DNA of 64,000 nt, from NCBI GenBank assembly GCA_963794475.1, contig CAWCDW010000009.1:25196-89195 (forward strand), read 5' to 3'. Each line of letters opens with the position of its first letter. Within the stretch, counting starts at the first letter, position 1. Made by a program: the position numbers and the translations under genes. Origin of the DNA: an uncultured Alphaproteobacteria bacterium (lineage in GTDB: Bacteria; Pseudomonadota; Alphaproteobacteria; Rhizobiales; Beijerinckiaceae). The notes beneath the pieces were generated by a model. The model did no database searches. It had not been told where the DNA came from and worked only from the letters and a program-made list of their open reading frames with translations. Shown here in pieces: positions 1 to 64,000 of this stretch.

Positions 1-2
1 TT

Positions 3-422
3 CCGGCTTTGCTGGGTTACCGCACGACGGCCGAGCAAGCGACGATTCTCGGCTTCATCCTCTTCATCGGCGCTTATGTCGCGGAGGATGTCCGCGGCGG
101 CCTTCGCTCGATCAAACCTGGCCTGGCGCAGGCGGCGCTGGCGACGGGGCTCACGCGCTTCCAGGCGATGCGGCTGATCGTCGTGCCGCTCGCCTTGCGC
201 CGTATCGTCCCTACGCTCTTCAACCAATATGTGCGCCTCCTGAAATTCACCTCCGTCGCCTCGGTGATCGGGGTACAGGAATTCACCGGCAGCGCCATGC
301 TGGTGAATGCGCGCGTCTTCGCGCCGGTGACCCTGCTGGCGTTCGTCGCGCTCACCTATCTCGTTCTTTGCTTGTTGCTGTCGTCGGTCGGGCGTGTGCT
401 CCACGCCCGTCTCGCCGCCTAG
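3..422 (+). CDS. Polar amino-acid ABC transporter permease (HisM/GlnP family), 5'-truncated by the window edge
   Basis: Hydrophobic protein with AALATGLTRFQAMRLIVVP (EAA-like loop) and LLKFTSVASVIG; directly upstream of a GlnQ-type ATPase. Confidence 0.85.
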   Translation, partial: PALLGYRTTAEQATILGFILFIGAYVAEDVRGGLRSIKPGLAQAALATGLTRFQAMRLIVVPLALRRIVPTLFNQYVRLLKFTSVASVIGVQEFTGSAMLVNARVFAPVTLLAFVALTYLVLCLLLSSVGRVLHARLAA

Positions 423-436
423 AATTCAAGGTTGCA

Positions 437-1177
437 ATGCTGGACCCGATCATCGTCCTGAAGGATGTCTCGAAGTCGTATGGCGCTACGCCTGTGCTGC
501 GGCGATGCAGCACCACGGTCGCGCGCGGCGAGGTGGTCGTGGTCTGCGGCCCTTCCGGATCGGGCAAGAGCACGCTCATCAAATGCATCAACGGGCTTGA
601 ACCGTACGGGTCCGGCAGCATCAAGGTGGAAGGCATCGAGGTTGGCGCCAAGGCCACGAACTTGCCGCGGCTGCGTACGCGCATAGGCATGGTGTTCCAG
701 CATTTCGAGCTCTACCCGCATATGACGGCGCTCGAGAACATCGTGCTGGCGCAAGTTCATGCCCTGAAGCGGACACGCAAGGAGGCGCAAGCGCGCGCCT
801 GCCGCCTCCTCGATCGGGTGGGGCTTGCGTCGAAGGCGGACGCGAGGCCCGCAAATCTCTCCGGCGGCCAGCAGCAGCGCATCGCCATCGCACGCGCGCT
901 GGCGCTCGATCCTCAAGCCATGCTGTTCGACGAACCGACGTCCGCGCTCGATCCGGAAATGATCACCGAGGTCTTGGATGTCCTCGTCGCGCTCGCCCGC
1001 GAGGGCATGACCATGATGGTCGTAACCCACGAGATGGGTTTCGCCCGACGTGTCGCCCACCGCATCATCTTCATGGACCAGGGCGAGATCGTCGAGGATA
1101 CGCCGACGGAGACGTTCTTCACCATGCCCGTGAGTGAAAGGGCAAAGCTTTTCCTTTCAAAAATTCTCTCCCATTGA
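437..1177 (+). CDS. Polar amino-acid ABC transporter ATP-binding protein (GlnQ family)
   Basis: Walker A GPSGSGKS, signature LSGGQQQR, Walker B FDEPTSALDPE, VVTHEMGFA; ATG at 437 chosen over the upstream TTG. Confidence 0.95.
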   Translation: MLDPIIVLKDVSKSYGATPVLRRCSTTVARGEVVVVCGPSGSGKSTLIKCINGLEPYGSGSIKVEGIEVGAKATNLPRLRTRIGMVFQHFELYPHMTALENIVLAQVHALKRTRKEAQARACRLLDRVGLASKADARPANLSGGQQQRIAIARALALDPQAMLFDEPTSALDPEMITEVLDVLVALAREGMTMMVVTHEMGFARRVAHRIIFMDQGEIVEDTPTETFFTMPVSERAKLFLSKILSH

Positions 1178-1285
1178 GGCCCGAGGCACGATCCCGGCCC
1201 GATCGTCTCGAGCACCCGCGCTCGGCCGATTTGAGGAAGGTGGGCGAAGCGCCCATTCGGCGCCTCGCCACGCCTGCCGCCCCGA

Positions 1286-2059
1286 TCAAGCCTCGGGGCT
1301 GACGAGCGCGAACATCGCGCCTTGCGGATCGCGGCAATTGATGATCCAGCTTCCGCCAGGCACTTGCATCGGGCCGTTCAGCACTTCGCCCTTCTTGTCC
1401 TTCACGCGCTTCGCGGCCGCGTTGATGCCCTTCACATTGAAGTAATAGAGCCAATAGGGGTGCGGCTCTGAGGCCTGTTTGTTGAACATGCCGCCTGCCG
1501 GCGCGTCGCCGACGACGAAGAGCTGGTAGGTGCCTCCGGGGCCCATGTCGATGGCCTCTCCCTTCGTCCAGCCGAAAAGCTTCGAGTAGAAATCGAAGGC
1601 GCTCTTGCCTTCACCCGCATGCAGCTCGCGCCAGCCGACATGCCCCGTCGCATTCGGCGCGGCTTGCGGTGGCTCCGCGCCGGCCATGCCCTTGAACAGC
1701 ATGAACACGGCGCCTTGCGGATCGGCGACGACGGCGAAGCGCCCGACATTGGGGATGTCGCCGGGTGCGCGGTGGACCTTGCCGCCTGCCTTCTTCACCT
1801 TGTCGGCGAATTGATCCACGTCGTCGGCCGCAATGTAGCCGCCCCATGAGGGCTTGGCCCCCATAGAGGCGGCTTCCTGGGGAATCTTCATCAAGCCGCC
1901 GACCGGGGCGTTCTCGGCGGAGAGGATGGTGTACGACATGTCGGGCATGCCGGCGTCCTTCGCATCCCAGCCGGTGACGGCGCGGTAGAAACCCTCCGCT
2001 GCCTTCGGATCGGTGGTCATCAGCTCGTACCAGACGAATTTGCCATTGGAATTGGACAT
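1286..2059 (-). CDS. VOC/glyoxalase-family protein with two tandem domains
   Basis: Repeated motifs FVWYEL..FY..V.GW and HVGWREL..FY..LFGW; ADPQGAVF / RDPQGAMF. Confidence 0.9.
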   Translation of the reverse strand: MSNSNGKFVWYELMTTDPKAAEGFYRAVTGWDAKDAGMPDMSYTILSAENAPVGGLMKIPQEAASMGAKPSWGGYIAADDVDQFADKVKKAGGKVHRAPGDIPNVGRFAVVADPQGAVFMLFKGMAGAEPPQAAPNATGHVGWRELHAGEGKSAFDFYSKLFGWTKGEAIDMGPGGTYQLFVVGDAPAGGMFNKQASEPHPYWLYYFNVKGINAAAKRVKDKKGEVLNGPMQVPGGSWIINCRDPQGAMFALVSPEA

Positions 2060-2214
2060 CGCTCTCTCCTCTTGCTGCGTTGTTGCGCTTTCCGCCTCTC
2101 GAACAATTCAGTCTTCGATCGGCTCTGTCGCGACGATCGGCTTGGTCATCGAGGCGATGCGGAAGATGGGCCGGAGCGCGCCGCGCTCGGCGCTCTCGCG
2201 CGCATCGCCGAGCG

Positions 2215-2952
2215 TCAGCCTCGCGCCCGGCGCGCCGGCTTTTCGTCTTTCCCGTATTCGTCGTGCCGGCGCACGAAATCCATCGTCGTCTTCTCGTTGC
2301 GGCCTTTCGGAGCGCGATCGAGAATCATCAAGGCGCCGATCAATTCCTCGTCGCCGCGCGCGTAGCTCGAATAGGTGTGGTACACGGCGCCGGCCTCGTC
2401 CTTGATGAAGGCGCTCAGGCCCGGCAGCTCGTCATTCCCGCGTGCCTTCGCGTCGATCTCGCTGAAATTGTAGATGATCGTGCCGCTCGCGAGCGCCTCC
2501 TTGGTGAAGGACACGTGGTAATCGAAATTGAAATCGCTGCCGAAGGAAGAGACCCAGGGAAACCGCCAGCCCATGCGCGCTTTATAGCGCTCGATCTCGG
2601 CAAGCGGCGCGCGCGACACCGCGATCAACGTCACATCGTGATGCTCGAGATGCGGCAAGGCGCCGTCCAGATGGTCGCAGAGGAATGAGCAGCCCGGGCA
2701 GCCAGCGGCCCAGCCCGGACCCAGCATGAAATGATAGACGATGAGCTGGCTGCGACCGGCGAATAAATCAGCAAGCGATTGCTTTCCCTCCGGCGTGTCG
2801 AACGCATAATTCGTCTCGACCTTGACCCAGGGGAGGGCCAGCCGCTCGGCGTTGACCTTGTCGCGCAGATGCGTCGCTTCCTTCTCTTTCGCGAGAAGCG
2901 CCTTGCGTGCGACGAGCCATTGCTCACGCGACACGACAGGGTGGTGCTGCAT
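2215..2952 (-). CDS. DUF899 family thioredoxin-like protein
   Basis: VVSREQWLVARKALLAKEKE, LPWVKVE, LIVYHFM, GCPGCSF (CxxC), YHTYSSYARG. Confidence 0.85.
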   Translation of the reverse strand: MQHHPVVSREQWLVARKALLAKEKEATHLRDKVNAERLALPWVKVETNYAFDTPEGKQSLADLFAGRSQLIVYHFMLGPGWAAGCPGCSFLCDHLDGALPHLEHHDVTLIAVSRAPLAEIERYKARMGWRFPWVSSFGSDFNFDYHVSFTKEALASGTIIYNFSEIDAKARGNDELPGLSAFIKDEAGAVYHTYSSYARGDEELIGALMILDRAPKGRNEKTTMDFVRRHDEYGKDEKPARRARG

Positions 2953-3067
2953 TTTCGTCCTCCACTGTTTCGAACTCGGAGGGTCCCGAAGGTCCCCGAC
3001 GCTTGGCCGAACTCACGAGCCCGCCATGCATGGACCTGCTCCTTGAAGATAGTGCGACGGCGGCTCC

Positions 3068-3091
3068 TTGACAAAATAGGTTGATATCAAC
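3068..3091. promoter_or_regulatory. TTGACA box followed by perfect 12-bp palindrome GTTGATATCAAC; likely MarR operator between divergent genes
   Basis: TTGACA at 3068-3073 and palindrome at 3080-3091, just upstream of the MarR start and divergent from DUF899. Confidence 0.55.
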
Positions 3092-3102
3092 ATTATTTGC
3101 CT

Positions 3103-3549
3103 ATGTCAAAGCCGGCCGAGCTTTCCTATGAAACCACGCTTCTGGTGCGCGACCATTGCCTCTGCCTTCATATGCAGCGCGCGGCGCGCGCTGTCGCGCG
3201 GCGCTTCGACGCGGCGTTTCGGCCGCTCAACCTCACAAACGGCCAGTTTTCGCTGATGATGTCCCTCAATCGGCCGGTGCCCCCTCCGATCGGCGCGTTG
3301 GCGTCGCTTCTGGCGATGGATCGCACGACGCTTACGGCCGCGCTGAAGCCGCTCGAGCGCCGCGGCCTCGTCGCGGCCTCGCCCGATCCGAAGGACAAGC
3401 GCAGCCGTTTGCTGACGCTCACGCCCGAAGGCCGACGACTTCTCGCGCGCGCCCTGCCGGTCTGGAACGAGACCCATATCGCGGTCGAGGCGCTCCTGCG
3501 CGAAGACGCGCCGCGGCGGTTACGCGAGGAGCTGCGCGCGTTGTCGTGA
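3103..3549 (+). CDS. MarR family transcriptional regulator
   Basis: CLCLHMQRAARAVARRFD..LTNGQFSL..MDRTTLTAALKPLERRGLV..DKRSRLLTLTPEG winged-helix pattern. Confidence 0.92.
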   Translation: MSKPAELSYETTLLVRDHCLCLHMQRAARAVARRFDAAFRPLNLTNGQFSLMMSLNRPVPPPIGALASLLAMDRTTLTAALKPLERRGLVAASPDPKDKRSRLLTLTPEGRRLLARALPVWNETHIAVEALLREDAPRRLREELRALS

Positions 3550-3598
3550 GGCGCTGGGCCGCGGGGATGTTTAGCCGGAGGATGAGGTAAAATCCCCA

Positions 3599-3821
3599 AT
3601 GAGCGAAACACACCGAAACGATCGATCCAAGCCAATGCGGCGGGCGTCCCTGCCTACGCGGCTTGCGCATTCGCGTGAAGGGCGAGCTCGATCTCCTAGC
3701 GGTCGGCGCCAGCCGCGAGGAAATCCTCGACGATTATCCGTTACTCGAATCCGAGGACATCACCGCGGCGCTCGAATATGCGGCCCGCTAGAGTGACCAT
3801 CCGGTGCTGCACGTCGCCTGA
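3599..3821 (+). pseudogene. DUF433 antitoxin-like gene, disrupted
   Basis: Manual translation after a frameshift at ~3620: IDPSQCGGRPCLRGLRIRV..LDLLAVGASREEILDDYPLLESEDITAALEYAAR*SDHPVLHVA; premature TAG at 3789-3791. Confidence 0.8.
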
Positions 3822-3892
3822 TGCGGTTTCTTTGTCAGCGCACAGCTACGAAGCCGGCGCTATGCTTGCCGCAGCTCTCGTGGATCAATTAA
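3821..3892 (+). pseudogene. Remnant of DUF5615/PIN-like toxin partner
   Basis: TGATG overlap with the DUF433 stop; starts ATG CGG TTT CTT (MRFL) with a nearby GCA CAG CTA (AQL), then degenerates. Confidence 0.45.
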
Positions 3893-3965
3893 GTCCGGAC
3901 CCTGGTGTGCCGAACACGCGCTGCCTGTGTTGCTTGCTAAATTCGACCTGGACATGAGGGGCATC

Positions 3966-4373
3966 CTATCGGTAAGTCGTCTTGCGCCCCCAGGATTTCC
4001 AATACTCCGACTTGCTCGGCCGCGGCCGGGAGCGCGCGGTGCCGCTGGTCGGTTCGGGATATTCGAAGGCCTTGACCTTCACCCGGAAGACGAAGGCCAC
4101 TTCCTTGGCGATGTCCGCCTCGGCGAGACGGCAGGCCCAATGCGCCGGCACCCGGCAGCGCCTTCGGCTGTCGATCATGACGAAGCTCGAGCCTTCCTCC
4201 CGGATCTTGATGCGGTGCTCTCTTCCGGCCGGGTCCGCCCCGATGACGACGCAATACAGGCTTCGGCTCCGCCCCTCGCCCTCGGGGTGGTCACATGCCG
4301 AGACCGCGCGCGTCGCGCCACGCGGCGCGCCGAATGCTGGCTCCTTCCTGCGCTCGCGAGCATTCGAAGTCAT
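3966..4373 (-). CDS. Hypothetical small protein; true start uncertain, probably downstream of 4373
   Basis: C-terminal ~100 codons show strong G/C-ending codon bias (ATC, GTC, TTC, AAG); no family recognised. Confidence 0.45.
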   Translation of the reverse strand: MTSNARERRKEPAFGAPRGATRAVSACDHPEGEGRSRSLYCVVIGADPAGREHRIKIREEGSSFVMIDSRRRCRVPAHWACRLAEADIAKEVAFVFRVKVKAFEYPEPTSGTARSRPRPSKSEYWKSWGRKTTYR

Positions 4374-4988
4374 GCGGCCTACTCCCTAGGCCGGATTGCG
4401 CTCCGAGGATCGGGCGCTGTGAGGACGACGCGACCGACAATCGTCAAAGCGTTCGAATCCCAAGTATTCGCCTTTAGACCACAGTGTCAGGGAGAGCGCT
4501 TGACAGAAGGCATCCCTGTTTTAACAGGAATGGCGGCCCGTCCGGTGCGGGGATGAAGCGAGAGCCCGACAAATGCGCCGGAGGCCGGTCGAGATTTGTC
4601 CGTTCGGCCGCCGCCGTTCGACCCGGCGGAGGAAAAATACCTCCGATTTCGATCAAATCGCCCGCAAACGGGATCGAAAGGTAAGAAAACTCCTCGAAAT
4701 GCGCCTTCCTGGCGCCGCACTTGCCCAGGTTGCGGCAAGGGAACAAATCTTCCCTTCGCGAATTATGGCAAAAGCTTCGAAGTCTCGGCATCCATGCGAT
4801 AAATTTGCCACGGCTGGCGTTAAATCAGGGCATACTGAAGATTCTGTCTGGAAATGTTCAAGCGAATGCTGCAGATGTCAAGCGTCCTTTTCTTTCGCGA
4901 CGTAGCAATGATCAGCAACGGAGAATTCACTGTGAGGAAGGTCATGTATTCAGACTGCGTATCCAAGCGACGCAACTTCTTTGGTGGC

Positions 4989-5924
4989 TTGCGCAAGGGC
5001 GTGCTCAAGAGCGCGTTCCTGGCGACCGCCACCCTCGGGCTCCTCGGTAGCTCGGCCTTCGCCGCGGATCTTCCCACGCGCAAAGGTCCCCCGATTGCCC
5101 CGGTCTACGTTCCGCCGGCCTTCACCTGGACCGGCTTCTATGTCGGCGTGAACGCCGGCTATGGCTGGACGAACAACAACAACAACAACAATTTGGGTTT
5201 CCCCTTCGTCGGGGCCGTGCCCGTAGGCGGCACGTTCATTCCCTTCGCCTCAGGCGGAAGCAGCAATCGCGGCGGCTTCGTCGGCGGCGTGCAGGCGGGC
5301 TACAACTACCAATTCGGTTATGGCTCAGGCTTCGTAATCGGCGCCGAGACGGACATCGACTGGGCCGACATCAACCGCAACCACAACAACAATGGGTTGC
5401 TCATCGGTTCGTTCACGTTACCGCAATTCCCCGGCACGATCTTCACGCCGTCAAATGGAGCCACCACCGTTCACAACAACAACAACCAATATATCGGCAC
5501 CGTGCGCCTGCGGGCCGGCTATGCCTTCGACCGCTTCTTGGTCTACGCGACAGGCGGTCTCGCTTATGGCGGCGTCGTGAACAACAACAACCAATTTGGC
5601 TCAGCGATCATCGCGACCACCGCGCCCGGCGCCGTCATACCAACCACCGGGGTTATCGCTCTGACGCCGACGCAAACGGTCATCGGCAGCGGCATCACCA
5701 GTCATAGCAGCAGCACGAAGGCTGGCTGGACAGTCGGTGGCGGCGTGGAATATGCCTTCACCCCGAACTGGACCGTCAAGGGCGAATATCTCTATGAGAA
5801 CTTCGGTCACGTCAACAGCGCGCCGGGCTTCTTCCTTCCGGGCGTCGCGACAGCCTTCAACAATTCGAACCGGAGCATCAACGTGAACATCGTGCGGGTC
5901 GGCCTGAACTACAAGTTCTGGTAA
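4989..5924 (+). CDS. Outer-membrane beta-barrel protein (Omp25/Omp31/RopB-like) with Asn-rich loops
   Basis: Signal peptide ending SAFA-ADLP; FTWTGFYVGVNAGYGW; GTVRLRAGYAFDRFLVYATGGLAYG; C-terminal VRVGLNYKFW; start at TTG 4989 or GTG 5001. Confidence 0.9.
   Translation: MRKGVLKSAFLATATLGLLGSSAFAADLPTRKGPPIAPVYVPPAFTWTGFYVGVNAGYGWTNNNNNNNLGFPFVGAVPVGGTFIPFASGGSSNRGGFVGGVQAGYNYQFGYGSGFVIGAETDIDWADINRNHNNNGLLIGSFTLPQFPGTIFTPSNGATTVHNNNNQYIGTVRLRAGYAFDRFLVYATGGLAYGGVVNNNNQFGSAIIATTAPGAVIPTTGVIALTPTQTVIGSGITSHSSSTKAGWTVGGGVEYAFTPNWTVKGEYLYENFGHVNSAPGFFLPGVATAFNNSNRSINVNIVRVGLNYKFW
5172..5192 (+). repeat. (AAC)6-AAT trinucleotide run encoding Asn7
   Basis: aacaacaacaacaacaacaat read directly. 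Confidence 0.95.
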
Positions 5925-5949
5925 GCTTTCGGCTCCTCGAGCGAATGCG

Positions 5950-5978
5950 AAACGGCGGGCGCGAGCCCGCCGTTTTTT
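5950..5978 (+). terminator. Rho-independent terminator of the omp gene
   Basis: 11-bp stem AAACGGCGGGC/GCCCGCCGTTT, GCGA tetraloop, T-run. Confidence 0.9.
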
Positions 5979-5994
5979 GTTGAGGCGGCGACGC

Positions 5995-7063
5995 TCACCC
6001 GATCCGAAGGCGCTGCCCGGCCGCTTTACGTGACGGCCTGTCCCGGGGAAGGAAACGTTCCGCGCGCCAGGCGATCGGGGTCTTGCCCGACCAGCGGCGG
6101 AAGGCCCGCGAGAAGGCGCTCGCTTCCGAATAATCGAGCATCGCGGCCACATGGGTCATCGCGAGCGAAGTGTCGGCGAGGAGATGGCGCGCCACCTCAT
6201 AGCGGGCCTCGTCGACGAGCGCGCGAAACTTGATGTCGTCCCGCTCCATCCGCCGGGCCAGCGTTCGAGGCTCGAGGTGGAAGAGCTCGCTAACCGCTTC
6301 CAAGGAGCATCGCCGCGTGAGAACCAGCGTCCGCAAGAGCCGGCGAAGCCGCGCCTCGAAGCTCTCGACGCTCTGGGCCTCGAGCTCCTCGATGTGACTT
6401 CTCAACGAGGCCAAAAATCAACGGATGGGCGTCCCGCACCGGATGAGCCAGCCAGTCGGCCGAGAAGACGATGGCGCCGTGCTCGGCGCCGAACCGCAAA
6501 GGCGCGTTGAAGACATTCTCGTAGGGCCTCGTGTTGCGCGGGCGCTGGCGCGGCAAGCCGATCTCGATCGGTTGCCAGGAAGGGCCGCACAAGCGGCGCA
6601 CGACGTTGAACAAGCTCGCGATCGCAAAATCCACGATCTCACGCGCGCCGGGGACCGCATTCTCAAAGATCGTGTAGCCGAGCGAGGCTGTACCTTTCGA
6701 GACTTCGAGGATCGGAACGCCGCGCGCATCGTGGAGGTGGAAATGGCGAATGAGATTGTCGAGCGCGCCGCGCACACTCTGAGAATTCTCGATGAGCACG
6801 CCGAGATAGCCGAGCGAACGCGTCGAGGATTTCTGGCCGAGAAGCAAGCCGATGTGTCCGTTCTGCGTCGCGCGGGCGGCTTGCTCGACGAGATGCCCGA
6901 GACTCAGAAACGGAATGACGTTCTCGGGATCGGCAAGAACCTCCGGGCTCAGGCCGGCGGCGGCGATCACCGCATCCGCATCGGCGCCGAGATCGCGCAG
7001 GAGCGCCGGTAGCGCCATCGCCCCGCCGACCCGGATGAGCTCGAGATCGTCTTGCCGCCGCAT
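5995..7063 (-). pseudogene. AraC family regulator split by one frameshift at ~6400 (pseudogene or sequence error)
   Basis: N-terminal sensor domain in ORF 6290..7108; C-terminal HTH (LDYSEASAFSRAFRRWSGKTP) in ORF 5995..6414; removing one base in GAG AAG TCA CAT restores EKHIEELE. Confidence 0.8.
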
Positions 7064-7193
7064 GAGTTCACCGCCACAAGCGGCAGACCGCGCGCCCCTT
7101 CGGTTCACGCTGCCACGATGAACGTTCTTTCTGTAAGCGGCATTACAGGCGATATTGCCTGACGGTGCAATAGTTCAACCTCGCGGGTCTAGT

Positions 7194-7976
7194 TTAATCT
7201 CGCCGGGCGGCAGCTGATTTGCCTCGAAGAACCTTGGCAAACGCCTTGCGTGCGGCAATCGCGAGATACCAGGCGCCCGGTTCCGATCCGCCTTCCACCT
7301 GCTGCATGCGATCCCGAACGGCGGCGTTGGAAAAGGCACCGATGAAGCGCGGATGCACCACCGCCTTGATCCGAGGCTCGCGTCCGGCAAGAGAGGGGTT
7401 GCGCGTCGCACGGAACAGGTTTTGCCGATACCAGGGCTCGACGCGATCATCGTCCCAGATCTCCCAGCGTGGTGCGTCGTCGCAACTGAAGCCGTGAGCA
7501 TTGAAACGGCTTTGCCAGTAGGTCGGCCATTGGCAATTGACGTGGTGTTGGCCGGGCTGGCCCGGAATGGCAGCACTGAACAGGATTTCGTCCGCATGGG
7601 CCACGATCGAGGAAATCAACGCTTCCGCGGAGGCTTCGGGAAGGTGCTCGGCAACCTCCAGGCACAACACGACGTCAAAGCCGCGCCCGAGAGAGAAGGG
7701 GCGAGAGAGATCGACCTCGCCGACCAGCTCTCGCGCGACCTGGAGCTCGTTGGGCTCGACGATGATTCCATCCACGCCGAAGAGATCGGCAACGCCAAGG
7801 GCGGCGGCCGCTCGCAACCAGGTGCCGGTTCCGCAACCGACATCGAGCACGCTTCGCGGGCGCCGACGAAAAAGCGCCGACAGCGCGGCGGCGGCTCCAT
7901 CGAGCGTGTGCAGATTACGGGAATGGTCATAGTCGACGATCATGAGCGGTCGATCCTTAGGAACCATCATCGGCAT
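7194..7976 (-). CDS. Class I SAM-dependent methyltransferase
   Basis: SVLDVGCGTG motif I; FDVVLCLEVAEHL; QPGQHHVNCQW. Confidence 0.88.
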   Translation of the reverse strand: MPMMVPKDRPLMIVDYDHSRNLHTLDGAAAALSALFRRRPRSVLDVGCGTGTWLRAAAALGVADLFGVDGIIVEPNELQVARELVGEVDLSRPFSLGRGFDVVLCLEVAEHLPEASAEALISSIVAHADEILFSAAIPGQPGQHHVNCQWPTYWQSRFNAHGFSCDDAPRWEIWDDDRVEPWYRQNLFRATRNPSLAGREPRIKAVVHPRFIGAFSNAAVRDRMQQVEGGSEPGAWYLAIAARKAFAKVLRGKSAAARRD

Positions 7977-8070
7977 TCGAGGGCGGTTTTCTTGATAAGC
8001 CTAAGCTTAGCGTGACCTTGAATCACCGGGCCTTTGCCTTCCCGCGCGGCGTCTTCGCGCCGGCGGCACT

Positions 8071-9246
8071 TCAGCTTTTCACGAAGATCTCGCGCGGCAA
8101 ATCCGCGAGCGGCTCGCACCCGGTTGAGGTGACGAGAAGCGTCTCGCTGATCTCGATGCCCCAGCCCTCCATCCACATGCCGAGGATCGCATGAAGCACA
8201 TGGCCGGGCGCCAGGACCGTAGGGTCGCCTTGCCGCAAGCTGATCGTGTGCTCTCCCCAATCAGGCGGATAGGCGAGGCCGATCGAATAGCCGATCCGGG
8301 ATTCCTTCTTGAAGCCGTGACGCGCGATCGCGGCGCGCCAGGCGGCCTCGACGTCATGGGCGGACTTCCCGGGGGCGGCGGTGCCCAAAACCGCCGCCAT
8401 CCCTTCGAGCACGGCCGTCTCGACCTCGGCGACCTTTTGCGGCTTGGCGCCAAGCTGCATCGTCCGCGCGAGCCCGGCCGTGTAGTGGCGGCAGGCGCCG
8501 GCAAGCTCGAGGGCCACCGTCTCCCCTTCGGCGAATCGGCGCTCGCTCCACATGAGGTGCGGCGCCGATGCGTTCTCGCCGGCGAGGATCGTCGGCGGCA
8601 GAGCGGTGATGTCGCCGGCGTGACTCTCGAGGCCCCCATATTGCGCCGCCTGGATCGCGCCCACCGCGTCGCATTCGCGCACGCCCGGCGCGATGACATG
8701 GTAAGCCGTCCTCACGGCGGCTTCGGCGAGTTTGGCTGCGTGCCGCAGATAGGCGATCTCGGCTGAGGATTTCACGGCCCGGATCCAATTCACCATGAGG
8801 TCCGCATCGGCGAATTTCGCATTGGGCAAGGCCGCGACGAGCCGCGCATGCGCCTTGGGCGAATAGTAATAGGCCTCGAGCTCGATGCCGATGCGTCCCC
8901 TTCCCCATCCCTTGCCGGCGATCCATTTGCCGATCCAATCCATCGGATGGCGATCTTGCGCCTGGACATGGTCCTCAGGGAAGCCGACGATGTTCTCAGG
9001 TTTCATCCACGCCGTCAGCTTTCCTCCCGCCGCGTCCATGGCCCGGCCGATCCAGACGGGCTCGCCCTCGAGCGGCACGAGCACGACTTGCGGCGTGTAA
9101 AAGGACCAGCCGTCATAGGCGGTGATATAGTGCTGATTGGCGATATCGTTGACGATGAGAAGATCGAGCCTACGCTTCGACATCTGGTCTCGGATTTTCT
9201 CCAGACGCGACGCATATTCATCGCGAGTGAAGGGGAGAGGCACCAT
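8071..9246 (-). CDS. M24 peptidase/creatinase-fold hydrolase, ectoine hydrolase DoeA/EutD-like
   Basis: [55 protein letters not shown]. Confidence 0.82.
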
Positions 9247-9305
9247 GTTCCGCTCCTGCGTTTGGCGGCCACTACGGGTTTGTCCGCGGAAGGAAGGATA
9301 GCGCA

Positions 9306-9830
9306 ATGAATTTCGATGCCATCGCCATCGGGCATTCCCCACCTGACGATGTGAACGTCATCATCGAGGTTCCGCTCGGCGGCGAACCGATCAAATACGA
9401 GATGGACAAGGCGGCAGGCACGCTCGTGGTCGATCGCTTCCTCTACACGCCGATGCGCTATCCCGGCAATTACGGCTTCGTGCCGCATACCCTGTCGGAA
9501 GATGGCGACCCCATCGATGTTCTCGTCGCCAACACGCGCCCGATATTTCCGGGCGCCGTGATCAACGTGAAGCCCATCGGCGTCTTGCGGATGGAGGATG
9601 ATGGCGGAGGCGATGAGAAGATCATCGCGGTCCCGTCCGGCCGGCTCACCCAGCGCTATGTGCATGTCGAGAATTACGCCGATTTGCCGGCGATCACCTG
9701 CCAGCAGATCGAGCATTTCTTCCTGCATTACAAGGATCTCGAGCCCGGCAAATGGGTGAAGTTGAGCGGTTGGGGGGATGCGGCGCAAGCGCGAAAGCTC
9801 ATCCGCGAGGCCATGGCGCGTTCGAAATGA
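9306..9830 (+). CDS. ppa: Inorganic pyrophosphatase (family I)
   Basis: [42 protein letters not shown]. Confidence 0.97.
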
Positions 9831-9934
9831 TCAGGGCCGATCGGATCGGCAAGCGGGGCGCGATCGGTTTTTCGATTCGGGGCCATCGTCAACGGATTTG
9901 ACGGCGCGGTGTTTGCCGCCACCGACCGCGCGTT

Positions 9935-10786
9935 TCAGTTTTGCGGCCCCATGAGCCGGTGGGAATGCTCGGCGCACAAGACGTGGTTGTGGAGATTTGC
10001 GATCCATTGGCGGCCGGAGACGGTGAGGTTCAGATATTTCATGCCGTCCTCGAGATGCATGGCGACGCTGTTCCAGAAGAAACCCGGATATTTCTCGATG
10101 AGATCGGCCGGCGAGGCGTAGCCGAGTTGCCGGTTCAGGCCGATCTCCTCGAACTCGAAGAAAAGGGCGTTCGCCTTCCTCGGATACAAGGGATCGCCGA
10201 GTTGACCGATGAGGTCGGCGGCTTGCACGAGCCTGGGCTCGAGCGCGCCGTTCGCGGCCTTGGGGCCCGAGCGCGGCGGGAAGCGGGTGGATTCGATCGC
10301 CTCGGCCACGCGCTCGGCATCGATGGTCGGCGATTTTCCCAAGCGCTCGAAGACGAAGAGCTTGGAGCGGTCGACATGATAGGGCGCGAGCGACGCGTCT
10401 GAAGCGCCGCGCGGCAGCGTGACGGTCTTGCCGCTCTTGTCGATCACGAACTCGGTCTCGGTGTCGGCGCTCAGCACGCCCCGCACATAGCCGATGTCGT
10501 GCAAAAGGCAGGCGACGATCAGGTGGTCGTAATCGGTGGGCTCGATGCGCTCGCACAGCGTGCGGCCGCGCATGATGTCGCGGCCCACCATGGTGACCAG
10601 GAGGGTATGCTCAAAATTATGATAGAGGGCATCGCTCCGCCCGAGGCACTCGATGGCGCTGCGCGCGAGCGAGCCCAAGCGTTCAGCCACGTGATTATAA
10701 GAAGAGCCGAAGATCTCGCGGAAGTCATTGGCCAGAAATTTGCCGATCTTCTTGGCCGCGACTGCCGTGATCGTTTTCATGGTCAT
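9935..10786 (-). CDS. HD-domain metal-dependent phosphohydrolase of unknown substrate
   Basis: YHNFEH, ACLLHDIGY (HD), YHVDRS, AADLIGQLGDP. Confidence 0.8.
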   Translation of the reverse strand: MTMKTITAVAAKKIGKFLANDFREIFGSSYNHVAERLGSLARSAIECLGRSDALYHNFEHTLLVTMVGRDIMRGRTLCERIEPTDYDHLIVACLLHDIGYVRGVLSADTETEFVIDKSGKTVTLPRGASDASLAPYHVDRSKLFVFERLGKSPTIDAERVAEAIESTRFPPRSGPKAANGALEPRLVQAADLIGQLGDPLYPRKANALFFEFEEIGLNRQLGYASPADLIEKYPGFFWNSVAMHLEDGMKYLNLTVSGRQWIANLHNHVLCAEHSHRLMGPQN

Positions 10787-10859
10787 CGCTCCCTGGCCTA
10801 TATGGGCGGTCTATTACAGACCGGCTTCGGCGCGATGACAACTGGTGCGTTTGGCGTGC

Positions 10860-12230
10860 CTAGAGAACTCCGGTATCCGTTCCGTCGCGCAAGCGCCCCA
10901 TCAGGTCCGCGTCATCGTAACGCTCGAGGCTGAGCTGCGAGGCGAAGGCAGGACGCGCCGCGCCGCGCACCCAGGCGGCGCAAAGCGCGCCTGCCGCGCA
11001 CGCACCCATGGTCCCGAAGCCGGAAAGAGCGCCCGCGACGTAAGCGCGCCTTGTCTTCATCGGGCCGACGAGCGGCCAGTTTTCCTTCGTCATCGTATAG
11101 AAGCCCCCATAATGGCTCATCTGCCGCGGAAGCCGCCCGAAATACCGCTTGAGGCCGGGGTTGAGACGACTTGCGCCGCGCAGGACGATCTCGGGGAAGT
11201 TGGGATCCGTAGCGGGCTCATCGGTGAGCGTCGACGGCGTCTGATTATAGGCCCAGCCAAGCTTGATCCACTGGCCCGCTTCGCCGCCTTCGGGCCGACA
11301 GTGGATTGCACCGGGCATCGGCTTTGTCAGCCAACCCGTGGCGGCATCCTCTTGCAGCGTGGCTCGCTCTTCGTCGGTCCAGTCGATGATCTGGCCATCG
11401 AGGTCGATTGCGAACGGCATCTTTCGGTCGATGGCGCCCTCAGGGTCGGCAAGCGCGATCTTTTGCTGAAACACATTCACGATCGGCAGCTCTTCTCCCA
11501 GCATGGCGGCAACGTCGCCCGCATAGGGGCCGGCAGCGTTCACGACGGTCTCGGCCCGAACTCTCTCGACCCCGTCACGCCCATCGAGCGCGAGGATGAA
11601 CTCGCTGCCTCTCTCGATCGCGACGACACGCGCGGCTTTGAGCGAGCCGCCACGGGCGCGGACATGCTCGAGCATGAGGGCGCCGAGCTGCTGGCCGCTG
11701 ATGTCGCCGGCCCGACGAATATGGAGGAGGGTGGCAACGGCCGGATCGAAGCTCGGAAAATGTTGTCGAATGAGGCTCCGGCCTTGAATGACATCGACGC
11801 CACTCGGCGCCGTTTCCCAATCCGCCCGCTCGGCGGGCCGATAGGTTTTCGGGGAGCCGGAAGCATGGACGCGAATGCGCGTGGCGCCCTCTTTTGCATA
11901 TCCGACATCGAGCCTTTCCAGGAGCGGTGCCGGATCGGCCTGCCGCGTCGCCAACACATAGCCGCGGCGCGTCATGTGGATGCGGTTGCGGCTCTCTCTC
12001 GCGATCGCTTCCATCAGGTCGATGCTGTAATCGGTGAAGGCGGTCATCGTCGGGTGCGGCCACCAGTTGCGGTAATTCTCGCCCGATGCCGCGGAAGTCA
12101 GGCTCATCGGAGGCCTGGCGTCGACGATCAGCACTCCCTTGTCGCGATGACGGGTCGAGAGATAATAGGCGCAGGCGAGGCCGACGATGCCCGCGCCGAT
12201 CACCACGACCTCCACTCGATCGGTGTTCAC
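10860..12230 (-). CDS. FAD-dependent oxidoreductase (DAO family)
   Basis: VVVIGAGIVG dinucleotide fold; GALSGFGTMGACAAG. Confidence 0.88.
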   Translation of the reverse strand: MNTDRVEVVVIGAGIVGLACAYYLSTRHRDKGVLIVDARPPMSLTSAASGENYRNWWPHPTMTAFTDYSIDLMEAIARESRNRIHMTRRGYVLATRQADPAPLLERLDVGYAKEGATRIRVHASGSPKTYRPAERADWETAPSGVDVIQGRSLIRQHFPSFDPAVATLLHIRRAGDISGQQLGALMLEHVRARGGSLKAARVVAIERGSEFILALDGRDGVERVRAETVVNAAGPYAGDVAAMLGEELPIVNVFQQKIALADPEGAIDRKMPFAIDLDGQIIDWTDEERATLQEDAATGWLTKPMPGAIHCRPEGGEAGQWIKLGWAYNQTPSTLTDEPATDPNFPEIVLRGASRLNPGLKRYFGRLPRQMSHYGGFYTMTKENWPLVGPMKTRRAYVAGALSGFGTMGACAAGALCAAWVRGAARPAFASQLSLERYDDADLMGRLRDGTDTGVL

Positions 12231-12300
12231 GAAGCCTGCTCCTCGATCGGCACGGATCGGCGCGCCCTATGGCGCGCCGCGCGCATGAGCCGCGACCCGG

Positions 12301-13500
12301 TCAAATGATCCCTTCTTCGGGCATGGGTCTGCCATCCGGCACGCGCGACCAGCCGAGGCGGGTAAGATCAATCGTTTCAAAGCGGCCTTTGAGAATGTGC
12401 TCGGCGATCGAAAGGCCGCAGGCCGGCGCATGCATGAGGCCATGGCCCGAAAACCCGGCCGCCACGTAAAAATTCTCGCACTCGCCGTTCCAGGGGCCGA
12501 TGATGGCATTGCCGTCGAAGTCATTTTGATCATAAAGGCCGGGCATGGTCGTCTTGCACTTCGCCTTCTCGAATTGCGGGAAGCGATGGGCGAGAGCCGG
12601 CCAGACCACATCATCAAAATAGTCGTGGTCGATCTCGAAGTTGAAGCCTCGCGGTTCGCGCAAGGTCGGCACCCCGCCCGTGTACCCCTTGCCTTCGGGG
12701 CGAAACGCCAGCCGATCGACATCCTTGAGGTAAGGAAGCGGCTCGATCCTTTCCTCGCATTCGAAATAATGCTCGTAGCGTCGAAGCGGCGTGATCGGGA
12801 CCTTCATGCCGATCATCGCACAAATTTGCTGCGCCCAAGCGCCGGTCGCGTTCACGGCGTGAGCGGGCTTCAGCTTGCGCCCGGATTTCAAGGTGAGCGA
12901 ACGAAGGAGCCGACCTTGCCGCTCGATTGCCGTAACCTCGTCATCGATCAACTCGACGCCGAGCGACTTCACCTTGCGCCGAGAAGCCATGAGCACGGCG
13001 TAAGGATCGAGCCAGCCGTCATTATGCGATTGGACGGCAGCGCCGAGATCATCCACCCGCATCGAAGGGAAACGTTCCTTGAGCGCGTCGGGAGCGAGCC
13101 ACTCCACATTCACTTTGTGTTGTTTTTGCCTTTCGAAATTCCGTGCCAAGGTCGCGACGCCCCTTGGCGGGACGATGAAGAGATAACCGCCCTTCTTGAA
13201 ACCGATGTCGGCGATATCGCCATTCACCGCCATGAGCTCATGAAACCTCTCGTAGACGGGGATGCTATGGTTCGAGAGCTCGATGTTCTCAGGAAGCGTA
13301 AAAAGGCGCCTGACCCCGCCCGATGCTCGCGGCGTCGAGGCCAACGCATAGGACGGGTCTTTCTCGATGACGGCGATCCGGCAATTCCCGTCCATCGTTC
13401 GAAGCGAGTAGGCAATGGCCAAGCCGATGGCGCCGGCGCCGATGATCGCGACGTCAAGCTTACCGGAGTCGCGAGCGGCAAGGTTCCCAGGGGGCATCAT
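12301..13500 (-). CDS. FAD-dependent oxidoreductase (DAO family)
   Basis: AIIGAGAIG, STPRASGG, DGWLDPY, GFSGHGLMHAPA. Confidence 0.9.
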   Translation of the reverse strand: MMPPGNLAARDSGKLDVAIIGAGAIGLAIAYSLRTMDGNCRIAVIEKDPSYALASTPRASGGVRRLFTLPENIELSNHSIPVYERFHELMAVNGDIADIGFKKGGYLFIVPPRGVATLARNFERQKQHKVNVEWLAPDALKERFPSMRVDDLGAAVQSHNDGWLDPYAVLMASRRKVKSLGVELIDDEVTAIERQGRLLRSLTLKSGRKLKPAHAVNATGAWAQQICAMIGMKVPITPLRRYEHYFECEERIEPLPYLKDVDRLAFRPEGKGYTGGVPTLREPRGFNFEIDHDYFDDVVWPALAHRFPQFEKAKCKTTMPGLYDQNDFDGNAIIGPWNGECENFYVAAGFSGHGLMHAPACGLSIAEHILKGRFETIDLTRLGWSRVPDGRPMPEEGII

Positions 13501-13577
13501 GCGTCCTGCGCGAGTGGTGTCACGGCGTTTTTTCCGCCGATGATGTGATCGGCCATCTGGAGCCTTGGCGCAATCGC

Positions 13578-14792
13578 ATGAAAGCTTCCCCTCACGTCGT
13601 CGTCATCGGAGCCGGCACGCTCGGCCTGTGCTCGGCGCTCAATCTTGTCGAAGCGGGCGCCCGTGTCACGGTTATCGACGCGCAATCGATCGCCTCCGGT
13701 TCGAGCGGACGTTCGGTGGGCGTCGTGGGGACGCAATTCACCGACCCCTTCGACATCCTTCTTCGCGTGCACGCGATGCGCCAATTCGGCGGATGGGAGC
13801 GCCTTGGCCTTGGCTTCCACCACATCGGCTATCTGCGTCTCGCCCGGACGCCTGCGCAGATGCAGCTCTTCGCGCACTCGGTCGAGATGCAGAAGGAAGC
13901 GGGATTGAGGTCGCGGCTTTATGATGCACAAGAGCTGCGGCAACTCGTTCCGCATCTCAGCACCGAGGGCCTCGAAGGCGGAATTTTCGGACCCGACAAC
14001 GGCTTCCTCGACCCCCATGAGATGTGCAACTTCATTGCGGAGAGGGTGCGCGCTCGCGGCGGCGAGATCCGTCAATTCTGCGCGCTTCACGGCGTCAAGC
14101 GGCGAAGCGCCGGCTATACGCTCGAGACCGGGAAAGGCCCGCTCGATTGCGACATCGTGGTCAATGCGGCCGGCGCCTGGGCTCCGGCCGTGGCCAGGCT
14201 TTTCGGGCAGAGGCTGCACATTTTTCCCGAGCGGCACGAGGCGATCGTGATCCACCTCGACCCGCCGCTCGACTACACGATGCCGATGGTGATGGACCTG
14301 GTGAACGGTGAGGGAACGGGCCTCAATTTTCGTCACGAGAAACGCGGTGAGCTGATTGCCGAAATCCACAAGGCGAGCGCCGCCGCCGCTCTGGAAAACC
14401 CCGACGATTACAACGAGCAGTTCGAGGACGTTTCGAAGGAGAGGCTCGCCGAGCTTCTCCTCGAACGCTTGCCGGATTTGCCAGGCGCTCGCCTCGGCAG
14501 GGGCTGGGCTGGGCTCTATCCCGTCACGGCCGATCATCGGCCCTTCGTCGGCCTTTTCGATGCGTCCGAGGAAAGGCTCGTGACCGCGGCTGGCGCCGGC
14601 GGCTACGGCATTCAGCTCGCTCCCGTGATCGGCCAGATCGCGGCCGATTGGGCGCTGCATGGTGGCCCGGTCTCGGCGCCGGGCACAGAGTGCCTGTCAC
14701 CGACCCCGGACCGGAACGTGCCGGTAAAGTCACACAGCGAGCAGGCTGGACGCGGAATAGGCATTTGCGGCTTGTCGCAAAAGCCAAGCTGA
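13578..14792 (+). CDS. FAD-dependent oxidoreductase (DAO / monomeric sarcosine oxidase-like)
   Basis: VVVIGAGTLG, SSGRSVG, WAGLYPVTADHRP, GAGGYGIQLAP. Confidence 0.9.
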   Translation: MKASPHVVVIGAGTLGLCSALNLVEAGARVTVIDAQSIASGSSGRSVGVVGTQFTDPFDILLRVHAMRQFGGWERLGLGFHHIGYLRLARTPAQMQLFAHSVEMQKEAGLRSRLYDAQELRQLVPHLSTEGLEGGIFGPDNGFLDPHEMCNFIAERVRARGGEIRQFCALHGVKRRSAGYTLETGKGPLDCDIVVNAAGAWAPAVARLFGQRLHIFPERHEAIVIHLDPPLDYTMPMVMDLVNGEGTGLNFRHEKRGELIAEIHKASAAAALENPDDYNEQFEDVSKERLAELLLERLPDLPGARLGRGWAGLYPVTADHRPFVGLFDASEERLVTAAGAGGYGIQLAPVIGQIAADWALHGGPVSAPGTECLSPTPDRNVPVKSHSEQAGRGIGICGLSQKPS

Positions 14793-14839
14793 GCCCAATC
14801 GCATAAGCCGACCTTTTCGGCGGATCAGCAACTTTGCCG

Positions 14840-15195
14840 TTAAACCGGAGTCGCTTGATCGATCGAACTGCTGATCCAAAGCGTCGACGCGCCCGCGGAC
14901 TCGAGGATTTCCAGGAACTCCCAGGACGCCTCGGGCGGGGCCGTTCCGAACGCCACGGGATCATGACGCTTGTGATCGAGATCGAACCAGAGCAGGAACC
15001 ACGGGTCGATCTTGTCTTGAGGCAAAACCCGGACATCGTCGAATAGCAGGGCCGGTTCGGACCCGCTTTTCGTCCAGCTTCGCTTCTGCTCCTCGACGAG
15101 CCCCACGAATTGTTTGACGTAATGATCGCGCACGCCGGCGACCAATCTCTCAAGGCCCGTGAGGTAATGCTGCCGATGGAGGTTTGAAAACGCAC
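14840..15195 (-). pseudogene. Possible 5'-truncated gene fragment of unknown family
   Basis: Protein-like open frame runs ~16 codons upstream of the TTG to a TAG with no ATG. Confidence 0.25.
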
Positions 15196-15212
15196 GCGCT
15201 GAAACTGTCTAA

Positions 15213-16538
15213 TTAGCAGGACGATAGGGGAACGCGCAAATCATCGTGGGCGCCTTCCCCACCATTACGCTCGCCTTCTCCACGATTCGTGAAGCTGGCC
15301 GTCTCCGGCATCGCGAGCAGCAATGTGAGAAGCGCCGCTGCCGCGACGATTCCGCCTCCGATGAATGCGGCGCTGTAACCAAGGCGGTCGACGGTAAGGC
15401 CCGCGGCCAGCCCACTGAGCGAGGCGCCGATCCCCTGCACCGTCGCAATGGCGCCTTGCGCGACATTATATCGCCCGGTGCCGCGCATCAGATCGGCGAT
15501 GACGAGTGGCGTGATCGCACCGAAAACGCCAGCCCCGATCCCGTCGAGGAGTTGCACGCCGATCAACCACGCCGCATTGTCGGAGGCTGTGTAGAGAAAG
15601 GCGCGAATCGGCAGGACGGCAAAGCCGACGAGCAGCAGGGGCTTGCGGCCGATCCGATCCGCATAATGCCCGACCGCCAGAGCCACCGGCAACATGATGA
15701 GCTGTGCGGCGATAATGCAGGACGACATCATGGCGGTCGCCGCCTGCTTGTGGGCGATCGCGAGCTTCTGCCCCACGAGCGGCAAGAGCGGCGCATTCGC
15801 GAAGTGAAACAGCAAGGTGCACGCCGCATAAATCAAAAGCGGTCGGCAAGTCAGCAGAATGGAGAGGCCGGACGGTGCGCCGTGCTCCGTGGCGATGCCG
15901 TCTTCGGCGCCACGCGCGCGCTCGTGATCGATCGCGTCAGCGGGGATCGACAGCACGGCGAGCGCGGCGAGAACCGCGAACACCGGCACGAGGAGGAAGA
16001 CAGCGCGTTGCGAGAAGAACCAGCCGATGGCTCCGGCCAAGACGGCGATCGCCACATTGCCCGCATGATCGAAAGCCGAGTTCCGGCCGATACGCCGGGC
16101 GAGCTCGGCGCGCACGTAAAGCCCGAGCGTCAGCGCCGCGATCGCCGGTCCGAAGACGTCCCCGACTGTCGAAATCAAGATGTTGGCCACCATGACAGGC
16201 CAGAATTCAGGCAGGGCGTAGATAAGGACCGCGCCCCCGGCGAGGAGCGCCAAGGCCACGACGACGAGCAGGCGCTTTGCCCTTGTGGCGTCGATCGCGG
16301 CGCCGATCGGCGTCTGTACCGCGATTCCCAGCAGACCCCCCACGGTCGTCACCACCCCGACCGATGACTGACTCCAATGTTGTTGGGTCACGAGAAAGAC
16401 GTTGAGGTAAGGGCCGAGCGCACCGCGCACATCGGCCATCAAAAAATTCAGCGCGTCGAGCGAGCGCGGATCGAAGCGCCTCCCGGGCTTGCTTGTTCCG
16501 GCGGTTGCAGAATGTGTTCGGGCGTTCAAGGGCGACAT
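15213..16538 (-). CDS. MFS transporter
   Basis: ~12 hydrophobic segments; motif A variants GAAIDATRAK and ADRIGRK. Confidence 0.92.
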   Translation of the reverse strand: MSPLNARTHSATAGTSKPGRRFDPRSLDALNFLMADVRGALGPYLNVFLVTQQHWSQSSVGVVTTVGGLLGIAVQTPIGAAIDATRAKRLLVVVALALLAGGAVLIYALPEFWPVMVANILISTVGDVFGPAIAALTLGLYVRAELARRIGRNSAFDHAGNVAIAVLAGAIGWFFSQRAVFLLVPVFAVLAALAVLSIPADAIDHERARGAEDGIATEHGAPSGLSILLTCRPLLIYAACTLLFHFANAPLLPLVGQKLAIAHKQAATAMMSSCIIAAQLIMLPVALAVGHYADRIGRKPLLLVGFAVLPIRAFLYTASDNAAWLIGVQLLDGIGAGVFGAITPLVIADLMRGTGRYNVAQGAIATVQGIGASLSGLAAGLTVDRLGYSAAFIGGGIVAAAALLTLLLAMPETASFTNRGEGERNGGEGAHDDLRVPLSSC

Positions 16539-16870
16539 CGCTCAGCTTGTGACAAGGGTGATGCTAAGCGAGGTGGAGGGCCGCCGCGGCGAGAAAGTCT
16601 CCAGCCGTCGACCGCTGGTCCTCGCACCGCCAGGGGACGAGCCATAAGATCGTCGCCAAAGTTACGATCTTGTGGGAACATGGGTCCGCTGATGCTTGTC
16701 GCGCGAATGGGCTGGGCGGGTTGAATGAGCGGCGGATAGACAATCGGTTACTTGGTGAGGGCCATCTTGGTTCCGGTATTCATTGGCGGATGGGGACTCG
16801 GATCAGCGGTGCTTAGCCGAAACACCGGAGGCAGCTTCGCGGTAAAGCCAAGGGGGCGCAGTCGAATTTC

Positions 16871-16895
16871 GGAACCATTCGCCCGAGCAAACGTA
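16871..16895 (+). promoter_or_regulatory. Candidate sigma-EcfG (general stress) promoter
   Basis: GGAAC-N16-CGTA versus consensus GGAAC-N16/17-CGTT (one mismatch), ~90 bp upstream of a response regulator/HWE kinase pair. Confidence 0.35.
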
Positions 16896-16985
16896 AGGCC
16901 AAAATCACCATCCGGGCTGACCTATCCACGGGGCACATCCGGAAAAAATGAAATGGCGCGCTGCGTCGCCCCGGAGGGTCCAGCG

Positions 16986-17360
16986 ATGTCGGCCAGAGGA
17001 TTGCGCGTGCTGGTCATCGAGGACGAGGCTTTGATCAGGCTGGAGCTCGAGGACATGCTCGGCGATCTCGGTTGCGAGATCGCCGGCAGCGCGGGAAATC
17101 TCGAGACCGCCCTGAAGCTGGTCGATCAAGTCGAGTGTGACATTGCGGTGCTCGACATCAACTTGGCCAATCAGCGGGTGGACGCCGTCGTGGATCGGCT
17201 GGTCGAGCGCGGAATCCCTTTCCTGTTTACGACAGGATACGGCGAGCGCGGCCAGCCCGTTGCTCATCCCGGCGCGCCGCTGCTCGAGAAGCCTTATGCT
17301 CCCGAAGCCCTGGACGCGGCGCTCGCGCAGTTGCGGTCCGGTCGCAAGCAAAACGAATAA
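16986..17360 (+). CDS. Single-domain response regulator, FAT-GUY (SdrG/MrrA-like) type
   Basis: VLVIEDE, AVLDINL (phospho-Asp), PFLFTTGYG, LEKPY. Confidence 0.88.
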   Translation: MSARGLRVLVIEDEALIRLELEDMLGDLGCEIAGSAGNLETALKLVDQVECDIAVLDINLANQRVDAVVDRLVERGIPFLFTTGYGERGQPVAHPGAPLLEKPYAPEALDAALAQLRSGRKQNE

Positions 17361-17371
17361 TTGGCGTCCCC

Positions 17372-20300
17372 ATGGCTTCTGGTCCCGAGCCCGAAATCGA
17401 ATCACGGGGCGACCCCGTTTTTGCCGGCGGTGGCGAGCTCGGCAAGCTCATTCGCAATTACGATTGGGCCAAGACGCCTCTCGGGCCGCTGAGCCAATGG
17501 CCGCAAAGCCTCAGGACGGCGGTCGGCATCATCCTCGCCTCGCGCCAGCCCTTCTGGATCGGATGGGGGCCGGAGCTCACTTATCTTTACAACGACCCGT
17601 ACAAATCGATTATCGGGGGCAAACATCCCTGGGCGCTCGGCCGGCCCACCAAGGAAGTATGGAGCGAAATCTGGGCGGACATCAGCCCCATGCTGGATCA
17701 AGCCATGACCGGCAGCGAAGGGACTTACGTCGAGCAGCAGCTCTTGATCATGGAGCGGAGCGGCTATCCGGAAGAAACTTATTACACCTTCTCATATAGC
17801 CCGATCCGCGATGATCGCGGGCAACCCGCGGGCATCATCTGCGCCAATACGGATGACACGGCGCGCGTCGTCGGCGCCCGCGAGATCGCCCTCTTGGGCG
17901 ATCTCGCCTCCGCCACGGCCCAGGCCCGCAGCAGGAATGAGGCGATCGCCGCAGTGTCTCGCGTTTTGGCGGACCGGCCGCTCGACCTCCCCTTCAGCCT
18001 GATCTATTGGGCCGAAGCGAGCGGCAGCTTTTTGCTCGCCGGTGCCTCCGGCATCGAGCCCGGCCATCCCGCGGCGCCGCACTCCATCGATTTTGATGCG
18101 CTACGCCCCTGGCCTTTGGGCCGCGTCCTTCGCAGCGCCGAGCCGCTGCAGGCGCACCCTCTCAAGGGTTCCGCCGAGCTGCCGATGGGAGCCTGGGCGA
18201 AGCCTCCGCAATCGAGCGTGTTGCTGCCTCTCAAGATCGGCGCGGGCGGTAGCCCCGGCGTTTTCGTCGCGGCCCTCAACCCATTCCGCAAGCTTGACGC
18301 GCGCTACCGCGGCTTCCTCGGCCTGATTGCCGGGCAGATCGCCGCTGGAATTTCCAACGCCGAAGCCCACGCGGCCGAGCGGGAGCGCGCCGAGAAGCTC
18401 GCGGAGATCGACCGCGCCAAGACGCAATTCTTTTCCAATGTGAGCCATGAGTTCCGCACGCCGCTCACGCTTTTGCTGTCGCCGGTCGAGCAACTCCTCG
18501 CGCAGCCGCAAACGGAAGACACCAAGGCCTCGTTGCAGCTTGCTCGCCGCAATGCGCACCGGCTTTTGCGGTTGGTGAACAGCCTTCTCGATCTCTCGCG
18601 CGCCGAAGCGGGCCGTTTGCAGACGCGATATGCGGCGACCGATCTCGCGAGCTTCACGGCGGAGGTCGCCGGCAATTTCCGCTCCCTCATCGAGGCCGCC
18701 GGGCTCGCTCTCGAAATCGACTGCGCTCCACTTTCGGAACCCGTCTATGTGGATCGAGACCTTTGGGAGAAGATCATCTTCAATCTTCTCTCCAACGCCT
18801 ACAAATTCACCTTCGAGGGCTCTATTCGTGTTGCGGTCGCCCCGAGTGCCGACGCCAAGGGCGTCAAGCTGACGGTGACCGATACGGGCGTCGGCATCCC
18901 GGCTGATGAGCTCGAGCATATGTTCGACCGCTTCCATCGGGTCGAAGGGCAAAAGGGGCGATCGCTCGAAGGCACCGGCATCGGGCTCGCCCTGGTGCGC
19001 GAATATGTTGTGCTGCACGCGGGCGAGGTCGAGGTCGAGAGCGCGGTGGGCGAGGGTAGCACCTTCACGGTGACCTTGCCCTTCGGCAATCGCCACCTCG
19101 ATCTCAACAAGATCGACGTCTCGGCGGCTCAGAGCGCGGCGCCTTCGAGCCGCGCCTATGTCGATGCGCTGAGCCAGGCCGAAGATGGTTTGGACGCTTT
19201 CGAAAATCTGTCGCCGCTCCCTGTCCCCGCCGGTGCTGCGCGCCGCGCACGCCTACTGATCGCGGAGGACAACGCGGATATGCGCGCCTATCTGGTGCGC
19301 CTGCTCTCGCGGGACTACGCGATCATCACGGCCGGCAATGGGCGCGAGGCCCTGGCGACCATCAAGGCCGACCGACCCGATCTCGTGCTCAGCGATGTGA
19401 TGATGCCTGATCTCGATGGCTTTGGCCTCATGGCGGCCTTGAGGGGCGATCCCCAAACCTCGAGCGTCCCTTTCATCTTGATGTCGGCGAGGGCCGGCGA
19501 GGAGGCGAGGCTCGAGGGCATCCAGGCGGGTGCCGACGATTACCTCACCAAGCCGTTTTCGGCGCGCGAGCTCGTGGCGCGCGTCGAGGGAAGTTTGCGC
19601 CTGTCCCGCGCCCGATCCGAGGCAGCCTCGGCACTCGGCCGAAGCGCAGCCGCGCTGGCGCGCCACGCGGCCGATCTCGGCGAAGCGCAGCGTTTGGCGA
19701 AAGTCGGGAGCTGGACATGGGACGCGGCGACCGATGCGACAACAGGCTCGGCGGAGCTTTACCGCATCTTTGGGCTCGACCCGAGAGCCGGAGCCTTCCC
19801 CGCTTTCAAGGCTCAGGACGGCACGCTCTACCCGAATGAAAGCTGGGTCACGATCAGCAATGCTATGCAAGAAACGATGCGCAGCGGCAAGGATTACCAA
19901 ATCGATGTGCCTGCGTTCAACCGGGGCTCGCCGATCTGGATTTCAATGCGCTCCGAGGTGATGCGCGATGCAAAAAGCCATGCGGTTGGCCTCAGGGGTA
20001 CCGTGCAGGACGTGACCGAGCGAAAGGAGGCCGAGAATCGCCAGCGGCTTTTAATCGACGAGCTCAATCATCGGGTGAAGAACACGCTCGCCATCGTGCA
20101 GTCGATGGTCTCTCAAACGCTGCGTGAGAATCCCGATCCCAAGCTTTTCAAATCGACGTTCACGGCGCGCCTCCTCGCGCTGTCCGCGGCTCACACCTTG
20201 CTCACGGGACGGACCTGGCAAGCCGCGGAACTGAGCGAGATCGTTGCCGCGGCATTGGCCCCCTACAGGCAGGGCAAGGCCGATCGAGCGCGGATCCATG

Positions 20301-20653
20301 TCGAAGGGCCTCCCGTCAGCGTTGCGCCGATGGCCGCAATTCCGCTTGTCCTCGCGCTGCATGAGCTCGCCACCAACGCCGTCAAATATGGCGCCCTCTC
20401 GCGCCCGGAAGGCAAGCTCTCGGTTCAATGGTCGGTGCAAAGGCCGGATGAAGCTTTGCCCCAAATCAGCCTTGTCTGGAAAGAACGCGACGGCCCTCCC
20501 GTGAAGCCGCCGCTTCGCGTCGGGTTTGGCACGCGGCTCATCAAATCCAGCGCGGAGCAGATGGGGGCCGATATTCAAATCGATTACCAACCCGACGGCG
20601 TCCACTGCCATTTCGCGCTTGCGAGATTTTTGCCGGAGAACAGCGCTCCCTAG
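17372..20653 (+). CDS. Hybrid sensor kinase: PAS-GAF-HisKA-HATPase-REC-PAS-HWE kinase
   Basis: NVSHEFRTPL; NLLSNAYKF/DTGVGI/GTGIGL; AEDN..SDVMMP..KPFS; DELNHRVKNTL, LHELATNAVKYGAL, WKERDGP. Confidence 0.93.
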   Translation: MASGPEPEIESRGDPVFAGGGELGKLIRNYDWAKTPLGPLSQWPQSLRTAVGIILASRQPFWIGWGPELTYLYNDPYKSIIGGKHPWALGRPTKEVWSEIWADISPMLDQAMTGSEGTYVEQQLLIMERSGYPEETYYTFSYSPIRDDRGQPAGIICANTDDTARVVGAREIALLGDLASATAQARSRNEAIAAVSRVLADRPLDLPFSLIYWAEASGSFLLAGASGIEPGHPAAPHSIDFDALRPWPLGRVLRSAEPLQAHPLKGSAELPMGAWAKPPQSSVLLPLKIGAGGSPGVFVAALNPFRKLDARYRGFLGLIAGQIAAGISNAEAHAAERERAEKLAEIDRAKTQFFSNVSHEFRTPLTLLLSPVEQLLAQPQTEDTKASLQLARRNAHRLLRLVNSLLDLSRAEAGRLQTRYAATDLASFTAEVAGNFRSLIEAAGLALEIDCAPLSEPVYVDRDLWEKIIFNLLSNAYKFTFEGSIRVAVAPSADAKGVKLTVTDTGVGIPADELEHMFDRFHRVEGQKGRSLEGTGIGLALVREYVVLHAGEVEVESAVGEGSTFTVTLPFGNRHLDLNKIDVSAAQSAAPSSRAYVDALSQAEDGLDAFENLSPLPVPAGAARRARLLIAEDNADMRAYLVRLLSRDYAIITAGNGREALATIKADRPDLVLSDVMMPDLDGFGLMAALRGDPQTSSVPFILMSARAGEEARLEGIQAGADDYLTKPFSARELVARVEGSLRLSRARSEAASALGRSAAALARHAADLGEAQRLAKVGSWTWDAATDATTGSAELYRIFGLDPRAGAFPAFKAQDGTLYPNESWVTISNAMQETMRSGKDYQIDVPAFNRGSPIWISMRSEVMRDAKSHAVGLRGTVQDVTERKEAENRQRLLIDELNHRVKNTLAIVQSMVSQTLRENPDPKLFKSTFTARLLALSAAHTLLTGRTWQAAELSEIVAAALAPYRQGKADRARIHVEGPPVSVAPMAAIPLVLALHELATNAVKYGALSRPEGKLSVQWSVQRPDEALPQISLVWKERDGPPVKPPLRVGFGTRLIKSSAEQMGADIQIDYQPDGVHCHFALARFLPENSAP

Positions 20654-20697
20654 CGAAGCGTGCCGATGCTCGATCGAGGGGCGGGATCAAACGCAAA

Positions 20698-21123
20698 TCA
20701 GGCGCCCGGCACCGGCACCAACCCGTGGCGCAGCATGGTTTCCTTCAATCTTGCGGGGTCGGGAGCGCCGCCGCTCAGCAGCGCCGCCATTTCTCGGAAA
20801 TAGCCCGGGCCGAGAATGCCGGGGCTCAGGATGGCGAGGCATTTCGCCGGGTCTTGCGTGTCGTTGCGAAAACCATGCACGACCCCGCGCTTGATGAAGG
20901 CCGTCTGACCCGGACCGATTTCGACGTCGTGACCGTCGATCCGGAACGTGATTACGCCAGTCAATCCGTAGACCGTCTCGTCCCAGCTTTCATGATAATG
21001 GGGCACCGGCATACGGGCCTGCGGCTGCACGATCATCTCGAACACATCGAGGCTGCCGCTCGTATCTTCCTTGCTTCGCAAGAAGCGAAGTTCCAGGTCC
21101 TTGAAGCGAATGACTTCCGCCAT
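20698..21123 (-). CDS. Cupin domain protein
   Basis: PVPHYHESWDETVYG and IKRGVVHGF cupin motifs. Confidence 0.88.
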   Translation of the reverse strand: MAEVIRFKDLELRFLRSKEDTSGSLDVFEMIVQPQARMPVPHYHESWDETVYGLTGVITFRIDGHDVEIGPGQTAFIKRGVVHGFRNDTQDPAKCLAILSPGILGPGYFREMAALLSGGAPDPARLKETMLRHGLVPVPGA

Positions 21124-21167
21124 GTCGTCACACCCTTTGGTTGATGAGGCTGCCCGAGCCACCTCGA

Positions 21168-22073
21168 CTACAGCTCAGCCGGAAAGCCGGGCGCGCGAAG
21201 ATCAGTGTGCAACGCGTCCTCGAGCAATTTCACCACCATGGTTGATGAGGACGCTCCGCCATAGGTTTCACGCGCCCGGATGAAGGCCTGTGTCGTGAGC
21301 GCCGCGAGATCGAGCGGCACGCCGAAATCGCGCCCGAGCTTCATGGCGAAGCCGAGGTCCTTGCAGGCGAGGTCGAAGGTGAAATTGATGTCGTAGCTGC
21401 CGTTGAGGATAAGCTGCGATTCCGTCTCATGCACGAAGCTGTTGCCCGAGCTCGCCTTGATGACGTGGAAGGCCTGCGCGAGATCAAGCCCGCTGCGCTT
21501 GGCAAGCATGAGCGCCTCTCCGGCGGCGACGAGATGCACGAAGGCGAGCATGTTGGTGACGACCTTGATCACCGAAGCGCTGCCGAGGGGCCCGACGTGA
21601 AAGATTTCCTTGCCCATGGCTTGGAGCGCTTGACGATGCTCGGCGAGGATATCGGCATCGCCGCCGACGATGATCGTGATCTCGCCGCGCGCGGCAAGAT
21701 GCACGCCGCCCGTCACCGGCGCTTCCAGGGTCGCGACGCCGTGCGCCGCGGCGATTTTCGCCAGCCGCTCGATTGTGTCTTGATCGTTGGTGCTCATCTC
21801 GATCCAGGTCGCGCCGGATTTGAGGCCCGCGAGCACGCCATTCTCGCCGGCGAGGACGCGTTCGGAAATCTCAGGTGACGGCAGGCAGGTGAAGACGGCG
21901 TCGACCATCCGCGCCAGCGCCTGGGGCGTCGCGGCCCATTGGGCGCCTTCGGCGACGAGCGGTGCGGCGGCCTCGGCGCAAAGATCATGCAGCGCCACGT
22001 CGAAGCCGGCGCGCACCAAGCGCGCCGCGAGCTTGCCGCCGAGCTTGCCGAGACCGATGAACCCGTATCGCAT
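21168..22073 (-). CDS. NAD(P)-dependent oxidoreductase, 3-hydroxyisobutyrate dehydrogenase family
   Basis: GFIGLGKLG, EMSTND, LEAPVTGG, KVVTNML, KDL. Confidence 0.9.
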   Translation of the reverse strand: MRYGFIGLGKLGGKLAARLVRAGFDVALHDLCAEAAAPLVAEGAQWAATPQALARMVDAVFTCLPSPEISERVLAGENGVLAGLKSGATWIEMSTNDQDTIERLAKIAAAHGVATLEAPVTGGVHLAARGEITIIVGGDADILAEHRQALQAMGKEIFHVGPLGSASVIKVVTNMLAFVHLVAAGEALMLAKRSGLDLAQAFHVIKASSGNSFVHETESQLILNGSYDINFTFDLACKDLGFAMKLGRDFGVPLDLAALTTQAFIRARETYGGASSSTMVVKLLEDALHTDLRAPGFPAEL

Positions 22074-22094
22074 CGCGTCACCCTCTCGCGGCGT

Positions 22095-23318
22095 TCAGTC
22101 GGGCGGCCCGACAGGCTTCGCCGCCGGCACGAGGTGGAGCTCCTCGCCCTCGTAAGGATGCGCCAGCGCCACCGCCTCGTCGAGCTCGACGCCGAGGCCG
22201 GGGCTCGCCGGGGGAATGACATAGCCGTCTTCCCAGCGGATCGGCGTCTTCAGCAGTCGCGCCTGGAAACCATCCCAGCGTTCGATGCTCTCCAGAATGA
22301 GAAAATTGGGGCTGCATGTCGCGAGCTGGATGTTGGCGGCGCCGACGACGGGGCCACAGTAAAGATGCGGCGCGATTTGCGCGTAATGCGCTTCCGCCAT
22401 CCCGGCGATCTTCTTGGCCTCGAGCAGGCCGCCGACGCGGCCGAGATTCATTTGCAGGATCGAGGCCGCTTTCGTCTCGAGAACGCGCGAGAATTCATAT
22501 TTCGTGGTCAGGCGTTCCCCCGTGGCGATCGGAATGGTCGTTTGCGCCGCGACGCGAGCCATTTCCTCAGGAGCTTCCGGCGGGGTCGGCTCCTCAAACC
22601 AAAGCGGATCGTAGGCCTCGAGCTTTCGGGCGAGGCGAATGGCGCCAGAGCTCGTGAACTGGCCATGCGTGCCGAACAGGAGATCGCATCTTTTGCCGAC
22701 GGCGGCCCGGAGCGTCTTGCAGAAGGCTTCGCTCAAGCTCAGGCGCTCGAGGCTCGGCTGGCGCGGATCGAAGGCGGAATAGGGGCCGGCCGGATCGAAT
22801 TTCACGGCGGTGAAGCCTTGCGCGAGATAGCGCAGTGCTCGCGCCGCCGCAGCATCCGGGTCGCGATAGACGGCGCTGTCCGAATAGGCGTCGGCGCCGG
22901 GCTCGTCGGGATAAAGATAAGTGTAAGTGCGCAACCGCTCATGAACCTTGCCGCCCAAAAGCGCATAGACCGGTTTGTCGACGGCCTTGCCGACGATATC
23001 CCAGAGCGCCATCTCGATGCCGGAAAGCACGCCCATGAGCGAGATGTCGGGCCGCTGCGAATAACCGCGCCCGTAGACGTTTCGCCAGAGCGCCTCGATG
23101 CGGAACGGGTCGGCGCCGAGCACGTGGTGCTCGAACACATCCTCGATCATCGCGATCATCGTTCGCGGCCGAAAGCTCGCGGCATAGACCTCGCCCAGCC
23201 CCTCGATGCCGTTGTCGGTCACGAGCTTGAGAAGAATGAAATATCGCCCGCCGTGGCGGGGGGGCGGATTGCCGACGACGAAGGTTTTGAGCGCGGCGAT
23301 CTTCAAAGCTCGGTCCAC
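22095..23318 (-). CDS. Mandelate racemase/muconate lactonizing enzyme (enolase superfamily) protein
   Basis: SGIEMALWDIVGK, AVKFDP, WFEEP, ATGERL, IAPHLYCGP; GTG start. Confidence 0.92.
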   Translation of the reverse strand: MDRALKIAALKTFVVGNPPPRHGGRYFILLKLVTDNGIEGLGEVYAASFRPRTMIAMIEDVFEHHVLGADPFRIEALWRNVYGRGYSQRPDISLMGVLSGIEMALWDIVGKAVDKPVYALLGGKVHERLRTYTYLYPDEPGADAYSDSAVYRDPDAAAARALRYLAQGFTAVKFDPAGPYSAFDPRQPSLERLSLSEAFCKTLRAAVGKRCDLLFGTHGQFTSSGAIRLARKLEAYDPLWFEEPTPPEAPEEMARVAAQTTIPIATGERLTTKYEFSRVLETKAASILQMNLGRVGGLLEAKKIAGMAEAHYAQIAPHLYCGPVVGAANIQLATCSPNFLILESIERWDGFQARLLKTPIRWEDGYVIPPASPGLGVELDEAVALAHPYEGEELHLVPAAKPVGPPD

Positions 23319-23424
23319 TTGCCCTTGATGGAGATTTCAACGCGGGATGATGCTCTTCGGCATGTGGCACGCGGCATGCGCGCCTTGAAATCGGAGCTGC
23401 GGATCGATTGCGGCCGCCCGTCCG

Positions 23425-23706
23425 TCAAGGGCGCCCGCGCCCCTTGCCGATGGGCGCGCTGCTCTTCTTGCGCGTCTTGCTCGAGGCCGCCTTATCGGCG
23501 GCGGCCACCGCCTCCGCTTGGCGCTGAGCCTCGTCGCGCGCCTCTCGCAGATGTCGCAGCCGCGCCGTTTTCGCCGCCGTCGAGGTGACGCGCTCGCGCT
23601 CGTCGATGACGCGCTGTTGCGCCTGGCGCGCGCGTTCCTCCTGGATCATCGCGCGCCTTTCGCTGCGCCGCGCCGTTTCTTCGGGAGAAAGCGAGCTCCT
23701 GGCCAT
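23425..23706 (-). CDS. Small basic helical hypothetical protein
   Basis: Charged helix with KTARLRHLREARDEA, resembling common small alphaproteobacterial hypotheticals. Confidence 0.6.
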   Translation of the reverse strand: MARSSLSPEETARRSERRAMIQEERARQAQQRVIDERERVTSTAAKTARLRHLREARDEAQRQAEAVAAADKAASSKTRKKSSAPIGKGRGRP

Positions 23707-23773
23707 GAAGGGTCTGCTCCGTGCGGCTTTCGGACACGCTAAACCGTTCTGAAGGCGGCGTCATCATGCTTGG

Positions 23774-23886
23774 GTGAGGAGTGAGGAGTGAGGAGTGAGG
23801 AGTGAGGATGATCAGGGGCTCTCACCTGTGACGGTGATCATCGCGGGCTCGCCCTTTTTAACCACTCACCACTCCTTTCTTACTCC
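23774..23886. repeat. Heptamer element: (GTGAGGA)5 with degenerate complementary arm (CCACTCA/CCACTCC)
   Basis: Five exact copies at 23774-23808; complementary-like units at 23862-23886. Confidence 0.85.
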
Positions 23887-23970
23887 CCTGCGCTCTCCGG
23901 CTCGAGAAAATATGACTTGATTTTTTCAATTGCTTCTGACTTTTCCGGGACAAAGAGGAGATTCGGCAAT

Positions 23971-24195
23971 ATGGCCAAGAAGAATGTCAAGCCCAGTGAA
24001 CCCACGGGCAAGCTCGTTACTGTCGTTTCGCTGTTGAAACGCAAGAAGGGAGCGACCGTCGAGCAGATCGCCGACGCGATAGATTGGCAAATGCGAGGTG
24101 CATGGACCGCGATCTCGAGGGTCCGTCAGCTCGGCTTCGACGTAGTGAGCGTGAAGCGTCATGGCGGCGACCGCGTCTACAGGATCGCTGCCTGA
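23971..24195 (+). CDS. DUF3489-like small winged-helix protein
   Basis: LLKRKKGATVEQIADAIDWQ..GAWTAIS..GDRVYRI; RBS GAGGAG upstream. Confidence 0.75.
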   Translation: MAKKNVKPSEPTGKLVTVVSLLKRKKGATVEQIADAIDWQMRGAWTAISRVRQLGFDVVSVKRHGGDRVYRIAA

Positions 24196-24218
24196 ACCCG
24201 CGTCGAAGGGTTGAGCGG

Positions 24219-24245
24219 AGGGCACCCGTGCGGGTGCCCTTTTTA
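24219..24245 (+). terminator. Rho-independent terminator
   Basis: Stem AGGGCACCC/GGGTGCCCT, 4-nt loop, T-run. Confidence 0.85.
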
Positions 24246-24478
24246 TTGGCCCTCTCCTCGTCGTTTTGCCTGTCGCGATGCCCTTGACGCACGCGGCAGC
24301 CGCGGGCGCACTCGCACGCCTCTGGCGCCACCATCGGGTTCATTCCATACTCTGACGCGGCCAAGACCAAACCCCGGGCGGGGCGCCGATGAGCTATGGC
24401 CCGGCCTGGGAGCTTTGGATCGCCTCCGACGTGCCTGCCGATCTTTCGCGCCTTGACGATCAACGTAAGGACATCCGG

Positions 24479-26383
24479 ATGGGCAAGACCCTTCAGACCG
24501 CCGGGATGCCCTCGGTCCGCGCCGCAAGGCAGCCCGCGCTTCTCGCGCTCGCCGCCCTCGGTGTCGTCTACGGCGATATCGGCACGAGCACCCTTTATGG
24601 GCTCAAGCAGGCCGTCGAAGCAGGCGGGACGCCGACGCCCGAGAGCGTGTTGGGCATCGTATCGGTGATTCTCTGGTCGCTTCTCCTCGTCGTCGGGCTC
24701 AAATACGCCATCTTGATCTTGCGCGCCGACAACCATGGCGAGGGCGGCATCGTCGCTTTGCTCGCCTTGCTCGATGTCAGGCGCGCGCCGAGCGGGAGCT
24801 GGCGGGCCTCGTTGCTCGTCGTTGGTCTGATCGGGGCGGCCCTGCTCTACGGCGACGGGGTGATCACGCCGGCGATCTCCGTGCTCAGCGCCGTCGAGGG
24901 TCTCAGGATCGACGCGCCCGGTCTCGCGCCCATCGTGGTTCCCATCACCGTCGCCATTTTGGTCGGCCTGTTCCTCGTGCAGCACAAGGGAACCGATTTC
25001 ATCGGCAATATCTTCGGGCCGGTCATGCTCGTATGGTTTGTCGCCATCGGCCTTCTCGGGCTCACCGGCATCATGCGGGCGCCCGGCATTCTGGCCGCGA
25101 TCAACCCTTACCACGCCGTCTTCTACCTGGTGCATGTGGGGCCTGGCATCGCTTTTGCCGTGCTCGGCGCTGCCTTCCTCGCGCTCACGGGGGCCGAGGC
25201 GATGTATGCGGATATGGGGCATTTCGGCCGCCTCCCCATCCAACTCGGCTGGTTTTCCGTCGTGCTGCCGGCCCTGATGCTCAACTATTTCGGGCAGGGA
25301 GGATTGCTGCTCGCGGATCCCAGCGCGGTCGAGAACCCGTTCTATTTGCTCGCACCCCGATGGGCCCACTACCCGATGGTCGCGTTCGCGACCATGGCGA
25401 CCGTGATCGCCTCGCAATCGATCATCTCGGGCGCCTACTCCCTCACCCAACAGGCGATGCAGCTCGGCTTCTTGCCCCGCATGCGGGTGCAGCACACGGC
25501 AAGCCACGAGAAGGGTCAGATCTACATACCCGTTGTGAATTGGCTCCTCGCCGCGGGCACGCTCGCTGCCGTGCTCACATTCGGCTCATCCGACGCGCTT
25601 GGCGGCGCTTATGGCATCGCCGTCTCGATGCTGATGGCGGTCACCACGATCCTCGCGGCCCTGGTCGCGCTGCAATGGGGCTACAACCCGGTCCTGGTCG
25701 CCTTGGTCAACGGATTCTTCCTCGCGATCGAGCTGATCTTCGTTGCCGCCAACATGACGAAGCTGGTCGAGGGCGGCTGGTTCCCGTTGCTCCTGGCGAG
25801 CGTCATTGCGTTCCTCATGCTGACCTGGCGAACCGGGTGGCTCTTGCTGGAGCGGGAACGCGCCAAGCTGCGCCAGCACGAGGCCGAGTTCGTGACCTGG
25901 GTGCTCGACAGTCCACCCATCAGGCTTCCCGGAGCGGCGGCGATCTTCACGGCCGCTAGCACGGGCATCCCGCTCGGCCTGACGCATCACCTGCGGCACA
26001 ATCGGGTCCTGCACGAGCGCGTGCTGCTCATCGCCTCCATCATCACCGACGAGCCGCGCGTGGCGCCCGAGCGGCGCATCAAGCTCGTGCCGGTCGGCGC
26101 CGGCATTACCCGGGTGTTGTTCCATTTCGGGTTCATGGAAACACCGGACGTGATGGCGGGGCTGAAGCTCGCCTGCCTCGAGCCCGAGCTCCACGGGATC
26201 GATCCGCAGAACATCACCTACTACTTCAGGCGCGTGATGGTGATCCCCGGCAAGGGCCGGGGGATGGCGACGTGGAGGAAATCATTATTCGCCACGATGC
26301 ATCTCAACGCCAATCTCCCAGCCGCCTATTTTGGCGTTCCGGCCGCCCAGGTCGTGGAGGTCGGTCTCGAGGTCGAGATCTAG
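24479..26383 (+). CDS. kup: KUP/HAK/KT potassium transporter
   Basis: GVVYGDIGTS, ADNHGEGG, GDGVITPAISVLSAVEG, GAEAMYADMGHFG, GQIYIPVVNW. Confidence 0.97.
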   Translation: MGKTLQTAGMPSVRAARQPALLALAALGVVYGDIGTSTLYGLKQAVEAGGTPTPESVLGIVSVILWSLLLVVGLKYAILILRADNHGEGGIVALLALLDVRRAPSGSWRASLLVVGLIGAALLYGDGVITPAISVLSAVEGLRIDAPGLAPIVVPITVAILVGLFLVQHKGTDFIGNIFGPVMLVWFVAIGLLGLTGIMRAPGILAAINPYHAVFYLVHVGPGIAFAVLGAAFLALTGAEAMYADMGHFGRLPIQLGWFSVVLPALMLNYFGQGGLLLADPSAVENPFYLLAPRWAHYPMVAFATMATVIASQSIISGAYSLTQQAMQLGFLPRMRVQHTASHEKGQIYIPVVNWLLAAGTLAAVLTFGSSDALGGAYGIAVSMLMAVTTILAALVALQWGYNPVLVALVNGFFLAIELIFVAANMTKLVEGGWFPLLLASVIAFLMLTWRTGWLLLERERAKLRQHEAEFVTWVLDSPPIRLPGAAAIFTAASTGIPLGLTHHLRHNRVLHERVLLIASIITDEPRVAPERRIKLVPVGAGITRVLFHFGFMETPDVMAGLKLACLEPELHGIDPQNITYYFRRVMVIPGKGRGMATWRKSLFATMHLNANLPAAYFGVPAAQVVEVGLEVEI

Positions 26384-26393
26384 AACGTGTCGA
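26333..26393 (+). repeat. 61-bp direct repeat (kup 3' end), copy 1
   Basis: Identical to 34472-34532 by manual comparison. Confidence 0.95.
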
Positions 26394-26416
26394 TTTCGGA
26401 TTTCGGTGACCGTGCG
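26394..26416 (+). repeat. Degenerate copy of the TTTCGGTGACAGTGCA motif
   Basis: TTTCGGA-TTTCGGTGACCGTGCG; core 26401-26416 has 2 mismatches to the 34554 copy. Confidence 0.7.
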
Positions 26417-26746
26417 TCTCGCGGCAACGAAGCCGCGAACAAAGCCCACATTTAAAAATCACCGCATCATCTGGTCGGGCGGAGCCACGCCCCGCATAAG
26501 AAGTCTTCCTCCGTGCACGGGTCTCGCAACAAGGAACCTGCGCGTCACCATGATGTTGATGGGCGGGCGCATTATGTGAGCGATGTGTTCGCCGGAACGC
26601 TCGTCGGCATCGCCGGCGGTTAGCCGCACGGAAAATCCAGGTGAGATCGCTGCCCGCCATGAGGTCATGGCGGCAGCCGCGCGCCGCCGCACGCGGCTTA
26701 TCGGAACCCGGCCGGGGGCTTTTCTCTTCCTCTGCTGCAACGATGG

Positions 26747-27706
26747 ATGAGGATCATGCCCAACAGACGAAAGCTCGCTCTCGCGCTCGCGGGCGGCAAT
26801 GCGCTTGGCGCCTTCGAGGCCGGCGCCCTGGCCGAGCTTAGTCGTGCGAGGCACGACGTCGAGGTTGTCGCCGGTACCTCGATCGGCGCGATCAACGCCG
26901 GGCTCTTCCTTGGCGCGCGCGATGGTGATCCCGAGCGAACGCTGATGCGTTTTTGGGAAGAGCTGGCACAGGACGTTTTCGCCTTTTCTCGCAACGAGCA
27001 GATCGCAGGGGCAAGCGTGAGCGCGCTGCTTTTCGGCCGGCCGACCGTTTCGCGCAGCCATATCGGATCGCTGCTCGCGCGCCTCGAGTCCATGGGCGCG
27101 CTTCAGGATCAGGCGCCACTAGCGCACACTCTCGAGCGGCTGATCGATTTCGACAGGTTCGCGCAAAGCAAAACTCGTTTAATCATCTGCGCGGTCGCGC
27201 TCGACCCGGACGAGCCGGTCGTCTTCGACAGCGCGTGCACGAAAATCGACGTTGCCCATTTGATGGCGAGCGCGGCGATGCCGGTGCTGTTTCCGCCCGT
27301 CTTCATCGGAACGCGTGCCTATGTCGATGGCGGGTTCGCACGCAATCTTCCGGTCGAGCCTGTCCTGGCGTCGACGAAACCGCCTTTTGACTGCATCGCT
27401 CTCGATCTCTTCGGGCTCGGAGGCAAAGTGCCGGCATCCCTTGGGGAGGCTGGCGAGCGGATCCAGAACCTCATCTTCGGCCTACAATCCGAGCGCATCT
27501 TACGCGACGCGCAGGTCCGGCGCGATTGCCGTGTCCTTCACGTCGTTTATCGTCCGCCGGAGCCCGAAAGCGTCGTCAAGGCCATCGAGTACTCGCGAGA
27601 ATCCATCCGGATGCGCTGGAAGGCCGGCGAGGAGGCCATGCGGCGCGCGCTGAGACTTTGCGAGCAGACGACCGCGGACAATCTCATTCGCGTTGAGCAC
27701 GTCTGA
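26747..27706 (+). CDS. Patatin-like phospholipase
   Basis: LAGGNALGAFEAG, GTSIG nucleophile elbow, YVDGG. Confidence 0.93.
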   Translation: MRIMPNRRKLALALAGGNALGAFEAGALAELSRARHDVEVVAGTSIGAINAGLFLGARDGDPERTLMRFWEELAQDVFAFSRNEQIAGASVSALLFGRPTVSRSHIGSLLARLESMGALQDQAPLAHTLERLIDFDRFAQSKTRLIICAVALDPDEPVVFDSACTKIDVAHLMASAAMPVLFPPVFIGTRAYVDGGFARNLPVEPVLASTKPPFDCIALDLFGLGGKVPASLGEAGERIQNLIFGLQSERILRDAQVRRDCRVLHVVYRPPEPESVVKAIEYSRESIRMRWKAGEEAMRRALRLCEQTTADNLIRVEHV

Positions 27707-27887
27707 CCGACCAGTCACCGGCGCCATCGCGATTTTAAGGCGCGCCCATTTTCTTGGAAGGACGGCAGAGCGCGTGACGGGCCGGAGATCGGCTTTGCGG
27801 AGTGGACTCTCCAGCTCAGCCGCGTCGACGATAGCGCGGCCGCCGCATCGCATGGTAAATTAAACCCTGATTACCAACGAACACTGG

Positions 27888-28808
27888 ATGTCGATGATCG
27901 ATTACCCGCGCGATCTGGTCGGCTACGCCGACAAGGCACCCAACCCGCGCTGGCCCGGGGGAGGGCGGATCGCGGTCAATTTCGTCCTCAACTACGAGGA
28001 AGGCGGCGAGCGCTCGGTGCTGCATGGCGACGCCTGCTCGGAGACGCGTCTCGCCGATCTTATTGCGGCACCCGTCCAAGGCGCGCGCGATCTCAATATC
28101 GAATCGGCGTATGAATATGGTAGCAGGGTCGGCTTCTGGCGTCTGATGCGCGTTTTTGCCGAACGGCAAGTGCCGCTGACGATCTACGCCGTAGGCATGG
28201 CCCTCGAGCGCAATCCGTATGCAGCCGAGGCAATGGCTCGCCAGGGCTGTGAGATCGTCGGCCATGGCTGGCGCTGGCTCGACTATCGAGGCATCGACGA
28301 GGCGACCGAGCGCGAGCACATCCGGCTCTCAGTGAAGTTGATCCGCAATCTCGTCGGCGTTCGCCCGGCCGGCTGGTACGTGGGTACGCCCAGTGCCAAC
28401 ACGCGGCGGCTCGTGGTCGAGGAAGGTGGGTTCCTCTATGACAGCGATGCCTACAATGACGATCTGCCTTACTGGACGTACCAGTATAGCCGACCGCATC
28501 TTATTATTCCGCACTCACTCGACGATAACGACACCCGTCTGGCGCGCGGTCTTGGCTGGGGACAGGCCGAGGATTTCTTCATCTCGCTGCGCGACAATTT
28601 CGATGCGCTCTACAGCGAGGGTGCGTCGGCACCCAAGCTGATGACCGTCGCGGTCCATTGCCGCCTCGCCGGCAAGCCGGCTCGCGCAGCCGCTTTCGCA
28701 CGGTTCATCGATCATGTCCTGGGACATGAGAAGGTCTGGATTTGCCGTCGCGACGCGATCGCCGAGCACTGGCGGCGGCTACACCCGGCGCGCGGAGCGC
28801 TTCCATGA
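27888..28808 (+). CDS. PuuE-like allantoinase / polysaccharide deacetylase (CE4) family
   Basis: WPGGGRIAVNFVLNYEEGGE, YEYGSRVGFWR, GHGWRW, YNDDLPYW. Confidence 0.88.
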   Translation: MSMIDYPRDLVGYADKAPNPRWPGGGRIAVNFVLNYEEGGERSVLHGDACSETRLADLIAAPVQGARDLNIESAYEYGSRVGFWRLMRVFAERQVPLTIYAVGMALERNPYAAEAMARQGCEIVGHGWRWLDYRGIDEATEREHIRLSVKLIRNLVGVRPAGWYVGTPSANTRRLVVEEGGFLYDSDAYNDDLPYWTYQYSRPHLIIPHSLDDNDTRLARGLGWGQAEDFFISLRDNFDALYSEGASAPKLMTVAVHCRLAGKPARAAAFARFIDHVLGHEKVWICRRDAIAEHWRRLHPARGALP

Positions 28809-30253
28809 CCAAGGCCGATATCGTCATTCGCAACGGCTGGGTCATCGATGGCACCGGCGCGGAGCGCTTCCGCGCCGATGTGGCGATCGCCGATGATCGA
28901 ATCCTCGCAGTCGGAGGGATCGATCATAACCCGCGGACTCGCGAGATCGATGCGGCCGGCCTGATCGTCGCGCCGGGGTTCATCGATGTGCACACCCATG
29001 ATGATCGTGCGCTGCTTTCAATGCCCAACATGACGCCAAAAGTGAGTCAGGGAGTTACCAGCCTCGTTGCCGGCAATTGCGGCGTCAGCCTCGCTCCGCT
29101 TGCACTCGCCGAGCTGCCCCCGCCGCCGCTCGACCTTCTTGGCAGCGAGACAGGCTGGTTCCGCTTTGCGCGTTTTGGCGCATATGTCGAAGCGCTCCGA
29201 GAGTCGCCGCCCGCCGTCAATTACGGCCTGCTTGTTGGCCATATCACCTTGCGTCATCGCGTTATGGATCGCTTCGACCGTGCCGCTCGCCCTTCCGAGA
29301 TCGCCGAGATGCAGCGTGAGGTGGATGCCGCGATGAGGGAAGGCGCGATCGGCTTCTCGACCGGGCTCGATTATCCCTCCGCGGTTGCGGCGCCCACCGA
29401 AGAAATCCTCCCTCTCGTCGCAGCCCTAAAGCCCCATGACGGGATCTATTGCTCGCATCACCGCAACTACTTTGACCGGCTCGAGGAGGCGATCGACGAG
29501 GCGCTGGCGATTGGGCGCGAGACGCAGGTTCCCCTCACCATCTCGCACCACCAGTGCACGGGCGCCGCGAATTTCGGCAAGGCGCCAAAAACGCTGGCGG
29601 TCATCGACAAGGCGCGGCAGAGCCAGGCGGTCGGGCTGGATGCCTATCCTTACAATGCGAGCTCGAAGACGCTCGACCCTGGCCGAGCGCAGCCTGGGGT
29701 CCGAATCATGGTCACGTGGTCGAAGCCCTACCCCGATCTTGCCGGCAGGATGCTCGACGAGATCGCCAATGAGTGGAGCTGCAGCCCGGGCACAGCGGCG
29801 GAGCGCCTGCTGCCCGCCGGAGCCATCTATTTCCAGCTCGACGAAGAGGACGTTCGTGCCATCCTCGCCTACGAGCACACCATGATCGGCTCCGACGGCC
29901 TGCCGCACGATGTTCACCCGCACCCGCGCCTTTGGGGCACCTTCCCGCGCGTTTTGGGTCATTACAGCCGCGACTGCGGGCTCTTCAGCCTCGAAGAGGC
30001 GGTGCGACGAATGACGAGCCTGCCGGCGCGCTGGTTCGGGTTCCGCGACCGCGGCGTTCTCCGACCGGGCGCCTTCGCCGACCTCGCCTTGTTCGATCCG
30101 GTGACCGTGAATGACAGGGGGAGCTTCACGGCTCCGGCACAGCCTGCGGAAGGCATCGCGCTGGTGATGGTGAACGGAAGCATCGTTTGGCAAGAGAACC
30201 GGCATACAGGAATGCGTCCTGGCCGGATGCTGCGCCGAGAGCCGGGGGCGTGA
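28805..30253 (+). CDS. N-acyl-D-amino-acid deacylase (D-aminoacylase)
   Basis: PGFIDVHTHDD, GNCG, GSDG, HPRLWGTFPRVLG; ATGA overlap with the upstream gene. Confidence 0.92.
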   Translation: MTKADIVIRNGWVIDGTGAERFRADVAIADDRILAVGGIDHNPRTREIDAAGLIVAPGFIDVHTHDDRALLSMPNMTPKVSQGVTSLVAGNCGVSLAPLALAELPPPPLDLLGSETGWFRFARFGAYVEALRESPPAVNYGLLVGHITLRHRVMDRFDRAARPSEIAEMQREVDAAMREGAIGFSTGLDYPSAVAAPTEEILPLVAALKPHDGIYCSHHRNYFDRLEEAIDEALAIGRETQVPLTISHHQCTGAANFGKAPKTLAVIDKARQSQAVGLDAYPYNASSKTLDPGRAQPGVRIMVTWSKPYPDLAGRMLDEIANEWSCSPGTAAERLLPAGAIYFQLDEEDVRAILAYEHTMIGSDGLPHDVHPHPRLWGTFPRVLGHYSRDCGLFSLEEAVRRMTSLPARWFGFRDRGVLRPGAFADLALFDPVTVNDRGSFTAPAQPAEGIALVMVNGSIVWQENRHTGMRPGRMLRREPGA

Positions 30254-31056
30254 GGCTTCCGCTCTATTTGGTCGACGCCTTTGCCGACAGAGCGTTTGCC
30301 GGCAACCCCGCCGCAATCTGCTTTCTGGAATTCTGGTTGCCCGAGGTGACCATGCAGTCGATCGCGGCCGAAATGAATCTTTCCGAGACCGCGTTCCTCG
30401 TGCCGACCCAGGAGGGTTGGCACATTCGATGGTTCACGCCAACCCTTGAGGTCGACCTCGTCGGGCACGCGACCCTTGCCGCTGCTTTCGTGATCTTCGA
30501 GCGGGTCGCGCGAGGCGTTGCCGAGATCCGCTTCACGAGCCTCAGCGGACCGCTCGTGGTCCGCCGCGACGGCGCTCTTTTGGCGATGGATCTTCCGGCA
30601 AGAGTGCCGGTGCCTTGCGTGCCACCGCCCGGGCTTGTCGATGGTCTCGGGGCCGCGCCTTTGGAGATGCTGGCGGCGCAGCATTATCTCGCGGTATTCG
30701 AGAACGAGGATGCGGTGCGCGCGCTCTCACCGCGCATGGATCGACTTGCAACATTGGATCGCGCGGCGGTGATCGTCACGGCGCCGGGCGGAAACTCCTA
30801 CTCGAGCGATTTTGTCTCGCGATTCTTTGCCCCGGCGAACGGCGTGCCCGAAGATCCGGTGTCGGGTGTCGCTCATTGTACGCTGATCCCTTATTGGTCG
30901 CGGCGGCTCGGCAAGAAGCGGCTTATTGCCCATCAGGTGTCGCGCCGCGGCGGCACTCTCGTCTGTGAGGATCGAGGCGACCGCGTCATCGTCAGCGGGC
31001 CGGCCGTGCTCGTACTCGAAGGCGCTTTCGTGCTGGAGGCTGCCTGGATGCCATAG
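30250..31056 (+). CDS. PhzF family isomerase/epimerase
   Basis: VDAFADRAFAGNPAA, MNLSETAF, EVDLVGHATL, EDPVSG; GTGA overlap. Confidence 0.92.
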   Translation: MRLPLYLVDAFADRAFAGNPAAICFLEFWLPEVTMQSIAAEMNLSETAFLVPTQEGWHIRWFTPTLEVDLVGHATLAAAFVIFERVARGVAEIRFTSLSGPLVVRRDGALLAMDLPARVPVPCVPPPGLVDGLGAAPLEMLAAQHYLAVFENEDAVRALSPRMDRLATLDRAAVIVTAPGGNSYSSDFVSRFFAPANGVPEDPVSGVAHCTLIPYWSRRLGKKRLIAHQVSRRGGTLVCEDRGDRVIVSGPAVLVLEGAFVLEAAWMP

Positions 31057-31310
31057 GTCGTCTTTCCCGCGGCCGGCGCGCTTCTTCGATAGAGCGGCGC
31101 CCGTCCTCATCTTCGCATCATTGTGTTTCTCGGCACCGGGCTCTCGAGCCGGGTCGATCTTCCAGCTGCCGAACATCATGGCAATTGTTGTGAGACGCGT
31201 GCTGGGTTACCCCAACATTACTTGCTTGCCCAAAATTACTCACAGATTATGCGGTAGCCTCTCTCCGCTACTGTTTCATCCATTCTGCGGGGCTTCCAAG
31301 GAGCTGTGCC

Positions 31311-31658
31311 GTGGCCATCGAGCGCCTGGAAAACGGGCCGAGATTTTGCAGAGTTCTCACGCATAACGGCATCGCCTATCTCGCCGGCATGACGGCCGAT
31401 GATCTCTCCGGCGATGTGGTGCATCAGACACAGGATACGCTCGCGAAGGTCGACCGCTATTTGCGCATGGCAGGAACCGACAAGTCGAAGCTCCTGACTG
31501 CCGTCATCTGGCTGAGAGACATCGCCGAGTTCGACAAGATGAACTCGGTTTGGGACAACTGGATCGACAGGGATGGCATGCCGGTCAGGGCGACCGTGGA
31601 GGCGCGGCTCGCGGGCGATCTCTACCGCGTCGAAATCATGGTCACGGCGGCGATCTGA
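31311..31658 (+). CDS. RidA/YjgF family protein (YoaB-like)
   Basis: AYLAG, QTQDTL, FDKMNSVWDNW, PVRATV (conserved Arg), VEIMVTAA. Confidence 0.92.
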   Translation: MAIERLENGPRFCRVLTHNGIAYLAGMTADDLSGDVVHQTQDTLAKVDRYLRMAGTDKSKLLTAVIWLRDIAEFDKMNSVWDNWIDRDGMPVRATVEARLAGDLYRVEIMVTAAI

Positions 31659-31761
31659 AAATCGGCCGGTCGAGCGCCTCGCCTTTCGCCGCTGCCGGCC
31701 GCGACGGGGGATGGGAGAACGAGCTTGATCCGAGCCGAACTGCAAACGAAGGGAGCCGAGA

Positions 31762-33456
31762 ATGAGCGCTGACACCGAGCATGTTCTTGTCGGCAAGCTG
31801 CGTGAGCAACTTGCGGAAGGAAAAATAGAGCGGCGCGAGTTCATGCGCTTCGCTGTCCTTCTCGGGCTTTCGGTTGGCGCGGCCGCCGCCACATCCGGCA
31901 CGCCGCCGGCTCGAGCCGAAGGCACCCTCCCTTTCGCAGATGATCCGAAGGCCAAGAAAGGCGGCACACTACGCGTTGGGCAGGCTGTCGCCAAAATGGA
32001 AGATCCGGCCACCTATAGCTGGAACGAGATGTCGAACCAGACGAGGCCCGTGCTCGAATACATGACGGTCGTCGGACCCGACAATCTGGTCCGCCCGATG
32101 CTCGTCGAATCTTGGGACGCCTCACCAGATCTCAAGCAATGGACGCTGCATGTGCGCAAGGGAGTGTTGTGGCACAACGGTGACGAGCTGACTGCGGATC
32201 ACTTGGCATTCAATCTCGTGCGCTGGACGGATTCGACGCTTGGATCGTCCAACAGCGGATTGTCGACCTTTGGCGCTCTGGCCGAGGACACCGGCGTCAA
32301 GAACGCCAAGGGCAAGCCGATGTTGCGGCCTCGCGCGGGCGCGGTCGAGGTCTTGGACCGCTACACCTTACGGCTCAATTTATCGAAGCCGGTGCTGAGC
32401 GTCGCCGAGGATTGTGCCGAGTATCCGACGGCCATCGTTCATCCTTCCTTCAAGCCGCCGCTTGCCGAGAATCCGATCGGCACGGGGCCTTTCACCCTTG
32501 CCGAGCTCAAGGTCGGCGATCGGTGCATCCTCAAGCGGGTGACCAAGACCCGCGACGGAAAGGATTTCAAATATTGGGGCGGCGACGTCTACCTCGATGA
32601 GATTCACTTCTACAATTTCGAGCACGAGAACCAGGTCACGGCGCTCGCCTCCAGCTCCGTCGATCTCATCTATGAGATCAGCGTCGAGGAATTGCAGCTC
32701 GCGCGGGCTATACCGGGCGGCCAGATCCTGTCGGTTCCTTCCGCGAACACGCTGTGCTGCCGCATGCAAGTCGACAAGAGGCCCTTCGACGACATCCGCG
32801 TGCGGCAGGCGATCGTCAAGGCAGCCGACAACGGCGCGATACTCGATCTCATTTTCCCCGACGGCGGCGCGGTCGCCGAGAACCATCACGTCGCCCCGAT
32901 CCATCCCGAATATGTCGAACTGCCCAAGCTCAAGCGCGATGTGGAGGGCGCGCGGAAGCTGCTCGCCGAAGCCGGGCACGGCTCGGGGCTCGACCTCACC
33001 ATCGATGTTGGCAACACCGACGGGCCCTGGCACCAGACTGTCTGTGAGGCGCTGCGCGATCAGCTCAAGGAGGTGGGAATCAATCTTGCTATCAACGTGC
33101 TGCCCACGCAGAAATTCTGGGAAATCTGGGATAAGACGGTCTTCGGGGCCACCTCATGGGGTCATCGGCCGCTCGGCACGATGGTGCTGTCTCAGGCGTA
33201 TCGCAGCGGCGTTCCGTGGAACGAGACGCATTTCTCCGATCCGCAATTCGACGCCGCCTTGGCGGAGGCCGAAGGCCTCATCGATGTTGCCAAGCGCAAG
33301 GAGAAGATGAAGGAGCTCGAGACCATCCTCCAGAACGCGGCCATAATGGTTCAGCCGATCTGGCGACCTGTCTACACCATGGCGTCGAAGAATGTGCGCG
33401 GTTATAGCGCCCAGCCGGCCCGCGTCATGCATTTGACCAAGGTCTGGATAGGCTGA
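31762..33456 (+). CDS. Family 5 ABC solute-binding protein with Tat-like signal
   Basis: RREFMRFA leader; [25 protein letters not shown]. Confidence 0.92.
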
Positions 33457-33464
33457 GGGCGGAT

Positions 33465-34412
33465 ATGAGCCGATATCTCACTCTCGCGGCTTGTCAGATG
33501 GGCCCTATCCAAAAGCGCACCTCGCGGAGGGAGACGGTCGGGCGTCTCGTCCACCTGCTCGAGAGCGCGGCCAAGGCCGGTGCGGATCTCGTCGTCTTTC
33601 CGGAAATGGCACTCACCACTTTCTTCCCCCGCTGGCTGATCGAGGATGAGATCGAGATCGAGACCTATTTCGAGGCATCCTTTCCGGGGCCCGATACCGA
33701 GCCTCTCTTCGCCGCCGCCCGCAAGCTGAAGCTCGGCTTCGCGCTCGGCTATTGCGAGAAGGCGGATGAGGGTGGGGAGAAGCGGCGCTTCAACACCATG
33801 GACCTCGTCAGCCGCGACGGCGAGGTCATTGGGCGCTATCGCAAGATCCATGTCCCGGGGACGCAGACCGTTGAGCCGGGCTTCACCACCCATCTCGAGC
33901 GGCGTTATTTCTTGCCCGGCAATCTTGGCTTCCCCGTCTTCCGTTATCGGGGCACGAATATCGGCCTCGCCATCTGCAACGATCGGCGCTGGCCGGAAAC
34001 CTATCGCATGTTAGCCCTGAACGGCGCCGACATCGTGCTGCTGGGCTACAACACGCCGCTCATCCTCGAGGAAGCTCCGCAAATGGCGCATCTGCGCATG
34101 TTTCACAATCATCTCCCGATGCAGGCGGGCGCCTATCAGAATGCCATATGGGTGGCGGCAGCCGCCAAAGCCGGGTTGGAGGACGGACAGTTCCTGATCG
34201 GCGGATCCTGCATCATCGCGCCGAGCGGGGAAATGGCCGCTCTCGCGCAATCGCTCGAGGACGAGATGATCGCGCATCGGGCCGATCTCGACTTCGCGCG
34301 CCTTTGCCGCAAGGCCAATTTCGATTTCGAGCGCTATCGGCGGCCCGACCAGTATCGGGCGATCGGCGAGCGCGAGGCCGCTTGTGCACCGCCTGCAAGA
34401 CCCAAACCTTGA
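33465..34412 (+). CDS. N-carbamoyl-D-amino-acid amidohydrolase (nitrilase superfamily)
   Basis: Triad motifs FPEMALTTFFPRW, YRKIH, ICNDRRWPE; MQAGAYQN. Confidence 0.9.
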   Translation: MSRYLTLAACQMGPIQKRTSRRETVGRLVHLLESAAKAGADLVVFPEMALTTFFPRWLIEDEIEIETYFEASFPGPDTEPLFAAARKLKLGFALGYCEKADEGGEKRRFNTMDLVSRDGEVIGRYRKIHVPGTQTVEPGFTTHLERRYFLPGNLGFPVFRYRGTNIGLAICNDRRWPETYRMLALNGADIVLLGYNTPLILEEAPQMAHLRMFHNHLPMQAGAYQNAIWVAAAAKAGLEDGQFLIGGSCIIAPSGEMAALAQSLEDEMIAHRADLDFARLCRKANFDFERYRRPDQYRAIGEREAACAPPARPKP

Positions 34413-34436
34413 ATCGCAGGCTCCGAGGAGGGTGAA

Positions 34437-34532
34437 CTCGGCTTCTTGCCCTGTACGCGGGTGCAGCACACGGCGTTCCGGCCGCCCAGGTCGTGGAGGT
34501 CGGTCTCGAGGTCGAGATCTAGAACGTGTCGA
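34437..34532 (+). pseudogene. Relic second kup copy: internal 38 bp fused to the last 61 bp
   Basis: 34437-34474 matches kup 25463-25500 at 35/38; 34472-34532 equals 26333-26393; junction shares GGC. Confidence 0.88.
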
Positions 34533-34553
34533 CGGCTGGCCGCGGGTCGGCGA

Positions 34554-34569
34554 TTTCGGTGACAGTGCA
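34554..34569 (+). repeat. 16-bp motif TTTCGGTGACAGTGCA (left inverted repeat)
   Basis: Exact reverse complement of 36456-36471. Confidence 0.9.
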
Positions 34570-34776
34570 TTCTTCGTCGTGACGAAGAAGGCTCGGCCCT
34601 CGCCGGTCGCGCCCAAACGTTCGGCGCCCGCGCTCGGCCTCAGCCAGTCATACCGACAGAACGAGCGCCATGATGGAGTTCGTGCTATACTTGCGATTAG
34701 GGCAACAGATAATAGAGCCTGAATAGGGCCATGGATAAGCGAGCCCGGAGAACCGCGTAAAAGCAAGGGTGTCGCG

Positions 34777-36369
34777 ATGGACCGCAGGACATTCCTGAAA
34801 GCGGTTACCGCCACGACCGCCGCGAGCCTCGCAACTCCCGCCATCTCGCAAGGCGCCGCGGCGCGCACGCTGCGCTTCGTGCCCCGGCAGGACCTGTCGA
34901 ATTTCGATCCCATCTGGACCACGGCCTATGTGGTGCGCAATGCCGGCGCGCTGGTCTACGACATGCTGTACGGTATCGATGACCAGCTGCGGCTGCAGCG
35001 CCAAATGGTTGAAGCCGAAGAGGTGTCGTCGGACGGGCTCACCTGGACCTTCCGTCTGCGGCCGGGCCTCAAATTCCATGACGGCGAGCCTGTGCTCGCG
35101 AGCGACGCGGTCGCCAGCATCAGACGCTGGTCGGCGCGCGATCCGACGGGCCACATGATCAAGGCCGTCGAGAATGAACTCGCGGCCATCGATGATCGCA
35201 ACTTCCGCTGGGTATTGCGCAAGCCCTTCTCGAAACTGAAGCTGGCGCTGGGCAAGAACGCAACGCCATGCTGCTTTATCATGCCGGCGCGGGTCGCCGC
35301 GACCGACCCGTTCCGTCAGATCACCGAGTATGTCGGCTCGGGGCCGATGCGCTTCGTGAGAAGCGAATGGGTGCCGGGGGCCCGAGCCGCGTTCGAGACA
35401 TTCGCTGGTTACGTGCCGCGGCCGGAGCCCGCCTCCTGGCTCGCCGGCGGCAAGCGGATGCTGATAGACCGCGCCGAATGGATCGTGATGCCTGACGCGG
35501 CCACGGCCTCGGCCGCGCTGCAGAACGGCGAGGTGGATTGGTGGGAGTCACCGACCAACGACCTGGTACCGCTCCTGCGGAAGAACCGTGGCGTCATGGT
35601 CGATATCGCCGATCAACTCGGCTTTATCGGCATGATCTCCCTGAACCACCTTTACCCGCCCTTCAACGATGTGCGGGCGCGCCGCGCCTTCCTCATGGCC
35701 GTGAACCAGGAAGACTATATGCTTGCCTATGTCGGGGACGACGCCGGGATGTGGAAGCCATTGCCCGGCTTCTTCACGCCTGGCACGCCGCTCTATAACG
35801 AAGAGGGCGGCGACATCCTGAAGGGCCCGCGCGACATCGACGCCGCGAGGCGGCTGCTGGCGGAGAGCGGCTATGCCGGGGAGCCCGTCACCTGCATGGC
35901 AGCGCAGGACTTCGCTCCCCACAAGGCTTTCGGCGACGTCACGGCGGACCTGCTCAGGCGGCTCGGCGTCAATCTCGATTTCGTCGCCGCCGATTGGGGG
36001 ACGGTGCTCGCCCGCAGGGCGCAGAAATCGCCGCCAGGCCAGGGCGGATGGCAGATGTTCCACACCACATTGTCCGGCACCGATTGCACCAGCCCGGCGA
36101 CCTACCCGCAGATTCGCGCCAATGGCGACGGCGCCTGGTTCGGGTGGCCGAACATCCCGCAAGTCGAAACCGAGGTCGCGGCCTGGTTCGAAGCAAAATC
36201 GCCCGATGAGGAGAAGGCCGCGGCGCGTCGCCTCAACAAGGCCGCGCTCGACAATGTGGTGTCGGTGCCGCTCGGCCTTTTTCTGCAGTACCAGGCCTGG
36301 CGGCAGAACGTGTCCGGGATCGTTCAGGGCCCGCTGCCCTTCTTCTGGGGAGTGAGCAAGGGCGTTTGA
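34777..36369 (+). CDS. Family 5 ABC solute-binding protein, Tat-exported
   Basis: MDRRTFLKA twin-arginine signal; DPIWTTAYVVRN, GSGPMRF, GEVDWWE, PPFNDVRARRA. Confidence 0.95.
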   Translation: MDRRTFLKAVTATTAASLATPAISQGAAARTLRFVPRQDLSNFDPIWTTAYVVRNAGALVYDMLYGIDDQLRLQRQMVEAEEVSSDGLTWTFRLRPGLKFHDGEPVLASDAVASIRRWSARDPTGHMIKAVENELAAIDDRNFRWVLRKPFSKLKLALGKNATPCCFIMPARVAATDPFRQITEYVGSGPMRFVRSEWVPGARAAFETFAGYVPRPEPASWLAGGKRMLIDRAEWIVMPDAATASAALQNGEVDWWESPTNDLVPLLRKNRGVMVDIADQLGFIGMISLNHLYPPFNDVRARRAFLMAVNQEDYMLAYVGDDAGMWKPLPGFFTPGTPLYNEEGGDILKGPRDIDAARRLLAESGYAGEPVTCMAAQDFAPHKAFGDVTADLLRRLGVNLDFVAADWGTVLARRAQKSPPGQGGWQMFHTTLSGTDCTSPATYPQIRANGDGAWFGWPNIPQVETEVAAWFEAKSPDEEKAAARRLNKAALDNVVSVPLGLFLQYQAWRQNVSGIVQGPLPFFWGVSKGV

Positions 36370-36455
36370 TGGCGCCCCCGCGGCGAAGAGAGATCGGCCC
36401 TTGCTTGTCGTGCCGAAACATTCGACGTCCACGCGAAGTTGTCGATTAGATTAGG

Positions 36456-36471
36456 TGCACTGTCACCGAAA
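36456..36471 (-). repeat. 16-bp motif TGCACTGTCACCGAAA (right inverted repeat)
   Basis: Exact reverse complement of 34554-34569; context ATTAGGTGCACTGTCACCGAAACTTCCGAAA. Confidence 0.9.
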
Positions 36472-36499
36472 CTTCCGAAACTAGCGGCTAGCGGCAAAT

Positions 36500-36746
36500 T
36501 TGACGGCGGCGCCTTCCTCCGCGTGGAAGAACGTTCAGCTCTCCCCCGTGCGTCGTTGGTCAAGAGCAGTTCCTTCAGTGTAGGCTTGGCCGCGTGGTTG
36601 AGTCGTTGCCAATCCGTCGCAGGTACCAGGATGGCAGCATCAGCACCGCGTTTGCTGGCGAGCTACGGGCCTTCCCTTAAGCAGCTTGCGAGCATCTCAC
36701 TGAAGCGCGCTTTTGCATCTTGAACCGGCCAGGCTCGCAGGGTCAT
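36500..36746 (-). pseudogene. Phd/YefM family antitoxin, disrupted by a nonsense codon
   Basis: Manual translation MTLRAWPVQDAKARFSEMLASCLREGP*LASKRGADAAILVP..WQRL..AKPTLKELLL; TAG at 36665-36663; 3' end approximate. Confidence 0.8.
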
Positions 36747-36909
36747 CTCCCCTGCCACTGCCACACTAGTCATACCACGGAGGCGCGGAGGGCACGGAGA
36801 AAATGCAGTTTTTTCCGGATAGCCTCCTTGTTCTCAATGCCCTTCGCGCCTCTGGCGGCCGAGAAGGATCCAGGCGGCGATATCCAACACTGTCGCGCAA
36901 AGGTGAGGG

Positions 36910-37000
36910 TGGCGGAGGGAGCGGGATTTCGAACCCGCGATACGGTTTCCCGTATACACACTTTCCAGGCGTGCGCCTTCAACCACTCGGCCACCCCTCC
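36910..37000 (-). tRNA. tRNA-Ser(GGA)
   Basis: GGAGGGGTGGCCGAGTGG..CACGC-CTGGAAA-GTGTG, long variable arm, GGTTCGAAATCCC, encoded CCA. Confidence 0.95.
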
Positions 37001-37342
37001 GCAGGGGGGATCGTCATATAGCCTTCGCGCGCCCGCGCGCAACAGCCCTGTCACAAGCGTGCGTGAAAGGGACGGCACGCAAAGGTCCGGCGCGCAATAA
37101 CCCGGCATTCAATAGGCTTGGACGCCAAGGTCCGGCACTCGAGCGCTTGGCACGCCATGAGCCAGAGCTCGCCCGGTCACGGGCCAATATCGGGCGCGAC
37201 GATGGGCGAGGCCACTCCCGGCGTACCATCGAAAACCTGTCCCTTCCCGACAAGGCTGCGCGTTTCAACTGCCCCGCGCTTGCGCGCAGGCGCCGATCCA
37301 GGCGATATCGCGCGGGCGAATTCTTGAGAATGGGGCAGCGCG

Positions 37343-37909
37343 ATGTCGAGCCTTGTTTCCAAGCGCGAAGGCGTGCGCTCGCCCATTGGCCTTGCCGAGC
37401 TCGCGAGCGCCTTCCTCAAGATGGGGCTTTACGGCTTCGGCGGCGTCCTTCCCTTCGCGCGCCGCGTGCTTGTCGAGGAGCGCGGCTATTTGAGCGAGCG
37501 CGAATTCGCGGAGATCCTCGGCCTTTGCCAGGCGCTTCCCGGCCCGAACATCGTCAATGCCTCGATCGTCATCGGCGAGCGCTTTCGCGGCCTAGCCGGG
37601 TCGGTGACCTGCATCTTGTCGCTGATGACGGCTCCGCTCGTCATCCTCGTCATCCTCGCCGAGCTTTATGCGCATTGGGCGGGCGTCCATCTCGTCGATG
37701 CGGCGATCGGCGGCATGGCGCTCGCCGCGGCGAGCCTCATCGGCGGCAACGGCTTGAAGATGCTGCGCCGGCTCAAGCTTCCCCTACGCGAGCTTTCGGT
37801 CGCTGGGGCGACCTTCGTGGCCGTCGGCCTCATGCATTTTCCCTTGATTCCCATTGTCCTGACGATGGCGCTCGTGAGCTTCGCGCTTCAGGAAAGGCCT
37901 TCAAGATGA
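37343..37909 (+). CDS. Short-chain chromate transporter (CHR family), N-type
   Basis: GLYGFGG, EFAEILGLCQALPGPN. Confidence 0.92.
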   Translation: MSSLVSKREGVRSPIGLAELASAFLKMGLYGFGGVLPFARRVLVEERGYLSEREFAEILGLCQALPGPNIVNASIVIGERFRGLAGSVTCILSLMTAPLVILVILAELYAHWAGVHLVDAAIGGMALAAASLIGGNGLKMLRRLKLPLRELSVAGATFVAVGLMHFPLIPIVLTMALVSFALQERPSR

Positions 37910-38430
37910 GCGCGCCGACGCCGCTCGCCATCGCCAAGCTCTTCGCGCTCCTCTCCGTCGTCGCGGTCGGCGGCGCGAATGGCGTGCTCTCCGAGGCGCA
38001 TCAGCAAATCGTCGAGACCGAGGCCTGGATGTCGGACAAGGATTTCGCCACCGTCTACGCCATCGCCCAGGCGGCGCCCGGCCCCAACGTGCTTTATGCG
38101 AGCCTCATGGGCTGGCGTCTCGCAGGGTTTGCCGGCCTCCTTGCCGCGACGCTCGGCATGAACATGCCGAGCTCGGTGATCGCCTTCGCGGTGGCGCGGC
38201 TTAAGCGGCGCTACGGCGAGATCGGGCCCGTGCGGCGAGCTTCCAAGGCTCTCGTCCCGGTGGCCATCGGGCTGATCCTCTCGGCGGGGCTCACCGCCGG
38301 ACGGGTCGCAGGGCACGGCCCGCGCGACGTCGCGCTCATGCTCGCCGGAGCGGCGGTCTACACTTTCTTCGATTTCAACCCGCTCTGGCTTCTTTCTTCC
38401 GGCGCCGTGCTGGGCATGGCGCTCGGCTGA
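37906..38430 (+). CDS. Short-chain chromate transporter (CHR family), C-type
   Basis: LSVVAVGG, YAIAQAAPGPN; ATGA overlap. Confidence 0.9.
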   Translation: MSAPTPLAIAKLFALLSVVAVGGANGVLSEAHQQIVETEAWMSDKDFATVYAIAQAAPGPNVLYASLMGWRLAGFAGLLAATLGMNMPSSVIAFAVARLKRRYGEIGPVRRASKALVPVAIGLILSAGLTAGRVAGHGPRDVALMLAGAAVYTFFDFNPLWLLSSGAVLGMALG

Positions 38431-38439
38431 GCGGAAGCC

Positions 38440-39393
38440 TCAATAGCCCTTGTCGCGGCTCACAACATGCTCGAGCGCGCCTCCTGTCTCGAACCGCTCG
38501 ATCTGCCGCGCGATCAGGATGCTGATCGCGTCATGATCGCTGATCGCGGCGTTGTGCGGCGAGACATACACCTTGGGATGCGCCCAGAGCGGTGAGGCGG
38601 CGGGCAAGGGCTCCGTCTCGAAAACATCGAGCGATGCGCCCTTGAGCGTGCCGGCGTCGAGCGCCGCGAGGATGTCAGCCTCGACCTGCAGGCCACCGCG
38701 TCCGGCGTTGAGGAGGAAGGGCCCGCCGAGGCGCCCATCCTTCGCGAGCTTGGAGAGAAGATCGGCGTTGATGATGCCATGCGTTTCGGGCGTGTGGGGC
38801 ATGAGCACGACGAGGATGTCGGTGCGGGCGAGGAAGGCGTCGCGCTCCTGCGCGCCGGCGAAGGAGCGGATGCCGGGAAAGCTTTTGCGCGTCGCGCTCC
38901 AGCCTGCGACGTCGAAGCCGAGGGTTTGCAGCTTTCGCGCCGCGTCGGCGCCGAGCTCGCCCATGCCCATGACGCCGATGCGCACGTCCTTGGCGGCGGG
39001 CTGGTCGGGATCCTCCTCCCACCGCTTCTCGCGCTGCTGCCGGTCATAGAGCCGCTGCTGGCGATGATGCAGGAGCACATGCAGGACCACCCATTCGGTC
39101 ATTCGCTGGGTAAGGTCGGGGTCGACGACGCGCGCCACGGGGACCGAGGGCAGGTTGGGGTCGACGAAGACATGATCGACGCCGGCGCCGAGCGAGAAGA
39201 TCGCCTTGAGATTGGGGAGGTCCGACAAGGAGCCCTTGGGGTGCCACCAGGTCGCCGCATAGGCGATCGAGCCCTTGTCGAAGCTCTCGCCGAGCACATG
39301 CACGGCGCGGCCCGGCAACGCGGCGGCGAGCCGCTTGCGCCAGCCTTCCGGCCGCATTGTGGGGGCGGCGACGAGGATGGCATTTTGTTTCAT
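38440..39393 (-). CDS. ghrA: Glyoxylate/hydroxypyruvate reductase A
   Basis: SLGAGVDH, GVMGMGELG, LNAGRG, LDVFETEPL, SPHNAA. Confidence 0.9.
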   Translation of the reverse strand: MKQNAILVAAPTMRPEGWRKRLAAALPGRAVHVLGESFDKGSIAYAATWWHPKGSLSDLPNLKAIFSLGAGVDHVFVDPNLPSVPVARVVDPDLTQRMTEWVVLHVLLHHRQQRLYDRQQREKRWEEDPDQPAAKDVRIGVMGMGELGADAARKLQTLGFDVAGWSATRKSFPGIRSFAGAQERDAFLARTDILVVLMPHTPETHGIINADLLSKLAKDGRLGGPFLLNAGRGGLQVEADILAALDAGTLKGASLDVFETEPLPAASPLWAHPKVYVSPHNAAISDHDAISILIARQIERFETGGALEHVVSRDKGY

Positions 39394-40724
39394 GAGGGTC
39401 GCTCCAAACGTGTGGTGACGAGGCCGTGACGGCGGTTCGGCGCCTTTTCGCCGATCGCATAGGCGGCGCGCAACCTCGCGGCCGCGGCCTCGGCGCGGGC
39501 GGCGTCGCGCGCATGCACGACGGCGAGCGGCGTGCCGGGCTCGATCCTCGTGCCGATGCCGGCAAGCCGCGTCAGGCCGACGGCGGGGTCGATCGCGTCT
39601 TGCGGGCGCGTGCGCCCGCCGCCGAGGGCGACCACCGCGAGGCCGAGCGCGCGCGTGTCGATCGCGGTGACCACGCCCTCGCGTTCCGCGAGGACCTCGT
39701 GCGTCACCGGCGCCGTGTCGAGATGGAGATGCGGCCGCTCGATGAGGTTTGCGGGCCCGCCGAGCTCGACGACCATGCGGCCGAAGCGCTCGGCCGCGGC
39801 GCCGCTCGCCAGCGTATCGCCGATCTTGCGCTTGCCCTCGTCGAGATCGGCCGCGATGCCGCCGAGGACCAGCATCTCGGAGCCGAGCGCGAGCACGACC
39901 TCGTGCACGCGGTCCTGGCGCCTGTGGCCCGCGAGATGCGCGATGGCGTGATGGGTCTCGAGGGCATTGCCGGCGGCATCCGCGAGCGGCTCGTGCATGT
40001 CGGTGAGCAGCGCCATTGTCGGCAGCCCCGCGCCGTTCGCCACATGGACGAGGCTTTCGGCAAGCTCTTGTGCCGCCTCGAGGCTCGTCACGAAGGCGCC
40101 GGCGCCCCATTTCACGTCGAGCACCAGGCCGCCGAGGCCCGCGGCGAGCTTCTTAGCGAGGATCGAGGCGGTGATGAGATCGATCGATTCGACCGTCGCA
40201 GTGACGTCGCGAATCGCATAGAGGCGCTTGTCGGCCGGCGCGAGCTTGCCCGTCTGGCCGATGATGGCGCAGCCCGCCTTGCGCACGGCGCGGCGAAAAG
40301 CCTCGATCCCGGGCTGCGCCCGATAGCCCTTGATGGCCTCGAGCTTGTCGAGCGTGCCGCCCGTATGGCCAAGGCCGCGCCCCGAGATCATCGGCACGAA
40401 GCCGCCAGCGGCGGCAACGGCGGGCGCGAGGATCAGGCTCACATTGTCGCCGACGCCGCCCGTCGAATGCTTGTCGAGAACCGGGCCCGGAAGGTCCCAG
40501 CGCAGCACCTCGCCCGAAGCCGTCATGGCACGCGTGAGGGCGACGCGCTCGTCGAGGGTGAGGCCCTTGAGATAAACCGCCATGGCAAAGGCCGCGGCCT
40601 GGCCTTCGCTCACCTTTCCGCTCGTGAGGCCTTCGATGAAGCGCGCGATGTCCTGCGGCGAAAGGCGCAAGCCGTCGCGCTTCGCCCGGATGATCTCTTG
40701 CGGCAGGAAGGAAGCCTTGCTCAT
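39390..40724 (-). CDS. deoA: Thymidine phosphorylase
   Basis: LPQEIIRAKRDG, DKHSTGGVGD, MISGRGLGHTGGTLDKLE, LDVKWGAGAF. Confidence 0.95.
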   Translation of the reverse strand: MSKASFLPQEIIRAKRDGLRLSPQDIARFIEGLTSGKVSEGQAAAFAMAVYLKGLTLDERVALTRAMTASGEVLRWDLPGPVLDKHSTGGVGDNVSLILAPAVAAAGGFVPMISGRGLGHTGGTLDKLEAIKGYRAQPGIEAFRRAVRKAGCAIIGQTGKLAPADKRLYAIRDVTATVESIDLITASILAKKLAAGLGGLVLDVKWGAGAFVTSLEAAQELAESLVHVANGAGLPTMALLTDMHEPLADAAGNALETHHAIAHLAGHRRQDRVHEVVLALGSEMLVLGGIAADLDEGKRKIGDTLASGAAAERFGRMVVELGGPANLIERPHLHLDTAPVTHEVLAEREGVVTAIDTRALGLAVVALGGGRTRPQDAIDPAVGLTRLAGIGTRIEPGTPLAVVHARDAARAEAAAARLRAAYAIGEKAPNRRHGLVTTRLERPS

Positions 40725-40743
40725 CGCCGCCTTTCGCTCCGCC

Positions 40744-41511
40744 TCAGCGATGCAGGTTGAGGCCATGCTCCATCAGCGCCGCCCAGGTGCTCTCGGCGTT
40801 CTCGGCGAAGCGAAAGAGCGAGAGTTCAGGAAGCGTCACCATGCCGTTATCGACGAGCGCGTCGAAAGACACCACCTGGCGCCAATAGGCTTCGTCGACG
40901 AGGACGATCGGAAGCTCAGGTTCCTTGCCGGTCTGGCGAAGCGTCAAAAGCTCGAAGAGCTCGTCGAAGGTGCCGAAGCCGCCGGGAAACACGACGAGCG
41001 CATTCGCCCGCATGGCGAAATGCATCTTGCGCATCGCGAAATAATGGAAGCGAAAGGTGAGATCGGGCGTGGAGAAGGCGTTCGGCTCCTCCTCTTCCGG
41101 CAAGGTGATGTTGAAGCCGATGCTCGGCGCGCCGGCTTCGCTCGCCCCGCGATTGGCCGCCTCCATGATGCCGGGGCCGCCGCCCGTGGCGATGACATTC
41201 TGGCGCACCGCGCCATGCGGCTTGAGCGCGCCGCCGCGTTCCGACGCGATACGACCGAAGCGCCGCGCTTCTCCATACCAGAAGGCTTGCCGGCCCGGGC
41301 CATCCTCGCGCACCCGGGCGCTGCCGAAGACCACGAGGGTCGAGCGCACCGAATAGGCGCGCAAAGCCTCCTCGGCCTTGGCATATTCGAGGAGGAAACG
41401 CGTGCCTCGCATGGAATCGCCCAGGAGGAAATCCTGGTCGAGCGCTGGAATGCGATAAGAAGGGGAAGCGAGCTGAGCCTCGTTTCCCGCAAGGGCGGGG
41501 GTCGCTGTCAT
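40744..41511 (-). CDS. LOG family (TIGR00730-like) Rossmann-fold protein
   Basis: VFGSAR, TGGGPGIMEAANRGA, RKMHF, PGGFGTFDELFE; start approximate. Confidence 0.88.
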   Translation of the reverse strand: MTATPALAGNEAQLASPSYRIPALDQDFLLGDSMRGTRFLLEYAKAEEALRAYSVRSTLVVFGSARVREDGPGRQAFWYGEARRFGRIASERGGALKPHGAVRQNVIATGGGPGIMEAANRGASEAGAPSIGFNITLPEEEEPNAFSTPDLTFRFHYFAMRKMHFAMRANALVVFPGGFGTFDELFELLTLRQTGKEPELPIVLVDEAYWRQVVSFDALVDNGMVTLPELSLFRFAENAESTWAALMEHGLNLHR

Positions 41512-41624
41512 AGGCGGATAACTGACCGGTGGCGGGGCGCTTGGCAAGTCCGTCCGTCGAGGCCTATGTGAGCGCCTCCCCGCCTTCGCCTCGTCGCAAA
41601 CCGCAGGAGTGATCGCTTCTCCCA

Positions 41625-42110
41625 ATGCCCAACGCGCTTCATGACCGGATGAACAAGCCTTCGATATCCGCGCTTTCCGATGGCGGAGCGATGGGAGCGG
41701 CCGCGGAGCTGCTCCACAGCTTCTTTCATGAGAGCGGCTTTCCCGGCGATCGCGCAAGCATTTCGGCGAATTTGAAACGCATGCTGGCCGACCCGAACCA
41801 TTGGGCGGCCGCCGCCTATGAATCAGGGCGGATGATCGGCGTCGTGACGGTCACGACGATGCTTTATGTGGAATGGGGCCGGCTCGGCGAAGTCGGCGAT
41901 CTCTACGTGGTGCCCGAGGCGCGAAAGCGCGGCGTCGCCCGCGAGCTCGTTCGCTCGGCGCTCGATTGGTGCGCCGACCACGGATGTTCGGCGGTTTCTG
42001 TCGTGGTGACCGAAAAGGGCGAGAAGGAGGATGGGCTCGGCCTGTTCTACGATCGGCTCGGCTTTGCCTCGACCGGACGCCGCATCTATTCGCGCGTCCT
42101 GAAGAAGTGA
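41625..42110 (+). CDS. GNAT family acetyltransferase
   Basis: LYVVPEARKRGVA, FYDRLGF. Confidence 0.88.
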   Translation: MPNALHDRMNKPSISALSDGGAMGAAAELLHSFFHESGFPGDRASISANLKRMLADPNHWAAAAYESGRMIGVVTVTTMLYVEWGRLGEVGDLYVVPEARKRGVARELVRSALDWCADHGCSAVSVVVTEKGEKEDGLGLFYDRLGFASTGRRIYSRVLKK

Positions 42111-42625
42111 CGGCGTTGGCGCCTCTCACCCTCGTCCTCGGAGGCGCGCGCTCCGGCAAGAGCCGGCACGCCGAGGCGCTGGTCACGTCTCGGCCACCGC
42201 CTTGGCGCTACGTGGCGACGGCGCAGGCGCTCGATGCGGAGATGGCCGAGCGCATCGCCTTGCACCGTGAGCGGCGCGACAAAGGCTGGGAGACGCATGA
42301 GGCGCCGCTCGCGCTTGCCGAATGCATCGCGCGGCTCGGCGTGCAACCGGCGCCCATCCTCGTCGATTGCCTCACGCTCTGGCTCACCAACCTGATGCTC
42401 GGCGAGCATGATTTGGCGGCGGCGGCGGCCGGCCTCGAAGCCGCGCTTGAAGGGGCGGTCGCGCCCATCGTTCTCGTCGCCAACGAGGTCGGGCTTGGCA
42501 TCGTGCCGGAGAACGCGCTCGCGCGACGCTTCCGCGACGAGGCAGGGCGGCTCAACCAGCGCCTCGCGGCGCGCGCGACCCAAGTGATTTTCATGGTGGC
42601 GGGGCTGCCGGTGAGGGTAAAGTGA
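42107..42625 (+). CDS. cobU: Adenosylcobinamide kinase / adenosylcobinamide-phosphate guanylyltransferase (CobU/CobP)
   Basis: LVLGGARSGKS, YVATA, LVDCLTLW, NEVGLGIVP; GTG start overlapping the GNAT stop. Confidence 0.95.
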   Translation: MTALAPLTLVLGGARSGKSRHAEALVTSRPPPWRYVATAQALDAEMAERIALHRERRDKGWETHEAPLALAECIARLGVQPAPILVDCLTLWLTNLMLGEHDLAAAAAGLEAALEGAVAPIVLVANEVGLGIVPENALARRFRDEAGRLNQRLAARATQVIFMVAGLPVRVK

Positions 42626-42661
42626 AGCCAGCCGAGGCGCGGGAACAGGGGAAAGATCGGC

Positions 42662-43279
42662 ATGCCCGAGATGAGCAAGGACGATGCGGCCCGCCACAAG
42701 GCGAAGATGGAAAAGCGCAAGGCCGCCCAAGACGCCGAGGTTGCCTCGAAGACGGTGACCGAAAAGGGCCTCCTGATCGTTCACACGGGCGCCGGCAAGG
42801 GCAAGTCGACCGCGGCTTTCGGCCTCGCGCTTCGTGCGCTCGGGCGCGGTTGGCGCGTGGGCGTGGTGCAGTTCATCAAGGGCGCCTGGGAAACCGGCGA
42901 GCGAAAGGCGCTCGAAAGCTTCGGCGACCGCGTCACCTGGTGCACAATGGGGGAGGGCTTTACCTGGGAAACGCAAGACAAGGCGCGCGACATCGCGGCC
43001 GCCGAGCGCGCCTGGGCGGTGGCCCGCGACATGATGAACGACAAGCAATTTCGCCTCATCCTGCTCGATGAACTGAACATCGCCTTGCGTTACGGCTATC
43101 TGCCGCTCGACGAGGTGGTCGCGGCGCTCGCGGCGCGCCGCCCCGGCTTGCACATCGTGGTGACCGGGCGCAACGCCAAGCCGGAGCTGATCGAGGCCGC
43201 CGATCTCGTGACCGAGATGAGCCTCGTGAAGCATCATTTCGCCGCCGGCGTGAAAGCGCAGGAGGGGATTGAGTTTTAG
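42662..43279 (+). CDS. cobO: Cob(I)alamin adenosyltransferase
   Basis: HTGAGKGKST, QFIKG, GEGFTW, LDELN, VTGR, AQEGIEF. Confidence 0.97.
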   Translation: MPEMSKDDAARHKAKMEKRKAAQDAEVASKTVTEKGLLIVHTGAGKGKSTAAFGLALRALGRGWRVGVVQFIKGAWETGERKALESFGDRVTWCTMGEGFTWETQDKARDIAAAERAWAVARDMMNDKQFRLILLDELNIALRYGYLPLDEVVAALAARRPGLHIVVTGRNAKPELIEAADLVTEMSLVKHHFAAGVKAQEGIEF

Positions 43280-43340
43280 CGAGTAGCGAGTAGCGAGTGG
43301 ATTTTCACCGCTCTTTACTATTCGCTATTCTCTGCTCGCC
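43277..43340. repeat. Heptamer element (TAGCGAG)3 with complementary arm (CTATTCG/CTGCTCG)
   Basis: Three units at 43277-43297, the first containing the cobO stop; complementary units at 43318-43340. Confidence 0.8.
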
Positions 43341-43374
43341 GAGGATCCATGACCCCGTACAACGGTAGCCCTTG

Positions 43375-44835
43375 ATGCCTGCGAAGGCCTTGATGATCCA
43401 AGGCACCGGGTCGGATGTCGGCAAATCGCTGATCGTCGCAGGCCTCGCGCGCGCCTTCACGCGGCGTGGGCTCTCGGTTCTGCCGTTCAAGCCGCAAAAC
43501 ATGTCGAACAACGCAGCCGTCACGGAAGATGGGGGCGAGATCGGGCGCGCCCAGGCCTTGCAGGCGCGAGCTTGCGGCGTTTCGCCTTGCGTCGACATGA
43601 ACCCCGTGCTCCTGAAGCCGCAAAGCGAGACGGGCGCGCAGGTCGTGGTGCAAGGCCGCATCCTGACGAATGCCAAGGCGCGCGAATATCAAGCCTTGAA
43701 GCCGCGTCTGCTCGCGGCCGTGCTCGAGAGCTTCGACCGACTGAAGGCGAAGTCCGATCTCGTCCTCGTCGAAGGAGCGGGCAGCGCCTCGGAGATCAAT
43801 CTGCGTGAGGGCGACATCGCCAATATGGGCTTCGCGCAAGCCGCCGATGTGCCGGTGGCGCTCGTCGGCGACATCGATCGCGGCGGCGTGATCGCGCAGA
43901 TCGTCGGCACCAGGGCCGTGATCGACGCGGCCGATGCGGCAAAAATCGTGGGCTTCATCGTCAATCGTTTCCGGGGGGATCCCTCGCTTTTCGCCGAAGG
44001 GATGCGTGCCATCGAGCGGCACACGGGTTGGCCCGCGCTCGGGCTCGTGCCGCATTTCGCGAAGGCGCGCCGGCTTCCGGCCGAGGACGCCTTGGCACTC
44101 GAGCATCGCGAGGCGCGGGGCAACGGCGCCATCATCATCGCGGTTCCCGTGTTGCCGCGAATCTCGAATTTTGACGACCTCGATCCGCTGAAGCTCGAGC
44201 CCGCGCTCGCGCTTCTCCTGGTGCGGCAGGGCGAGGCGCTCCCCGGTAACGCCGACCTCGTTCTTCTCCCCGGCTCGAAGGCGACGATCGCCGATCTTCA
44301 GGCGTTGCGCGCCGAAGGCTGGGACGTGGACATCGCCGCCCATCTTCGCCGCGGCGGGCAGGTGCTCGGCCTTTGTGGGGGGTATCAGATGCTGGGCCGC
44401 GTCATCCGCGATCCGGACGGCATCGAAGGGCCGCCCGGGGAAACCGAAGGCCTCGGCCTTCTCGATGTCGAAACCGTGCTCACGCCGAAGAAGTTCTTGC
44501 GCGCTGTCGAAGGCGAAAGCCTTGCCGGCAGCGCCCCCTTCACGGGCTATGAGATGCATGTCGGCGCCACCGAGGGGCCCGACACCGCGCGGCCCGTGCT
44601 GCGCTTTGATGATGGCCGCGCCGACGGGGCGACCTCGACGGACGGCCGGGTCAAGGGGGTGTACGTGCACGGGCTCTTTTCAGATCCGCGCCAGCGCGCG
44701 GCGCTGCTCGCCGGCTTCGGGGCGTCGAGCTCGGGCGTTTCCTATGAGGACGATGTCGAAAAGACGCTCGATGAGCTCGCCGCGCATTTGGGCGCGCATC
44801 TCGACCTCGATCGTCTCCTCAGGCTCGCGCGATGA
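43375..44835 (+). CDS. cobQ: Cobyric acid synthase
   Basis: [45 protein letters not shown]. Confidence 0.97.
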
Positions 44836-45799
44836 GGAGCGCGGCGAAGAGCGCATACACGGCGATCTGGATCGCGCAAGCCGCCCGATAGAGCCGAAGC
44901 GCTCGCCGGATGTCGCGCTCGGTCGCCGAGCGACGCCCGTTGCCCATGAAGGCGTCCTCGACCGTGACGCCGTCATAGACGCGCGGGCCCGCGAGCTTCA
45001 ACCCGAGCGCGCCCGCCATCGCGGCCTCGGGCCAGCCGGCGTTGGGCGAGCGATGGCGTTTCGCGTCGCGCAGCGCGGCGCGCATCGCTTCGGCGGGTGA
45101 GGCTTCCGGCACGGCGAACGCCGCGAGGGCGAGCCAGAGCGCCGAAAGGCGCGAGGCCGGCAGGTTCACGATGTCGTCGAAACGCGCCGCCGCGAAGCCG
45201 AAGGCGCCGTGCCTTTGTGTGCGATGGCCGATCATGCTGTCGGCGGTGTTCGCTGCCTTGTAGGCAGCCCCGCCCGGCAGGCCGAAGAGCGCGAGGTAGA
45301 GCGCGGGCGCGACAACGCCGTCGGAGAAATTCTCGGCAAGGCTCTCGATCGCGGCGCGCGCCACGCCCGCCTCGTCGAGCGCGCTCGGATCGCGCCCGAC
45401 GACCTCGGCGACGCTCGCGCGTCCCGGCCCCAACCCGCCGTTCTCCAGCGCATCGGCAACCGCCTCGACGTGCTCATGCAAGCTTTTCTGGGCGAGAAGC
45501 GTCGAAGCGAGGATCACCGTGAGAAGGGTGCCGACGAGGCCGGCCGGCAGAAGGAGCATGATAAGAACGCAGGCGCCGATCGCGGCGGCGAGCGTCACGC
45601 CCAAGGCGATCGCGCCTGCCTTGCGGCGCGCCGTCTCATCCTCGCTCTCCTTGTTGAGGGCGCGGTCGAGCAGGGAAATCAGCGCGCCGATCCAGGTGAC
45701 GGGATGGCCGATCGAGCGGTAGAGAGCTTGCGGATAGCCGGCATAGGCTTCGAGGACGAGCGCGCCGAAGGCGAGGAAAAAGGTGAAGCCGAGGTCCAT
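44819..45799 (-). CDS. cbiB: Adenosylcobinamide-phosphate synthase (CbiB)
   Basis: [49 protein letters not shown]. Confidence 0.95.
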
Positions 45800-46844
45800 G
45801 AACGTTGCCGCAAGAGTGGAGGAATCGCGGGTGGGCACAGTGTATCACGGCGGCGATCTCGCCGCTGCCCGATTGCGCTTCGCACACGCGCCTCGCCCCT
45901 GGATCGACCTTTCGACTGGCATCGACCCGCATGCCTATCCGGTTGGGAAGCTTCCAAAATCGGCCTGGATGCGCCTTCCCGAGCCATCGACGGTTCGCGC
46001 GCTCGAAGCCGTCGCCGCCTCGGCCTATGGGGCTCGCGACGCCGACGGCGTCGTCGCCGCGCCGGGAACGCAAGCGCTCATCCAATGGCTGCCGCGTCTC
46101 ATCGGCGCGCGCCGCGTCGCCATCTTGGGCTTCACCTACGCGGAGCATCAAGCCTCATGGCGTGCCGCCGGCGCATCCGTCGCCACGGTCGACGGGATCG
46201 AAGCGCTCGGCGGCCACGATGTCGCGGTCGTGGTCAATCCGAACAATCCCGACGGGCGGCGGATCGCGCCAAAAGCCCTTGCCGAGCTCGGCGCGCGGCT
46301 TGCGCGCAAGGGAGCGACGCTCATCGTCGATGAAGCCTTCATGGATGCCGAACCCGTCGCGCACAGCCTGGTGCCGCGGCTTCCGCCCACGGGCACGGTG
46401 GTGTTGCGGTCCTTTGGAAAATTTTATGGGCTCGCGGGCCTGCGGCTCGGCTTTGCGATCGCCTCGCCCGAGCTTGCCGGCCGCATTCGTCTGGGCCTCG
46501 GCCCATGGGCGGTCTCCGGCGCCGCGATCGAGATCGGCGGCCGCGCGCTCGCCGACACGGCTTGGCGCGCGCGGACGATCGCGCGGCTCGCGAAAGATGC
46601 AGCGCGCCTCGATGCCATTCTCGAGCGGGCGGGCTTCGAGATCATCGGCGGCACGGCGCTTTTCCGGCTGGCGCGCCATTCGCGCGCGCACGCCTGGTTC
46701 GAGCACCTCGGACGGCAAGGCATCTGGGTGCGCAACTTTGCATCGTCCCATGAGGACCGGCTGCGCTTCGGCCTGCCCGGCTCCGCGGGCGCTTGGCGGC
46801 GACTTGAAGCGGCGTTTGGTAAGCGAGTAGCGAGTAGCGAGTAG
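45798..46844 (+). CDS. cobD: Threonine-phosphate decarboxylase (CobD/CobC), PLP-dependent
   Basis: HGGDL, IDLSTGI, VNPNNPDG, DEAF, RSFGKFYGLAGLRLG; start uncertain. Confidence 0.92.
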   Translation: MNVAARVEESRVGTVYHGGDLAAARLRFAHAPRPWIDLSTGIDPHAYPVGKLPKSAWMRLPEPSTVRALEAVAASAYGARDADGVVAAPGTQALIQWLPRLIGARRVAILGFTYAEHQASWRAAGASVATVDGIEALGGHDVAVVVNPNNPDGRRIAPKALAELGARLARKGATLIVDEAFMDAEPVAHSLVPRLPPTGTVVLRSFGKFYGLAGLRLGFAIASPELAGRIRLGLGPWAVSGAAIEIGGRALADTAWRARTIARLAKDAARLDAILERAGFEIIGGTALFRLARHSRAHAWFEHLGRQGIWVRNFASSHEDRLRFGLPGSAGAWRRLEAAFGKRVASSE

Positions 46845-46920
46845 TAGGGAGAAACAAGCTTTCTCCTCTTTTCACCACTCACTCTTCACTCTTCGCTACT
46901 CGCCCTCCACCACTCGCCAC
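46820..46920. repeat. Heptamer element between convergent cobD and soxG
   Basis: (GCGAGTA)3 at 46823-46843; opposite arm ACTCTTC/GCTACTC/ACCACTC/GCCACTT; both stop codons lie in the arms. Confidence 0.8.
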
Positions 46921-47526
46921 TTCATAACCGAATTCCGCCGCCGAGGCCGAAAGCCAGGCCCAGAGGCTCTTGGCCAGCGAGCGGGGGACGGCGATTTCAT
47001 AGGTGGGCGCCTCGTCCACCTGCCAAAGCTGCACTCCGATATGGGCCGCGATCGTGAGCGCGACGTCGCCGGGCTTGAAGGCTCTTGGGTGGAGATCGAT
47101 CGCGATGCCCTTGGCCAGCACCTCGCGCGCTTTCGGCCCGCGCAGCCGCAGGATCGCACGCCCGTCGCTCTGGTCGACGATCAAGGCGCGCTTGCCGAGG
47201 CCGAGCGTGAGCTCGCGCTCGAATTCTTGCGCGCCTTCGGCGAGCGCCAGCCATTGTTCGAAGCCGGCCCAGATGAAGCTGAGGAACCGCCCGTCTGGGA
47301 GTTGACGCGCGGCGATGCGGGGCGTCGAGGGAAGATCGATCCCGTAAGCGCTCCTCACGAGCGCGGCGAGCGCTTGCGATTGCCCGCTGCGAGCGATCAC
47401 GGTGGCGAGCGAAAGCTCGGCGCGCTCGCACAAGATGAGCCCGGGAGCGCCGTCGGGCCGGCCGTAACGTCCATCGCGAAGGACATCGGCGAACGCTGCG
47501 CGCGGGGTCGCGATGAGATCAGCCAC
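46879..47526 (-). CDS. soxG: Heterotetrameric sarcosine oxidase gamma subunit
   Basis: VDQSDGR, REVLAKGIAIDLHPRAF, PRSLA..LW; GTG start overlaps the soxA end. Confidence 0.9.
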   Translation of the reverse strand: MADLIATPRAAFADVLRDGRYGRPDGAPGLILCERAELSLATVIARSGQSQALAALVRSAYGIDLPSTPRIAARQLPDGRFLSFIWAGFEQWLALAEGAQEFERELTLGLGKRALIVDQSDGRAILRLRGPKAREVLAKGIAIDLHPRAFKPGDVALTIAAHIGVQLWQVDEAPTYEIAVPRSLAKSLWAWLSASAAEFGYEVASGGGRVAKSEE

Positions 47527-50500
47527 GCAATCTTGCTCCTTCAGGGTCGAGGAAGCAGGGAGGGCACACCTCGACGCGAATGTCGGTGCCGCGCAAGGCA
47601 TCGACCGCGCGCAGCCTCTCGCCCATGCGTTCGCGTCCGCGCTTCAGGAGGCCAAGGCCGATCGAGACGTTCAGCGACGGCGAGAAAGCGACCGAGGTCA
47701 TATGGCCCTCGTCGTTCTCCGGCGCTCACCGGCGCGTCGAGAGGCGATGAAATGCGCGCCCGCCGAAAGCCTGGCGCTCGGGTCGAGCGGCTTCACGCCG
47801 ACCAGCACTGGCCGATCGGGGTCGACGAAGCGCCGGGCGTTGCGACATCGCCCGGCCGATGAAATCCTTCCCCATCGCCATCAGGCGCGAGAAGCCGAGA
47901 TCTTGCGCGGTCGTCTGGCCGTTGAGCTCGCGACCCGGCCGCATGGCCCTTCTCGACGCGCATGACGTTCAAGCGCCTCGAGGCCGTAAGGCGCGACGCC
48001 AAGCGATTCGCCCGCTCGCATCAAGGCGCGGATGACCGCGTCGCCATGGCGGCACGGCACGCCGAGCTCATAGGCGAGCTCGCCCGAGAAGGAGATGCGG
48101 AAGAGGCGCGCGCGAAGCCCGCCGAGCACCGTCACCTCGCCGCACGCCATGTAGGGGAAGGCTGCGTTCGAGATGTCGTGCCCGCGATCGACGACCGCCT
48201 CGAGGAGCTCGCGCGACTTCGGGCCGGCGATCGCATATTGCGCCCATTGCTCGGTCACCGAGACGAAGCCGCACGTCGAGATCGGGCCAAAGCACCTGGT
48301 GGCAGAAATCGAGGTGCTGCATGACGGCGGCGGCATTCGCCGTGGTGGTGGTCATGAGGTAATGATCGGGGCCGAGGCGCGCCGTCGTGCCGTCGTCGAA
48401 GACGAAGCCGTCCTCGCGCAGCATGAGGCCGTAGCGGACCTTGCCGACCGGCAAGCGATTTCCACGAATTGCAATAGACGCGCTCGAGGAACTCGGCGGC
48501 ATCGGCGCCCTGGATGTCGATCTTGCCGAGCGTCGAGACGTCGCAAACGCCGACGCGCGAACGCACCGCGATGACTTCGCGGTTGCAGGCGTCGAACCAG
48601 CTCCGGTCGCCTTCCTGCGGGAAATATTGGGCGCGCAGCCACAGGCCCGATTCCACGAAGACGGCGCCTTGCTGCCTGCGCCCATTCATGGGAAGGCGTG
48701 AGCCGCGTCGGGCGGTGCTCCTTGCCGCGCGCATGGCCCGCGAGCGCGCCGATCGCCACCGGCGTGAAGGGCGGCCGGAAGGTCGTGACGCCCGTTTGCG
48801 GGATCGAGCGCTCGGTGATTTCCGCCATCACGGCGAGCCCGTTGACATTGGCGGTCTTGCCCTGGTCGGTCGCCATGCCGAGCGTGGTGTAGCGCTTCAG
48901 ATGCTCGACCGAGCGAAAGCCTTCGCGCTCGGCGAGCTCGACATCCTTGTCGGTGACGTCGTTCTGGAAATCGATGAAGGCCTTGCCTTTATGCCCGCGC
49001 ACGCGCCAGAGCGGCGTCACGGCGACGCTTTGCGGCTCGACTTGCGGCACGGTGGCCGGCCGCGTCTGGAAGCCCACCGCCTCGGCGGCCTCGGCGCCAG
49101 CCCGGGCGCCGGCCGCAAGGCAGTCGGCGAGATCGTAAGTGCCGCGCGCCGCCCCGGCGACCGCCATGCCGCGCGGCGTCGTCGCCGGGCACGAATCCCG
49201 CGATCGTCTCGTCCCACACGGGACGCCCGCCGAGATGCGTCGCCAGATGCAGATTCGGGCTGAAGCCGCCTGACATGGCGACGAGATCGCAGGCGACGCG
49301 GCTCGATCGGCCATCGAGCTCGCGGATCTCGACCGCGCGCACGGCGTGCCCGCCGATGGCGCCCGTGACGACGCCGCCCGCGACGAGGCGCGCGCCGGTC
49401 TTTTCGGCAAGCGCCGCGCTCGAAGGCTTGGTCTCGGGCCGGGGATCGACGAGCGCCGCGACCTCGACGCCCGCCGCGTGCAAGGTCGGCGATGACGCCT
49501 GCCGCATCGTCGTTGTTGGCGAAGACGACGGCGCGTCGGCCCGGCTTCGCGGCGAAGCGGTTGAGATAGGCTGCGCACGGCGCCGGCGAGCATCACGCCC
49601 GGCCGGTCGTTGTTGCCGAAGACGAGCGGGCGCTCGATGGCGCCGGCGGCGAGGACGCAACGCTTGGCGACGATGCGCCAGGCGCGCTGACGCGGCTCGA
49701 AGGGCGGCGGGGTGCGCGACGTGATCGTTGACGCGTTCGAGCGCCCCATAGGTGCCGTGATCATAGGCGCCGAACAAGGTGGTGCGGGTCATCACTCGCA
49801 CATCCGGGAAAGAGCGAAGCTCCGCCTCGATGCGCTTCACGAACTCGGGCGCCGCCTCGCCGCCGATGAGGCCGCGCTCCGAAAGCAGGCGCCCGCCGAG
49901 CCGGAAATCCTCTTCGCAAAGGATGACGCGCGCGCCCGAGCGCGCCGCGGAGAGCGCGGCCATCAAGTCCGGCCGGCGCCTGAGCCGATGACGAGCACGT
50001 CGCAAAACGCATGCGCTTTCTCGTAATGGTCGGGGTCGATCCCCTCCGGCGCGCGTCCAAGGCCTGCCGCGCGGCGGATCAGCGGCTCGTAAACTTTCTC
50101 CCAGAAGGAGGCGGGCCACATGAAGGTCTTGTAGTAGAAGCCCGCCGCGAGGATCGGCGAGAGGACGGAGCCGGCGGCCATCAGGTCGAAGGCGAGCGAC
50201 GGCCAGCGGTTCTGGCTTGCCGCCTCGAGACCCTCGAAGAGCTCGATCGAGGTCGCGCGCGTATTCGGCTCGCGCCTGGCGCCGGAGCGAAGCTCGACGA
50301 GGGCGCTGGGCTCTTCCGGCCCCGCCGACAAGATGCCGCGCGGCCGGTGATATTTGAAGGAGCGCCCGACGAGCTTCACCCCGTTGGCGACGAGCGCGGA
50401 AGCGAGCGTATCGCCCGGATGGCCGAAGAGCTTGCGGCCGTCGAAGCTGAAGGACAAGGAGCGCGCGCGGTCGATGAGACCGCCGCTCGCGAGCCGCGCC

Positions 50501-50580
50501 GGCTGGGAAACGCTCGCCGCCGGCACGCTCGCCGCGCTGCGCGACAACGCCTTTCCCATGCTTTCGCTCGTCGAGGTCAT
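47519..50580 (-). pseudogene. soxA: Sarcosine oxidase alpha subunit with at least ten frameshifts (pseudogene or low-quality consensus)
   Basis: Pieces alternate across the three minus frames: GRSFKYHRPRG; GAIERPLVFGNNDRPG; KRYTTLGMATDQGK; DVSTLGKID; RISFSGELAYE; EVCPPCFLDPEG. Confidence 0.85.
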
Positions 50581-50862
50581 CGGCTGACGGCCGCCGCGTC
50601 CGGCGCTCCCGCCTTGTACGCGGCCTCGGCCCCGAAGATGTCATGCGTGCGCGTGTCGCGGCTCACGACGATCCAGGCGCGGCAGCCGCCGAGGTGATAC
50701 CAGAGCTCGCGATGCGGGCCGGCCGGATTATCGCGCGGATAGACATAGTCGAAGAAGGCCGCCATCGTCCGCGCCTCCGTCGGGGCGCCGCTTGGTCGCG
50801 TCGCCGTAATAGGCGAACTCGCCGACATCTCGTTCGCCGCAATGGGGACAAGGGATGCGCAT
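50577..50862 (-). pseudogene. soxD: Sarcosine oxidase delta subunit with one frameshift at ~50770
   Basis: MRIPCPHCGERDVGEFAYYGDA in one frame, continuing as MAAFFDYVYPRDNPAG..WYHLGGC..RDTRTH in another. Confidence 0.8.
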
Positions 50863-50873
50863 CGCTCTTCGCC

Positions 50874-52124
50874 CTAATGCAGGTTCGGCTGCGCGCCGGT
50901 GCCGCTCTCGTTGATGAGCCGGCCGGTCGCAAAACGATCAAGACGCATCGCCGCCGCGACCTCGTGAGGGGCGTCCTGCGCGATGAGATGCGCGAAGCAC
51001 CAGCCGGAAGCGGGTGTCGCCTTGAAGCCGCCGATGCACCAGCCGCAATTGAGATAGAGGTTGTCGATCGGCGTCTTGTCGATGATCGGCGAGCCGTCCA
51101 TCGACATATCCATCAACCCTCCCCAATGGCGCAGCACGCGCAGGCGCCCGATCGAGGGGAACATGGCGACCGCCTCCTCCATCACCTCCTCGATCACCGG
51201 CAAGTTGCCGCGCTGCGCATAGGAATTATAGCCGTCGATATTGCCGCCGAAGACGAGGCCGCCCTTGTCCGACTGGCTGATGTAGAAATGCCCCGCGCCG
51301 AAGGTGATCACCGTGTCGATGAGCGGCTTCACGCCTTCCGACACGAAGGCTTGCAGGACGTGGCTTTCGATCGGCAGGCGAAGCCCCGCCATGGCGGCGA
51401 CTTGCGAAGAGCGCCCGGCGCAGGCAAGCCCGATCTTCTTCGCCTTGATGAAGCCCTTCGCCGTCTCGACCCCGAGCGCGCGCCCGTTCTCGACCCTTAT
51501 GCCCGTGACTTCGCAATGCTGGAGAATATCGACGCCGCGCATATCGGCCGCGCGCGCATACCCCCAGGCGACCGCGTCATGGCGAACCGTGCCGCCGCGC
51601 GGCTGGAAGAGCCCGCCATGAATCGGGAAACGCGCATTGTCGAAATTCAAATTGGGAACGAGCTTGCGCACGCCCGCAACGTCGAGGAGCTCGGCGTCGA
51701 CGCCATGCATCCGCATGGTGTTGCCGCGCCGCGCAGCCGCGTCTCGCTGCGCGTCCGAATGGTAGAGATTGAGCACGCCGCGCTGGCTCACCATGGCGTT
51801 GTAGTTGATGTCCTGCTCGAGCCCCTCCCACAGCTTCAGCGACCATTCGTAGAAGGGGATGTTGCCGTGCTCGCCATAGTTCGAGCGGATGATCGTCGTG
51901 TTGCGCCCGATATTGCCGGAACCGATATAGCCGCGCTCGACCACGGCGACATTGGTGATGCCGTGATTCTTGGCGAGGTAATAGGCGGTCGAGAGGCCAT
52001 GTCCGCCGCCACCGACGAGGACGACGTCGTATTCGGCCTTCGGCTCCGGCTCGCGCCAAACCGGCTTCCAGCCGGTATTGCCTTTGAGCGCCTGGGAAAG
52101 GATGGAGAAGACCGAATAGCGCAA
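50874..52124 (-). CDS. soxB: Heterotetrameric sarcosine oxidase beta subunit
   Basis: GGGGHGLSTAYYLAK, GRNTTIIRSNY, RHDAVAWGYAR, GFKATPASG, GAQPNLH. Confidence 0.95.
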   Translation of the reverse strand: MRYSVFSILSQALKGNTGWKPVWREPEPKAEYDVVLVGGGGHGLSTAYYLAKNHGITNVAVVERGYIGSGNIGRNTTIIRSNYGEHGNIPFYEWSLKLWEGLEQDINYNAMVSQRGVLNLYHSDAQRDAAARRGNTMRMHGVDAELLDVAGVRKLVPNLNFDNARFPIHGGLFQPRGGTVRHDAVAWGYARAADMRGVDILQHCEVTGIRVENGRALGVETAKGFIKAKKIGLACAGRSSQVAAMAGLRLPIESHVLQAFVSEGVKPLIDTVITFGAGHFYISQSDKGGLVFGGNIDGYNSYAQRGNLPVIEEVMEEAVAMFPSIGRLRVLRHWGGLMDMSMDGSPIIDKTPIDNLYLNCGWCIGGFKATPASGWCFAHLIAQDAPHEVAAAMRLDRFATGRLINESGTGAQPNLH

Positions 52125-52272
52125 GAGAGCTTCCGTGAGGCAGGCGATGCGGGAGGTGTCGACGGCTCCTCGTCATCATAAAGGAGGAAGCCACGGGTTG
52201 CGAGCCGTAACCCGCTTCATTCGCTCTTCCCTATTCGCTACCCGCCCCGGAAATCAAGCAAATGTGAGAGGC

Positions 52273-53802
52273 TCAGGAGCCGCTCGCCGTTCCCGAGAGG
52301 CGGCCTGATCTGATCTCTCGCGCAAGCGCCTCGACATCAAGCCCCGTCGGCCGATCCTCGTTGAGCTTCGGCACCACGGCGCGGATTTTCGCCTGGATGG
52401 CGGCGATCTTCGGCGCGACGCGTGCGGGTGCGCGCAAATCGAGCGCTTGCGCCGCCACCATGAGCTCGACGGCCGCAAGCCGGCTCATATGGGTGAAGGC
52501 TTCGGCGGTCTTCGTCACGACACGGGGCGCCATCGAGGCCATATCCTCGATGCCGTCGGCGACGGGCCCCGAGAACAGCATCGCCGGCTGGGCAAGGCGC
52601 CGGATCTCGGCTTCGAGCGAAGCGGCAGTTTTCTGCACCGTGCCGAAGCCGGTGCGGCTTGCTCCGCGCGGCGTAAGGAAGCGCGGCAGATCGGTCATCC
52701 CAGCATTCATCAGCTTGACGATACGCCAGAAGCTCGCGCCGGCGGCTTGCGCGAGCGCGAGCCCGAGCGTCTCGAAGGCGAGCGCGAGATGCGTGACGTC
52801 GAAGCCGGCGGTCGAAAGGATGCTGCCGTCATCGTCGACGATCGCTGGATTGTCGCCCGCGCCTTCGAGCTCGAGTTCGATCGCGACGCGCGCGCGGGCA
52901 AGCGCGTCGGCGAGCGCGGCGAGGACGGGGGCGCCCGAGCGGAAGGACAGAGGATCCTGGACGCGCCGCGCGGCCTCGGGTTTTTCGAGCTCGCTTCCGG
53001 CAAGGAGCTCACGCAGGCGGCGCGCCACCTCGGCAAGGCCAGGCGTTTGGCGAAGCGCGACGGCGCGCGGATCGATCGGGCTCATATTGCCGCGAAAAGC
53101 TTCGAGACCGAGCGCCAGCGCGGCAAGCATGGCATCGAGCGTGGTTTGCGCATCGGCGATGACGAGCGCGCCGGGGCCGACGGAGGCGGCATTCGCGTTG
53201 ATGAGCGCGATCGCATCCTTTGGACGGAGGACGACGGGCGAAAGCCCGGCCGCCGCAAGCGCCTGTGCGCCCGGAAGAATCCGCCCCTCCCGCTCGGCTT
53301 CGCCTTCGCCGACGAGCACCGCGAAGGCATGCGCGAGCGGCGCGAGATCGGCGGCGCCGAGCGAGCCGATCGCGGGCACGGCCGGCGTGACGCCGGCGTT
53401 CAGGAGATCGGCGATCGCTTGCGGGATCGAGGGCGAGATGCCCGAAGCGCCTCGCGCGAGTCCGGCAAGCCGCGCGATGAGGAGCGCGCGCGTTGCCTCC
53501 TTCGGCAAGGCGTCGCCCACGCCCACCATGCGGGCGCGCAAGGTGCGGCGCTGGAAGTCCGCAAGGTCCGTTGCGTCGAGAGCGGTGTCGACGGCGGCGC
53601 CGAGCGCCGTCGTGAGGCCATACACCTTCTCGCCGCGCGCCAAAGCCTGCTCGATCGCGCCGCGCGCGGCCGCGAGTTTCGCGTCAAGCTCCGGCGCAAG
53701 CTCGACGCGCGCGCCGTGACGCGCCACCGCCACGACATCGGCGATGCCGAGCGGGCGGTCGCCGAGGCGGCAAAGGCTCATCGGCGGCGAAGTCCCGGGC
53801 AT
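52273..53802 (-). CDS. Aromatic amino-acid ammonia-lyase (HAL/PAL) family protein lacking the MIO tripeptide
   Basis: VYGLTT, GSLGAADLAPLAH (HAL has GSVGASGDLAPL), QDPLSFR, DNP, EDMASM. Confidence 0.85.
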   Translation of the reverse strand: MPGTSPPMSLCRLGDRPLGIADVVAVARHGARVELAPELDAKLAAARGAIEQALARGEKVYGLTTALGAAVDTALDATDLADFQRRTLRARMVGVGDALPKEATRALLIARLAGLARGASGISPSIPQAIADLLNAGVTPAVPAIGSLGAADLAPLAHAFAVLVGEGEAEREGRILPGAQALAAAGLSPVVLRPKDAIALINANAASVGPGALVIADAQTTLDAMLAALALGLEAFRGNMSPIDPRAVALRQTPGLAEVARRLRELLAGSELEKPEAARRVQDPLSFRSGAPVLAALADALARARVAIELELEGAGDNPAIVDDDGSILSTAGFDVTHLALAFETLGLALAQAAGASFWRIVKLMNAGMTDLPRFLTPRGASRTGFGTVQKTAASLEAEIRRLAQPAMLFSGPVADGIEDMASMAPRVVTKTAEAFTHMSRLAAVELMVAAQALDLRAPARVAPKIAAIQAKIRAVVPKLNEDRPTGLDVEALAREIRSGRLSGTASGS

Positions 53803-53839
53803 TCAGGCATGCAGGCGTTCAAGCGCATTCGGCGCGCCG

Positions 53840-56254
53840 TCAGGCCCGCATCCTTTCGCCCCTCGGGTCGAAGACCGGTTCTGAAAGCCGTGTCGCCTTG
53901 CGGCGATCGCCGATGATCTCGATCTCGAAGCCGGAGGTCTCGGTTGCGACCGCCTTCGGCACATAGCCGAGCGCGATCGAGGCGCTCTTCGTATGCGCAT
54001 AGCCGCCCGAGGTGACCCAGCCGACCACCTTGCCGTCATGCCAGATCGGCTCGTCGCCGATCGCGTCCGCGTCGGCGGCATCGACCTTGAAGGTGCATAA
54101 CCTCAATTTGCCGCCGCTCTCCTTCTCCTCGAGCGCGGCCGATCTTCCGATGAAATCGCCCTTGCGCAAGCTCACGAAAGCGCCGAGCCCCGCCTCGTAT
54201 GGCCCGTAGATCGGCCGGTACTCGCGCGCCCAGGTGCCGAAGCTCTTCTCGAGCCGCATCGAGTTGAGCGCGCGGCCGCCGAAATGCCGCAAGCCGAGAT
54301 CATGGCCGGCCTCGGTGAGAAGCTTGTGCAGCGCGCGCAGATATTCGCTCGTCACCCAGATCTCGTAGCCGAGGTCGCCCGTGAAGGAGACGCGCCCGAC
54401 GAAGGCCGGCACCATGCCGACGTCCATGCGCCGGAAGGCGCGGAAGGGTGTCGCGTTCGAGGAGAGCTCGTCGCGCACGAGGCGTTGCAAGAGCTCGCGC
54501 GATTTCGGGCCGGCGATGGCAAGCCCGACATAGTCCATGGCGCAAGGCCGAAGCGTCACGCCGCGTTCCGGCAAATGCCCCTCGAACCAACGGCGGTAAT
54601 AATTTTCGGCCGAGAAGGTGCCGATGAGGAAGAAGCGTTCCTTCTCCGGGCGGCACATGGTGAAATCGCCGATGAGCTTGCCGCGCTCGTTCAGCATGGG
54701 GGTGAGCGTGAGCCGGCCGACTTCGGGCACCTTGTTCGCCATGACGCGCGACAGGAAGGCTTCGGCGCCAGGTCCCGTCACCTCGAACTTGCCGTAGTTC
54801 GAAATCTCGATGAGGCCCGCGCCCTCGCGCACCGCCTTCACCTCCGCGCCGACATGCGGATGCGCGTTCGAGCGCTTGAAGGTGATCTCTTCCTTCGGTT
54901 CGGTGCCTTTCGGCGCGAACCAGAGCGCGTGCTCGAGCCCCCAATTCTCGCCGAAGACGGCGTTTTGGCTTTTGAGCGTTTCGTAGATCGGCGTCGTGCG
55001 CAAGGGCCTCGCGGCCTCGAGATCCTCGTTCGGGAAGCGGATGCGGAAACGGCGCGAGTAATTCTCGCGCACCTTGGCGTTGGTGTAGGCGAGCGTCGCA
55101 AAATCGCCGAAGCGGGCGACATCCATGCCCCAGATGTCGGCGCCCGGATCGCCTTGCGTCATCCAATTCGCGAGCGAGAGCCCGACGCCGCCGCCCTGGC
55201 TGAAGCCGGCCATCACGCCGCAAGCGACCCAGAAATTGCGCAAGCCCCGGATGGGGCCGATCAACGGGTTGCCGTCGGGCGCGAAGGTGAAGGGGCCGTT
55301 GACGACCCGCTTGATGCCGGCGCGCCCGATGGCCGGGAAATGCTCGAAGCCCACCTCGAGCGAAGGCGCGATGCGGTCGAGGTCGTTGGGCAGGAGATCC
55401 TGGCCGAAATCCCAGGGCGTCACCTGTTCGCTCCAAGGTTGGCCGCGGCGCTCGTAGGTGCCCATGAGCATGCCGCCGCGCTCCTGGCGCATGTAGATCT
55501 CGCCCTCGAAATCGATGACGTGGAGCTGCTCCTTCGAACTCGCCGCGATCTCGGGCATGTCCTCGGTGATCAGATATTGGTGCTCCATCGCGAGAACGGG
55601 GAGCTCGAGCCCCACCATGCGGCCGACTTCTCGGGCCCAAAGCCCGCCGGCGTTCACCACGTGCTCGGCGTGGATCTCGCCTTTCTCGGTGCTCACGTCC
55701 CAGGAGGCGTCCGGCCGCTGGCGAAGCTCGGTGACGCGCGTGTGGCGGTAGATTTCGGCCCCGCCGATCTGCGCCGATTTGGTGTAGGCATTCGTCACGC
55801 CCCAAGGATCGACATGGCCTTCGAGCGGGTCGTAGAGCGCGCCGACGAAATATTTCTTCTCGATGAGCGGCATGAGCTTCACCGCTTCATCCATCGAGAC
55901 GAGATCGAGCTGCATGCCGAGATAGCGGCCGCGCGCCTGCGTCATCTTCAGCCAGTCGAGGCGCTCGGGCGTGCCGGCGAGCATCAGGCCGCCGCTGATA
56001 TGCACGCCGCAGCTTTGGCCGGAAATCTCCTCGATCTCCTTGTAGAGGCCGATCGTGTATTGCTGGAGCTTGGCGACATTCGGATCGCCGTTGATCGTGT
56101 GCATGCCGCCGGCCGCATGCCAGGTCGAGCCGGAGGTGAGCTCGGCGCGCTCGACGAGGACGACATCCTTCCAGCCGGCCTTGGTGAGATGATAGAGCAC
56201 GCTCGCGCCCACGACACCGCCGCCGATCACCACAACCTGTGCATGGCTCTTCAT
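53840..56254 (-). CDS. GcvT-family FAD oxidoreductase (dimethylglycine/sarcosine dehydrogenase-like)
   Basis: VIGGGVVG, TSGSTWHAAG, NGPFTFAPDGNP, RVSFTGDLGYE, MRLEKSF, FDPRGERMRA. Confidence 0.95.
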   Translation of the reverse strand: MKSHAQVVVIGGGVVGASVLYHLTKAGWKDVVLVERAELTSGSTWHAAGGMHTINGDPNVAKLQQYTIGLYKEIEEISGQSCGVHISGGLMLAGTPERLDWLKMTQARGRYLGMQLDLVSMDEAVKLMPLIEKKYFVGALYDPLEGHVDPWGVTNAYTKSAQIGGAEIYRHTRVTELRQRPDASWDVSTEKGEIHAEHVVNAGGLWAREVGRMVGLELPVLAMEHQYLITEDMPEIAASSKEQLHVIDFEGEIYMRQERGGMLMGTYERRGQPWSEQVTPWDFGQDLLPNDLDRIAPSLEVGFEHFPAIGRAGIKRVVNGPFTFAPDGNPLIGPIRGLRNFWVACGVMAGFSQGGGVGLSLANWMTQGDPGADIWGMDVARFGDFATLAYTNAKVRENYSRRFRIRFPNEDLEAARPLRTTPIYETLKSQNAVFGENWGLEHALWFAPKGTEPKEEITFKRSNAHPHVGAEVKAVREGAGLIEISNYGKFEVTGPGAEAFLSRVMANKVPEVGRLTLTPMLNERGKLIGDFTMCRPEKERFFLIGTFSAENYYRRWFEGHLPERGVTLRPCAMDYVGLAIAGPKSRELLQRLVRDELSSNATPFRAFRRMDVGMVPAFVGRVSFTGDLGYEIWVTSEYLRALHKLLTEAGHDLGLRHFGGRALNSMRLEKSFGTWAREYRPIYGPYEAGLGAFVSLRKGDFIGRSAALEEKESGGKLRLCTFKVDAADADAIGDEPIWHDGKVVGWVTSGGYAHTKSASIALGYVPKAVATETSGFEIEIIGDRRKATRLSEPVFDPRGERMRA

Positions 56255-56371
56255 CGCTTCTCGCCTCCATCCTCGGCCGCGCGGGTTTCCTCAACCGACT
56301 TGTGACACAGCCGAGCGACATCTTACAATCCGGCGAGCCGCGACTTCCGCGCGCCGCTGCCTGGAGACATC

Positions 56372-57350
56372 ATGAAAGCCATTCTTTGTCGAAAGCTCGG
56401 CGGCCCCGAGACGCTCGAGCTCGCCGACGTGCCGGAGCCGAAGCCGGGACTTGGCGAAGTGCTGGTGCGCGTCGCGGTCGTGGGCTTGAATTTTTTCGAT
56501 ACGCTGATGCTTGCGGGCAAATACCAGTTCCGGCCGGAGCTGCCTTTCTCGCCAGGCGCCGAATGCGCCGGCAGGATCGAGGCGCTCGGGCGAAGGCGTG
56601 ACCCAATGGCGGGTCGGCGAGCGCGTCGCGGCCTTCCCGGGCCATGGCTGCTGTCGCGAGCGCATCACCTTGCGCGCGGAGCGCCTGTTGCGCATTCCCG
56701 ACGGCGTCACCGATGAGCAGGCGGCCGGCCTGATCGTGACTTACGGCACCTCGCTGCACGCGCTGAAGGACCGCGCCCGGCTCAAACCCGGCGAGACGCT
56801 CGCGGTTCTCGGCGCGGCGGGCGGCGTCGGCCTCGCGGCCGTCGAGATCGGCCATGCCATGGGCGCGCGCGTCATCGCTTGCGCCTCCTCGGCGGACAAG
56901 CTCGCGCTCGCCGCGGAGCACGGGGCCGATTTGACGCTCGACTACGCGACCCGCGACGTGAAGGAGGGGCTGCGCGCCTTGACCGAAGGGCGCGGCGCCG
57001 ATGTGATTTACGATCCGGTGGGCGGCGATCTCGCGGAGCCGGCGCTGCGCGCCATCGCCTGGCAAGGCCGCTACCTCGTGGTGGGCTTCGCGGCCGGGAC
57101 CATTCCCAAAATCCCGCTCAACCTGGCGCTCCTCAAAGGGTGCGACATCCAAGGCGTGTTCTGGGGTTCCTTCGTCGAGCGCGAGCCCGCGACGCATCGC
57201 GCCAACATGGATCAGATCTTCGTCTGGACGAAGGAAGGCGAATTGTCAGCCCATGTGCACCATGTCTTCCCGCTCGCCGAGACGGCGGCGGCGCTCGGCG
57301 TGCTCGCGCGGCGCGAGGCCAAGGGCAAGGTGCTTGTGAAGGTGGACTGA
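56372..57350 (+). pseudogene. NADPH:quinone oxidoreductase (zeta-crystallin family) with one frameshift at ~56590
   Basis: N-part LNFFDTL..GKYQ..PFSPGAE in ORF 56372..56716; rest YGTSLHAL..GAAGGVG..YDPVGG in ORF 56511..57350; extra G in CTCGGGCGAA. Confidence 0.85.
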
Positions 57351-57361
57351 GGCGACGCGGT

Positions 57362-58741
57362 TCAGCTCCCGCCTCTCCAGGTGATCCGCCACAAGGTGCC
57401 GTTGGCGTCCTCGCTTACGATCAAGGCGCCGTCATGGGCGACGACGACGCCGACCGGGCGTCCCCAGACATTCGCGTCGCTCGTGACGAAGCCCGTGAGG
57501 AAGTCCTGATATTCGCCGCGCGACACGCCTTCGTTGAGCTTGATTCGCACGAGCTTGTAACCCGTTCGCTTCGCGCGATTCCAGGAGCCGTGCAGCGCGA
57601 CGAAAGCATCCCCCTCATAATCGTGCGGGAAGGCCGCCGGCGCCGCTCCGGGCGGGCGCTCATAGAAGGTCATCGCGAGCGGGGCGGAGTGGGGCTGGAG
57701 CAGCACGTCCGGCACGCTCACCTTCGAGGCGAGATCGGCGCGCTCACCCTTGTGGCGCGGGTCCTGATGCGTGCCGATGTAATACCAAGGCCAGCCGAAG
57801 AAGCTTCCTTCCTTCACCCGCGTCACGTAATCGGGCGGCAAGTCGTCGCCGAGCCCGTCGCGCTCGTTTGTCGAGCACCACAGATCCTTGGTTTGCGGGT
57901 GAATGGCGAGGCCGACGCAATTGCGCAGCCCCGTCGCGAAGATATGGCCGGAGCGGCCTTCCGGGTCGAAGACGAGCACGTCGGCGCGATTTTCTTCCCG
58001 CCCCCAGGCGGCCCCGAGCGCGTGGCTTGCGATGAAGCCTTCTTCCTGGGCCTCCTCTCCGCGCAAGGTGTCGGCGTCATTCGAGGCCGAACCCACCGAG
58101 ACATACATTTTGCTGCCGTCCGGCGAGAAGGTCACGTCACGCGTCGTGTGGCCGCCGGTTGGCAAGCTCTTCACCACCACTTCCGGCTCGCCGCGCGCCG
58201 AAAGATCACCGTTCGTGTAGGGAAAACGCAAGACGGCGTTCGTATCGGCCACATAGACCCATTTCGGGTCGGGACCTGGCGGGTAGAAGGCGATGCCGAA
58301 AGGTTCATCGAGCCCTTGCGCGAACATCTCCACCTTGTCGGGTTTCGCGGCGCCGTCGGCGGCGCGGATGACGCGCACGCGCCCCGCGTAGGTTTCGGCG
58401 ACGAAGATGTCGCCGTTCGGCGCCACGCGCATGAGGCGCGGGCCGGAAAACCCGGTGGCGAAAGGCTCGACCGTGAAGCCCGGCGGCACTTTCGGCTTGG
58501 CGCCCTGCGGCGCTCGCGCCACCGACGGCCCATTGGCGGCGGGCCTTGTGGCGTAGGGCGCCGGCAGATCGGCCGTGGTGAGCTTGCGCCGAAGCCCCGG
58601 CTTGTCCGTCGTCCAATCCCCATAGGCTGCCGTGCCGTTGAGAACCTCGTTCTCGCCTTGCGAGCCACTCCCCTGCTGCGCGAGACCGCCCGAAAGCCCG
58701 GCGCCGAGAATCAGTAGGGCAAGAACGAGCTTCGCACGCAT
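57362..58741 (-). CDS. PQQ-dependent sugar / L-sorbosone dehydrogenase family protein, exported
   Basis: Signal peptide; APNGDIFVAE, GLRNCVG, NERDGLGDDLPPDY, HGSWNR, GRPVGV. Confidence 0.9.
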   Translation of the reverse strand: MRAKLVLALLILGAGLSGGLAQQGSGSQGENEVLNGTAAYGDWTTDKPGLRRKLTTADLPAPYATRPAANGPSVARAPQGAKPKVPPGFTVEPFATGFSGPRLMRVAPNGDIFVAETYAGRVRVIRAADGAAKPDKVEMFAQGLDEPFGIAFYPPGPDPKWVYVADTNAVLRFPYTNGDLSARGEPEVVVKSLPTGGHTTRDVTFSPDGSKMYVSVGSASNDADTLRGEEAQEEGFIASHALGAAWGREENRADVLVFDPEGRSGHIFATGLRNCVGLAIHPQTKDLWCSTNERDGLGDDLPPDYVTRVKEGSFFGWPWYYIGTHQDPRHKGERADLASKVSVPDVLLQPHSAPLAMTFYERPPGAAPAAFPHDYEGDAFVALHGSWNRAKRTGYKLVRIKLNEGVSRGEYQDFLTGFVTSDANVWGRPVGVVVAHDGALIVSEDANGTLWRITWRGGS

Positions 58742-58923
58742 CGGCTTCTCTCCTTAATGTCGCCGAAGACATAAACATGCCGGGCAAGGATCGCCAGCGC
58801 GGGAGCTTTGCCGGTTATCCGGTGTTGCCGCCTCGCATTGCCGAGATTTCGCGTCCGGGCTAAAAGGCGCGACCTTTCACCGAGTTCGGGCTCCGCAGCC
58901 CGCGCCGCAAGAGTTCGTGCCCA

Positions 58924-59214
58924 ATGCGCGCCATTCTCGACGTCATCCTTGCCGTTCTCGACATCTACTGGTTCATCATCATCGCGACCGCGGTGCTGAG
59001 CTGGCTCGTCGCCTTCAATGTGCTCAACGTCCGCAACGATCTCGTTCGCATGGTCTGGGATACGCTCACGCGGCTTACCGAGCCCGTGTTGCGGCCAATC
59101 CGCCAACGTTTGCCGGATATGGGCGGCGTCGATGTCTCGCCGATCATCGTGCTTCTAATCATCTATTTCATCGAGCGCTTCATCGCTTATTACGTCTATC
59201 CCAACGTCCTTTAA
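58924..59214 (+). CDS. YggT family membrane protein
   Basis: LSWLVAFNVLN..LTEPVLRPIR..GGVDVSPII. Confidence 0.93.
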   Translation: MRAILDVILAVLDIYWFIIIATAVLSWLVAFNVLNVRNDLVRMVWDTLTRLTEPVLRPIRQRLPDMGGVDVSPIIVLLIIYFIERFIAYYVYPNVL

Positions 59215-59219
59215 GCCGC

Positions 59220-59546
59220 ATGGTTGCGCCTGCCGATCACCTGCGCCTCGAGGTGCGCCTGACACCGCGCGCGGCGCGCGATTTTCTCGAAGGCGAGACG
59301 CGGCTTTCCGACGGCAGGCGGGTGCTCTCGGCGCGGGTGCGGGCGGTTCCCGAAAAAGGGGCGGCGAACGAGGCGCTTCTATCCCTCATCGCAAGGAGCT
59401 TCGGGGTCGCGCGAAGCCGCGTCTCGCTCGTCGCCGGTCATGGCTCGCGGCTCAAGTCGGTGCGCGTCGAAGGCGAGCCTTTGAGCCTTACGGCCGCGCT
59501 TGAGGCGTATCGGCAGATTACACCATCGAAGAAGGAGACTGCATGA
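59220..59546 (+). CDS. DUF167 (YggU/UPF0235) family protein
   Basis: [29 protein letters not shown]. Confidence 0.88.
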
Positions 59547-60427
59547 GCGCGCGCGTCATCGACGGCAAAGCGATCGCCGAGGCGCTTCGGGCCAAGGTGG
59601 CGGCGCGGGTCGCGGCGCTGAAGGCGTGCCACCAGGCAACGCCGGGCCTTGCGGTCGTGCTCGTCGGCGACGATCCGGCGAGCCGCGTCTATGTGGCCAA
59701 CAAGGCGCGCCAGACGGTCGAAGCGGGCATGCGCTCCTTCGAGCACAAGCTCCCTGCCGCCACGAGCCTGACGGAGCTTCTCGCGCTCGTCGAGCGCCTC
59801 AACGCCGATGACGAGGTCGACGGCATCCTCGTGCAATTGCCGCTCCCTCGCCAGATCGACGCCACCCGCGTCATCGAAGCCATCGATCCGCGCAAGGATG
59901 TCGACGGGCTGCATCCCATGAATGCCGGGCTTTTGCTCGCCGGCGCGCCGGCGCTCGCGCCTTGCACGCCGCTCGGCTGCCTCGAGCTCGTCAGCAGCGT
60001 GCGGCCCGATATTGCGGGTGCCGAAGCCGTGGTGGTCGGCCGCTCGATCCTCGTCGGCAAGCCGGTAGCGCAATTGCTCCTGGCGGAAAGCGCGACGGTG
60101 ACCATCGCCCATTCGCGCACGCGCGATCTTCCCGGCGTCTGCCGGCGCGCCGATATTCTCGTTGCGGCGGTCGGCAAACCGGAAATGATCCGCGGCGATT
60201 GGGTGAAGCCCGGCGCCATCGTCATCGATGTCGGCATCAACCGCGTGCCGAACCCGTCGGCGGGGGAAGGGCGCACCAAGCTCGTCGGCGATGTCGCCTA
60301 CGCGGAAGCCGCGAAGGTCGCGGGCGCGATCACGCCGGTTCCCGGAGGCGTCGGCCCGATGACCATCGCCTGCCTGCTCTCGAACACGCTCGAAGCGGCG
60401 ATGCGGAGGCGGGGGATTGGCGAGTAG
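59543..60427 (+). CDS. folD: Methylenetetrahydrofolate dehydrogenase/cyclohydrolase
   Basis: [46 protein letters not shown]. Confidence 0.97.
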
Positions 60428-60525
60428 CGAATAGCGAGATCGAGTGAAGAGTAAAGAGTGACATCGCCACTTACTATTCACTCCTCCACTTCTCCTGTTC
60501 ACTATTTCGCTACTCGCTACTCGCC
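60419..60525. repeat. Heptamer-armed inverted repeat between convergent folD and opgD
   Basis: GGCGAGTAGCGAATAGCGA (60419-60437) pairs 18/19 with TCGCTACTCGCTACTCGCC (60507-60525); inner AGTGAAG-type units. Confidence 0.88.
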
Positions 60526-60535
60526 CCTTCCCCGT

Positions 60536-62101
60536 TCAAAACGGATAATATTGATACGCCCACGTCTCCGAGAGCGTCTTCTCGCCGAGCTTGAGGTAGC
60601 AGCGCAATTCCACTGGGTCTTGACCGTCGACGATGAGGTCGAACTGGGTGCGCCAATGGCCGGGCACATCGTCGGGCACGGGCTCGGTGAAGCGATAGGG
60701 GCCGAACGTGCCGCGCGAGGCCGTCACCACGGGTTCGGGCTTCACGCCGTAGGGAAGGTCGCGCAACGGCGCGCCCTCGAACTCGATCAGGAATTTGCGC
60801 ACGCCCTTCGGGCGCGGCTGGCCCGGCTGTCCGCCGCGCCCGAGGCGCGTCGCGAGGACGCGCGCGAGCGGCGTCGGGAAGGGTTCGTCGGCGAGCCAGT
60901 AAAGCCGGTAGCTGAAGGAGAGGTTTTGCCCCGCCACGGTCGGCGCCTTCGGCACCCAGCTCGCCACGATATTGTCGTGGATCTCGTCATCCGTCGGGAA
61001 TTCGAGAAGCTGCACGGCGCCTTGCCCCCAATCGCCGAGCGGTTCCACCCAGGTCGAGGGGCGCTTCTCATATTTCACGCCGTCCTGATAATGATCGAAA
61101 TTGCGGTCGCGTTGCAGAAGGCCGAAGCCCCGCGGATTTTCATCGAGGAAGCTCGAGAGCGTCGTGCGCGGCGGATTGTTCAAGGGTCGCCAGATATGCT
61201 CGCCGGCCCGCGTCCAGAGCGCGAGCCCGTCCGAATCATGCACGGAAGGGCGCCAGTCGATGGCCGTCGGCTTCGCGGTTTGCGAATACCAAAACATCGA
61301 GGTGAGCGGCGCGATGCCGAGGCGCTCGATCGGCGCGCGCGTGTGAAGGTCGGCGTCGATATCCATCACCACGCCCTTGCTGCGGTGCAAGGCGAAACGG
61401 TAGGCGCCGGCAAGGCTCGGCGAATCGAGAAGCGAATGCAGGATGACGGGATCGTCATCCGTGGCGGCCGGCTCGATCCAATGCGCCACGAAGTCCGGGA
61501 ACTCCTCCGGTCCCGTGCCGCCTGGCGTGATCGCGGCGCCGCGTGCCGACATGCCGACCTGGCCGAGCTCGCCCACGGCGCGAAAATAGGAGGCGCCGAG
61601 GAAGGTAACCCAAGGCTCGAGCGTCTTCCAATCGGGGCCGTCGCGCGCTTCCATGACCCACAGGCCGGCGAAGGCCGAAGCATCCTTCGGCAAGGAGGCG
61701 GCCGGGCTCGAGGGCGGTATGGTGAAATAGTCCGGCCGGTAGAGAATCTCGCGCGCCTCTCCGTTGGTCACGGCATACATGCGCACCGTCTTCGGAAAGT
61801 ATCGCCCGACATGCTGGAAAGTGATCGGGTAGGCCCCGCCGCCGTCGCCCCAAAGCGCATAATCATAGCGGAAATGGAGCTTGCCATGCGCGTCGTAATC
61901 GAGCTTCTGTACGATGTCGGGGCTCGGGCGCGGCGGGGGGACAAAGGGCTGCGCCGCGAGCGCCTTGGCCCGCTCCTTCAAAGCGTCATGCGAGAACGGG
62001 GCCGGCGGGCCGAAGTCGAGGGAGGCGGGCTTCGCCTTTGCATCGGCGGCTCCGAGCACGGATGCCGCCATCGCCTGCAACATATGCCTGCGGCTCAGCA
62101 T
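60536..62101 (-). CDS. opgD: Periplasmic glucan biosynthesis protein OpgD/OpgG (MdoD/G family)
   Basis: Tat-like LSRRHML leader (favours OpgD); FLGASYFRA, EEFPDF, PLTSMF, DEIHDNIVA, SETWAYQ. Confidence 0.88.
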   Translation of the reverse strand: MLSRRHMLQAMAASVLGAADAKAKPASLDFGPPAPFSHDALKERAKALAAQPFVPPPRPSPDIVQKLDYDAHGKLHFRYDYALWGDGGGAYPITFQHVGRYFPKTVRMYAVTNGEAREILYRPDYFTIPPSSPAASLPKDASAFAGLWVMEARDGPDWKTLEPWVTFLGASYFRAVGELGQVGMSARGAAITPGGTGPEEFPDFVAHWIEPAATDDDPVILHSLLDSPSLAGAYRFALHRSKGVVMDIDADLHTRAPIERLGIAPLTSMFWYSQTAKPTAIDWRPSVHDSDGLALWTRAGEHIWRPLNNPPRTTLSSFLDENPRGFGLLQRDRNFDHYQDGVKYEKRPSTWVEPLGDWGQGAVQLLEFPTDDEIHDNIVASWVPKAPTVAGQNLSFSYRLYWLADEPFPTPLARVLATRLGRGGQPGQPRPKGVRKFLIEFEGAPLRDLPYGVKPEPVVTASRGTFGPYRFTEPVPDDVPGHWRTQFDLIVDGQDPVELRCYLKLGEKTLSETWAYQYYPF

Positions 62102-62123
62102 GGCGCGCTCAAGAGGGCTTGGC

Positions 62124-62387
62124 TCAGCGCCCGCGGCCGGCGAACTCGACCCGCAAGGCGCTGCGCACGAACATGACGAGAAGCGCGATGCCTGCGGCGG
62201 CGAAAATCGCCATAAGCGCATAGGTGAGGGTCGGGCCGAGCTCGATGAGGCCGGCGAGCGCCCATCCGGCGGCGAGCGCGGCGCCCATGATTTCGGTGCC
62301 CACGAGGACCGCGACGCTGATCACCGTGAACAAGCCCCCGCCGCTGTCGCCCGAGCGAGGAACGGACATATTCCGGTTCTGAGCCAT
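62124..62387 (-). CDS. Small two-helix membrane protein (hypothetical)
   Basis: VISVAVLVGTEIMGAALAAGWALAGL..ALRVE hydrophobic hairpin. Confidence 0.65.
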   Translation of the reverse strand: MAQNRNMSVPRSGDSGGGLFTVISVAVLVGTEIMGAALAAGWALAGLIELGPTLTYALMAIFAAAGIALLVMFVRSALRVEFAGRGR

Positions 62388-62442
62388 GGCTTGGGTTACG
62401 ACAGGAAAAGCCGATCCGCAAGCTTTGGGGGCGCAAGCGCGC

Positions 62443-63222
62443 TCAACCAGGGTCAGGGTCGAGCCCCTCGATCGCCGCCACGAGCCGCGCGAGGTCTTCC
62501 TCGCGCGACAAGCGATGGTCGCCGTCCTTGATCAGCGTGATGATGCTCTCGTCGCCCGAGAGATGCTCCATCAGCGTCAGGGCGTGGCGCCAGGGCACGT
62601 CCGGATCGCGCATGCCTTGCAGGATATGGACCGGACATCCCGTCTGGATCGTGCCGCCGAGAAGCAGGTGGCGCTTTCCCTCCTCGAGGAGATTTCGCGT
62701 GACCGGGTAAGGCTCCGGCGAATAGGCGGAAGGCCGCAAATACACGCCCTTTTCCTCGATCTCGCGCCGCGCCTGCGGCGAGAGCTCCTTCCCCATGAGC
62801 GCTTCCGTGAAATCGACGGCCGGCGCGATGAGCACGAGGCCGATGGGGCGAAGCTTCGGCGTTTCCTTGCCGAGCTCTCGCGCGGCGAGCAAGGCGATCC
62901 AGCCGCCCATCGAGGAACCGACGAGAAGCGGGCGCGCGCCGGCGTGCCGGCGAATGACGGCGAGCGCCTCCGCGAGCCAGCGGCCGATCGTGCCGTCCTC
63001 GAAGCGACCCCCCGACACGCCATGGCCCGAATAATCGAAGCGCAGGAAGGCCCGGCCCTTGCGTTGTGCCCAGGCGTCGAGATGGGCGGCCTTGGTCGCG
63101 ACCATGTCCGATTTGAAACCGCCGAGCCACACCACGGGCGCGCCTTCGCCCTGCCGCGACAGGATCGCGATACGCCGCGCCTCGTCGCCCTCGCCGACGC
63201 TCAACCATTGCGTTTCACACAT
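62443..63222 (-). CDS. Alpha/beta hydrolase
   Basis: GGFKSDM, RFDYSGHG, GSSMGGW, DPDVP, GDHRLS. Confidence 0.93.
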   Translation of the reverse strand: MCETQWLSVGEGDEARRIAILSRQGEGAPVVWLGGFKSDMVATKAAHLDAWAQRKGRAFLRFDYSGHGVSGGRFEDGTIGRWLAEALAVIRRHAGARPLLVGSSMGGWIALLAARELGKETPKLRPIGLVLIAPAVDFTEALMGKELSPQARREIEEKGVYLRPSAYSPEPYPVTRNLLEEGKRHLLLGGTIQTGCPVHILQGMRDPDVPWRHALTLMEHLSGDESIITLIKDGDHRLSREEDLARLVAAIEGLDPDPG

Positions 63223-63400
63223 GTGCGCCGCCGCCCCTTTCTCGAATGGTCAACTCGCCTTTTCCTTGGGCCTGTATCCTTGGGCCTATTGCAAAAAAGG
63301 AAGCACTAATTTTGCGCAAGAATTCGGCGTGAAAGAAAGGCAGGATGGTTCCGCGCTCCTTCCGGCATCAGGCTCCGGGATCTCGAAAAAGGGGAAATCC

Positions 63401-64000
63401 ATGTATCGGCTTCACTGTTTTGCGCAATCCGGCAATTGCTACAAGGTGGCCCTCATGCTGGCCCTCACCGGCCTTCCGTGGGAACCGGTTTTCGTCGATT
63501 TCTTCAAGGGCGAGACGCGGGAAGAGCGTTACCGGAGCGAGGTCAACGAGCAAGGCGAGGCCCCGGTCCTCGAGATCGACGGCAAGCGCATGAGCCAGTC
63601 GGGCGTGATTCTCGATCTCCTGGCGCGCGAGACGGGGAAATTCGCACCCGGAGACGAGGACGAGCGGGCGCAGTGCTGGCGCTGGATCTTGTTCGACAAT
63701 CACAAATTCACAGGGTATTTATCCGTTTATCGTTTCCTGCGGACATTCATGAAGGACACCGATCCCGCCGTGCTTGCCTTCCTCAAAGCGCGCGCCGAGC
63801 GGGCTTTTGCGATCGCGGACAAGCATTTCTCGAACCATGCCTTCCTGCTCGGCGAAAGGCCGACGATCGCCGACATCTCGATGGCGGGATATGTTTTCTT
63901 TCCGGTTGAGGAAACCGGATTCGATTTCAAGGGGTCCTATCCGTCGATCGATGCCTGGCGCGAGCGCATCAAGGCCTTGCCGGGATGGCAACACCCTTAC
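63401..64000 (+). CDS. Glutathione S-transferase family protein, running off the window end (absent from the ORF track)
   Basis: Manual translation MYRLHCFAQSGNCYKVALML..GEAPVL..SQSGVIL..GERPTIADISMAGY. Confidence 0.9.
   Translation, partial: MYRLHCFAQSGNCYKVALMLALTGLPWEPVFVDFFKGETREERYRSEVNEQGEAPVLEIDGKRMSQSGVILDLLARETGKFAPGDEDERAQCWRWILFDNHKFTGYLSVYRFLRTFMKDTDPAVLAFLKARAERAFAIADKHFSNHAFLLGERPTIADISMAGYVFFPVEETGFDFKGSYPSIDAWRERIKALPGWQHPY

Follow-up and report, generated by a model that had tools for sequence, protein, structure and literature searches.

Between the potassium transporter gene kup and a tRNA-Ser gene, an exact inverted pair of a 16-base motif encloses 1.9 kb of DNA with one gene for a solute-binding protein (SBP). 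Are these repeats the ends of a gene-carrying mobile element, or do they have another origin? We analyzed the whole 64,000-nucleotide stretch (the window), in which the following features bear on the question.

24389..26383, plus strand: kup potassium transporter gene, intact, 664 aa (Pfam K_trans and K_trans_C)
26333..26393, plus strand: 61-nt exact direct repeat, copy 1 (the final 51 nt of kup, stop codon included, and the next 10 nt)
26394..26416, plus strand: repeat copy 1, half-unit TTTCGGA (26394-26400) and core TTTCGGTGACCGTGCG (14/16); single arm, truncated after GTGCG
26417..26438, plus strand: GC-rich 7-bp hairpin after copy 1 (folding z = -0.8, energy not significant)
26747..34412, plus strand: accessory module 1, with patatin, polysaccharide deacetylase, amidohydrolase, PhzF, RidA, SBP_bac_5 and CN-hydrolase (Pfam, called genes)
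34437..34532, plus strand: kup relic, 38 nt at 92% to kup 25463-25500, a GGC microhomology join and copy 2 of the 61-nt repeat (34472-34532)
34546..34571, plus strand: repeat copy 2, exact core at 34554-34569 and degenerate half-unit GGTCGGCGA; single arm, inner CTTAATT lost
34570..34589, plus strand: hairpin abutting copy 2, TTCTTCGTC-GT-GACGAAGAA, 8-9 bp
34777..36369, plus strand: orphan Tat-signal solute-binding protein gene, family 5, 530 aa (Pfam SBP_bac_5, NCBIfam)
36433..36480, minus strand: repeat copy 3, half-unit TTTCGGAAG (36472-36480), exact core (36456-36471) and inner tail CCTAATCTAATCGACAAC
36488..36746, minus strand: phd/yefM-type antitoxin pseudogene with an in-frame TAG and a frameshift; partner vapC missing
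36910..37000, minus strand: tRNA-Ser(GGA), its 3' end not duplicated in the window

The first-pass annotation had described three copies of the motif, two of them an exact inverted pair around 1.9 kb, and a motif search confirmed this description. Exact TTTCGGTGACAGTGCA lies at 34554-34569(+) and 36456-36471(-); the genome-wide search which that annotation had proposed found no further exact copies in the 5.25-Mb genome. The copy at 26401-26416(+) matches at 14 of 16 positions, and a fourth match in the window, at 48248(-) with 3 mismatches, is probably due to chance. Four matches were thus observed versus 0.20 expected, and none of 100 shuffles gave 4 or more. The extra TTTCGGA unit that had been claimed for the outermost copies was seen on the outer side of copy 1 and, on the minus strand at 36472-36480, outside copy 3; copy 2 is preceded by a weaker version. 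All three copies have the TTTCGG variant and the outer half-unit, and elsewhere in the genome this variant occurs only once, as a 2-mismatch match at C2:416364. No partner arm was found beside any of the three copies, all of which are single arms. The single copies neither fold nor precede a T-run, and Rfam holds no family matching the motif. The 9-bp hairpin that had been reported next to copy 2 is present, but it is effectively 8 bp with a 4-nt loop and a folding z of only -2.0; the hairpin that follows the 26401 copy is unrelated to it. The three window copies have no structure of their own and probably no present function.

The 16 bases form the conserved outer core of a longer, 25-nt repeat whose consensus reads AATTNCGGTGACAGTGCACTTAATT. 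Copy 3, the right arm of the inverted pair, matches the full repeat at 21 of 25 positions (4 mismatches); copy 2, the left arm, keeps about 17-19 of 25, its inner third being lost. It defines a terminal-inverted-repeat (REP-like) family that goes with small Y1 (HUH) tyrosine transposases, a clade of the TIRYT type (TnpA-Y1 subclass 2.1). In sister species, the GTGCAC-type repeat brackets a Y1 transposase gene of ~230 aa, facing inward on both sides. Congeners carry a second transposase clade (B), 59% identical to the first; at five congener loci, clade-B genes are flanked by TTACGGTGACAGTGCAC ~40-55 bp upstream and again overlapping or following the stop codon. Genes of this clade have the same core on their flanks in Bradyrhizobium, Rhizobium, Sphingomonas and Acidobacteriaceae as well, and GGTGA[CT] lies inside the flanking inverted repeats at 37 of 79 clade loci from many taxa, with the related GGGGACA at several others. 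The first-pass annotation had tied the motif to Y1/RAYT-type tyrosine transposases; since the core flanks the clade in sister species and in other taxa, that link was right. The association check that it had suggested points the same way: across the 41 genomes searched, motif abundance tracks gene presence, at least 3 copies coinciding with a transposase gene in 10 of 12 genomes.

The transposases are 236 and 228 aa long, carry the motifs PNHVHL, GHLFQG/GHFWQG, RY[IV]SLNP and WRWSS, and score above the Pfam Y1_Tnp cut-off, whereas NCBIfam REP_Tyr_transpos (NF047646) gave 69.1 and 76.6 bits, below its curated cut-off of 80 bits. The motifs NHVH, FQ/WQ, Y[IV]SLNP and WSS and the length of ~230 aa fit subclass 2.1, and GGTGACAG matches 7 of the 8 positions of the published GGGGWSAS repeat motif. 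In sister species, a unit of ~765 bp (repeat, transposase gene, inverted repeat) occupies non-orthologous sites; five transposase loci are 80-92% homologous exactly between the outer repeat ends, and their flanks are unrelated.

In this genome (assembly 97.6% complete), the only intact Y1_Tnp gene, at C10:713348-714055, is flanked by inward TTTAC-type arms, placed relative to the gene as at the five congener loci. A tblastn search for a clade-B gene returned nothing beyond the clade-A gene (59% identity) and a single short relic; a clade-B 5' relic, the repeat followed by ATGGCTCGCCT, lies at C2:730515-730620. The genome retains the sister (clade-A) transposase with its own TTTAC subtype; for the GTGCAC subtype no transposase is left. 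About 50 family matches, mostly inward-facing pairs 60-190 bp apart, fall into the two subtypes; the GTGCAC subtype is represented by ~16 decayed copies with only 1 perfect 25-mer, and 3 of these ~16 sit within 10 kb in the window. The sequence at C3:856485-856518, GGTGAAAGTGCACTGTCACC, is an overlapped form and almost a perfect palindrome. In sister species, ~85-bp hairpin doublets of two inverted arms are strewn through intergenic DNA, a scatter like that of REPINs or MITEs; in one such species 25-28 nt per arm are conserved, and the 28-bp stems fold with z = -11.5 and -9.2. An isolated arm, with its outer foot AATTAC/GTAATT, shows no significant folding. The inner tail of copy 3, CCTAATCTAATCGACAAC, resembles the arm and spacer of TTTCGG-type doublets of a sister species. 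Congener doublets routinely occupy successive intergenic gaps around ordinary genes, in an active family almost every arm has the same sequence, and kilobase-scale repeat pairs occur in relatives in every orientation.

The surroundings of the window copies differ from those of relatives. In relatives, homology along kup ends at its stop codon. Here, the 61 nt at 26333-26393 recur with 100% identity at 34472-34532, and 34437-34474 is 92% identical to kup 25463-25500, so the second kup 3' copy is a relic with an internal deletion of ~832 bp. Repeat copies 1 and 2 each come after a kup 3' end copy, as had been claimed of the 26401 and 34554 copies and as the 61-nt repeat bears out; clearly one duplication gave rise to both of them and to the second kup 3' end. 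Within module 1, patatin alone has congener homologues (71-76%), which lie away from kup. On the other side, the phd pseudogene can be aligned with an intact phd-vapC of a congener up to ~36500; copy 3 lies exactly where this homology stops, 7 nt from the stop codon of the pseudogene. The DNA between kup and tRNA-Ser is a lineage-specific mosaic, and the three copies sit where its parts were joined by rearrangement. A tRNA-linked genomic island was considered and rejected: the genes of the stretch include no integrase, no repeat of the tRNA-Ser sequence in the window exceeds 16 nt, no direct repeat of its 3' end marks a far boundary, and composition is flat.

The solute-binding protein gene, the single gene between the inverted pair, encodes a twin-arginine motif in its N terminus (MDRRTFLK), and no permease or ATPase gene lies beside it, so the description of it as an orphan was fair. 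Its orthologues in three congeners (93%, 86% and 84% identity) lie in three different contexts, with no motif within 1.2-12 kb. The block common to the gene and its orthologues spans about 34650-36380, beginning ~80 bp inside the left motif copy and stopping ~75 bp inside the right one. These motif-free contexts show that the gene is not tied to the repeats. Synteny of the gene in relatives lacking the repeats had been named beforehand as counting against a mobile element; the gene is indeed present there without repeats, but synteny is not seen. The repeat-SBP-repeat unit is single-copy in this genome. In the proposed comparison of empty sites, the four conspecific contigs share the same arrangement, and neither an empty site nor a second insertion was found. 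The repeat is absent from the kup ends of 26 soil contigs (28 pattern hits).

We consider it probable that the inverted pair is a remnant of resident repeats and does not mark the ends of a gene-carrying transposon, because a history of a doublet altered in place is the most likely one. At the start, one resident doublet would have lain between convergent kup and phd-vapC. Its interior would then have expanded in place, by insertion or illegitimate recombination, gaining the solute-binding gene and removing vapC, and the left arm would later have been duplicated with the kup 3' end on arrival of the 8.1-kb module. No ancestral or empty allele of the site was found, so this history stays an inference.

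The first-pass annotation had proposed cargo elements of 1.9 and ~10 kb mobilized in trans. That the 1.9-kb segment, and perhaps the ~10-kb one, is a non-autonomous passenger derivative moved by a Y1 transposase and inserted downstream of kup is unlikely. The arms do face inward with an identical 16-nt core, exactly like those around the transposase gene; the outermost copies share the half-unit, and both outer boundaries are homology breaks, at the kup stop and the phd stop, as a cargo element would show. Found at non-orthologous sites, with homology that stops exactly at the repeat ends, the transposase unit does behave as a repeat-bounded mobile unit, and mobilization of a repeat-bounded segment is therefore mechanistically conceivable. 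A congener (G005) has luxR/luxI between two such arms, in the order repeat, transposase fragment, luxR/luxI, repeat. All of these observations, and the private exact 16-mer with the TTTCGG variant that the copies around the solute-binding gene share, also tell against the in-place history. However, the unit is single-copy, all conspecific contigs are identical in arrangement and no empty site was found, the gene's orthologues come without the repeats and the homology to them stops 75-80 bp inside the two copies, only about 17-19 of 25 positions remain in the left arm, and tblastn finds no cognate clade-B transposase. In G006 and G008, where the system is active, the transposase gene is the only gene found alone, with no further arm, inside an inward pair spaced by more than 200 bp, and the luxR/luxI case retains a transposase fragment, which points to insertion into a resident unit. 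The claim of trans-mobilized cargo elements thus went unsupported.

It is also unlikely that the pair is the dead clade-B transposase unit of this genome, with the gene between its arms replaced by the solute-binding gene. The half-unit and inner TAATCGACAAC of the right copy do resemble the clade-B 5' flank of G006 (GAATTACG-GAATTACGG...TTAATTGACGAC), the clade-B gene is missing from the genome, and G005 offers a partial replacement of this kind. Beyond GAC, however, the inner flank of the right copy is closer to the spacers of TTTCGG-type doublets than to the transposase 5' flank, tblastn finds no transposase remnant between or beside the arms, and the relic at C2:730515-730620 is a better clade-B 5' end.

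A low probability likewise attaches to two or three doublets having inserted independently in neighboring gaps and each decayed to one arm, with orientation and identity coincidental. Congener doublets that fill successive gaps, the near identity of arms in an active family and kilobase-scale pairs in all orientations would allow this, but all three copies share the half-unit and a TTTCGG variant seen elsewhere only at C2:416364, they are 3 of ~16 copies inside 10 kb, and copies 1 and 2 were plainly duplicated along with the kup end. That the motifs are operator sites of a regulator or transcription terminators, unrelated to transposition, is very unlikely, for although the overlapped form at C3:856485-856518 is nearly palindromic and copies lie just downstream of stop codons, the motif systematically flanks Y1 transposase genes across phyla and co-occurs with them, single copies neither fold nor precede a T-run, and Rfam gives no match.

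The window repeats are worn single copies of an already known kind of transposase-linked repeat. Mobile insertion cassettes, for example MIC231 in the Bacillus cereus group, are DDE elements that have target-site duplications and occur in several copies or are documented to move. The pair may be likened to them by analogy, in having two inverted ends of a transposase-recognized type around a passenger gene with no transposase between, but here the unit is single-copy, one of its ends is truncated, and target duplication, cognate transposase and empty site are all lacking. IS200/IS605 elements (IS608) share the class of Y1 HUH transposase, acting on single-stranded DNA, and the TTAC tetranucleotide at the outer foot of the arm is like the left-end cleavage site of IS608. 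In place of terminal inverted repeats, however, they have asymmetric subterminal hairpins that lie on one strand, and their Y motif is Y---Q, here Y---NP.

Likewise comparable are the REPIN-RAYT systems (P. fluorescens SBW25, Bertels and Rainey 2011, PMC3116915; E. coli REP/BIME with TnpA-REP), in which short extragenic repeats also replicate as inverted doublets with long hairpins, one or two copies of the transposase gene occur and are flanked by the repeats, repeat abundance follows the gene and repeats decay after its loss. The family forms such doublets, with 28-bp stems; the three window copies, as single arms, do not. The family differs from these systems in having no 5' GTAG tag, with TTAC/GTAA at the outer foot, a single arm that is not palindromic, a GTGCAC subtype without a cognate transposase in this genome and NF047646 scores below the cut-off (69-77 versus 80 bits). 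The transposase unit, unlike vertically inherited RAYTs, is found at non-orthologous sites in sister species, a distribution closer to that of an insertion sequence.

Among the closest counterparts are the TIRtrons and their TIRYT transposases (Di Nocera et al. 2013, PMC3733652), which are the TnpA-Y1 subclass 2.1 of Quentin et al. 2018 (PMC6006769), who mapped it to RAYT group 1 of Bertels et al. 2017. TIRYTs are defined by an HuH motif NHVH, W[EQ]/FQ, Y[IV]xLNP and an SS motif, a median of ~238 aa and the GGGGWSAS repeat motif. The present system likewise has a Y1 HUH protein of ~230-240 aa with NHVH, FQ/WQ, Y[IV]xLNP and SS, and long inverted repeats at fixed distances from the gene with a GGGGWSAS-like core (GGTGACAG here, GGGGACA in related loci), although the core differs at one position. 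Quentin et al. (PMC6006769) found no REP-like sequences near subclass 2.1 genes, whereas the arms here clearly form REPIN-like hairpin doublets. Also unlike TIRtrons, two subtypes reside together, each with its own transposase clade and one of them orphaned in this genome, and an extra outer half-unit recurs upstream of the transposase gene. As in TIRtrons, the repeats also occur singly, as dimers and in groups, at moderate copy number.

The 16-mer TTTCGGTGACAGTGCA occurs in the window as a perfect inverted pair, and a third copy matches it at all but two positions.

Motif matches in the window and the gene between copies 2 and 3
26401-26416 (+): copy 1, 14/16 match to the 16-mer
34554-34569 (+): copy 2, exact 16-mer
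34777-36369 (+): binding-protein gene (SBP_bac_5)
36456-36471 (-): copy 3, exact 16-mer
48248-48263 (-): TCTCGGTGACCGAGCA, 13/16 match

With up to three mismatches allowed, the window contained 4 matches against 0.2 expected, and four were reached in no shuffle; across the 5.25-Mb assembly, the exact 16-mer was found nowhere beyond 34554 and 36456. The three copies reported in the first-pass annotation were thus borne out, as were the extra unit outside the outer copies at 26401 and 36456 (TTTCGGA or TTTCGGAAG) and the hairpin adjoining the left copy of the pair, which spans 8-9 bp and has a barely unusual folding energy (z = -2.0). The match at 48248-48263, in which the flanking features of the repeat family are absent, is probably due to chance. 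A full-text search of the literature for the motif sequence gave no relevant paper.

A genome-wide search placed the motif in a dispersed family with ~50 matches in this genome, the majority of which form inward-facing pairs 60-190 bp apart. We refer to one 25-nt terminal-inverted-repeat unit, with the 16-mer as its outer core, as an arm and to two inverted arms as a doublet. There are two subtypes, with AATTNCGGTGACAG common to both.

Subtypes of the repeat family
GTGCAC subtype: ...GTGCACTTAATT
TTTAC subtype: ...(T/C)TTAC(C/T)AATTCCCCATTT

In doublets of a sister species, 25-28 nt are conserved per arm around a variable spacer of 32-36 nt, and the whole folds as a 28-bp stem (z = -11.5). Doublets can be dense: in one related genome, five occupy intergenic gaps over 6.5 kb among ordinary genes for an ABC transporter, an AsnC regulator and DUF934 (locus L146, G008:C9, 382-6919). 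At C3:856485-856518 in this genome, the spacer is absent and the cores of two arms overlap in GTGCAC, which creates a 28-nt near-perfect palindrome, TTGCGGTGAAAGTGCACTGTCACCGCAA.

The window motifs are orphan single arms of this TIRYT-type family. No partner arm was found beside any of the three copies, and tblastn with both transposase clades at very permissive settings detected no transposase fossil in or beside them. Copies 1 and 2 are cut off after GTGC(G/A), while copy 3 retains an inner tail, CCTAATCTAATCGACAAC..., like the TTTCGG-type doublets of a sister species. The TTTCGG variant and an outer half-unit are common to the three; since these traits are found in no other copy of this genome, save for the TTTCGG variant in a 2-mismatch match at C2:416364, the window copies are related locally.

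The first-pass annotation had linked such a motif to IS200-like transposase genes, and this link was verified. The one intact Y1_Tnp gene of this genome (C10:713348-714055) lies between inward TTTAC-type arms, and comparison with eight other species of the genus revealed two transposase clades. Clade A proteins, 84-92% identical to that of this genome, are flanked by TTTAC-type arms in congeners; clade B proteins are 56-60% identical to it, and all intact clade B loci are flanked by TTACGGTGACAGTGCAC, with one copy ~40-55 bp ahead of the gene and another that overlaps its stop codon. A wider scan of the protein clade, with one genome per species, yielded 80 loci from Bradyrhizobium, Rhizobium, Sphingomonas, Methylocystis, Acidobacteriaceae and other taxa. 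An inverted repeat with GGTGA[CT] lay on both sides of the gene at 37 of the 79 loci with enough flank, several others had the related GGGGACA, and Bradyrhizobium loci carried AATTACGGTGACAGTGCA itself. Among 41 related genomes, 12 had at least three motif copies, and 10 of these also carried a transposase homologue, the exceptions being G002 (4 copies) and G032 (3); gene-free genomes mostly had 0-1 copies, the level of the reversed-pattern control. Both the family assignment of the window motifs and their connection to the transposases are established.

No clade B gene was detected by tblastn in this assembly, which is 97.6% complete. Of the ~16 GTGCAC-type arms here, only 1 is a perfect 25-mer and the others have 2-8 mismatches, whereas in a sister species with clade B the arms are nearly all identical, as expected if arms decay after transposase loss. 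At C2:730515-730620, a GTGCAC-type arm is directly followed by ATGGCTCGCCT..., a probable 5' relic of a clade B transposase, and a ~130-bp clade A-like fragment between two TTTAC-type arms (C10:627904-628115) is probably also a transposase gene relic.

Gene and repeat overlap physically. In both clades, the last codons and stop lie in the downstream arm (L001:1153-1190, the 3' end of the gene of this genome, and L047:840-868), the C terminus of its protein, ...KKRVTD*, being encoded inside the repeat. In many taxa, the outer half of the arm recurs as a partial tandem copy just outside the upstream arm of the transposase gene (e.g., GAATTACG-GAATTACGG), and in one genome three complete arms stand in tandem with a 21-nt period.

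Partial tandem arm copies in upstream flanks of transposase loci
L047:101-135
L048:89-126
L058:99-156
also in L069, L092, L103, L110, L128 and L140

Because TTAC stands at the arm foot, the partial copy may be a footprint or target mimic of the cut site of the enzyme.

Five clade B loci, two of them within one genome, are 80-92% identical, with homology that starts and stops exactly at the outer ends of both arms and unrelated flanks. Judged from these alignments, the repeat-bounded unit of ~765 bp has been mobile, at least historically, and occupies non-orthologous sites in the genus much like an insertion sequence. This makes conceivable the mechanism proposed in the first-pass annotation, in which the inverted 16-mers delimit non-autonomous cargo elements, 1.9 kb nested in ~10 kb, mobilised in trans; the 1.9-kb segment, and possibly the larger one, would then be a passenger-carrying derivative of the Y1 (TIRYT) transposase unit. 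The gene content is as described: the sole gene between the inverted pair encodes a solute-binding protein of family 5 that bears a twin-arginine signal (MDRRTFLK), and transporter partners are absent nearby.

Although exact bounding by arms at non-orthologous sites favors such a derivative, we consider it improbable for the binding-protein gene. Orthologues in three congeners (93%, 86% and 84%) occupy three different neighborhoods, with no motif within 1.2-12 kb, and the shared block (~34650-36380) falls short of both arms, by ~80 bp on the left and by ~75 bp on the right. The arm-gene-arm unit is single copy in this genome, conspecific alleles retrieved by exact protein sequence look-up showed the same arrangement only (four metagenome contigs), and metagenome scans found no empty site. 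In genomes whose system is active, all inward pairs that are >200 bp apart and contain one gene but no further arm surround the transposase gene; kilobase-scale arm pairs otherwise occur in outward and direct orientations as well, and doublets routinely lie in successive intergenic gaps around ordinary genes. Inspection of ORF lists by eye gave no candidate in this genome for a distant arm pair enclosing a classical insertion sequence. The sole other case of cargo between arms, in a congener (L144, G005:C41, 727-5147), spans 4.4 kb and comprises an arm, a 3' clade B transposase fragment, three unknown ORFs, luxR, luxI and an inverted arm. These quorum-sensing genes sit within a disrupted transposase unit, and the fragment still beside them suggests that they inserted into a unit already in place. 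Were the cargo reading true, this clade of single-strand HUH transposases would be able to mobilise ordinary genes that lie between two inverted arms, and cargo-bearing units would help build variable regions beside tRNA genes.

The kup 3' end with its stop and 10 nt (61 nt, 26333-26393) is repeated exactly at 34472-34532, and the 38 nt in front of this second copy correspond to kup 25463-25500 with 92% identity, so that it represents a kup relic, as had been claimed, with an internal deletion of ~832 bp. Copies 1 and 2 were duplicated along with the kup end. The 61-nt part is 100% identical and the adjoining 38 nt 92%, which suggests a crossover or gene conversion at this point. An 8.1-kb module (26394-34532) lies between direct repeats, each a kup 3' end plus arm, and recombination between them would release it as a circle. 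On the other side, a phd/yefM-type antitoxin pseudogene (36488-36746, -) with an in-frame TAG, a frameshift and its vapC partner missing has its stop 7 nt from copy 3. The homology of an intact phd-vapC pair in a congener (L029) to the window stops at ~36500, indicating that vapC was replaced leftwards from the repeat.

A lineage-specific mosaic fills the 10.5 kb from kup to tRNA-Ser. In every relative, kup homology stops at the stop codon and the DNA beyond differs, and just two genes of the mosaic, that for patatin (71-76%) and that for the binding protein, have congener homologues, which are located elsewhere. Neither the binding-protein gene, module 1 nor the kup/tRNA flanks are syntenic in eight congeners, each species differing, so no orthologous empty site can be reconstructed. 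A metagenome scan with the kup end plus 10 nt gave no match; one with the conserved kup end gave 28, of which 26 were kup ends followed by window-unrelated DNA, the repeat being present in none. A tRNA-linked genomic island was rejected, as integrase, tRNA 3'-end repeat and compositional shift are all absent; terminators were likewise rejected (a stem with a T-run after it at 0/3 copies; hairpins adjoining copies 1 and 2 unrelated, with nonsignificant folding), as was a known structured RNA (Rfam matches to tRNA only).

Most likely, the locus started with one resident doublet between convergent kup and phd-vapC genes, whose interior would have grown in situ through insertion or illegitimate recombination, with hairpin-forming repeats as plausible break points; the left arm would have been duplicated together with the kup end on arrival of the 8.1-kb module. 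The position of these repeats, at junctions within a mosaic accessory region, fits the idea that such repeats are preferred sites of rearrangement or gene insertion. Leftovers of a resident repeat family explain the eye-catching inverted pair, and the locus should therefore not be annotated as a transposon. The original observation is confirmed and its interpretation partly supported: the transposase link stands, while mobilisation of cargo in trans is not supported, given a single-copy unit, motif-free orthologues and no empty site.

The system combines a Y1 transposase of subclass 2.1 (TIRYT) with REPIN-like hairpin doublets, little described in Hyphomicrobiales, and documents two transposase clades each matched to its own repeat subtype, one subtype decaying after transposase loss. 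The proteins (228-236 aa; NHVH, FQ/WQ, RY[IV]SLNP, WRWSS) carry the motifs and length that are the signature of TnpA-Y1 subclass 2.1, which has been equated with TIRYTs (Quentin et al. 2018, PMC6006769). TIRYTs are tyrosine transposases between long terminal inverted repeats with the core GGGGWSAS, and copies of these repeats are found singly, as dimers and in groups (Di Nocera et al. 2013, PMC3733652); GGTGACAG of the present family agrees with that core at 7/8 positions. In contrast to classical REPs, the family lacks the GTAG tag and its single arm is not a palindrome, and the transposases score under the cut-off of the NCBIfam RAYT model. Functionally, with its doublets and 28-bp hairpin stems, the family behaves like REPINs.
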